Origin: Catajapyx aquilonaris
Taxonomy: Eukaryota
Direction of reading: 5' to 3'
DNA: 48,990 bases
NCBI GenBank assembly: GCA_000934665.2
Contig: KZ538767.1
Span: 1 to 48,990, forward strand
Shown here: in pieces, positions 1-48,990 of the stretch
Numbering within the stretch: the stretch's first letter is position 1
Layout: each line of letters opens with the position of its first letter
The notes under the pieces: generated by a model
Seen by the model: only the letters and a program-made list of their open reading frames with translations
Databases searched by the model: none
What the model was told of the DNA's origin: nothing
Program-made: the position numbers and the translations under genes

Positions 1-255
1 TCTTCGGTCTCCCATCACTAGTTCCTCCACTTTGGCCACATTTTCTTCAGTGGTGGAACACACGGGTCTTCCGGAGCGGGGGTCGTCTTCTAGGCTGCCT
101 CGGCCGTGTTTGGAGAGGGCAATCCACTTCTGGATCATGCTGTAGGATGGTGCATCGCCAGCCAATGTATCCTTCATGTCCTCAAAGATGTCCTTGGCAC
201 CCATTCCCTTTGCCACCAGGTACTGGATGACCGCGCGATGTGCGATGTTCGCCAT
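1..255 (-). CDS. Mariner transposase N-terminal HTH region (partial, open to window edge)
   Basis: MANIAHRAVIQYLVAKGMGAKDIFEDMKDTLAGDAPSYSMIQKWIALSKHGRGSLEDDPRSGRPVCSTTEENVAKVEELVMGDRR; the LEDDPRSGRP motif is typical of mariner transposases; 85 codons without a stop. Confidence 0.85.
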   Translation of the reverse strand, partial: MANIAHRAVIQYLVAKGMGAKDIFEDMKDTLAGDAPSYSMIQKWIALSKHGRGSLEDDPRSGRPVCSTTEENVAKVEELVMGDRR

Positions 256-435
256 CTTCACAAAATGCTGCGTACCCTTTCACATCCGAATTATTTCTGA
301 ACCCAAGGACTTTGACACCTATGTCAATTGGGTGGATATAGGGGTTTGAAGGGTGGCTCGATTTAATGGCGATGTTTAGCTTCCGCATTTGCTTCTCCTT
401 CTAGGCGAAACCACGAACTTATATAACACCCCTCG
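1..435 (-). mobile_element. Mariner element, 5' end (TIR, leader and transposase N-terminus), running off the window edge
   Basis: Minus strand begins TA|CGAGGGGTGTTATATAAGTTCGTGGTTTCG (mariner-type TIR; TA at 436-437), followed by a transposase ORF starting at 255. Confidence 0.9.
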
Positions 436-482
436 TATAGGACAAAACTGAGTTCCACCTTTCCATCTTACATTATTACTAA

Positions 483-1314
483 CAAGGGAACCTCTCGAAG
501 TGTCACTCTAAGTTCAAGGTGAAATATTTTTTTTCGGGTTCCTTATCAGCTAGAAGGACAACACCCTTCTGGAGAAATCCTCGATCTCAAGCGTTTTTGA
601 GATACAGGGGTCAAAAGGTCAAGAATGGACCACTTTATGAAGGCCCCGAGGAAGCTATCATTAGTGCTATCGGCGAGATTTTTGGGATCTAGAGGTTTCT
701 TGGGATGGGGAATACAGTGGCATAACCAAAAATCATGAATTATGCACATGAAGGGTACTTCTCAGGGAAGGGGGTGGGAGGTGGGGTGACAAAAATTACT
801 ATAAACAAAGTATTTTCTACTCTTTACGTCTTTAGACAGCACTGACTGGACACCCAAGTTGGTGAATTTCATTAACTATATCATGTAAACATGAATTATG
901 TAGAATTTCTGAAGCACTCCTCTTGACGAAATTCACCAACTTGAGTGTCCAGTCAGTGCTGTCTAAAGACGTAAGGAGTAGAAAATACTTTGTTTATAGT
1001 AATTTTTGTCCCCCCACCTCCCACCCCCTTCCCTGAGAAGTACCCTTCATGTGCATAATTCATGATTTTTGGTGATGCCACTGTATTCCCCATCCCAAGA
1101 AACCTCTAGATCCCAAAAATCTCCCCGATAGCACTAATGATAGCTTCCTCGGGGCCTTCATAAAGTGGTCCATTCTTGACCTTTTGACCCCTGTATCTCG
1201 AAAACGCTTGAGATCGAGGATTTCTCCAGAAGGGTGTTGTCCTTCTAGCTGATAAGGAACCCGAAAAAAATATTTCACCTTGAACTTAGAGTGACACTTC
1301 GAGAGGTTCCCTTG
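483..1314. mobile_element. Foldback/MITE-type element with ~390-bp inverted arms
   Basis: 483-875 is a near-perfect reverse complement of 923-1314 (CAAGGGAACCTCTCGAAGTGTCAC...GTGACACTTCGAGAGGTTCCCTTG); ~47-bp spacer; TAA on both flanks (480-482, 1315-1317). Confidence 0.9.
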
Positions 1315-2500
1315 TAAGACTAACTTTCACTCAAAATTGTGGCGGCTCAAGAAAAACCTCCCTGGATAAGATCCTTTATTATAGTACTGGAATTGCTCTA
1401 TCAGAATACTCGAATATAAGAACTTATAGCTGCGATACCCGTTCTTCTCACGGTGAAAAAAGCATTCAGATTTATATACAGAGATCTTTCCAGACAATCA
1501 GGCAGCATTAAAAGCAATTGCTCAATCCCATGCATATGCAGGCAATCTTGCAGGCAATGGAAGGATTTAAAAATTCTGGTTTGTTCTTGAAGTTATAAAA
1601 AGGGAGCATCGTGTGCCCATTTTAAAAAAAATCTGTGATGAAAAAGTAGCCAAATATAATAATTGCTGGGAAGGGAGAACAAACATGGTTACCAAAGCAA
1701 GGGCACAACAGAACAGGACAAAAACACTGACTACAACTCCAAAGAAATAACATCGGCGCTTAACTCGGATGCATATTTCTTTCCGAGAAGGCACGCTTGA
1801 TCGAGTCAGAGAATTGCATAACTTGTTAAAACAATTGAATCCGGTTGTAACAGACTCGAAAGGCCTGCCCCAGCATTCCATAAGCGCTGTGTATTTTTAC
1901 TCCTGACATAACAGACTCATTTTCATCTCACGTCGGCTTTAACAGACAATTTCTTGGCCCCTCGGTAGAAAAATTGGCTGCTTTTGATTACTCAGCTTCC
2001 TTTCCCACGGGCAGGAAGGCAGAGAATACTGGAGCGGGGGTGATTTTCGCATCTGTCACTGATTTAAGCTCCCTACTCACAAGTTTTGCACCACAAGGTT
2101 GAGGCACACATGTGTTCTATTCAGAAAATGACGAATTTTTCGTCCTGTATAATTTTTGTGCGAGCTAATTTTGAATATATTTTTGTGGATAGTTGCATTC
2201 ATCAGTAGTGTGCATTATAGGCACATTGAAAGCAGAAAATTTAGAATATTATTGTGGTTGTCGAACCCTATTCCGAGAAAATCCCACTTTTGTAGATTCG
2301 ATTTGTATGGCTGTAAATGGGATTTCCAGATTTCCTCCTCCTGATATGGCTTTTTTTTAAACTCATTTCGATCTAGCTCTTTGGCTCATTAAGTGCGATT
2401 TTACTTGAAGATTTTAATGGTGATATTAACCAAAAAAAATGACAAAAATGGAAGATAGACGCTGTTGGCGGCCACCTCCTCAAATATCCTTATGGGGAGC

Positions 2501-3147
2501 CTTGGTAGCCCGTTCGTAAGTACGGGTCGCAGTAAGTCATACTGCAATCAGTACTGCAGGAAGTACTGCCCATGACACAGTTTTCTTTTGCGATTGTTTA
2601 GACTCTTTAGAGTTTAGACCCTTGCGAAGCTCGAATTTTTGTCTCGTTCGTTGTCAGTACCCCCATTTCACCCTCCTACCCTACCTTGCAGCTGAGTGTC
2701 TCTGGACACTGGAGGGGCGGGGAGTGGGTGGGCGACATGGAAAGGGAGCCAAGGCGATCATTCTCTGAGCGACCCTCACCCTCTCATGCATTGTGGCGAA
2801 CTGGGCATCAGCTTCCTATTTTGCCTGCTTGGTGGCGGGGAAGGAGGAAGACGCGAGTGGGGGACTCGGAGCAGAGGTGGGGAGCGGGGCATGAGCAAGG
2901 CCGAGAAGCATGAGGTGGGGAGGGGAGGGGCTTGCGCGTAAAAATTGCGCAGGTACGTCTTTTTATTTAATTTATTTGATTTTTTGGCATTTAGACTTTA
3001 AAAAGTGCCGTTTTCGGACTTTTTACTCAATCACATGCAGGTTTAGCATCAGTGTGAAAATTTTCAGATCTCTCGGAGGTGTGGAAGTGTGTTAGGTAGC
3101 CGGGACATACATACAGAGTCACTCTGTGCTTTATTATAATTAAGAGA
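2501..3147 (-). mobile_element. Non-autonomous Helitron-like element (probable)
   Basis: Minus-strand 5' end A|TCTCTTAATTATAATAAAGCACAGAGTGACTCTGTATGTATGTCCC; hairpin CCCGTTCGTAAGTACGGG near 2509-2526; an alternative 3'-end motif lies at 1424-1453. Confidence 0.45.
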
Positions 3148-5217
3148 TTCAGGGTCTAGATTCAAGAACTACACTACAGAAAGCGTATTTGACCAAAATG
3201 TGACTGTTCTAAATCTGAGATCTTTCAACGAATTGCATACAGCCAACATTGCATACAATCTTGCCAAAATCAGATCAAATTATGTCTGGCTTAAAATATT
3301 TTTTTATTGCGGTACTGGAATATTGTCCGCGAGCCGCCTGTCATGTGCATTTGTAAATGTCACGCTAAAATGCGAGGAATCTCTCTACTTCCCACCTCTT
3401 CCCCCCCACCCTCACACATGCACACAGCAGCACACATGCAAAAATGTACTTAGCAAAATGCACAGCAGGCTACTGCAAATTTTCGGTTTTGCCAGTGGTG
3501 CTGACTGTGAGAAGAGTACTGAAGCGGGCGCATCCTTTTCCCTTCCCCGCACTCGCTTTGACAGCTCTACCCCCAGCTCTTCAACTGAGCGTGTACGCTC
3601 CCCAAACACCCACCACCTCGTGAATGTACAGTAGTACAGCTGTAGTACCGCTTACGCGGTCAGTAGCGTTGATGCAATCCGAACCAAGCACAGAAACCAT
3701 CTAATCACAGCTTGCTGTCTTCAGAGCAGGGCCTCAACCTAAGTAGCTTATTCCAGCTGTCTGTTTATCCACAGCCAAAAAGGGCATAAAAGCACAAACA
3801 TTCAGGTTAGTAAATAAGTCAAATGAATACGATATGAAATAGGATGAAATATGGATATAAAGAACTGTTGTATAGCAGAGTCAATATTAGGAGGTCTACA
3901 TCCGTGCGCGCCTGTCTATACATTGTTTCTGACCTTTTTTTCTGCGGTCCACTGCTTCGGACTTTGTCTGGGTATGGCCCTCGACGATGGAATTCATGGT
4001 TTTAGGTGATGTTGGGGAGGTAGAGCTCTTGAGAAATTTAGGTAGAGTAATGGTGCTTGCCAGACCACAAACCACCTACCACACTGTCGCGCACCTCCAA
4101 CGCAAAGTCCGCAGGGAAGTATGATTCAAAACTTAGAATAACGTGCACACAGTGAGTCATATACAATATGCTCATACTCTCCAAGATAATAAGGCATTAC
4201 CATTACAATGGTACAGTACAACTGAATATGATAGAAAACTGTTCTACATGCATATGATAATCAATTTTTGTGGAAGACTTCTGTAAATGTAGCTAAGCAA
4301 GCACACAGCTGTATTAAAAAGTTAAAAACTGACAGTTCATATGACGCTATTACAGTGCTACGCACGACTGTAACTGGTCACATTCTCAACTGAAATAACA
4401 TTTTCCCCATCACATTGGCAATGTCACTGAAAATACCCTAGACCCACCAACTGGTGCAGCAAAGTAAACTCAAATTTTCTGTTTTCCTTGTCCTATGTTC
4501 AACTTTCAGAAAGCAGCTGGCATACTACAATACTATTTCCAGAGTCCTTTCATATGAAAACTAACTAGCTCAGCTCATTGGTAGAGCCACACTATATAGC
4601 CCACCCAAACTAAAATTAATCGCTCCTAGTTCACATCCATTTGATTCGAATTTTACAACCCCTGGCGCAAGTTTCTAATGAAACGCCCTCGTTCATCAAT
4701 ATTAGGAGTGTCGCACTACGCACGTCACATGCAGGTGTAGTCCCCGTCGCATTATATTGCAACAACAGAGTATATTCTTGACAGTGTTTCGGGCCACCAG
4801 ATTACACTGTGTGTCACGCCGCTGACCCTTCAACCCTCTCTGCCCACAAAAAAAAAAGCTCATCGACGGCATGTGTTTTCATCGGGGAATATACACGCTA
4901 GCGTGATGATTTGTGGCCTGATTAGGATGCCGATGTTTGTGTTTTGATCGTTTTATTAATCACGCGGCATGTTGCCCTTTTAAAAAAGGAGACCACTTCC
5001 ATGCAGGTTGGCGGAGAAAAACGGTCTGTCTATTACACACTAGTGGCAAATATAAATATCAGGGGGGTCTGAACCCAATATTGTCCTTGCTATTGTTCGA
5101 TTCATACCACTCAGAAGGGGTATAATAGGACAATATAATACTATAGAGAGCTGCCTTAAATCATAAAGGAAAATCCGCTTCTGACTTTTCTGTGATCTCG
5201 ACTAAAAGAGTAAGGGA

Positions 5218-5345
5218 TAAGTGTATGTGACCACGTTCCAGACTCAATAACACCTTCGCTAAAGTGCATACGGTGATGCGGATCCAATTACACGTTCTGG
5301 CCAAATCCACTCCAGCAGCATTAATGGATAAGTGCCTTTAATTTT
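5218..5345. repeat. Diverged direct repeat, copy 1 (copy 2 at ~6728-6865)
   Basis: ATAAGTGTATGTGACCACGTTCCAGACTCAATAACACCTTC...GCATTAATGGATAA vs ATAAGTGCATGTGACCACGTTTCCGACTCAATTACACCTTC...GCATTAATGGATAA. Confidence 0.8.
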
Positions 5346-6006
5346 GCCTTTTAGTCATACCAGCGAATCTGATCTATTCATTACCCACACTACGCTACAG
5401 ATAATACTGAGAGGAAATTCTTTTTCGCTCAATTAAACCTCATATGCACCTAATTTTCAGCTAAGAAAGGTTTTATGTACTCGTACAATACCGGTATGCT
5501 ATCACCGGTAGGGTATTCAGGTGCTTGATCCTATGACGATTATGGGTTATTACAGCATGAGTGCTTCAAATAACACGAGCAACAACTGACGTTCATTTTG
5601 ACTTTCTGCGTCTCTTCCAACTCCTTGCAGGCCAACATATCAATATTGATTCTAGGATGATGCCACTTTTGAAACCTGCTTGATCAAGGAAACTCGCTGC
5701 TTTTTATGTATCCCTCCCGTCTTACACTACGTAGACACCATCTTGACGTGATGGATGCCCCCACATCCTGGGGTTGCCTTCTAAATGAAAATCGCGGTTG
5801 CGGCGAAGCCCATGTCACACCCGAGACCCGACACACACAAAAAGAAGAGGGTGGCTGAGGGCGATCATCGTGACTCAAGTTGGGATGTGTTGCGAATCCG
5901 TCCAAACTGGGGCTTCTACCCATGATTGTGACTCTGAGGAGCTTCTCAAGTCTTTCGATTGAGCTGCATCTTATCGATTCGCAGGTGACTTGGGGGGGGG
6001 GGGGGG

Positions 6007-6034
6007 NNNNNNNNNNNNNNNNNNNNNNNNNNNN
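6007..6034. other. Assembly gap (N run) after poly-G
   Basis: 28 N; single Ns also at 8008, 15100 and 36138. Confidence 0.99.
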
Positions 6035-6727
6035 GAGGTTGGAAGAGGGCGGATGGGGAGAAGGAGGTGGGAGGAAAACTCCTTTTTCCTCATGCTTGGA
6101 AATACGCCTCCAGAAATCCTGGGATTTAATAAATCCTGGCCTTCCGGAAATTACTTGTCACATGTCAAGAGAAGTTCATTAAATTGCGCAGTTACCGGGA
6201 GGAGCTTTTTGTGAGAAATCAGGTTTTCGCATCAAAAGAGGACGGAATTATTTATATCTGATTCGGAGGAATTCTCCTGTTTTATTCGCATTTACTATTC
6301 CGCTGGCAGTCGAATTTGATCCACCACAGACTTCAGGTAAACAGGAAACGGCGCAAAATTCAGTTGATTCTAATGCCGATATTTTGTGGCCAAAAATATC
6401 GCTCGCAGCAGTCGAGATATAGCTGACTGGTTCTGGTCGTGAAAGGCACAATATACCATCCAAACTGGTTCATACTTCTATGCAACCCACATTTACTCCA
6501 CTGAAGAATTAATTTTCATCGATTTTGTAAGTGACAAGCTCCCATATTGGCAGGCATTATTGATTTCGTGATGAATGCATATAGCTCTATAATTTGCAAT
6601 AGTCTATATCGAGACTATGAATCAAACGTGACACATGATTCCACATCTTCCCTGCAAAAAAATCTTCGGAAGAAAGAAAATATGTCCTAAATTATGTTCT
6701 TTCATCTAGACCGTGAAAAGAGTTTGC

Positions 6728-6865
6728 ATAAGTGCATGTGACCACGTTTCCGACTCAATTACACCTTCCCTTAAGTACACACGACGATGTCGATTCAATT
6801 ACATGATCCCTGTACATGTTAAAGTCCACTCTGCCTGCATTAATGGATAAAACTGGCCTTTGCAG
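6728..6865. repeat. Diverged direct repeat, copy 2
   Basis: Aligns with 5218-5345. Confidence 0.8.
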
Positions 6866-7248
6866 AATTTTAATCTCCGCCAATTACGAGTTAGTTCAAT
6901 CGCACAACTTGAAGCACTTCTCTCAGGGTTAAAAGGGGCTCTCATTAAATTCTTGGTCATTTCTGCATTATTGTACTTAAACGTAGACATGTGCTATTTC
7001 GCTCAAAGAAATGGAGACGATTTCGCACTGAAACGATATTAATTTCGTCTCCATCTTCTTGAACAATATAATATACTATATTCAGTATTCTCATTAGACA
7101 AGTTCCGTTATATTCAGGCTGCTCTATCCAGGCAGGTTTGACTTTAAATATTTTTTCAATGCTGCAAAAAATTCGCAAAAAATTTGTATATGTGACTATA
7201 CATTTCAATTGAAATTATCTTAGTGCCCATTTGTGTACCATTTGTGTA

Positions 7249-7500
7249 CCATTTGTGTCCAGGTAGGCCTGAACACAAAGATGTATATTTTGGAAAGCCC
7301 TGGCCAGCATGTCCTGAAGAATTGACTGAATTTCTTGGATGATGGTTTCTTTCAAGGCGTCTATGAATAGTAGTTCGTTTCGGTACACTGTCTCGCTATT
7401 TCGGATAGCCCCATAAGAAGTAATTAGGCGGCGTAAGATCGGGCGACCGCGATGGCCAAAGTCTCTTCTAAATGACTCGGTCGCCGGAAAGGACTGACTT
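7249..7500 (-). pseudogene. Tc1/mariner-superfamily (maT/DD37D-like) transposase C-terminal relic
   Basis: LWPSRSPDLTPPNYFLWGY (WPPRSPDL..DFFLWGY motif), then after a frameshift VYRNELLFIDALKETIIQEIQSILQDMLARAFQNIHLCVQAYLDTNG. Confidence 0.85.
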
Positions 7501-7771
7501 TCAGCAATGCTGATATGTGTGATGTGTAGCATGTGTACCGAAACTAACCCCAATTCATCGACGCCTTGAAAGAAAACCTCATCCCTGAAATTCAGCCAGT
7601 GCCTCAGGACATTCTGGCCAGGACTTTACAAAATGTGAAGCGTCATATTCAGGCCTGCCTGAACGCAAATGGTCCCCATTTCCAGCACATGTTGTGATTC
7701 CATTTCCTTTCTCACATAATAAGGTTAGTTCAGTTCAAATTTTGTTGTGATATCTTAATTCGTGTTAATGT

Positions 7772-8180
7772 ACCGAAGCAGTAGTGGTGGAGTGGATATG
7801 GTGTCCGACTGCTAATCGGGAGGTCCTGGGCTCGAGTCCCGGAGGCCGGCGGTCCTGACCTTGGTGTTCTGTGGTTTTCCAAGGTCGCCCCAGAAAAATT
7901 CCGGGATCGTAATAGGCCACAGCCGCTTCCTTCCTTTCCCTGCCCTGGAGGAGGTGCGGTGTCAGTGGGGAACTTCTGGCCCGCGCCTAGGTGGGTATCT
8001 CAGCTTCNCCCCCCCCCCCCTGAGGGACTGCACACAGCCCCCACCACAAGACAATGCCCTGCACCACTGTCCCTCCCTCTTATCTCTTCCCTTTCCCCCG
8101 CACCGGAGAGAAAGAAAAAGCATATAGAAAACGGAGGCCCCTACATTGACCACTAGGTCTCAAGGGGGTACCAAAAACAC

Positions 8181-8252
<72 letters not shown>
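7772..8252 (+). mobile_element. tRNA-derived SINE, family A
   Basis: tRNA-like head with B-box-like GGCTCGAGTCC; body GGCCACAGCCGCTTCCTTCC; (AAC)n(AAT)n tail; 16-bp TSD TAATTYGTGTTAATGT (7756-7771, 8253-8268). Confidence 0.9.

Positions 8253-8256
<4 letters not shown>
8181..8256 (+). repeat. Compound microsatellite (AAC)n(AAT)n forming the SINE tail
   Basis: Read directly from the sequence. Confidence 0.97.
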
Positions 8257-11200
8257 TTGTGTTAATGTTATGAAAGAAATGCCGGGTAAAGTAAGTAAGT
8301 GGGACACCCTGATAGTAATAAATTAATAATATTGTTTTCTTATTATTTTTAACAGCATTGACCTTTTTTCTAGAAGAGCGTAATAATAATAATGGTGTTA
8401 CTGTTGTTGTTCTATTGCACTAGCAGCTAACAAAACATACACCAATTAGGTGCTTTCAATATTTTTCACAACTATAATAATAGACCTATGTCATGTGTGC
8501 AACTCAAAAATCAATCAAAAATAGAAAGTTCAAATGATTTGCAGCAGTAACTTATACGCGCCAGGAGAAACCTGTAACATTTGCATCGGCTTACATTCTG
8601 GGAAATTATTTTGATATCGCAATATGAGAGACATACAGTAGTTTACATCCAAAATCGATTGATTAATTTAATAATGTGTTATTTTATTGGCGCACATTCT
8701 AAAATAGCTGTACTATAGGGTGGAGGATGTAGAAATATATTGGAGACAGAGAAAATGGGACAGTAGACTGTTGTCTCAGGCAGTGAACCATAAAAACTTC
8801 TTTTTTCCGTGGTATGACGGCACTGACTCCCGCGTAATTACAGCATTATTAGAGTACCTGTCGGGATAAACCAGCAGAAAATAACCTGTTTTCAGCCACT
8901 CGCTCGGGTCGAGATTTCTTACTTTTCGTCGTAAGGATAATGCGCCGCAACTGTATACAAGTCATTCCTTAGTGTACACTGGCAGTAAATAGACATGAAC
9001 CTGTGCTGGGTAGCGTTGTTTTCGCAATTACTCACACGTGACTTTAAGGGGGAAACGATTTGTGTGAAACTAGTATAACTTACTCTTATTCTTGCTCGTG
9101 TTATTGTTCAGGGTGATGTGAGATAATGCTGTGCTCTCAATAGTATGTGTGTAAACTGTAAATGTACAATATAATTATGTAGAGTTACTTGGTTTTGTTA
9201 GTTCCTATGCAACAGAGATTTTTTTTAAAACTATTTTTGTGTTTTTATCCCATTTCTGAGGTAGGCTAATCTTTAATATTATTATTTCTTAAACAAGAAT
9301 AGTGCGGTAGATATTTTCAGGTTGTAATGTTACATACTGTAGCAGTCAAGAGGCGTGATGTGAAAATTCTTGCAGAAACGCGTAACAGAAAGCAGCTTTG
9401 GAAGATGCTTAACCTGCATATTATCATGCCCTCCTTCAAAGTTGTCCCTCGGAACACACAGGACGGTTGTCAAAGAGAATAAGCATGACGGACATATACA
9501 AAACCGAGCGAAATAATTCCCTGAATCCAGGTGAGGTATACGGTGGGGAATAAGTAGGCCCTATCATACATTCATGAAAGCATGTAATCTCTTCAGTCAA
9601 GTCAAATGAAATAAGCGCCTGATTAAATGAATGTCATGATAAGCCTATAGACGGTTAATGCTGAAACATTCAAGATACTGCAAATTATATATATATACGA
9701 GATATGCTATACATACTGCCAAGTGCCAATGCCGGCTATACATATATAATCAAACTCTCAATGTCGGAATATTTCTCTTACAGTTAGAGAATAGGCCCAG
9801 GGATCGCAGTCTCAAGAAACCCAGGGAGTTACTGACCACCCTGTATAAGTACAGCGATTGATGTTTTAAACTGCGGATTTGTGCAACAGTGGCTACGCAC
9901 TAATGTAGCTGGCTTTAGCCACACCTAATTAAAAGTATTAATTCCCTCGGGTGAATCTGCTTTAATTAATAAGTTGCGGAACAGAGAAATATCAGCTAAT
10001 ATCACATGATGGACTCGATAATGTGCTATGCAGCTTATCGTGCGCCACTGTTCAAATTTTACATTTCGTACAGTCTAATATCATTAAATAATTAGCCTAC
10101 CGTACGTATTTAGTGAACCACTTGTGTTCAAACAGTGTCAAATTCCTACAGTAACATCATCTCCAGGCTCTTATGGTATGATGCATATTTGTCACTAAAA
10201 CATGTACAGTACTATTACCTAAGTCTCGGTATAACATATAATATATTGTTGAAGACCATTTAAATACTCAAGCATCCATGATGGTATGCTGTTTCGGTGT
10301 AATGCACTACTCTGATTTGTCAGAAGTACCTAAAATGCAGAACGACCAGAGTTACATTAAGCCATACTGAGATGCAGGGGGTTGAAGTTGTTGATTTAAT
10401 TACAGCTTTCTGAATGAATAATTTTCAAAAATGTACCTCGGGGTTGTAATTTATTAATCAGAAACTGATGTAACTACTAGTACGGTACGTTTCGAGTACC
10501 ATATTAATGTCTATCTCACAGCTTTAAACAAAATGATACTTTGCATAATTCAGGTCTTCACATGCAGTCCCAATACCCGTTATGTGAAGAATGTTACAAC
10601 TGTACCTGTCACATAGAAATATTTCGGTACAGCAAAAAAAAATGAGAAAGGACTAAGTTGGCTGCATTTATGCTGTATTCATTCCTTCATTCAATCCGAC
10701 ATAATATTATGCATATAAGGCGTATAGTCAGTGACTGCCAGGGAGATGCAAGTCATGGATATAGTGTATAGTGTAATATTAACAGTAATCAATTATGGAC
10801 ATATAAAAATGATATTGAATGTTGAGGTTTTCATATAGCACCAATTCGACACCTCATTGATGCTGAAAATAATAATCCGTGCATTTCAATGAGCCAGTAC
10901 ATCATCATGTAATAGTGAATTAACCAGTTCGATTTTAGTTTCACACCGCGTCCATGGCAACATGCCATCACATCTCTGCACTATACATGAAAGCTGCCTC
11001 TCCATACAGTCACCTACGCCCTTTTAAACAGGCGTATACACTCGAAAATGGATTAAATTTCGCACCAAAATATCAGCCTTACCACAGACAAAACCAACCC
11101 TCCAAGTTGCACCTTTTAAAATATCTAGTTCAACTGAGCCTAACCCGTACCTTCCTAACTCCTCCAGCTGATGCTCCTGCAGCTGCTAACTTCTTGGATG

Positions 11201-14200
11201 TAATGTAATCAAGGTGGGAGTCGAAACAGCTCCCAAGGGCCACCAACAAGAAAGGGGAGCCACTGCAGATAAACTTTGCCGCTCTAATTACCTGACAATC
11301 GGGGATCAAAGTCATGATATGCGCAGGACCTTAGTCCCCTCTTTGCCTTTCCGGCACAATCAAAGTTTTGTTTGACTATAACAATAGAAATATTAGATGC
11401 CTTAAAGCTGTAATTTATTTGCAGATAAATAACATCGCAATAGCACTTTTCACTGCTTATGCTATAGCATATGCTGACACTCTTTCGACACTGAATTGGA
11501 GGCATTTTCCCATTTTAACCGATAATATTTTTTGATAACAACGGCCAATTATAGTACCTCACTCATTAAGGGCCTTAATAAAAACGCAGTTCACACTCGT
11601 TGGCTCAGTTTCCTGCCTGAGATATATAGCCAAGAGTGATAATTGAGGATGGATTTCCAGGGCAGTCAGAGCCCGAGTGCCTCTAAAGCGGAAGAGAGTA
11701 CAAAGAAGAGTGGGAGAATGCCAGAATTTCTGCTCAGTCAAATTTACGGCGTAGAAAAGAAGAAGAGAATAAGAAAGGAAAGTCTATTTGGCTCTCCAAT
11801 GCAGCAGATTTTGTCGCGGTCTGCTGCTTTCAATCTTGGGGTTTTGGGAGGAAATATTTTTTTTGGGGGGGTGGAAAAGGCCAGAAATGTCTTTTAGTAA
11901 TGATCGCACTTGGACACTGGACAATAATATGAACATCGTTACAAATCTGGTCCAACGTTACGTAAGCTCGTTCGAAAGGTTATAACGTGACCTTCGTGCC
12001 GACATGCACGGATGTAATCCTTGAACTTGCAACGTTTTCGCAAATTATAGGCATACCACCGGAAAGCGAAAAAAAAATTCGTACTATAACACATAAACTT
12101 CACCTGTATACGATAAGAAACCGCATGCGGTTTTCTTCAAGCTAGACCCGACATAATCACGCGTTAAATCACGTTAAGGCTGCAAGCATCACGTAAACTC
12201 ACGATCGGTCTAAAATCGGGAAGATATTTTTGTACACCACTATGGAAGGAGTATACGCAAAAGATTCGAAGAAACAGTGAGATTCCAGAGTCCCTATATT
12301 TTGTGGCCGTCCTCCATCTTGGTGGTATAATTCAGCCATTTCCGCCCGTCTACTATCCTGCGCTTTGGGAACAAATTCCCAGCCGAAGAGGGTTTGCTAC
12401 GGAGACCATTCATCATCCCAGCCAAACAAGAAGAACGGGGTGTGGGCACGAAGGTTGGAGGGGTATGCCCGACAGATGTAGCTTTAAGGAAAGGTCTGAT
12501 GCTATAAATACGGAAAGGTGTGGCGAAAGAAAGGATATATTATGTGACACTGACTATCAGATAATTATGAGCAAAGTGCCGATTACAAAATTATATATCT
12601 AATATATATATAGTATATTACAATAATATACAATAATATGTATGTAAGTAGTATGCGCAGGTTACAGTACAATATTACAAGAGTTACTCCTGGGGGCACA
12701 CAAAATACTGTAGCCTACAGTAATGTTTACCGGACCCACTATAATAGCAGCCTCTTACATGTGAAATGTACCGGTACTGTACTGTACACCTGCTTCGTAC
12801 CTTTGCTAGCTGATACGCTACTGTAAACCCTTTTTAATAATATTACAGTTACGTAGCCTTACGAGGTACACATCCTGGTGGTGCACTATCCGTGGACGAA
12901 GGTCCGTAGTGCAGAAGGTGGGAATAAACAGTTGTCAACTGCTTAATCCATCAGCAGAGCGTTTAAATTATTGCTTTTATTGTCTATACTTTCACTAATC
13001 AGGGCCACATTCAATTGAGATTGTTGCTTCTCTTTAAATGGCTGTTGGGATGAACAATCAATAAGTTCTCTCTCCTCCCGCTTTTGGACTGTAGATTTGG
13101 GTAGTGCATTATCCTGTATATTGAATCCTAAAATATTTATGCTTCCAAAATGTTCCCGTTACAGTTGCTGAAAGTTATAAGCACAACTGGGATCGGAACT
13201 TCCAGACTCCGTAATGTAGATCATTAAAAAATATTTGCTACCAGCGAAGTGAAAGGCAATATTACTGTATTTATTTTAATAATGAGGTCAATATGCACAA
13301 CTTTCAGCATTATGCAGTAACTGCCTCATTTTTTTTAGATATGTGCTGTTAGTTGTTAGATAGCGTCTGCAAATCGAAGCTATCGGAGATATACAGAATA
13401 GACTGGAAAACTGCTGGAAAAGGTTTCATTTCCAAGTTACAAATTACAAATTACAAATGAATTGCCTGCGGCACATCAGGACGAATCATAATATGACCGA
13501 TTTTACGCAATAATCATAAGTACGGTATATTATTTGAAAAGCAATGTAGAAAGTTCTTTCAATTTTAAAACAACAGATCATACCTCATGTCCTATATACG
13601 TGGAAAAGAAATAAAGAAATCATCTAAAGCTTTACCGCTCTTACAATATAGTATTTTGGTGTCATACTTTGGCATAATCGAGCCAATCTCTTTGGCAGCC
13701 CTGACCAATCGTGTTATCTCATCCGGTACCCCAACGCAAACGTGACAACTTTGGAGATAAAGACCTCAGGAAGGCGTGGAATATTTCGCGAAGAAGCCTA
13801 CCTTGTGGAACATGACAACAATAGTAGATCGGAGTATCTATCGTTTCGGATAAAAATAAGACCTTAGGTCGGGAAAAACACAAAACATCTGCTAAATCAC
13901 GCTGACGTCCCTAACCGTTTATAGGTATACAATTTCATCAGTTGTTGACAGTCAGTTGTTGCAGTAACATGTCAGGACCAGAGTTCGATATCAGCTATTT
14001 TAAGGTGCTGTTTTGATTCTTCCTCAGGTTTGTTTGTCTACACTCTGGGAGTCAACTTACTGACGTTTTGTTTCATTTGAAGGAGGAGAGGTCACCGACA
14101 CATTTGTCACAGTTGGAAGAGGTCTTCTACGTATAAGAAATTCCTCCGCCAGACGTAGGGATAAATGACTACAAAAAGACGTAAGGGTAGTAATTAACAC

Positions 14201-15885
14201 ATAATGACCATGTACCTCGTCCTTGAACTATTCCAAGACCAAAAATTCTCTGACATTTTTTGGCAATGCCAATTATTATTATAGGTCATTCTACCATTGT
14301 GCGGGAGTTTCTGATCACCATGTGTGCAGAATGGCATTGAAAATTTCTGTCAAAGGATGGGTTTAGTGCAGTCATAAAATCATATTTTGTGTTCATCAGG
14401 TAATCGGATCCGATTAGCTCTAAAAATAAAGCCACTAGCGTCATGTTTATTGCATTTGCATTTTATTGGCAAGTGGTAATTCTCCTGTTTTTGCCATTAT
14501 GTAGAGCGAGGAACTGTGATCAAATAAGATATTTCTGAATATATTTGAAGCCAATTAGTAGGCAACTCCCCCCCATTTGGATTTTTGCAACCCGATTAAG
14601 CCATGTGGTTCACAATAACTCCCAAGCCGCATGCATGACGCAGTAATTTTTCACGGCCAATAAATTTCGAATGCCTCTTTTGTAAGGAATTAATTTGCAA
14701 TTACATTAATCCTAATGAGCGTGCAATGCACATGAATCAATGCACTTATCAATATAAAACGGGATCATGTATGTTGTCTTTGCCAGGCCGGCAAATTATT
14801 TCGATTCACGTATACATTTTCAAATCAAGCTGTATTTTAAAACCAGTAATTACATAATTTTTGTTAATTAATTTGATGACAATACGTAAATTATGTTCTG
14901 CTACTGCATATCTACCCCCTTAAGATTACCGGTCTCGCAATGCGGCAATGTTATCGACAAAAAGTGTCCTAGTTCCCCGTGAAATATTCTACGCAGAAAT
15001 ATTTTTGCAGAATCGTAAAGGTATGCAGATGTAACGACACAACGTAAACCAGCTTGTTTAACACTCAAAAAGTGCGCCTCTTCCTCCCCCCCCACCCCCN
15101 ATTTCTCACCCCCTTCCCCTACTTTACCCGAAGGCGAGCCGAAGAACCCCGATGTTACGCCTTCTTGTCAGACTCCTCCCATATTTTGACGTTTTTTAAA
15201 ACTAATATATAACTCACCTTAATATATATCACTACATACCCCGTCAAAGCAGTATTTTCAGGGCACATATTAACATCGAAAAGCCAGGAACACAAGAGCT
15301 GGGAGGAGGTAAAAGTTTAATTCGGACGCGCCTGAAGAACTGCATCCAAATAATATCCAACCAAGTCCTTAGAAAACCAATGGGGGGGACTACCTCCTGC
15401 CAACTTTTGCTTCCTGGCTATTCAAGCCGACTTAGGATGCTCTGCGACCTGTTGGTGCAGTTCTCGCGATGCGACCATGTAGTCTCTGTGTATACAGCCA
15501 AATGCGATTTTTACAATGCAGTAAGCGTTGACTTAGGTTATTGTGAATTACATGTCAGGTGTAGATACATATAAGTACGATTGCGTGACCTGAACCATGT
15601 GATATTAATTTGCAAATATAACTACCGGCATACCGCACTTTTACGGCGCTTCGCTTTACGACGTACTGCGCGGCGTTTGCAATTGTCGAGGCAGTGGTAG
15701 AGGCAATTATATTATTTTCGGCTTACTGCTCTTGCGGCGCACTGGCATATCAGCTATTTAATATATTAGTTTTATTTAAAGGATTCGAGCCAGCTTCGAG
15801 CTATTGTGTTGTAATACATGATAGTGTAAACATTGAGGCGATGCACTAGGAAGTGTAAAAAGCCTGCGATTTGCTTTGCACAATA

Positions 15886-16089
15886 CAGGGTGTTTCAACT
15901 TTTTTTGTCCGAACAGTTATCTGAAATATTGCACTAAGCTGCTACTTTGTAAGCAGTGTATGCCACTTCAGCCTAAGATTCACAGGGAATATTTCCAGAC
16001 AAATCGGTTGCAAGTCACTGCTTACAAAGTAGCAGCTTATAGTGCAATATTTACGATAACTGTTCGGACAAAAAAGTTGAAACACCCTG
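15886..16089. mobile_element. Tc1/mariner-type MITE
   Basis: TA|CAGGGTGTTTCAACTTTTT...AAAAAGTTGAAACACCCTG|TA; ~70-bp inverted arms; TA TSD. Confidence 0.9.
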
Positions 16090-16230
16090 TATATCAGGCC
16101 AGAGGCCAGGCGGAGGAGTTACTTGGCCATAATGTCAAAAAATATGGGTTTTAAAATTTGAATTGAAATGTATGCCTTTGTAATTTTTACATAAAACCTG
16201 AGGATCCCTTCTGCATTTTACTCCAGTATA

Positions 16231-16600
16231 TATATATATATATATTTTTTTTCTTTTTTTCTTTTCATTTACCCCGTGATACAGCCTCTTGGTTGTTATA
16301 GGGGGGTGGCAGACCACCATACAGTTTTCTAATTAATTTTTTCTTCGGTCACCGGTGCAAGGAATACTAGGAAATTGGGTAAGGGTTGGGGGTTTGGGGA
16401 GGGGACACATGTGCAGGTGCATTGTCCAGCGGTGGGCCAGGTGCAGTCCCCCAGGAGGTCAGGTTGCCAAGACGCCTCCTTAGGCGCGGGTCACGACCCA
16501 TTGACGCAAGCGAAAGGTTTTACTCCCGGGTGGGGATTTGAACCCGGGACCTTTAGCATAGCAAGCCGAGACGTTACCATCTCGGCCACCGTGCCTCCCC
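16231..16600 (-). mobile_element. tRNA-derived SINE, family B
   Basis: Head GGGGAGGCACGGTGGCCGAGATGGTAAC...GGGTTCAAATCCC; A-rich/(TA)n tail; 17-bp TSD CATTTTACTCCAGTATA (16214-16230, 16601-16617). Confidence 0.92.
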
Positions 16601-18289
16601 CATTTTACTCCAGTATAGTCTGATGTGCATGTATATCTGAAAAATTTAAACTCAACAATGATTTTGAGAATCGCTGAAATTGCTCATAAAATTCTTCGTG
16701 TTTGAGATTTTAATGTGGAGAAAATTATTGACCACAGCAACATACGATATCGTATATTGGCTGAGTATGTTGGTTCTTTACAACTAACAGTAAGTTGAAT
16801 GTGACGGAAATATGGGAGATTTAGATTACGAAAAATATTAAGTAATCGGGCGGTGAAAATTTACTATATGACCCTCTCTTTCACAATGCTGACTTTTACT
16901 TGCTTTTACTAAAAACGTCCCAAACGTCCATTCAGATATTAATGTCACAAGAGTGAGAGAACCTTGAGGCAATCTTTCTAACAGTTTACAGCTGCTCGAA
17001 TCTGCTCTTTTTCGAAAAATAGAATAATTAACATAATTAACACTGATGCCATGCAAAATGCGTCAATGGATTCAGTGGCACGCCTGATTGGCTCTGGGCT
17101 TTGGTAGTTTGTGTCCAGGTGCACTAAGAGGCTAGACGTTGGTTTAAAAATTTCCTTAGGGAAGTGCCATAGGCTAGTGTTAACAAAATGTGCTTGTATG
17201 CATTATATACAGGGTGTCCCTAAACTAATACGAAAGTATGAATAAATCAGTCCAGATCCGTATGTATACCTGGGTGCTCTGATTAAAGGAGGAATATGCT
17301 TGCATGATTCTTACTGGCCGAGGGTTATACAAAAAGGCCTACTAATCCTATGTATTCGGCGAAAGTGTGACGTCACATGCAGATGAGCCAGAAACACTGC
17401 ATAGGCTCAGGCAGAACTGAGGTAGGCGGGAGGGTGCATGCCACCGGAGGCGAGCAGGCCGAAAGGTAACTAAGATCCAGCAAAGTGTATCTTGTCTTGA
17501 CACCTGCACACTGCATACCTATGTATGTCACACCCATTTGTTTGTTATGACTGACGTTACATTTGTTGTCATTAATATTGTTACTCTCACAGTCAGAGTA
17601 GGCTAATGACAACAATATAGTGACGTCTGTCTAAACCTTTTAAAAATATTTTAGAAATTTGGATTAGAAATTCAGAAATTGATTATTCTTCTGTGGTTTT
17701 TTATATAGTTACTCGTATGCACTTCTGATCGACGCCATTTTGAATGGGCTTAGTTTTTTTTTGTAAAATCAGGTTGAGTAGGCCTACATATTTGTAAAGC
17801 TGGGAATATATTGTTCACTAACATATGAGAGAGGAGAGCAAACTTTTTGAATTGAAGTATGCGCCTGGGCTCTCTACAATTACGAACTTTACAGTTTCCA
17901 TTTTGTTCCTAGGGCTCATTTTACAGGCTTATGTACTGCACCTTCAAGTATTAGCAATGTCAGCATAACGTTCTAAAATTTCTGTAGCCTACGTGTACGG
18001 CAATAACAACAGAGCAAGGAGGACTTTTGGTTAGGCAACTTGTCGCCCTGGGGTGTTGTGCAGTGGTCTGAAACCGAACCCGCCGCATTACCGAGACATG
18101 CTTGTATTACTCAATAATATTATTGTTTACGTGAACCGCCCATTACATTTGCACTTACTCAACTAAGCTTCAGGTAATAAATGCACCATTGTATGCCATT
18201 AAATGTACAAAATAATGTACTATGTGCATCTAAAATAGTATTGCCAGCAGCACGTTGGTAAGTTGCTTACTGATTCAGTATACAGCTTA

Positions 18290-18955
18290 ATGACTGAAGC
18301 AAAAGTTCATCCACACGTGGAACATACGTGGAACTATGCATTATCATCAGATTTCTGACCAGGGAAGGAGTGAAACTGTTGGAAATTTGCACCAGACACA
18401 GTATGGTGAAGACATGTCAGGCAGAAGAATTTACACATGAAGTAAGGACCTATAAAAGAATGTCTTATAGAGGGACTAGAACGCGTCGAGAACGAACCGA
18501 ATCCCCAGTGGCCAAGAACATCGACAACGGCAGAGAATGCTGCCCGAGTTGATGAGCTCATTCCTGATGACGGGCGGATTATTGCCAGGGATATTACCTC
18601 CATTTTGAGCATCAGCCTTGGTAGTGTGGATTCCATCATCAAGGAGGAACTGAAGTATCGAAAATAAAAACTAGAGTTTCATCTGCATCCTGCAAGACAA
18701 TCCACGTCCGCATGTCGCTAAGTCGCTTCCCACACGATGGCGACGCGACGATACAAAAGTGGGCTGTTCTCCCCTATCCCTACACTCTTGATCTCGCCCC
18801 GTCGCGTCGCGTCGCCGCGCGCCGTCGTTTCACGAAGGTGCATTGAAAGGAGAGGAACCATGTTCAATGATGATGTGACCAACATACGTATATGAATTTC
18901 TCTCTTTGCTTCTGTAATTAGCAAATCGCTGTTCATATTATTTGAGCGCTCCTTG
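18290..18955 (+). pseudogene. Internally deleted mariner (DD34D) transposase pseudogene with 3' TIR
   Basis: Fragments IIIRFLTREGVK; PRTSTTAENAARVDELIPDDGRIIARDITSILSISLGSVDSIIKEELKYRKI; LQDNPRPHVA (HDNARPH-like); YTLDLAPS (YSPDLAPS-like); terminus TTATTTGAGCGCTCCTTG|TA. Confidence 0.88.
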
Positions 18956-20958
18956 TATTATTTTTTTTTTGATAGGCCTACACTCACTCATATAGCCATG
19001 AATATTTTTGTCAGAATCCTAGACTCCCAAAAGGTCGAGCTACCAAATAATTCAATTTATCCTCGGTTAGCATGGAATCAACCTACTTTTGCCAAGGGAG
19101 GATTCCAGTGACAGCACTGTCAGCAGAGGCAGACTGTATCGGATATTTGGGTCCAGGAGTGGGACATGGTGTCCAATTGGGAATATCTTGTGGCTCTCCT
19201 ACCACTCGGATGTCAACCAAATTAGTTCCTCTGGCAGAAGAGTAATGTTCAGATTTTTCGCACCTTTTGCCTTGACCTATTTGTGATCATGCTTGCATAC
19301 GGTTCACTGGCTCCCTTGCTTTCATCTGTGTGACACTTGTTATGTAGCCTACAGTATAAGAATGGTACAAAACTGCAAATTATTTTTAGCCCAGAAGGTA
19401 GGCTACACCGAATGTACAGATTGCAAGGAAAGAGAGGATCCCTTCCAAGATAGTTTTTTTTGACTGCCACAAATTAGTGGAAGTTATTCCTAACAATGTA
19501 ATATGAAAAGTGAAACTCTATTGTCATATCTAGCCTATTCTAGTATTTCGGAAATCTGCATTTAAAATGGGTGCAATTTTTGATTTACAGCTGACACTGG
19601 AGAAGCCAGCAACCTGAGATCCATTTTTATTTTATGTTTTATGGAATGGTAGCCAGCATAGCCTAATGGCTACCTAATGGTTACCCCTGAATGGAACTTA
19701 TGCCATGATGTAAATGAATGTATGAATGTATGGAATGGTAGATGATTGCTTATTTAGAGTTGCCAATGGGGAAGTAGCCTTCATTTTGGAAACTACATAA
19801 TAAATTCGCCCATATTTTTTGAATTTTTTTGGCATATTCCGTTTTAAGCTATCAGTTTCGGTTCCGGAGATATTGGCGTTTTTTCGTAGGCAAATGGTGA
19901 CGTCACTGTTTGCCTGGAAAATGTTGACGTCACGCGAAGTGAAATGAACGCAAAAATGGTGTATTTTACTCAATTCCGCCGTGGCGCTGACTGGAGGTCG
20001 CCATGATGTGAACTGGATCGTGAACATCTCCATATTGCGGCCATCTTGGTATACGCTATTGGTAGCACGAGTTGTACCGACAGGGTCGCTAGTTTGTTAT
20101 GGCGAATGAACGACACGCACAGCGAGATTCCATTGTTTTTACTAGCGCCGCTGCGGGAAGTAATAACGGATCAGCCTTTTCTATTGCGCTGGGATAGAAG
20201 TGTCTAGGGGCTGTTAGCAACCGTCCCATTCCGTGAGCAAGATAGCGGCCGGGGCGCGTATTTATTCCAGGCCGCTCAAGTCGCTCCTGTGCTGACAGTG
20301 GTGCCAACTGGTAGGAATTATCTGTCACCCGAATTCGGCACGTGAAGGCCCCTTTTCTCCACCTCGATGTCCTACAGCTTCCTTGCGAATGCTTTCCGTC
20401 GTGTCCGCGGTTAATTCAAAGTCAAATTCCTCATATCTCGCAGTCAACCAGGCATTTCAGTGTACCCTTTCGATTGGCACCACCCGGCCGCCCCGTTTTT
20501 CCCGCCAATTTTGAAGGCACTTTTAAATGTGCCGTAATTTATCCAGTAATGTCATTTTGATGCAACAGAGTGATGGAATGTATGTTTACAGGCATGGGCT
20601 AGCTAGTTATGAACAAAAATCCCAAATCCCAGACCAAGGCTACTTCCCCATTGCTATAACTGGAATATGAATGAAATTAATATGCCAAAAATTACAGTTC
20701 CCCATTGTATCGTCATCCTGTTTGAAGCTAAACCTTATCCTGTGTAACAAGCAATGCAAAATCAATTATTTCTTTTTTAAATCCGGTATCCATTTTATAG
20801 CTGCGATACCCGGCGTTGCCCGGGAAGAAATGAATGAAGGGATAACACCTACCTGTAGCCCCGTAAAAAATTTCCCGCACAGAGAGCCGCCATGACACTT
20901 TTAGGAAGGCCGGGTCCATGGTCATAGACTACTAAGGTCTGGACACTCCCACCTACCC

Positions 20959-21361
20959 CCTGCCGGGGCGTTTTGCAGGAGGTGCTCACCTGAGAGCGCC
21001 ATGAGACCTGTCACGGAGCTATTATGTCAGTGGTTTCCAACCTTTTACCAACTGCGACTCCCCCCCCCCTCAGCCCCTTTTACAACTGCCCCATTTCCAG
21101 AAAACATACACTCTGTACGGTCGCAAAATTTGTTCAATTTGCACAGAAATTGCAAAAAAAAGCTGAACAAAAGGCTCGCGACCCCCCGCGACCCTCAGGT
21201 TGGAAACCACTGTATTATGTGGCCATGTTGGGCCCACATGTAGGGCTTCCCTTTTGTACCTATAAAGTTCAGCGTAGTCCGGTAGGGTCGCCTAATAAAT
21301 GCTCCGTGAAATGTCTCATGGCGCTCTCAGGTGAGCACCTCCTGCAAAACGCCCCGGCAGG
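20959..21361. mobile_element. Inverted-repeat element (49-bp perfect arms, extending imperfectly to ~60 bp)
   Basis: CCTGCCGGGGCGTTTTGCAGGAGGTGCTCACCTGAGAGCGCCATGAGAC (20959-21007) and its reverse complement (21313-21361). Confidence 0.8.
21028..21212. mobile_element. hAT-type MITE
   Basis: TIRs CAGTGGTTTCCAACC/GGTTGGAAACCACTG; perfect 8-bp TSD TATTATGT (21020-21027, 21213-21220). Confidence 0.93.
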
Positions 21362-22295
21362 CGATAAGATAAGAACGTATAGAGGTAGTGTCCGGTGGCT
21401 GGCCGGGTCGGAAGGACGGGAGAGGTTGGAGGTGTAGGAAGCGGACCACAGACGGCAGGCGAATGAGATAGTTGGCGTGCCGGACGGACGGACAGACAGA
21501 ATGACATCCGTCTTTATTGATATATTAGGATTAGGAAGGCCGGGAGAGGTTGGAGGTGTTGCAGATAGACCACAGATAGCAGGCAAATGACGGTTGGCGT
21601 TATACAGGTGGGAGAGGTTGAAGGTGTTGGGAGTGTAGGTACACAGATGACATTGGTGGGCGGACAGACAGACAGACTCACATCCGTCTTTATTTATATA
21701 GAAGATAGATATGAATCTCTAAAAATCGAGCGTTATTAAATATTGCTGGAAAATTTTTAATATAAAAATTATCTCAGGCTACTGGTGTTTCCTGCTGACG
21801 TTTGGAATTGGAAAGAAGTGCAAAATCCAATGATGTGTAGTTGTGTACTGGTAGTATAATTTCATGTCAAACTCGAAGGTGAATAATATATATTAACAGG
21901 AGTGAGTGTCTGTACTTCCACTGATATGGATGGGAGCTCCATCATTAAACAAATGGTTTATTAGCTTCAAGTATTACTAGCTTGTATAGAGCATGCATTT
22001 ATGGCTGCATCAAGGAAGTTTAGGAGCAGTACTGCCTTATAATCCATTTCAATTGATCAAGACCTCCTCCACTAATTATGAAAATGTGTCTAGACATCAG
22101 ACTTGGAATTGCTTGACTGAATGTCAGGTACAAAGGAAAAGGTCTGGTGATAGATTTAAATGACTTGACACGTTTCATTAATGCCACCCTTGGGAACCTT
22201 TCCTCGAGGTCACAAAAATTAATGTGTAGGCCTATGTATTCCATTTCACATATACGCGTACTGTATAAGCCTAAGTTTCATAAAAAAATATTTAA

Positions 22296-22483
22296 CCATT
22301 TCGCTACCAGATAGGCCTGAACCACATAGATTTCGGCTTACGCCTACTCCGAAGATACGGACAAGATATTCTACCAATAATAACAGCTCTGTTATTATTG
22401 GTAGAATATTTTGTCCGTATCTTTGGAGTAGGCATAAGCCGAAATCTATGTGCATGGTTCGGGCCTATATGGTAGCGAAGGGG
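22296..22483. mobile_element. TTAA-specific (piggyBac-like) palindromic MITE
   Basis: TTAA|CCATTTCGCTACC...GGTAGCGAAGGGG|TTAA; hairpin over its whole length, centred near 22387. Confidence 0.88.
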
Positions 22484-22827
22484 TTAATAGCAGTTGAAGC
22501 ACTAACTGCATTAATTAACACTTGGTTTTAGGGCCCAATTTAGTGGTCAGACCACAATCTTTTCCTAACATAGGGCCTACCCTCCAGTAACTTGGAATCT
22601 TGACTACGACTTACGTACACTGGCATTGTATATACAAGGTATGTCATGCAAGTTGTTCCAGAAATAAGGCTCAAAAGTTCTTGGAAAATGCTGGCAACAC
22701 ATTGTGATCTGTCTCTCGACACAGATCCTTGACATTACACCTATTCAGCAGCAATGAGTAGTAGATTGCAGTTGTTTATAGTGGTATGGTTTACACCTAA
22801 ATGTCTAAATAAATGTATTGCACTTTG

Positions 22828-23080
22828 CGGGCTGAGAATCATCTTCGGTTAACTCCACTTTTTAATTTTTTTCAGGAGAGTCATTTACATATTCAGAACT
22901 GAATAATTCTGGTCACTTGTGGACTTGAACGAAACTGTTTCCAACTCTCAGAAGGTTTATGATGCCATTATTACAACCTACGTTGGGTGGATATGAACGA
23001 ACATAACACATCCAATGTCAATCCGCTGTTGGCTCGATTTCGTTGAAAAGTGGAGATAACTGAAGATGATTCTCAGCCCG
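22828..23080. mobile_element. Small MITE with ~35-bp TIRs
   Basis: CGGGCTGAGAATCATCTTCGGTTAACTCCACTTTT / AAAAGTGGAGATAACTGAAGATGATTCTCAGCCCG. Confidence 0.7.
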
Positions 23081-23574
23081 TGACCCTTGTTGAAACATCC
23101 AGTAGAGTAGCATTGTTGGAAATGTATTGGACATGGGAGATCAGGAAATAAATGTCAGCTGTGTTTAATGTGGCTCCTCTTGAGTCCAAACAGCTCAATT
23201 AAATGGTATAAAACTGTATAGATTAGGAATAATATTTAAAAAAAGTGTCAGATGTAATAATAACCATTAATTTTTAATAGTTTCTCATTGTTTTTTAACA
23301 CACATATTATGCACATTTTTGAAGTACTCCCTATCACAGTGCAGTTACACACTCACGCACACCCTTGGACAGTCTGGCAGTGTAGCCATAAACAATGAGT
23401 TTGGATATAATGGAAGATGCAACACTCGGAAACTTTTGATACAAAAAAATCACCCATGACTAGTCATTTTTAACTTTTCTTTTAAAATTATGCAGCTGTC
23501 TGAGTAAAACTCGCATCCTCTGGCCATTGTAATACTCTTCTTGCATGGAAGTACACCACTTGGGAATGTTACTA

Positions 23575-23766
23575 TCACGTCAGCACTTCAATGACACGAT
23601 CAGGGAATCCACCAGGTGGTGAAACAGATTTGTGTACCATGATCACGTCATTTGCTAGTCCATTTCGATTCCTCACTTCACTGTATAATCGGAAGCCATT
23701 GTCCTCTAAGTGTCTCTGCAGCACTTCTCTCCCTTCTTTGTCATGGATGTACTCCACGGACATCAC
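23575..23766 (-). CDS. Star-like/FkbM protein, distal terminal coding exon 5b
   Basis: Strong acceptor ctttctcttttattaacag|GTG; VMSVEYIHDKEGREVLQRHLEDNGFRLYSEVRNRNGLANDVIMVHKSVSPPGGFPDRVIEVLT*; phase 0, matching the exon 4 donor. Confidence 0.88.
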   Translation of the reverse strand: MMSVEYIHDKEGREVLQRHLEDNGFRLYSEVRNRNGLANDVIMVHKSVSPPGGFPDRVIEVLT

Positions 23767-25187
23767 CTGTTAATAAAAGAGAAAGTGTTACAAATAAGAG
23801 TAACTGAGAGATGCAGCTCATTGCTGCAATGCCATTGGCTACATGGAAAATAAGCTGCTTTACTTGTTAGGATTATTAATGGCCAAAATTACAGGAAAAT
23901 TAAGCGTTGGCTGGAAGGAAAGGGAGCAAGCTATTAAAAACTAAATAAAGGAAGATGTTAATTATTGAGTTTCAAGCATACTGCAAGCATTCTTAGGATT
24001 AAAATGGGTATAGGCCTACTATTTCAAATATGAATTGGTTGTTCTACCACTTCGGATCTCATTTGACAATTTTTTGGCGAGTTGCACATAATCGATCATG
24101 CCAAAATATATGTCAAATATTTCTGTTGTTAATGAAACCTAAAGAGGTGAGAATTCAGTAAAATGAATTTACCACAAAATTATAAATTGCCACGATGGTG
24201 ACAAATGATACAAGAGGGACGCACCTTATTTGATCAGATTTAGGGTCTCATGCTTTCATTGTAAGCCACTGCACTGGTTTCCCTTGTAAACTATTTAAGA
24301 CATTATTGTCAGACTAACTGGGGAAATATACGAGTAAGTATGTACTTTTTCAGGTATTACATGGAACATTTCTAAGCAGGTTTTTAAATCGTAAGAAGCT
24401 CTCTGTGACACCAGAGCTTGTCATTGTGCACTGACAGTGTGAGCAGGAATGCTGACCTAATAAAAGAATCATTTAATTTCTTACTGGTAGGATAATTTCA
24501 ATTTTTGGTCACAACACAAGTGTGCCAATTAAATTCATCCATATATTTGAAAGCATACATTATCATAGTTTCTTTTATGCATTTTATAATTCTATGGCAA
24601 TGTCAACACAAATAAATTAAAATGAATAAGTGACAAATTAATATGGTTAATAACTGTTATTTACTAATGTTTTTACTGATCATTTTCTTTTCATATATCA
24701 TGTGTACAAAAATATGGCATAAGAGCCCACTGTCATTTTCCCTGAGTTCATTTGGGATGACCCCTGATAACCATCAAATTATCTAGGGCAATATATTGTA
24801 CCATATAATGTGCTCCTTATTTCCATAAAATGTGTAACACTACAAATTAGTAATGAGGGAATTGGATTATTGTTCCAGTAAAAATGTTCTCATTATTATG
24901 ACACAATCCTGGCAACTCTTTAAATCCACTATAAGGGCAGAAAAGGAGAGAGATCCCCTGTTTATACAATTGCCTGTTAACTGTTGTAGTATACTAGTAG
25001 TGTACGTATGTCAGTATGTGCATATACTCATCATAGAATATGAGTGCACCAAAAACATTGCACCACTCAAATATACCGTATAACTCACAAATTTCAAGCA
25101 TTCCAAGATATTCAGCCACCACCATACTTGCAATGACAAAAAGGTTCATCCATCTAATTGGAACATGGGAGATACAGATTTTGTATA

Positions 25188-25473
25188 CATGGTGAAGGGA
25201 AACTCGCGGACAATAGCCAGGTAGACTGATAGTACTCGCAAAACTAATACAAGTATAGGAATGTACAATTAGTTTTGGGCGCCGTTGCGTAGTTAATGCG
25301 TACTGCGCCTTTAAAGTGTCGAGGGCCAGATGGTAAAATAAGAGGTAAAAACACCCAAGTGCAAGGGTGTCGTACCCTGATTCCCCAAGGCTGGATTGTT
25401 CGGAGGCCCTATATTAGTTTTACGAGTATTATCAGTCTACCTGGCGATTGTCCGTGAGTTTCCCTTCACGTTG
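25188..25473. mobile_element. Tc1/mariner-type MITE between the two terminal exons
   Basis: GTGAAGGGAAACTCGCGGACAATAGCCAGGTAGACTGATAGTACTCGCAAAACTAATA and its reverse complement at ~25412-25469. Confidence 0.8.
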
Positions 25474-26796
25474 TGTTTAGAAATTATTTCATTTGATATA
25501 ATGGATCTCCCCAAATATAACATGTTCAGATGGACATCTGTCAATAAATTTTTAGAGAGCCTGTTTCAAGCATTCCAAATGGATAGCAATAAATTCCATA
25601 TCAATGAGCCAGTAAAAAAGAAGATAAATTGCATGAAGTAAAAAGACCAGCATATTCAAGCGATTCAGTGGAATGAGCAAGTTGAAGATCTTTTATTGAC
25701 CCCAAGTTAGAATGCTTGAATCAGGCTTTTTTTACAATGGATTGCATGAATGTTTACATGTGTGGACGATACCAGATCTGGGAGCACAGGAGAGAGGTGT
25801 GACTGATGGATATTTATGTATAACTTGTGCAATACCATTTGTGGTATGTATGTTGATGCCTATTGAAATTACTGCATTTTTGAAATAGATAGTAGTGTAA
25901 CAGAAGTCAGCTGCTGAGATCAGTATAAATAAACAAGGTATAAACCATGCAGCATGAGTCATTAGCACATGAAAGATGTCTACTGGCACAGATCTGAGCT
26001 CTGTTCCATCAGCACATTTCATTGATGCACTGATACACATTAACGATTTTTGCATGTCTAGTCTCATTATTGTCATAAATATACACTACATGTATTGTCA
26101 AAGACAATTTGTGGCATGGTCAGCTAATTTCCAATACAAATTAAGACTCTCTTTTAACATAAGTCACAGGGCTCAACATTTACACTCTAATCATTGGAAA
26201 ATGTTCTCACCAAAAACCATTATTGTATTTTTAAAAAATAATGTTCAAAAAACTAAAGTTGTACAAGTTCATTTTTAGACTGCAAGCATAAAGAGTTCCT
26301 CCGTCAATTAAAGGGAATGAACAGGAAAACTCTGGGAAGATAAATCACCTCTACCAATAAGAGTTAATGAACATCCTTGGTTTCAACCTAGTACAACGTG
26401 TGCAAGCATCATTACATAATTATAAAGATGGTGATGCACTGCCCATGAAGTATGGAGGCAACAGGCAAGGAATAAATTATGGATTGTTCACTCCAGAAAC
26501 AATATTCACCACAAATTAATGTGCCCCTGATTATGCTTCCAATGGTTTTCTTATTTCCAAACAGATTTCTGAGTTACACAATAATTCATATTTCCCTCCC
26601 TGAGCCTCTCTTGAACTGCTGACTTAGGCAGTGAACCACTCTGTATTTCAGCCAAATATGCTGCTGTTAATCACCACAAACGTCACCCAATGTACTACAC
26701 TACTACAGGATAAGATGGGTTATAAACACCAGCTAAATATGCAGCGCCAGAGAAGTAGGAAAAAAGCTTCCACCAGCGATGCACAACAAACCGATG

Positions 26797-26976
26797 TTAC
26801 ATACTGCCTGCACGCATCTTACTCCTCTGCCTGACTGTTCTGTGAACAAAGATAAAGTCATTGGCCAGATTCTTGGGGTGGACCACCTCAGCAGCAACAG
26901 TGTAGTTCTGACCACGCATGAAATCCTCCAAAGATTCCTTTCCTTCCTCCACATGGAAGAACTCCACTGACATCAC
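26797..26976 (-). CDS. Star-like/FkbM protein, proximal terminal coding exon 5a (not in ORF track)
   Basis: gagtag|GTG ATG TCA GTG GAG...; VMSVEFFHVEEGKESLEDFMRGQNYTVAAEVVHPKNLANDFIFVHRTVRQRSKMRAGSM*; 66-nt GT-AG intron from exon 4; homologous to exon 5b. Confidence 0.85.
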   Translation of the reverse strand: MMSVEFFHVEEGKESLEDFMRGQNYTVAAEVVHPKNLANDFIFVHRTVRQRSKMRAGSM

Positions 26977-27042
26977 CTACTCATTGCCTTTTAATGAACA
27001 AATTCTCAAGAGCAGTTATCCAAAATATAAGGGTTATCTCAC

Positions 27043-27258
27043 CTTGATAGTGATCTTGTCAAAGGGAATTGTTCTCAAGACATCCAGTTCGTTTCCCTCC
27101 ACATCCAGGCTGAAGTAATCAATCGTGGTACGATTCAGTGCACGCATCAGCGAGTACAGAGGGAAGCACTGGACAGGTGTATACTTGCTGCCTGCATACT
27201 CCTTGTCCACATTTTGGGAGGATATCTTTCCCAAATTGAATGCCTGTTCAAACATCAC
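27043..27258 (-). CDS. Star-like/FkbM protein, coding exon 4
   Basis: cag|VMFEQAFNLGKIS...VQCFPLYSLMRALNRTTIDYFSLDVEGNELDVLRTIPFDKITIK|gtgaga; IDYFSLDVEG is the FkbM-family motif. Confidence 0.93.
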
Positions 27259-27737
27259 CTGCCAGAAGAGAAGAAATTGACATAAGAAATTGCACCCTCT
27301 GTCACCACAACTTATAGTTATCTATTGTGCCAGCGTTATCATTATCTGGAGAAAAAAGTACACAACACTTTGACTGCTCTTTTAGAGTTCGTTTGTCATT
27401 TTAAAATGGTATCAAACAGCCATGTAAAGCATATGATTGTGGCATCAATCATTATCACGGTAAGCCTCTATGAGGAAAAGATGTTTTTTTTTTGCCCTAA
27501 CTCTGGAATGTCTTCACTTTCTAGTTTCTACAATGATACAAATATAGGACTTAAAATATCCAGGATTCCATTACATTATTAATTTCATTTTACATGAACA
27601 AAATATTACACCAAAATTCATATGTCCGAATTATCATCCAGCGCAGAAGCTTTAAATAATTTGTGACTAATTATTATGATTATCTCAATTCCACATTATT
27701 TTACTTCTCTTTTGTGTTTCATATCAGTACATAATAT

Positions 27738-28166
27738 TTTTTTTTTTTTATTTTTTATTTTTTTAAATTACACCCTTGAAGCCTTCAGGCTTATGTAGGG
27801 GGGAGGTTTTTCGACCATTTTCAATCTCTCCGGTGCTAGGATGGAGGGGGGGACAGTGGTGCAAGTGCAATGTCTCATGGCGGAGGCCGTGTGCAGTCCC
27901 CCAGAGGGCTTAGGTTGAAAGACGACCCTCTAGGTGCGGGTAAGAGACCTCCCACAAACACCGCACCTCCTCCAGTGTGGGACATGGATAGGAAAGGTAG
28001 GAAGCGGCTGTGGCCTACGATTAGGAAACAACTCCGGTATTCACCTGGGGGTGACCGTGGGAAACCACAGAAAACCACGGTCAGAGTTGCCGGCCTGGGG
28101 ATTTGATCCCTGGACCTCCCGATTTGCAGCCGGATACCAAATCCCCTCAGCTACTGCTGCTTCGGT
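27738..28166 (-). mobile_element. tRNA-derived SINE, family A (intronic)
   Basis: Homologous to 7772-8252; poly-A tail; 17-bp TSD ATATCAGTACATAATAT (27721-27737, 28167-28183). Confidence 0.92.
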
Positions 28167-30081
28167 ATATCAGTACATAATATAAACATCTTAACTCTCA
28201 TAGTAAACTCAAGGTGTTTTTTTAAAGTGGGCCTGAAAAGTGTGAATCAATTCGGGTAGTGAATTCAAACACAGCCCATGTGCACTATTGCTTCCCCATT
28301 TTCAAAGCTTCCCACAGTAACGAAACAGCGCATCATTGGGAAAAATCACAGTGATACACTGTGCCTTACCACAATTTAAATTTCTGAAAGCTGAAAAAGA
28401 GTCTGCATAATTATTTTCCGCACATGTCATGTCCCAAATTCTCATGTTACATTGCTCATATAATTACAATATATGGATATAATACTTGAAGTATTTGTCT
28501 GTATTTACCAATGAAATATCAGTTGCCATATGATAATTTGATAATGATAATATCAGTTGCCATAAGATAATTCTGTGATCCTCTACAAACTGCTACCTCA
28601 CATTTCACTAATTATATCGAGGTTGGGTAGGGGTGACACACATGCTACAGGGCCAGTTAACCCGGAACACGATAATATTTTTTAGCTATTACATGTATTG
28701 CTGGTGCTACTGGTCCGTTTCGTGCACTTCCTTGCTAACTGATTCTTGAGAATACCCTCATTACCATAATATGAATTTCTTTCATCTGCTCTATGACATG
28801 CACACATTCCGTCTTCATACTGTACATGCACATGCATATTATGAGCTGCTACTCTTTCTTCACCATGAATTATATGCAGAATTAGTCTGGAGTCAAGAAT
28901 GTACAGATGCAGTCACCAAACTTAAGATGTCCATTACCATTTGTGGCTCTTTCTCTATCAAAGAGATGGCACAAGAAAATCTCCATGTTTATGCAAAAAA
29001 AATGAGGAACATATTATGTTGGTCCTGTGACTGAAAAATAGGGATATTGCACATGTGAGGATAATTTTAGGCCTTACTCCTGCACTTGTACTTGGTAGGT
29101 GGTGGACCCAGGCGCTATCTTAATGCAAGAGAGTCAGCTGCAAAATTTTCACCAATATGAACATAAACTTAGTTATGTTACGTATTTCAAATGTACTTAT
29201 TAAGAATGACTGCTGTATCTTAATTAAAAGGCATACAGGTAAAAAATGCATATATACTTTTTACTGGGAGGAAAAAAACACAAGCATAACGCTTAATGGC
29301 CCATCTTCTGAAGGAGAGGAGAGTGGAAACTGCCTCACTTTATAATATTACATGTATACAATGTTTATACACTATCACAATGCCTAGCAAGCTATGTAAC
29401 TGGGCATTTTTCAATAACAAAAGGATTTAATAAAGACTCTACCTGATTACTAATTTACAGTTGATAACTGTGCACAGGTGATGCCAGTGGTACTGTATTA
29501 GATAAGCATTAATAATTCTTGATCAAATGTATCACCATTTTTATTGCTATGGTCTATATATTTACAATTGAAATGTCCCCAGTCGTTCAAGATGTTTTGG
29601 CACTAAATAGTTACATTTGGCGAGTTACTTTTAGTGGTTATGAAAAGAATTAGATGACAATATTAGGTTGATTAGATTCATCCTTTTAAAGCCTGCAAAG
29701 GAGTGTAGGTGTGTGGCCAGCAAATATACCATTAATGTTTGATGCCAATTATTCCAATGGGTCATTCACAACTGGAAATTTATTGCTTGGTTATTTAATT
29801 CAACTCGGCCTAATATTAGCAGCCAATACTTTTGACAACCACTGAAAGTAACTACCCCTAAGTAACTGCTGAAATATAAGCAGTTTAGTACCAAATAATC
29901 GCAACAGAAGGGACAAGTATTTTGCATCATCCATGCATATGAGTTCTCAAAGATCACGTGTAAATCATTCATAAAGTTTAGCAATCCAGTAGTTATACAA
30001 TCCTTGTTGTAGGCTACATGTATTAAATATGCGAGCAGCCGTAAAATGTAATGCGACTGCAAAATCTCCCTGACGGGCTAG

Positions 30082-30278
30082 CAGCGTTTCTCAACCTTTT
30101 TACCCTAGGAGAACCCTTGAAATCATATTCATGTCTCAGGGAGAACCCTTTCATAAAAATTATTATACAATCAATTATTATAACTCCAAAATACATATAA
30201 ATATTATAAGCCTGTTATCACTATTTCTCGCGGAACCCTTGGCAATATTGTTTGTGGAACCACAGTTGAGAAATGCTG
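30082..30278. mobile_element. hAT-type MITE (intronic)
   Basis: TIRs CAGCGTTTCTCAAC/GTTGAGAAATGCTG; GGCTAG on both flanks. Confidence 0.75.
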
Positions 30279-30533
30279 GGCTAGTGAATCACTTCAAGTA
30301 GTTCATATGTTCATTACTTAAAATAGCAAGCTAACTACTAAGAGATACCCTTCGTATAAATGATCGTGAAGTCTCTCAAACTGCTCAGGAAACCACACAT
30401 GGTTAAAACATTTCAATTTTTTTTCAAATGTTGTCATAATTAGGAATTATATATTTTAATGCCCCTTGTCAACCTTTCGCCTTTAGAATATAACCGGAAA
30501 TTTTTCTTTGCAAGATTTAGATAAGAGTCTAAC

Positions 30534-30728
30534 CTTTTGAGGGTACGGTTTTGTTGCAAGACACGCATTGGAGCTCCACACATGTCTCCGCTTCTTCAGG
30601 AGCAGATCAAAGTTTTTGGGGTCCCCTTCGACCAGCAGACCTTGCCATCCCAGAAGCTTCTCGAGAACCAAAGTGTTGGAGCGGGTCTCACCATCCAGGG
30701 CACCACACTCCACAAAAAAACCGTTGCG
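30534..30728 (-). CDS. Star-like/FkbM protein, coding exon 3
   Basis: tag|RNGFFVECGALDGETRSNTLVLEKLLGWQGLLVEGDPKNFDLLLKKRRHVWSSNACLATKPYPQK|gttaga; SAM-binding-like motif FFVECGALDGE..SNT. Confidence 0.94.
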
Positions 30729-31255
30729 CTACATGGTTGTAAGAAAAAAAATTTAATGTTGCAGTTGCACTGCCACATCATTCGCAGACACTCCACTTTG
30801 CAATATCAAGGTCTGAGATATGTATTCCTCTTGCTAGCCTTGGCAAAGCACACTAGAAAACAGCTGGAAGTAATTTTTTATAGAGTTGTAAGTAAAAATA
30901 TGCTGACTCATTATTTATCCAAATTTAACAATAGCCTACATCAACGTAAGCTGTGGCTCCAAGTGGCCTGTGAACTTTAAGGTTTTCCATATCACAGGGC
31001 TAGGGAATATTATGATTCTGCATTTTTTTCTAAATTGTACTCCTAACCTCAGATCTTACAAATGGCATTCAGAAATGCAGTGAATGTGGTCCAGTATAAT
31101 AACTTACGGACAATATATACCAAACTATTTTACAGTGATTTTTTTTATTTGAAAAGCGTATGTGGCATACATTATTTTCATTACTAACCACATTGTAAAG
31201 ACTCTAAGAGACAAATATGTATTCCTCCTGATGAGAAACACATAGATTCACATAC

Positions 31256-31443
31256 CATGTCCCCGAGAATCTCCCGGACTTGAGAGGCCTGTCCCATGGA
31301 TGTGTCCACAATCCCAGCCTGACTAAGGTTGTAGTCGTTCGTCGACGGTGGAAACAAGTGATGTTGTCTGATGTACTGAAGAACCCTGGCATCATCTTGT
31401 TCGGGAGGACCCTTCAGAATCTCTTCCATGCTGAACGTAACAT
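31256..31443 (-). CDS. Star-like/FkbM protein, coding exon 2
   Basis: tttcag|AT GTT...(D)VTFSMEEILKGPPEQDDARVLQYIRQHHLFPPSTNDYNL...SMGQASQVREILGDM|gtatgt; phase 1 in, phase 0 out. Confidence 0.9.
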
Positions 31444-34226
31444 CTGAAATCGGAAGGTCCCTATATTATAAGCAGCTCATCATTATCCGACTCAGGCCTA
31501 ATATAGACGAGTTTCAAAATGCTGTTGATTCAGTTCACTGAACCTTGGGGAGTTGCAGAAATGGTTCGACGACTCGATAAATGCTAGGCGGCTTTTATCC
31601 GGTACAGAAACATGCATCCAGGCTATTTCTGACCCATTGATCCGCTAAGCTTACGATATCCAGGTGCGGATCGAGAAAGGCCTTTCCTGATAGCCCGGAA
31701 CACTCACTCGTTCGAAAATGGTCACGTGTGCAGAAAAGCAATGAGCTTGGTTGGCCCATTCTGTCCCAGAAATATGAAAAACCAATGGTTTAGCAGCACA
31801 GTGCAGGAAAAATGTAGGCCTGCCCACATTATATCGTATAATTTGCTTTCTCAAAAACAAAAAAAAACTGTAATAGTACAGATAAAGAGCCTTTTTATTA
31901 CATATTCTGGTAGAGCTGACCTTCCTTTATGACCCCGCACAATCAAACCTAACACTTGTGCTTGTTCCTTTTATCCCTTACGAATGTCTGCAACTATCCG
32001 ATTCAATATATTCATGTATGTAGGTTGCTTGTTTCCACAGTAGGTCATGTTTACCCACATTCGGATAAATACACACGTAAGATAATTTTTCTCACTAGCT
32101 TCACTAAAACGCCTGCAAGCCGTTATTATTTCTTTTGGGTTCGTCAAAATACAATAGTTTACATATTAGCCAAAAAGGAATGAGAATATGAGCTGCACCT
32201 ACATGCGGCACTCCCAAAAATGTACTTCAATAAGGCCCTACAATATGGCTGTTGATGTTAACAAAAAATTGAAGCTTTCCATTCCTGGTGATTCACCACA
32301 GCAAAATGTACAGAGATTAGTTCAAAAGATCAAGCTAATTAGACCTTGTCCCCACAACAAGCGCTCCAGGCAACCGCATGTATACCCTGCGTATAAATCG
32401 AAAGCTGTGTCCCATTAGCAAGACAACAGAACGATAGACCTACTACATTGCCTGTTTGATTTGATAATCATGCTCCACCTCCCGCTTATACGGAACTGAA
32501 TGAGCTTTCTCCTAATTTACGACTTATGAGCCCCAACGACATCAATACCTAGATATCATTCAGAATCACATGGCGCGGAAACATATATAGAAGCTCCAGG
32601 TCAATCCCTTTCTGGGAAGTTGATTGCGCATATCCAATGCGTGACACAGGCTGAACTCTATTGAGTTTTTTTTTCTGAGAAAGTACAAAGAACGATCCTG
32701 ATTTCCGTATCACGTTCACCCTATGATTAAGCCTCCCAATAACTCCTGCGGAATTACTAGGAACAGCTTACGCATGAGCGCTACTGAAAAGGATGTACAG
32801 GGATATTGGATGCAGTTGCACAAAAGAGCCTGACGAGCTCGAGACGCGGTCACCATGACAGGCATGTTTCGGATTATTTTTTCATTTTACCTCCGAGTTT
32901 CACAGGTCATCGCAGCTGTCTCTCGAGTGCAACTTGTATATCAAACTTTACTTCGCGTAACTACAGTGCAGTACAATGCATAATTGTCACTAGATCTCCA
33001 AACTCGATGATGACAATGCTCGTGACAATGATGACGAGGCGATCATTGTATTTGTCGGGCAATAGCATATGTTTATTATACTTATTCCCGAAAACAGTAG
33101 GATAATTGCGCACCAAATATATACCGCATGTTTCATAATTTAGCTCACATCCGCATTCGTGAAAGCCTGGCGAACGCTTTTTTCCACTCGCTTCCGTCAA
33201 CTTCAAGTCTGCGAATTTACACCTGAATATTGCCTGAATACGTATACACCATCTGGTTTTCCAATAATATATACGCATTTGAAAAACGGACGCTGATGCG
33301 AGCGTCCGTGAAATTGTCACCGATACGGATCTGATCTCATTCTTAAGCACACGGCAATTTGTACTTTCTTGATGGCCTTGCGCAATCGACCAGAAGGGTA
33401 GGTGATTTGGAGGAAGGTGGGAAAATCAAGTCCTTCATTCGCGTGTAACACAACAATTCAGCCAGTTGCTACCAACTCCCACGAGTCATTCGGTATTTAT
33501 AGCCGACAAGATCATTCATCACGTATTTGCTTGTTACCGTTGTGTAACTAACAAGATATAACGATTCCTCTCCCGTAGCTCCAGTCACCTAAAAATGGCA
33601 ATCGAGATAGTCTAACATTTTAACTAAATTTCAAATGCCCCTTCTTGCAAAAATCATGATTTGAATTCCTCGACCATTTTACATTCCACACAATTGAGAC
33701 AAGTCAATACGTTGCCTCATAAGTCCTTGGCATCCTCAGGTCTCCCTTCAACCGGCTACCGGCTTATTTCATCTTCTAAATACAGCTAGCGTGACGTAAT
33801 TAGAGTGCACCCGACGGAATACAAGGCTCTCATGGTTACCCACAGCAAAAAGAAAGGGTCAAACCAGCATGTCAGCCTACAGATTCAGAAACCAGAACCA
33901 TTTACGGTCTGCAAAAGTGGTTTCGAAATGACCCCTTTCTCCCGATCATTAAAGAAATGAGCAATGGGCACCAAGGACATACGTTTGCACACGCACAGTA
34001 TGATGACATTACGAAGTCTGCATATATTATACGGAAAGAATATTGAATATTGTCGCTTATACTAGTATAGGAAAACAATATTTTATCACACACACTATCT
34101 ACACTTCCATATCACTCAATACACTCATCCTGTTTCCCCACGTAGATAATGGTGACACCTGTTCAGTCAACGCGGAACAGACATTTTTATACCAGACAAT
34201 ACAAATGGCAGTTACGTCGTATTTAC

Positions 34227-34413
34227 CGTGTGCATCCTTGGGTTGCTGTACCATTGTTAGCCCCCAATTGCGGGCGTCCTTGAATGCAGCGTTGACTTTG
34301 CTTGGTATGGGATGCAGAATCACGTCATTCCTGTACACGAACAGGAGAAGAACGAGGGCTCCGACCAGACACAGGGACATGCATAATACCGGAGACATTC
34401 GAAACATCATCAT
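34227..34413 (-). CDS. Star-like/FkbM protein, first coding exon with signal anchor (start uncertain; in-frame upstream ATG at 34467)
   Basis: MMMFRMSPVLCMSLCLVGALVLLLFVYRND...QQPKDAH-G|gtaaat; hydrophobic TM segment; phase-1 donor matches exon 2; joined CDS is 321 aa with 5a or 325 aa with 5b. Confidence 0.78.
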
Positions 34414-36030
34414 AGCAGAAGTCTTGAGGCGGGATGTCACCAGTGATTCATATTCAGTAGTCCCCATCAACCAGCAGTGGCAGGAACTAGGCCCATTCTT
34501 CTTGACACCACTGAGGGATACACATCGGAGCGGTAGTGTACACGATGTATACTGACCAGACACATCCGGTGATTTACAGTTTCCTCTCAGATAATGCGGG
34601 TATATTTGTAGACAACCGCAACCGGTAGTTGCCATATCTGGTCGAAACTTACGCATGGTCACGCCTGACATCAGGGACAGTGTGGCACCGCTGTGTCACC
34701 GGGAGCTATGAGTTGTTTTTTTTTTTTTTTAGAGCTAATGACATGCGAAACCTCATTCCCGGAACTGCCCTCTTGCTACACACCACATTGGAATGACACT
34801 CGCAACACTACTCTGAACTCGAGATCAATGCACCAAACCGGCTGTTGTAATCGAGAATGATCGACTAACCTTGAGCTCTGCAAAGTTCAACTATCAATTA
34901 GAATAGAATCGATGAGGTCACTTTCCGCATTGCTACAATGATCATATTTCATGCCGCCGGATCATCCCTGATCCTAATTGGCTCAGACGCAGATCAGCTG
35001 GGCCCGCAATTTGAAAGCAGCCTGTCAAATATGCCCGGATTGTGTCAATATGACTGGCATGGTTTTTTCATTACGCTAGGTACTCACGGGAGCTGCACTG
35101 AAACGATGTCAGCAGTGTGCAGCCCTGATATAGACTCAAGTGAGCGCAGACTCCTAGCTGTACTTTCTATTTCCCCGACCCCGACCCCCCCGACCCCTCG
35201 TTGCCTAGCCCTTTCCAGCAGCACACCGCACCCCTTCCCGCGCAGCTCAGGAATGCCAACATGGAATATTGGCATGCGAATATTTACATCCCCTTTCCCA
35301 CGGCCGGTACTCTTCCGTTACACCGCCTCTTCTAAGGCCATTATATGACTTATCTGACTGATCTCGGGTCATGGACCATGTTTTTAGAACGCGTTCTCAA
35401 TTTGAATATTGCACTCATAGCAGGAACGGCCAATTAACGTCGGTACATCTGACTGTACCCATCATCACATTTTTCCTATACGGGGTAGTCGGAGATGAAC
35501 TATTGGTTCCTAATATGTCCATTGGTGGGTCGTGACCTGATAAAATATTCCATTTTTATGCGGCCTTTGTCGCTGCAGGAACTTATTAGCGTAAGGCCCG
35601 ATAAGGCCATTCTGGGCAATGAGCAGTCTGGCGGCAGAGTTTTAAAGAGCAGTAAAATTGTTGAAATACAATAGTGCTCGGTATATAGTGATGTGTGACG
35701 AGATAAAATGTTCATTCAACGTGGTGTGTTGGGCAAAATGCTTTTGGCAGCCTTTTCCTCCACTTGTGAGATTGGACGAGCCTGTCATGTCAGTTTTCAA
35801 GTCCCAGTACAAAATATGCAAAATAATACTGTACTACAATGCTCTGGGGCATGCAAATTCTTCCAGTTTTCCATTTCGGAAATTCGTGTTTTTTGTTTGT
35901 TTTCGTGTGGAATATTTTCGATCCGGCGAGGCGACATGGGTTGAATCCGCGGATATGGAACCCGCGGATAAGGCTTGTGGTGGCTGAGACTTGCCAAGAT
36001 GTTTTTAAAAAGTACCGTCTATTGTATTTT

Positions 36031-36259
36031 AGTAGTATAAAAAGGGGCGTTAAGAGACAATGGGTCATCAATCACTCGTTGACAGCTCACTTCCGGTCTA
36101 ATCCATTGTTCTCGAACACCTGCTTCCGGTCTAATCCNTGTTCGAGAACAATGGATTAGACCGGAAGCAGGTGTTCGAGAACAATGGATTAGACCGGAAG
36201 TGAGCTGTCAACGAGTGATTGATGACCCATTGTCTCTTAACGCCCCTTTTTATACTACT
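36031..36259. repeat. Perfect palindrome with an internal 33-bp duplicated unit and a central N
   Basis: AGTAGTATAAAAAGGGGCGTTAAGAG...CTCTTAACGCCCCTTTTTATACTACT; N at 36138. Confidence 0.85.
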
Positions 36260-38494
36260 TATTTTATTTCAGTGAATGTTGTATGATAAGGAAATGTGCT
36301 GTATTATTGCATATACTGGTACTCGTTCTTTCGTACAGTACATCCTGTGAGTGGCATTCGTCCCTGCGGCATATTATTCACTTGACACGTGCGAAATGTG
36401 TCACGCACATGTTTTATGAAAGAACAAGTTCATGCAATTTTTAATACTATTTGGCCAACACGGCATATTTAATCCAGTCCCATATTGGTAACAAATCTTG
36501 TTGGCTATAGTCGAGAGAAAATCTTAAGACAGTCAATGCCCAGTGTCTTACGTGAATCCAGTCATATTTATTCCCGTGTTTATTCAGGAAGCCCCAACAC
36601 CCCGTGGTACCTATCTCCGACACTTTGAAATAAGTACATTTGACATCGGATTCGGACTCAGCGACATCGAAAACTCCGATGATCATATTTTCATACTGAT
36701 ACACCTATAGGATGTCGACATTTCAAAATTTGTCTGGACTTTTGAAATTCTGAATCACTGTGCATAAGCTCGAAAAGTTGTCGTAATGCGGGATAACTAC
36801 TGTGACAGCAATTACATATTGTGTGCAAATTTTATTGCGATTACCCCGAAGGTCAGTGACGACACCAGACTGGAAGGAAAGAAGGGTCGCGGTAGTTCCC
36901 CCCAGAGATGAATAAAAAAAGATGATGCAAGTTTCAACAAAAACAGTGAAATGCGCAAGGCAAAATTATTTTTAACGTTATTAGGAGTACAACTTAATAT
37001 CAGTATTTACTAGGCTGATAATAATCGGTTCTTAGGATAATTAAACAGGAGTTACATTTGGTGGTGACGTACTTGCAATGACAGTCCTATATGGAAACCA
37101 AATGACCCCACTATACGTATCAAGTGATCCTTTGGCTCGCACGAGGTCACCCCAAAAGTTTGTCTGTATCTTTCTGAAACACGCAAACACCCTGTATTCC
37201 CTCGGAAAGAATGGCCATGCAGAGGGTCACATACCTTCCAGGATATTTTACATCTTGTGTCTGAAGCATGGTCTGAAGCCTGCTTCCTCAGTAATGAGGC
37301 TGCAGAGATCAAACGACACCCCTTCATTAAGTGGGTTGTCTGGTTCTATTTAGAATGCACCTTTAAAGACTGTATGATATGCCGTATGCCATGTATTTTA
37401 ACTGTGCTGTTTGGGAATTCTAGTGGCATGCACCCCAAGCATCTGATTCAGGTAGAGACTGGGTAGAAACTCCAAAAGTTTGGTATAAGAGTTCTTGCAA
37501 GAGCACCAATAATAATAATCTTTACCTTCCTTGATTGATTAATCTCTTGGAATTCCCATGTTGGGGTCAGATTCACATGAGTGTGTCAAGATTTACTGTA
37601 TCAGCAACTTGCATAATGACGAAAGAGTCCTGATAGCAACCACTGCAACGTGCACCTAGCTGGCATCTTATTTGCAGCCATCGGTTAATATGGTCTCGTG
37701 GTCTCTTCTGGTATGGAAGGCATAAATATTTTTCTACTTTATGACTTTCTGTTATGGGAGCATCACGTACTGTACGTATTTTGCCTTAAAACTTGCATTA
37801 TAATGTAAAGATGCCAAGTGCATCTGAAAACATACGCAGCAAAATCACAATCTTTTTCAACTATCTTCTACCACCACCTCACAAAGGATCAGCAACACAA
37901 AGTCACACATACATGAGAACATGGCAGGGGTCCAAATATGAGGTGATTACAAGCAAAAATAAAATATGATATGTAGCTTTTTAAAAGCTATTTTGGGTTT
38001 CTTCAATCTTCTGTAATCAACTTGAGCTTGATACAGATAACAAAAATAACACTCTGATTTCAATGTAGGAGAAAGCTGCTCCCCCACACCGCTACACATT
38101 TTCCCTTGCATTTTCTTCAATAACCTCAGTGATAAAAGTGGAGGTAAAGCTTTTGCATTGAACCCATTCATATAGGATTTTAACAAGAATGTTTCATTTT
38201 CAGATTTTTTCTCTTTTTAAAAAAGTGTTGTAGAACAGCACTGTCCATCCGTGAACAAGTATCCGGGCCTAACCCACATAATATAGCAACAAACAGTTTT
38301 CGGACTCCAACACAGCATTACCAAAATAGGTTTCATGGTCAACTTTTGGTGACCAGCCACTTCCAGTAAATTGCCATTTTTCCCCATTCCTATTAGGATT
38401 TTGGTATAGAACATTAGGGAATTCATGACGTCCATCATATAGTGCTGGTTTTTAATTCTGGAGGGAAATTAATGAGAAAAAGTATACTCTAAAT

Positions 38495-38859
38495 CAGGGA
38501 GCATATACTACATAAGAGGCGCAAACTTCTGTCGACGCCTTTGATGTTCGCGTCTCTCTGTTTGGGGCGTTGCCAAGGCTGGCGGCCATTTTGAAGTGTG
38601 TGTGGAACGCCAACAAGGTATAAATAGGGTACAGGCAAAAATACGGTCCGCCATCTTTGATGGTTTTGGCGGCCATGGCAACTCCACGGCAAAAACACGC
38701 GCGAATCAAAGATGGCGGACCCTATTTTTGCCTGTACCCTATTTATACCTCGTTGGCGTTCCACACACTTCAAAATGGCCGCCAGCCTTGGCAACGCCAT
38801 AAGCAGAGAGACGCGGAAATCGAATGTTTGCGCCTCTTATGTGGTATATATGCTCCCTG
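38495..38859. mobile_element. Long-TIR palindromic MITE
   Basis: CAGGGAGCATATACTACATAAGAGGCGCAAAC...GTTTGCGCCTCTTATGTGGTATATATGCTCCCTG; arms ~150-165 bp. Confidence 0.88.
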
Positions 38860-38976
38860 ACCAAATCATGTGATTTGCCAATCTTGTTTCTATAGATACG
38901 TAATTTCATAAACAACCATCCCACAATCACATCAGCTGACCTTGCTATTAGAATTGGGCAACACCATTCACTCAGG

Positions 38977-39950
38977 TAGCCTAGTCTTGTGGTTAGGTGT
39001 TCATGCTATCATACCGTATTACCTCACATAAAGCGGCATGTTGGTGTAACCAAGGTCAACCAGTTTTTAGAAATGCAAGATCTGGTGGCTATACCCGCAT
39101 GCTGGTATAGGGCGAGGTATGCTGGTATAAGGCGAGGTTTTCTTAAACACAGCATTATCATGATCTCTGTGAAAATTATTACTACTCAAATGAATGAATT
39201 ACACCATTTTCTACGGTGCAGATACAGCCCAGGACACTTCTATTGCCTGACACATCCCATAAGATCGTTCGTTAAGTTCTTTCATGGCAACATTTTCATA
39301 TAAAAGTGCAAGGCTGCAAGGGAAGCATACCTACCAGGATATTTCACACGTTGGGTTTGGATTTTATTATCTGAGTAACGAGGGTTCTCAGACAAATTGA
39401 TACCACCACACAAAGTGATCCTCTCATTGCCAAGGAGATCTGAGACCATCGAACTATTGAGCAAAACGAAGGACTGAAGAAATTTCCCTTGATCCTTTGT
39501 AATGTTTAGGGGGGTTCCCCTCGCAGAGCAGGCTGAATATGGGATTGGTCACACTCTATACCCTGTGCAACAGATGAACTTGTATATTCTCACAACCCTG
39601 TAGGCCTGTAGTCACACATTTTTCACCATAACATTGTTTTTAGTACAGTACCATATGCATTCCAGAAAATTCGACAAGGATCAAAATTATGGAAATCTAC
39701 CTTGGTTATTGAGGCATGCCGACCTCCCCCGGGTTATACCTGCATGCTGGTCGACCTCGTTTTATACAAGCATGCCGCTTTATGTGAGGCAATACGGTAC
39801 GAAGTTCCAGGTTCAATTGCCAATGCTGACCAGCCTGATTGGGGTTTTCTCTGGTTGCTACCAGAAGATTTCTGGGAGGGTTTCCATATTTTGGAGTGGT
39901 CACAGCTGCTTCTTTCCACCCTATCCCTTTCCTTAATTCCATGCCATATA
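38977..39950 (+). mobile_element. Old tRNA-derived SINE split by a DNA transposon
   Basis: A-box-like half TAGCCTAGTCTTGTGGTTAGGTG at 38977-39011; B-box-like half GTTCCAGGTTCAATTGCC and body GGTCACAGCTGCTTCTTTCC resume at 39800. Confidence 0.65.
39014..39797. mobile_element. Non-autonomous pogo/Tc1-type DNA transposon
   Basis: TA|CCGTATTACCTCACATAAAGCGGCATG...CATGCCGCTTTATGTGAGGCAATACGG|TA. Confidence 0.88.
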
Positions 39951-40160
39951 AGAAGTGGGCTATCATTATTGATCAGCTATGTCAGTATAATTATTCATAC
40001 TTAGAAAAATGTGAGCCAGCTGGCTTCTTCCACTTTCATTTACCTGAACCAGTACTATAAGTATACAGTGGCAATAATTTGGGATCATGTTCCTCTCTAA
40101 TAACTACTTTGAATACCAAAAAAAACAACCTCAAAATATTTACAAACACATGTAACAAAT

Positions 40161-40166
40161 TTTATT
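40161..40166 (-). terminator. Candidate polyadenylation signal AATAAA of PPP2R3C
   Basis: AATAAA 18 nt after the stop codon, followed by a GT/T-rich downstream tract. Confidence 0.6.
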
Positions 40167-40184
40167 TCAGCTTCAAAGAAATAA

Positions 40185-40296
40185 TTAAACATCAGCACCT
40201 TCTTCATTAGGATCTGTGACGAGGATCTCCCTGTTTTCATAGGTCCAGAACCCGTTGAGATCCATAAGTATGCTTACTACAGTATCACCCTGCCCA
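40185..40296 (-). CDS. PPP2R3C: PP2A regulatory subunit B'' gamma, last coding exon
   Basis: ctacag|T GGG...(S)GQGDTVVSILMDLNGFWTYENREILVTDPNEEGADV*; DLNGFWTYENRE is the conserved C-terminal motif. Confidence 0.95.
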
Positions 40297-40373
40297 CTGT
40301 AGAGTAAAATTATAGGTTTGAGTATTAAAATATTAAAATACAATAAATTATGGGACAATTGCTCAACACATAC

Positions 40374-40501
40374 CTATTGTTCAAATCCTTCAGAGTAATT
40401 CTTGTCATATCAGCTGGTCTGACCATATCAAATATCTCATCCTTCACATCCTCAAAAATAACTGGCTCTTGCCCATGGACTTTCATCTGATCCTGAATTG
40501 C
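40374..40501 (-). CDS. PPP2R3C: PP2A regulatory subunit B'' gamma, coding exon
   Basis: ttacag|AIQDQMKVHGQEPVIFEDVKDEIFDMVRPADMTRITLKDLNN-AG|gtatgt; phase 2. Confidence 0.95.
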
Positions 40502-40803
40502 CTGTAAATAAATATAGCATAACATTCAATGAGATAAAATAACTTCAGAACAAAATGTTGATCAAAAATCACACAACTTCTACTCGTATTTTTTAGTGCA
40601 CAATAAAATGCATTAGCATATCCATGTTCCCAGCTCACCCTACACACCTTCTGATACCCATAACTGATGCAAGATCACCAAGGGCAGAATTCAAATACGT
40701 TGGTTAACTTATATGGGCCCATTTAAATTAGTTAGTCATCAGCGACTATCAAATTTCATCATCATCTGATTCAAGGACAGCACCAAGTCTTAAATGCTCC
40801 TAA

Positions 40804-40931
40804 TGGCCGGTTTCACCGAGCCCAGTTTTGATTTTTTTTAAACGTTCTTTCGGAAAATCCCTGCAAATGGAATAGGGATTTTCCAAAAGAACCGGGGTTT
40901 TTATCAAAACTGGGCTCGGTGAAACCGGCCA
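40804..40931. mobile_element. PIF/Harbinger-type MITE
   Basis: TAA|TGGCCGGTTTCACCGAGCCCAGTTTTGAT...ATCAAAACTGGGCTCGGTGAAACCGGCCA|TAA. Confidence 0.9.
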
Positions 40932-41210
40932 TAAGTGTGCTTGACTAACATGCAAGGAGATTTTAACAGAGGGGAAGGGGGTTGTTTAGGGACTGGGACA
41001 AGGAAAGATGGCCGATTCATCTGCTGATTTCCGCAGTATAACTGGTATCACCCGTCCCAGATTTTGGACCTCAAGTGCTTGAAAAATCTATGGTTGCGGG
41101 CCTACCTGGCCCGGAATACTTTTCTGGTGCTCCTACAGGACAAGATCTTGCGGAATAAACACAGATTCGTGTAGGAAATGGCATACACACTGGCGAAATT
41201 GCTGCTCTAT

Positions 41211-41985
41211 TAGTCCAGGCCCTAAGCGTCTTAACCTTGCATTTTGGGATAAGAAGGTGCCACTTGGCACATATGTTCCTTAGGCCTATAGGAGCAATTC
41301 CAGAGTTGCAGGCAACAGATCGGCCCCTTAGGTCACGAGTTATGCGGTGTTGCCAACATGGCCGGGGATGACCTGAGCGTTTTTAACGTTGCATTTTGTG
41401 ATAAGAAGGTGCCGCTTGGCACATATGTTCCCTAGGCCTGTAGGAGTCGTTTGAGACATGGCGGCACTTGATCGGCTCCTTAGGTCAGGAGTTATGCGGT
41501 TATCCTTAGGTTCCGGACCAGGTTGGCAACACCGCATAACTCCTGACCTAAAGAGCCGATAAAGTGCCGCCATCTCTCAAATGGATCCTATACACCTAGG
41601 GAACATGTCTGCCAAGTGGCACCTTCTCATCACAAAGTGCCGAGTTAAAATGCTTAGTTCCCTGATCAGGTTGGCAACACCGCATAACTCGTGACCTAAG
41701 GGGCCGATCAGTTGCCTGCAACTCTGAAATTGCTCCTATAGGCCTAAGGAGCATATGTGCCAAGTGGCACCTTCTTATCCCAAAATGCAAAGTTAAAAAT
41801 GGTACAAAACGCTTAGGTCCAGGACCAGGTTGGCAACACCGCATAACTCCTGACCTAAGGAGCCGATCAAGTGGCGCCATGTCTCAAACGACTCCTACAG
41901 GCCTAGGGAACATATGTGCCAAGCGGCACCTTCTTATCACAAAATGCAAGGTTAGGCCTGATTTTTGCGCTTAGGGCCCGGACTA
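41211..41985. mobile_element. Foldback element built from ~150-bp modules
   Basis: TAT|TAGTCCAGGCCCTAAGCG...CGCTTAGGGCCCGGACTA|TAT; two forward and three inverted copies of the module TTGCATTTTG.GATAAGAAGGTGCC.CTTGGCACATATG...GAGTTATGCGGT. Confidence 0.88.
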
Positions 41986-42373
41986 TATAGGGGAACCAGG
42001 AAAAAGACTGCGGGGTCATGTAGGTTTTCCCAACTCTTCAGCCCCTCCTCCCCACCACCTCGTCCACTGTTGACCCTGAAGAAAAGAACAGTAGCCAGGT
42101 AGGTATTTTTTTTTCAACATGGATGTGGTGTATTCCGGGTTCCCTTTGCGTCTGGCAACTCTACTTCAAAACCGCCAGAAAACTCATGCAGTTTTTTCCT
42201 GGGCCAACTATATCACAAGCGACACAGGTCAAACCATTGAGTGGGACCTCCCTGACTGCCCTGCACTTTTATCGTAGAGACCTGGCACTCCACACGACTG
42301 GACAAAAAACTGTCTGGATTTTCTTAGCCAGCCATGTGCTGCATTTGGTTTGCCTCCATGGCACCATATTTAA

Positions 42374-43402
42374 GGTGGAAATGAAGCTCGAGTCACTTAA
42401 TGAGAATTTTATGAAAAAAACATATGTTACGCAGTTTCGTGTCCTCTTATCAATGGGGCAAAGAAAAATACACGTCACCGTGCAAATTAGCGAACTGGAG
42501 GGCTCAGAAGTTCGCGATTTAACATGGGCCCTTATGGCAGAATTTTCAATAGTCCACAAAAAAATCATAATTAAATGAGAATTTTAAAATTTAATGTGGA
42601 ATATGTCGGGAATTATATACTGATCGTAACCGCAAAAAGAAAAACCTACCTCACCGTGCTCTTTCAATTTGTATTGCTGAAAAACGATCCGAAAATGATC
42701 CAGTGACATCACATTGCTCCACTCGAGTGAGGCAGTGGCAACACAGCGCTGTTTACGGTAGCGAGATACGGTTGCATACAACCGCGAAATATGAGTACAT
42801 GTTAGTATGATGGTTTTTACAATGGCTCACACAGGATTTTCGTTTGGCGGGGGTGTTTGTCAGACGTCAGAACCATTATATTAGTTTATATAGTTATAAT
42901 TATTATAATATAATAATCGAATGATTCGAATCCACCCGGCAATGATGTCACATACTGCTACGCGATAATTGGCCCGGACCTTTGCTGCGTTGCCGCTTCT
43001 ATCTGTCACACGCGTACCAACTGAACGTGTTCCAAATCCGACACAAATGAAGAGCTACAGGCTCCCCTTTCGGAACTAAACTTTTAAAAATGCCATGACA
43101 AATTGGGACCTCGTAATTACGACCGAATAAAATCGATTTCCATCAAAAATAAAAAATATTAAGCACATCTCCAAATACCATGGTAAAGTTGGCAGTCGTG
43201 AAAATTGCGCCTGCGCACAAAAACTTGCCGCCGGTAATGGGCCCATATTAAATCGAGTTTAAAGGCAGATTCGAATGGAATGCATAGGATTGAACAGCAT
43301 TTACTGCTGCATCGGTTGCGTATGTTTCCCTGATTTTAGCCCTTCTTATTAACATTCCAATTCTAGACTCTCATTTGATTAGCAAGTCGCTTCATTTCCA
43401 CC
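42374..43402. mobile_element. Kolobok-like non-autonomous element
   Basis: TTAA|GGTGGAAATGAAGC...GCTTCATTTCCACC|TTAA; subterminal inverted motif CGATTTAACATGGGCCC / GGGCCCATATTAAATCG. Confidence 0.8.
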
Positions 43403-43577
43403 TTAATCACGCAGTGGGGGCCGATCTGGTGGGAGGGGGGATGGGTAGAAAAAGTAGTGGGAGGAGGTAGAGGTGGGCAGGTCAGGGGGCATAATAAAAG
43501 GGTGCAAGACACTAAGACAGTGATACCAACTTGTGCCATTTGTGTATCTAGTCAGCCTCATTTAAAGATTTCTCTAT

Positions 43578-44118
43578 GAGTACGTTTACATGGGACTAAA
43601 AATCGGCCTGACCCAGGCTTCCTAAGCAAGGCCTATCTACGCAAAGCCTGCTCCCACTTTTGCCACTGCTACATGGGACTGACTATACCGGGCACTACAT
43701 GGGACCGAGGGGGTGAGCCGCCCGAAAATAGTCCCTACCATGCCGGGCCATACTCCGCTCCTCACAGCAAAATGTGCAATATGTGTAGCTCTGCAGCTAC
43801 CGCATGGGCTGCCCATGATAATTAGGCAGTTGAATTACATGTACCAGCACTGTTTATTCGAGAAAGCCACAGATACGGGGGGGGACTATTTTCGCGGCCT
43901 CTAGTCCACTCAGAAGCAAGTCCTGAGCTGTTCACTAGTAGCCAATCACCGCCATCGCCTTAGGTAGACCACCCGTCCCAAAAGGCTTGGGCTGCGCCCG
44001 ACAACGGATCAGATAAGGCCGGTCTATCGTAGGCCCAGCGGCTACATGGGAGTAAACCGGTTTGCCTAGCATAGGCGGCCGTAGCTAGGCCGATTTTTAG
44101 TCCCATGTAAACGTACTC
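43578..44118. mobile_element. Harbinger-like non-autonomous element
   Basis: TAT|GAGTACGTTTACATGGGACTAAAAATCGGCCT...AGGCCGATTTTTAGTCCCATGTAAACGTACTC|TAT; 32-bp TIR; 3-bp TSD. Confidence 0.88.
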
Positions 44119-44233
44119 TATGAGAGGTTGGTTGGAAACTTTCAAAATGCCAAGAGTTACACACCCTCTAATCAAGCAATTATGACCATCTCTCTGAATT
44201 GTACACCAGGTGTTCAACCTCCTAACTGATTAA

Positions 44234-45124
44234 AGGACATGGGTTAAATCCTTATGGAAAAGTGCCCCCAGTTGGATTTGGCTGAAACTTGGTCAGTTAA
44301 TAGACCTTGTCCTCAGGGTCAATTGTTCTCAAGGCCGAAGAAAATCTACCGTGCCGTTTGGCCGCTAAAGGCGCTGAAAGTCGGAAATTCAAAGTTGTCC
44401 GATCTTGGTGAAAATGATGCACACTGTAGAGTTTGATGAGCTGAGTCGAATTCGCCATGGGATAATTTTCTCTTACAAACCATTTGACCGCAATACGGAT
44501 AAATTAGACGTCAACATCGGGCCTTTAACTGGGACTATAAGGGTGGATTGTAAAGACGGAGTTTAAACAGCGCCTCAATTAGATCACGGTTTAAACCAGG
44601 GTTCCGTTTGTAAAGACGGGGATTAGCCTTGAGACAGGGTTCAAAACCACGGTCTAACTCAGACCACCTTCGAGGGTGGTTTAAACTGGGTTCAGACGGC
44701 AAAATGAAGTCGGATGGGCTCGATTACGACCGTGACCTTCGCCTTCTGCAGCAATTGAAGAGTCGACCAGCTCGCTGTAGCGTCGTGCACCTCCGGATTT
44801 TGCATTGACCCTACAGAATAGTACACTACAATACACCTCATTACAGATATAAAACTAAAACTAACTTATAACTACCAAATGGTTTGTCAGACAATTGTCC
44901 CATAGCGCATTCGACTCAGCTCACAAAACTACAGTATGCGTCATTTTCACCAAGATTGGACAACTTTGAAATTGCGACTTTCAGCGCCTCTAGCGGCCAA
45001 ACGGCACAGTAGATTTTCTTCTGCCTTCAGAACAATTGACCCTGAGGAAAAGGTCTATTAACTGACCAAGTTTCAGCCAAATCCAACTGAGGGTACTTTT
45101 ACATAAGGATTTAACCCATGTCCT
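44234..45124. mobile_element. Long-TIR (~250 bp) Kolobok-like element
   Basis: TTAA|AGGACATGGGTTAAATCCTTATG...CATAAGGATTTAACCCATGTCCT; arms ~44234-44487 and ~44876-45124; right TSD degenerate. Confidence 0.85.
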
Positions 45125-45160
45125 TTCTACACAAATAAGCCCCATTAAAAAAAAACTCAC

Positions 45161-45511
45161 CCTGAAGAAGTAGTTCAGCACAAAGACATCCAGATAGCCA
45201 CAATGATTTATGTCGAATACTCTGAAAAAGTACTGCAGTGCCTGTGGCTCCTTCCTGTTGTCAAGAGCAAGTACAAAGTCCAAATAGGTTTTGTAGTCCA
45301 TTTCTCCATCATACGTGAGACACTCTTGGAAAACTCTGTCGATGAAGACAGAGGTGAGGGTGCCTGTTCCATATCTAGAGAGCTCTTCTTTGCTAAGCAT
45401 CCCATTGTGGTCTTTGTCCAAGTTCAGATACTGGCCATATACACGTAGGGCTGACGGGGCAGAAAACCAATTGGCCTCCTGGAGGTCCTTTGGAAGCTCC
45501 TCATCTCGCAG
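45161..45511 (-). CDS. PPP2R3C: PP2A regulatory subunit B'' gamma, EF-hand exon
   Basis: ttacag|LRDEELPKDLQEANWFSAPSALRVYGQYLNLDKDHNGMLSKEEL...FQECLTYDGEMDYKTYLDFVLAL...LNYFFR|gtgagt. Confidence 0.97.
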
Positions 45512-46069
45512 CTGTAATTAAAGCTCATTGTATTAATAAAATATGAGTGACTTAGAAGTGAGGCAAACTGGGTTGAGTTTTATTAATTCAAGTAGTGTTG
45601 ATTAAGTTAACTGATTTCATGCCAGCTCATGGGTTTGTATATTATTATGATACACTCAATGCAACGCAATGGCTCCAACACGCATGATGGTGGAGCAGCA
45701 GAGACTGTCATTGTTGATTGCATGATCCCATTGTGGATATCTACGTAAATAGCTTCCCCAATTATTTACATTGTTCTTACTGACTGTGAGGGCTCAGCCA
45801 GGGTGTTTATTACATTTTGCTCATTAATTTGTATTGATGAGGTTGTCTACACTGCAAATCATGTGCTGACTATGTGCTATGTCGTAGATAGCACAAGGTG
45901 CTCTAGTTAGCATAATTATGGGGCACTGTTATGTTACCCTCTTGATGTAAGGACCTGTCAGCAGATCAAGTATCACTGGCCCTTCCATAGTCACCTCTGA
46001 CAGAAATACTGATGCAGAAAATGCTTCCTAGAAGTCACACTCCTGCCATGAGGTGGCAATAGAAACAAT

Positions 46070-46132
46070 GGGTCGAATTTTCGTCCCACTGCTAACTTAG
46101 CAGTAACTAGGAGTGGGACGAAAATTCCACCC
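46070..46132. mobile_element. Very small Harbinger-like hairpin MITE
   Basis: AAT|GGGTCGAATTTTCGTCCCACT...AGTGGGACGAAAATTCCACCC|AAT. Confidence 0.7.
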
Positions 46133-46210
46133 AATGCAATGTTAGGATGGGTGGAAGTTAGTTACTTATGGTGTTCAGAAATGGAGGAAAGTCCCTTACT
46201 TCAGACCACT

Positions 46211-46570
46211 TTTTTTTTTTCTTCTTTTTTTTAAAATACCCCGTGCTAGGCATCAAAGGCCTCTTTGGGGGGTGGCACACCACCATCAGTTTTCTCTGTG
46301 TTTTAACACTTTTCTTCAATCACCGGTGCAAGGAGTCAAGGATGTCGGGTAGGGGTAGGGATTTTTTGGGGAGGGAACATAGGTGCAAGTGCAATGTCTA
46401 CAAATGGGTCATGTGCTGTCCCCTAGGAGGTTAGGTTGCCAGACACCTCCTTGGTGCAGGTCAGAGACCCTCCTGACGCAGGTGAAAGGAAAGTTCCCCA
46501 GGCGGGGATCGAACCTGGGGCCTTTCACTCAGCAAGCCATGACTTTACCATCACTGCCACCACACCTCCC
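46211..46570 (-). mobile_element. tRNA-derived SINE, family B (intronic)
   Basis: Homologous to 16231-16600; B-box GGTTCGATCCC; poly-A tail; imperfect TSD CTT(C/G)AGACCAC. Confidence 0.88.
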
Positions 46571-46659
46571 CTTGAGACCACATTTTGTAAGCATATGTTA
46601 AGCATTCTCGCTGCCAAGCCTATTCCTTTAGTTTTTAGTCAAGGCCTCGGAATTCTAAC

Positions 46660-46848
46660 CTCCAAAAGATCATCCAAGAAGTTGCACGCCAGAACATCCT
46701 GTATCTTGATCTTCCCAATTCGAAGTGGATCCAAAAAGAAAAAGAACTTTCGCACTGCAGTGCAGACATAAAATGAGTGGAATGACTTCTCCAGGCCATC
46801 TAGCTGAGGCAAGGTTGGGATCAGCTCCATTATGTAGTTCTCCAAGTC
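46660..46848 (-). CDS. PPP2R3C: PP2A regulatory subunit B'' gamma, coding exon (most 5' exon found)
   Basis: ttttgcag|DLENYIMELIPTLPQLDGLEKSFHSFYVCTAVRKFFFFLDPLRIGKIKIQDVLACNFLDDLLE|gttaga. Confidence 0.96.
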
Positions 46849-47471
46849 CTGCAAAAAAAAAATTATAATGCATCACCATAGCATACCACACGAATTTTAA
46901 AGTTTTTTGCAGAATCACAGAGTTACTCAAGTAATTAGCACTGTCAGATGCCTAAAATTAACTGAGGATACTGTTTCTTACAATTCACATTGCATGATAT
47001 CACTGACATTCAGGTTCATGTTAGTCCCTTGTGCTCAGGGGGTTTATTAATAAGTGACTTCTTCATAAGGGTATCAAGATGCACGGCAGTGCATCCCGCC
47101 AAGTCTAAGCCACTTCCACCGCCACTGACCCAAACCAATCGCCCCCTCCCTCCTGTACTCTTACGTCTCGCGCTGCCGTGCATCCTTTACTCGAGCTCCC
47201 TCGCTCTCTACACTTCGGCATTTTCTAGTTCCGCACAGGGAAATCCTGCAAGGCTGAAATTTTAATACGACAATGGGGCACACCCAGGGACCCTACAAAT
47301 AAATCGTCATTAAATTTGGACCACTGGGTCCAAGCCAGGAGAGGGCCCAAATATCCCTATTTTTGTCTGATTCATATAATATAGGGACGGTGATAATCAA
47401 AAAGATTGGCCAGTTCCAGTTATCGTACAGATCCCAAATTTTGTACAAAAATTAGCCCTTCTCTGAAATCA

Positions 47472-48218
47472 CCAGGAAAAGTCTAAAACCATAAGTCGCC
47501 CATGTTTGGACCACACTACAGCCATTCAAACACGAAAAAAATTCACAAAAAAAATACAACAATGACAATACTTGACATACGGTCTCCATAGTACCAACGT
47601 ATAACATTGTTGCATTGAGAATTCCAGGGGCTAGAAGTGTCTTTCTTTCCCTCTCTGTTCCGGTCTGTCATCAGGACCCTAATTCTTGATGTGTTGTATT
47701 TTCAACCCCTTCCCGCCTTGTGTGGCACTTGTCCGATTCCCCCAACTCAGGCCCCCACTATCATCCCTCCTTCAAGTCCTAACCTCATTGTGTGGGGAGA
47801 GGACCTCATATCAGCAGGGGCAGCTCGGCAGCTCTCTCGTCACATATCACCCGTTCTGTAAATTCTGAATGAATAATATATAATCTGATTTGAACCCCTG
47901 TTTGAACTTTGAACTCTCATTCTTGTATCCTTCCTACGGAACGTACGTCCAATCTGAGCTAACTAAGTCTTACACATTGTTGTGGGTATGACACTATACT
48001 AACATTCAGTGTAACATCACACTTATCCCCCAGGAAAAGTCTAAAACCGTAAGTCGCCCATCTTGGGTCCAGACTGCAGCCATTCAAACACAATTTTTTT
48101 TTAAAAAAAATGCAACAATGCCAATACATGATATATGGTCTCCATAGTACCAATGTATTGACATTGTTGCAAAGAGAATTCTAGAGGCTAGACGTGTCTT
48201 TCTCTCACTCCCTGTTCC
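47472..48218. repeat. ~190-bp direct repeat pair (47472-47661, 48029-48218)
   Basis: CCAGGAAAAGTCTAAAACC.TAAGTCGCCCAT...GGTCTCCATAGTACCAA...GCTAGA.GTGTCTTTCT in both copies. Confidence 0.85.
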
Positions 48219-48990
48219 AGTTGGCTTGGTTAACGGTGCAGTTGGGCCTGTACTCACTGCCAGTGTTACATACCACCCCGATTAGCCACTAAAAGTTAAA
48301 TCCGTAAGAATTGAATTTTCAATTGGTCAAGAGTTAATACTGGTTAAAACCGATCAAGAGCAAATTTCAAATTATGGCAAACGCATTCATCCATAGGAAA
48401 CAGTTCCCCTGCATCACGATTCATAAGAGCCAGGGTTTGAGCTTAGACATTATGAGCATTGGCTCGTCACTTTTCTGTTGTGGTGAAGCGCATGTGGCCT
48501 TGTCTCGAGTCAAAAAAAATTGGATGGAATTCATCTAACCAACTTTGATCCCACTCAAGTTAAAGCTAACGATAAAGCCATTTAACGGAAAATAACAGAC
48601 TAACTGTAAGACTTAAATTCAGGCGGGACCTTTGCAGTTTCCAATTCACTCGTTTTAAGAGGCTCGTCGTGGACAATACTCAAGGTGAATGCAGCGCCAA
48701 TAGATTCTCAGGACAAGGCCATTGGCCATACTCCGAGGCAGCTATTCTTGTTATATACACCCAACAATTGACGTTACTTTCTTCGTGTCATTCTTTAATT
48801 CAACCTTGATTCAACCTAACAAAAAGTAGTGAGATCCCACTCAAAAACGCAGTCGTAAAAAAGCGCCAAGTCTTCCGCCGAAAAAAAACCCTGTGAGATG
48901 GTGTCTGGGTGCCAAGCCTTGTCCACTCCGCCGTACAAAGTCGTGAGATCGTGGTGGACGCCAAGCCTTTCTTCGAGGCTATAAGCTAAG

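Follow-up and report, generated by a model that had tools for sequence, protein, structure and literature searches.

We identified a gene on the minus strand of contig KZ538767.1 from Catajapyx aquilonaris in which the last coding exon was most probably duplicated in tandem long ago, with both copies coding and alternatively used. The gene has five exons, consisting of exons 1–4 followed by one or the other of two homologous phase-0 exons, 5a and 5b. The analysis directly showed that the two exons are homologous and have open reading frames, that RNA contigs contain their junctions and that both match the family profile, and it gave the modelled fold of a homologous protein. From these observations we infer that each of the two proteins is produced and that their functions differ. 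The product looks from its sequence like a membrane-anchored, methyltransferase-like protein with the FkbM/Methyltransf_21 fold and a type-II-membrane-like arrangement.

The coding part of exon 1 (34227–34413; this and all other features of the gene are on the minus strand) starts with an ATG at 34413 and ends at the phase-1 donor CACG/gtaaat. By a crude count, residues 6–25 form a hydrophobic 20-mer resembling a signal anchor. A second in-frame ATG is found upstream at 34467, within an RNA contig that extends to 34510, and a start at this position instead of 34413 could add 18 amino acids to the isoform lengths given below. Exon 2 (31256–31443, 188 nt) is flanked by the RNA joints 31443>34227 and 30728>31256, both in one 891-nt contig that links exons 1, 2, 3 and 4 exactly at the predicted boundaries. 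Exon 3 (30534–30728, 195 nt) encodes the glycine-rich sequence FFVECGALDGE, which corresponds to the beginning of the Methyltransf_21 profile, and exon 4 (27043–27258, 216 nt) encodes the core of this domain, including DYFSLDVEG. The donor of exon 4, AAG/gtgaga at 27043, is as the original prediction described it, a single site that serves 5a and 5b alike. When exons 1–4 are joined to unspliced 5a the open frame is 321 amino acids, and when they are joined to 5b it is 325. A PPP2R3C-like exon with 86–88% identity to widely differing animals neighbours the gene and is therefore of no use for taxonomic placement; the assignment to arthropods follows from the order of the homology matches to the gene alone.

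Exons 5a (26976–26797) and 5b (23766–23575) are each preceded by AG, both begin GTGATGTC, and both are open until their stop codons; the boundaries, starts, stop-free frames and translations originally predicted from the sequence were reproduced exactly. The intron between exon 4 and 5a is only 66 nt long (26977–27042) and is purine-rich with a weak polypyrimidine tract before the AG, while the AG of 5b follows a strong polypyrimidine tract. Read in frame after exon 4, 5b encodes 63 amino acids and ends in TGA, followed by TAG and TAA. Unspliced 5a encodes the proximal copy of a C-terminal strand-helix-strand-strand segment and reads to its own TAA (..GSM*). A donor (gtatgtaa, 26797–26804; GGCA/gtatgt, boundary 26805/26804) is positioned such that its GT, at 26804–26803, directly precedes the final two codons and the stop of 5a. 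The TAA itself therefore lies within the donor sequence, and splicing from this site removes it.

The RNA data come from one public run of unrecorded kind in the form of assembled contigs, and parts of the locus without coverage were not counted as evidence. Because the contigs are spliced, we took the run to be cDNA-derived. Beyond the joints between exons 1 and 4, the contigs contain three more, all GT..AG on the minus strand. Two of these, 27043>26976 and 27043>23766, are the junctions that the original prediction had put forward for checking, and both are present in this one run. The third, 26805>23766, splices 5a onward to 5b and was absent from that prediction. The three joints have 26–28 letters on their shorter side, below the 31 required for a bridging record; these short flanks presumably reflect contig breaks at a splice fork. 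Contig depth, a poor measure, is 21 for 27043>23766, 7.8 for 27043>26976 and 5.5 for 26805>23766, compared with 27 across exons 1–4.

The joint between exon 4 and 5b bears directly on whether 5b belongs to this gene at all. The exon could come from a separate paralogue with its remaining exons located elsewhere or missing from the assembly; the latter had been named as one finding that would overturn the prediction. The 3-kb spacing of 5a and 5b is the single feature that recommends a paralogue. However, the 27043>23766 contig links exon 4 of this gene straight to 5b. In addition, tblastn with both isoforms against the whole 48,990-nt stretch of DNA analyzed (the 49-kb window) recovered no other copy of exons 1–4; the original prediction had noted none between 5a and 5b. 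We consider a paralogous origin of 5b extremely improbable. The next-best tblastn match in the window, at 42260–42036, has an E-value of 0.19 and two stop codons and was dropped.

The third joint changes the description of the locus as a pair of alternative terminal exons. Both exons do join the exon-4 donor; however, 5a has a donor of its own and runs on to 5b. As a cassette, 5a spans 26805–26976; its 172 nt are not divisible by three, which prevents the two homologous segments from being translated into the same protein. When 5a is skipped, 5b is read in frame to give the 325-amino acid protein. When 5a is included, the frame shifts and terminates eight codons into 5b, at the TGA at 23741–23743, giving a protein of 327 amino acids for which the remainder of 5b is 3' UTR. 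Exons 1–4 would be common to all transcripts. Inclusion of 5a would require use of the 3' splice site of the 66-nt intron, a site that looks weak. The GGCA/gtatgt donor would then connect 5a to 5b in the shifted frame; the protein would end with the strand-helix-strand-strand segment encoded by 5a, and 5b would serve as 3' UTR. Skipping of 5a would connect exon 4 directly to 5b, which would then be translated. The 3' UTR past 5b (23329–23574) lies within a 438-nt RNA contig (23329–23766), and ATTAAA occurs downstream at 23278, 23169 and 22866.

Alternatively, 5a and 5b may be terminal exons in the original sense. Each would then have a separate stop, 3' UTR and poly(A) site, and splicing to 5b would compete with cleavage after 5a. 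Unspliced 5a does have its own TAA, RNA contigs are found beyond this stop (25762–26066 and 26117–26377), and the sole AATAAA after 5a, at 25697, is located just past these contigs. Together they delimit the stretch 25697–26796, which may be the 3' UTR of transcripts that end with 5a. However, the 26805>23766 contig indicates that at least some 5a RNAs continue to 5b. The contigs between 25762 and 26377 could also derive from unspliced precursor, and no poly(A) end appears in them, although contigs do not reveal RNA ends. Separate poly(A) sites are thus contradicted as the sole route and may provide a co-existing one; the model as a whole we regard as possible but somewhat unlikely.

A single BLASTP comparison aligns 5a and 5b with 20 of 48 residues identical, 31 positive and no gaps (E = 2e-12), in agreement with the identity first reported; at the nucleotide level 79 of 144 positions are identical. 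Over these 48 codons pS is 0.68 and pN 0.39, giving a dN/dS of approximately 0.31 with dS near saturation. Scored alone against a C-terminal profile of the family (113 homologues), 5a reaches 61.1 bits and 5b 45.9 bits. In a neutral simulation in which 5a was randomly mutated to the observed divergence, the frame stayed open in 316 of 2000 replicates and none of the 2000 attained 45.9 bits. A consensus was derived from those homologues, 37 of 119, whose alignment is free of gaps; 15 of its residues are retained by both copies, 11 by 5a only and 8 by 5b only, the last including the glycine conserved in 100% of sequences. Each copy thus keeps ancestral residues that the other has lost, so neither can descend from the other as it now stands.

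These data also bear on the possibility that just one copy is important, the other being splicing noise or a relic in decay, with either 5a inclusion as a minor by-product or 5b as a fast-drifting copy used as UTR. Some features are consistent with decay. In 5a the invariant Gly24, which precedes the penultimate strand, is replaced by asparagine. In 5b this glycine is kept and the adjacent, near-invariant Tyr25 and the conserved Phe43 are altered. The branch leading to 5b in a tree of the exon-5 segment is also three times longer than that leading to 5a (1.03 compared with 0.31), which could reflect relaxed constraint. This tree, made by a quick method from 38 rows and 50 columns, leaves 24 of its 35 inner branches open and does not date the duplication relative to speciation. 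However, both copies are open and fit the family profile, the simulations and dN/dS argue against neutral drift, the ancestral residues are divided between the copies, and exon 4 is joined to each of them in the RNA. We therefore consider a relic improbable. The duplication looks old and purifying selection appears to act on both copies, and the near-saturated dS, the dN/dS and the profile fit uphold this part of the original prediction; however, the evidence comes from within the gene, and no relative with the tandem pair was found.

The original prediction proposed looking for a conserved tandem arrangement in related genomes, and none of the relatives covered, in orthologue clusters or metagenome loci, has a second copy, which also speaks for a relic. 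Across ten orthologue clusters (including Periplaneta, Zootermopsis, Palaemon, Macrobrachium, Panulirus, Cherax and others), none of the 29 isoforms has a second C-terminus, and each species has a single one. Among the 120 homology matches listed and the cluster members, the pairs that are alike before the exon-5 boundary and unlike after it are all intron read-throughs. Of 80 metagenome loci, 66 contain a match to exon 5 and none carries two copies; only 8 extend at least 3.3 kb downstream. No relative of 5b with more than 55% identity occurs among 1.84 billion representatives, and a homology query with 5b alone against longer proteins returned five candidates, none of which scored.

The segment exchanged between the isoforms forms the end of a putative methyltransferase domain. 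Exon 4 alone matches PF05050 (Methyltransf_21) with 35.3 bits (E = 1.6e-08), above the gathering cut-off of 22.7. The FFVECGALDGE region of exon 3 aligns to profile positions 1–41 with 13.9 bits (E = 0.06), below the cut-off when scored alone, and the glycine positions of this motif are nearly invariant in the homologue alignment. According to precomputed annotation, PF05050 is present on nearly all of the 120 homologues listed and missing from a few. When a profile of the homologue alignment was run against PDB sequences, no matches were obtained. The structure was mapped on the model of a homologue (P0004, pLDDT 89.7) rather than on the spliced isoforms of the C. aquilonaris gene. In this model the part corresponding to exon 5 consists of a strand (254–261), a helix (268–278) and two further strands (281–288 and 295–301). 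Foldseek returned 67 PDB matches to P0004 at E ≤ 0.001; those listed are all methyltransferases, among them the FkbM structure 2py6 (E = 5.8e-05, rmsd 3.6 over 195 columns). By way of this homologue's model, the protein is assigned a predicted class I (Rossmann-like) methyltransferase fold. Pfam, the P0004 model and Foldseek thus support the original proposal that the isoforms share the N-terminal part with the SAM motif and exchange the last strand-helix-strand-strand. The protein shares profile and fold with the FkbM/PF05050 class I methyltransferases such as 2py6, with identity to solved structures of approximately 10–13%. Unlike the FkbM-family methyltransferases, it is predicted to be membrane-anchored and lumenal.

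Homologues carry the names 'protein Star' or 'Star-like' from their sources, and the 'Star-like' label for this gene would follow from such automatic names. The 120 homology matches listed include none from Drosophila. Drosophila Star has a long cytoplasmic N-terminus. As in Star, a putative N-terminal hydrophobic anchor is followed by the conserved domain. Star is described as a type II membrane protein and as the carrier by which Spitz leaves the ER (PMC2950126). In contrast to this chaperone, the gene identified here retains the glycine-rich SAM-type motif, and its product could on that account act enzymatically instead of as a chaperone. We found no printed account of splicing in this Star/FkbM family in the literature searched.

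The NYT N-glycosylation sequon is restricted to 5a, as had been noted, and is located at the site of the family-invariant glycine. The choice of exon could be regulated and switch the gene between two lumenal proteins of distinct function. In the 5a form, an N-glycosylated asparagine would replace the glycine of the turn that leads into the penultimate beta-strand; the 5b form would retain the glycine with its last strands remodelled, and the substrate or client specificity of a methyltransferase-like protein of the secretory pathway would be altered. The duplication may predate the split of the major pancrustacean lineages and survive in this lineage only. Taken together with its glycosylation, specificity and age components, this switch is doubtful.

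What the locus does provide is a clean, RNA-supported case of a duplicated last exon made into two protein versions, in which a frame-breaking cassette turns its downstream twin into either coding exon or 3' UTR. It also marks the C-terminal strand-helix-strand-strand of the animal FkbM-like 'Star-like' proteins, a large family for which we know of no substrate, as a place where variation is tolerated or wanted. Because pipelines based on open reading frames miss the 59-amino acid exon, both isoforms and the 172-nt cassette need to be modelled in annotation. The case opens no long-standing question, and the choice between duplicated exons is a well-known way to generate isoforms.

Classical mutually exclusive exons in arthropod genes are those of Mhc and Dscam. 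Similarly, 5a and 5b are duplicates of the same phase that share one upstream donor and supply one homologous segment per protein. Unlike those exons, both can be present in one RNA, it is the reading frame that makes them exclusive, and the distal copy is terminal rather than internal. Strictly mutually exclusive internal exons were rejected as a description of the locus, as 26805>23766 places 5a and 5b in one RNA and 5b is terminal. A closer parallel is found in tandem exon duplications, for which C-terminal substitutions through alternative poly(A) sites or frameshifting exon skips are described, 77 of the 236 human events being C-terminal and the curated set mostly conserved to fish (Martinez-Gomez et al. 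2021, PMC8373072). Compared with the cases described there, this is an uncharacterised arthropod-like gene, known from one RNA run, and neither an orthologous second copy nor conservation of both copies was found in the related species covered. However, as in those cases, adjacent homologous exons encode alternative versions of one structural segment and a frameshifting skip selects between them. The two exons are homologous neighbours, share a common upstream exon in RNA and are exclusive in protein. The event is of a known type, a C-terminal substitution by tandem exon duplication, in a further gene.

The Star-like gene lies on the minus strand of the window, which is eukaryotic sequence of about 40% G+C. 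Its four shared coding exons, e1 (34413-34227, 187 nt), e2 (31443-31256, 188 nt), e3 (30728-30534, 195 nt) and e4 (27258-27043, 216 nt, ending AAG/gtgaga), have AG/GT boundaries throughout and compatible phases. They are followed on the same strand by two phase-0 copies of the last coding exon, the proximal 5a (26976-26797; 59 aa and then TAA when read unspliced) and the distal 5b (23766-23575; 63 aa and then TGA), whose starts are identical in form, ag/GTGATGTC. Both translations match the original prediction exactly, and the frames of 321 aa (via 5a) and 325 aa (via 5b) that it gave are open when joined to e1-e4. The gapless protein alignment it described was also reproduced, with 20/48 residues identical and 31/48 similar (E 2e-12); at the DNA level 79 of 144 bases agree. 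A tblastn search of the whole window with both isoforms as queries identified no further copy of exons 1-4, in agreement with the earlier reading. Given the alignment, the open frames and the single copy of e1-e4, the presence of two homologous last exons after e4 is real and far beyond chance. The best stray match in that search, at 42260-42036 (E 0.19), contains stops and was rejected as an extra exon copy.

All runs of N or ambiguous bases in the window (6007-6034, 8008, 15100 and 36138) fall outside the gene. An in-frame ATG at 34467-34465, 18 codons 5' of the assumed start, is contained within a transcript contig that reaches 34510, so the N-terminus may be 18 aa longer than assumed; more in-frame ATGs occur at 34635, 34656 and 34671. 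The sequence GTGATGT opens e4 (27258) as well as 5a (26976) and 5b (23766), and all three encode V-M. This is probably a coincidence at e4, because e4 of the homologues opens V/I-V-S-F. Three consecutive in-frame stops, TGA TAG TAA, close 5b (23577-23569), and GTAACAT follows or overlaps the stop in both copies (23577-23569 and 26799-26791), which suggests that the duplicated unit took in the stop region.

The RNA data come from X1, a single public run whose kind is not on record, consisting of contigs rather than reads and compared over 22500-35800. Since it contains spliced contigs, its source is RNA or cDNA. One 891-nt contig spans e1-e2-e3-e4, with every joint at its predicted place (34227/31443, 31256/30728 and 30534/27258). 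Three additional minus-strand joints involve the last exons: 27043>23766, from e4 to 5b (contig depth 21); 27043>26976, from e4 to 5a with 66 nt skipped (depth 7.8); and 26805>23766, which leaves 5a shortly before its end and enters 5b (depth 5.5). The first two had been named in the original prediction, and the third was unforeseen. All three have GT..AG ends, read after the stated cut shift of the alignment tool, and their shorter sides are 26-28 letters, below the 31 needed to count as bridging. As 5a and 5b have their first 8 bases in common, an assembly built from words is bound to break near that point, and the short sides would reflect contigs broken at the splice fork. The depths of the two joints from e4 (21 and 7.8) add up to approximately the 27 of the e1-e4 contig, although contig depth is a poor measure. 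The acceptor of 5a, at the end of the 66-nt intron, is preceded by a purine-rich stretch, whereas that of 5b has a clear pyrimidine tract, a contrast consistent with regulated or minor inclusion of 5a.

The proposal of two alternative terminal exons is thus supported in part: both are joined to e4. However, 5a also has a donor that is joined to 5b, making it a cassette with a frameshift, and the gene is not simply a pair of terminal exons. Nor is this a strict mutually exclusive pair, because one RNA can carry both 5a and 5b. The end of 5a reads GGCA/gtatgtaa, with the donor GT at 26804-26803 and the unspliced TAA within the donor. The cassette form of 5a measures 172 nt, a length that three does not divide. 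Splicing it to 5b creates the codon AGT (Ser) at the junction, after which the shifted 5b frame reads DVRGVHP up to a TGA at 23743-23741, giving a 327-aa product; when 5a is skipped, 5b is in frame and the product is 325 aa. A stop in the last exon usually spares an RNA from nonsense-mediated decay, and by this rule the 5a-included RNA should not be a target. The 321-aa form, ending in GSM, requires an RNA that leaves the 5a donor unused. Downstream of 5a, X1 contigs cover 25762-26066 and 26117-26377, and the sole AATAAA in the stretch after it starts at 25697, so a transcript ending in 5a is possible.

Several other elements were observed. A MITE-like element between 5a and 5b (25187-25474; inverted 63-nt arms with 90% complementarity, separated by 162 nt) has a raised X1 contig depth of 38, and a second lies at 22323-22452 (arms of 64 nt, 95% complementary, 2 nt apart). 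In intron 3, a minus-strand SINE-like repeat that runs into an A-rich tail (27770-28190) is covered by X1 contigs whose depths sum to about 3550 and which show many variants and loose ends; it is therefore a highly repeated, transcribed element. ARAGORN called no tRNA in the window. The upstream neighbour is a gene with EF-hands, like that for PP2A regulatory subunit B'' gamma (PPP2R3C); its exon at 44993-45517 (minus strand) shares 86-88% identity with counterparts in many animal phyla.

Both copies show signs of constraint. A profile of the C-terminal parts of 113 homologues gives 61.1 bits (E 2e-20) for 5a by itself and 45.9 bits (E 9e-16) for 5b by itself. When 5a was randomly mutated to the observed divergence, 316 of 2000 neutral simulations stayed open and none reached 45.9 bits (best 25.8). 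A comparison of the two copies gives a pS of 0.68, close to saturation, and a pN of 0.39; dN/dS is approximately 0.31, a rough value from 48 codons. These within-gene data support the earlier suggestion of an old duplication under selection. In a consensus from the gap-free subset (37 of 119 homologues), 15 positions are kept by both copies, 11 by 5a only, 8 by 5b only and 14 by neither. The 100%-conserved Gly is kept only by 5b; 5a has Asn, which is the origin of its NYT sequon. The Tyr beside this Gly (97%) and a Phe (92%) are kept only by 5a. That each copy retains ancestral residues absent from the other speaks for an old duplication whose two products have both been under selection, with faster evolution of 5b (terminal branch 1.03 versus 0.31 for 5a).

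The best homologues of e4, 64-67% identical, are insect and crustacean sequences (Periplaneta, Procambarus, Bacillus rossius, termites, Palaemon and Panulirus), in a database without sequences of Catajapyx aquilonaris itself. Annotated isoforms in 10 orthologue clusters (29 members) vary N-terminally or internally, with one C-terminus per species. A screen for paired hits at least 90% alike before the e4/exon-5 boundary and unlike after it identified no second C-terminus; the sole pairs were gene calls reading into the intron after K/V, which indicates that the intron position is shared with homologues. Searching 1.84 billion representatives with 5b gave 17 matches (best 55% identity). Of 80 metagenome loci with an e4 relative, 66 also match exon 5, none of them twice, the sequence reaching at least 2 kb past the first copy in only 15 loci and at least 3.3 kb in 8. 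The boundary is contiguous, lacking an intron, in 51 of the 66, so many of these loci are distant; in the other 15 the corresponding position carries an intron of 59-1059 nt. For the closest loci (L002-L005 and L008 of L001-L080), the 1.4-2.6 kb available gave no match to exon 5. A conserved tandem arrangement in relatives was thus found in none of the 29 cluster members or 66 metagenome loci, few of the latter long enough, and within reach of these searches the pair looks lineage-specific. The exon-5 branch analysis gave no placing of the duplication relative to speciation.

The e4 product scores 35.3 bits for Methyltransf_21/FkbM, above the Pfam cut-off of 22.7, and the glycine-rich start of the domain sits in e3, which alone scores under the cut-off. 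We used a homologue, P0004, as a stand-in for structure modeling (40 aligned homologues, mean pLDDT 89.7). Foldseek matched the model to class I methyltransferases, among them 2py6, an FkbM structure. The exon-5 equivalent, from residue 257, holds the greater part of strand 254-261 as well as helix 268-278 and strands 281-288 and 295-301; on this model the 5a/5b swap would exchange the strand-helix-strand-strand with which the fold ends. Exons e1-e4, common to both forms, contain the half with the SAM motif and an N-terminal hydrophobic anchor (residues 6-25 by a crude count). The model agrees with the original prediction that the isoforms share the SAM half and swap C-terminal strands, and the two C-termini may plausibly differ in function.

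Drosophila Star is described in PMC2950126 as a type II membrane protein that brings Spitz out of the ER. The 'Star-like' label derives from automatic names given by the sources of the homologues, and the 120 matches listed include no Drosophila protein. Genes that use tandemly duplicated exons alternatively have long been known as a class. The value of this case lies in the annotation correction and in 5a as a cassette with a frameshift. According to Martinez-Gomez et al. (PMC8373072), such C-terminal substitutions occur via alternative poly(A) use or frameshifting exon skips, and 77 of 236 human events are C-terminal. The 5a/5b case is an exact fit to that description.
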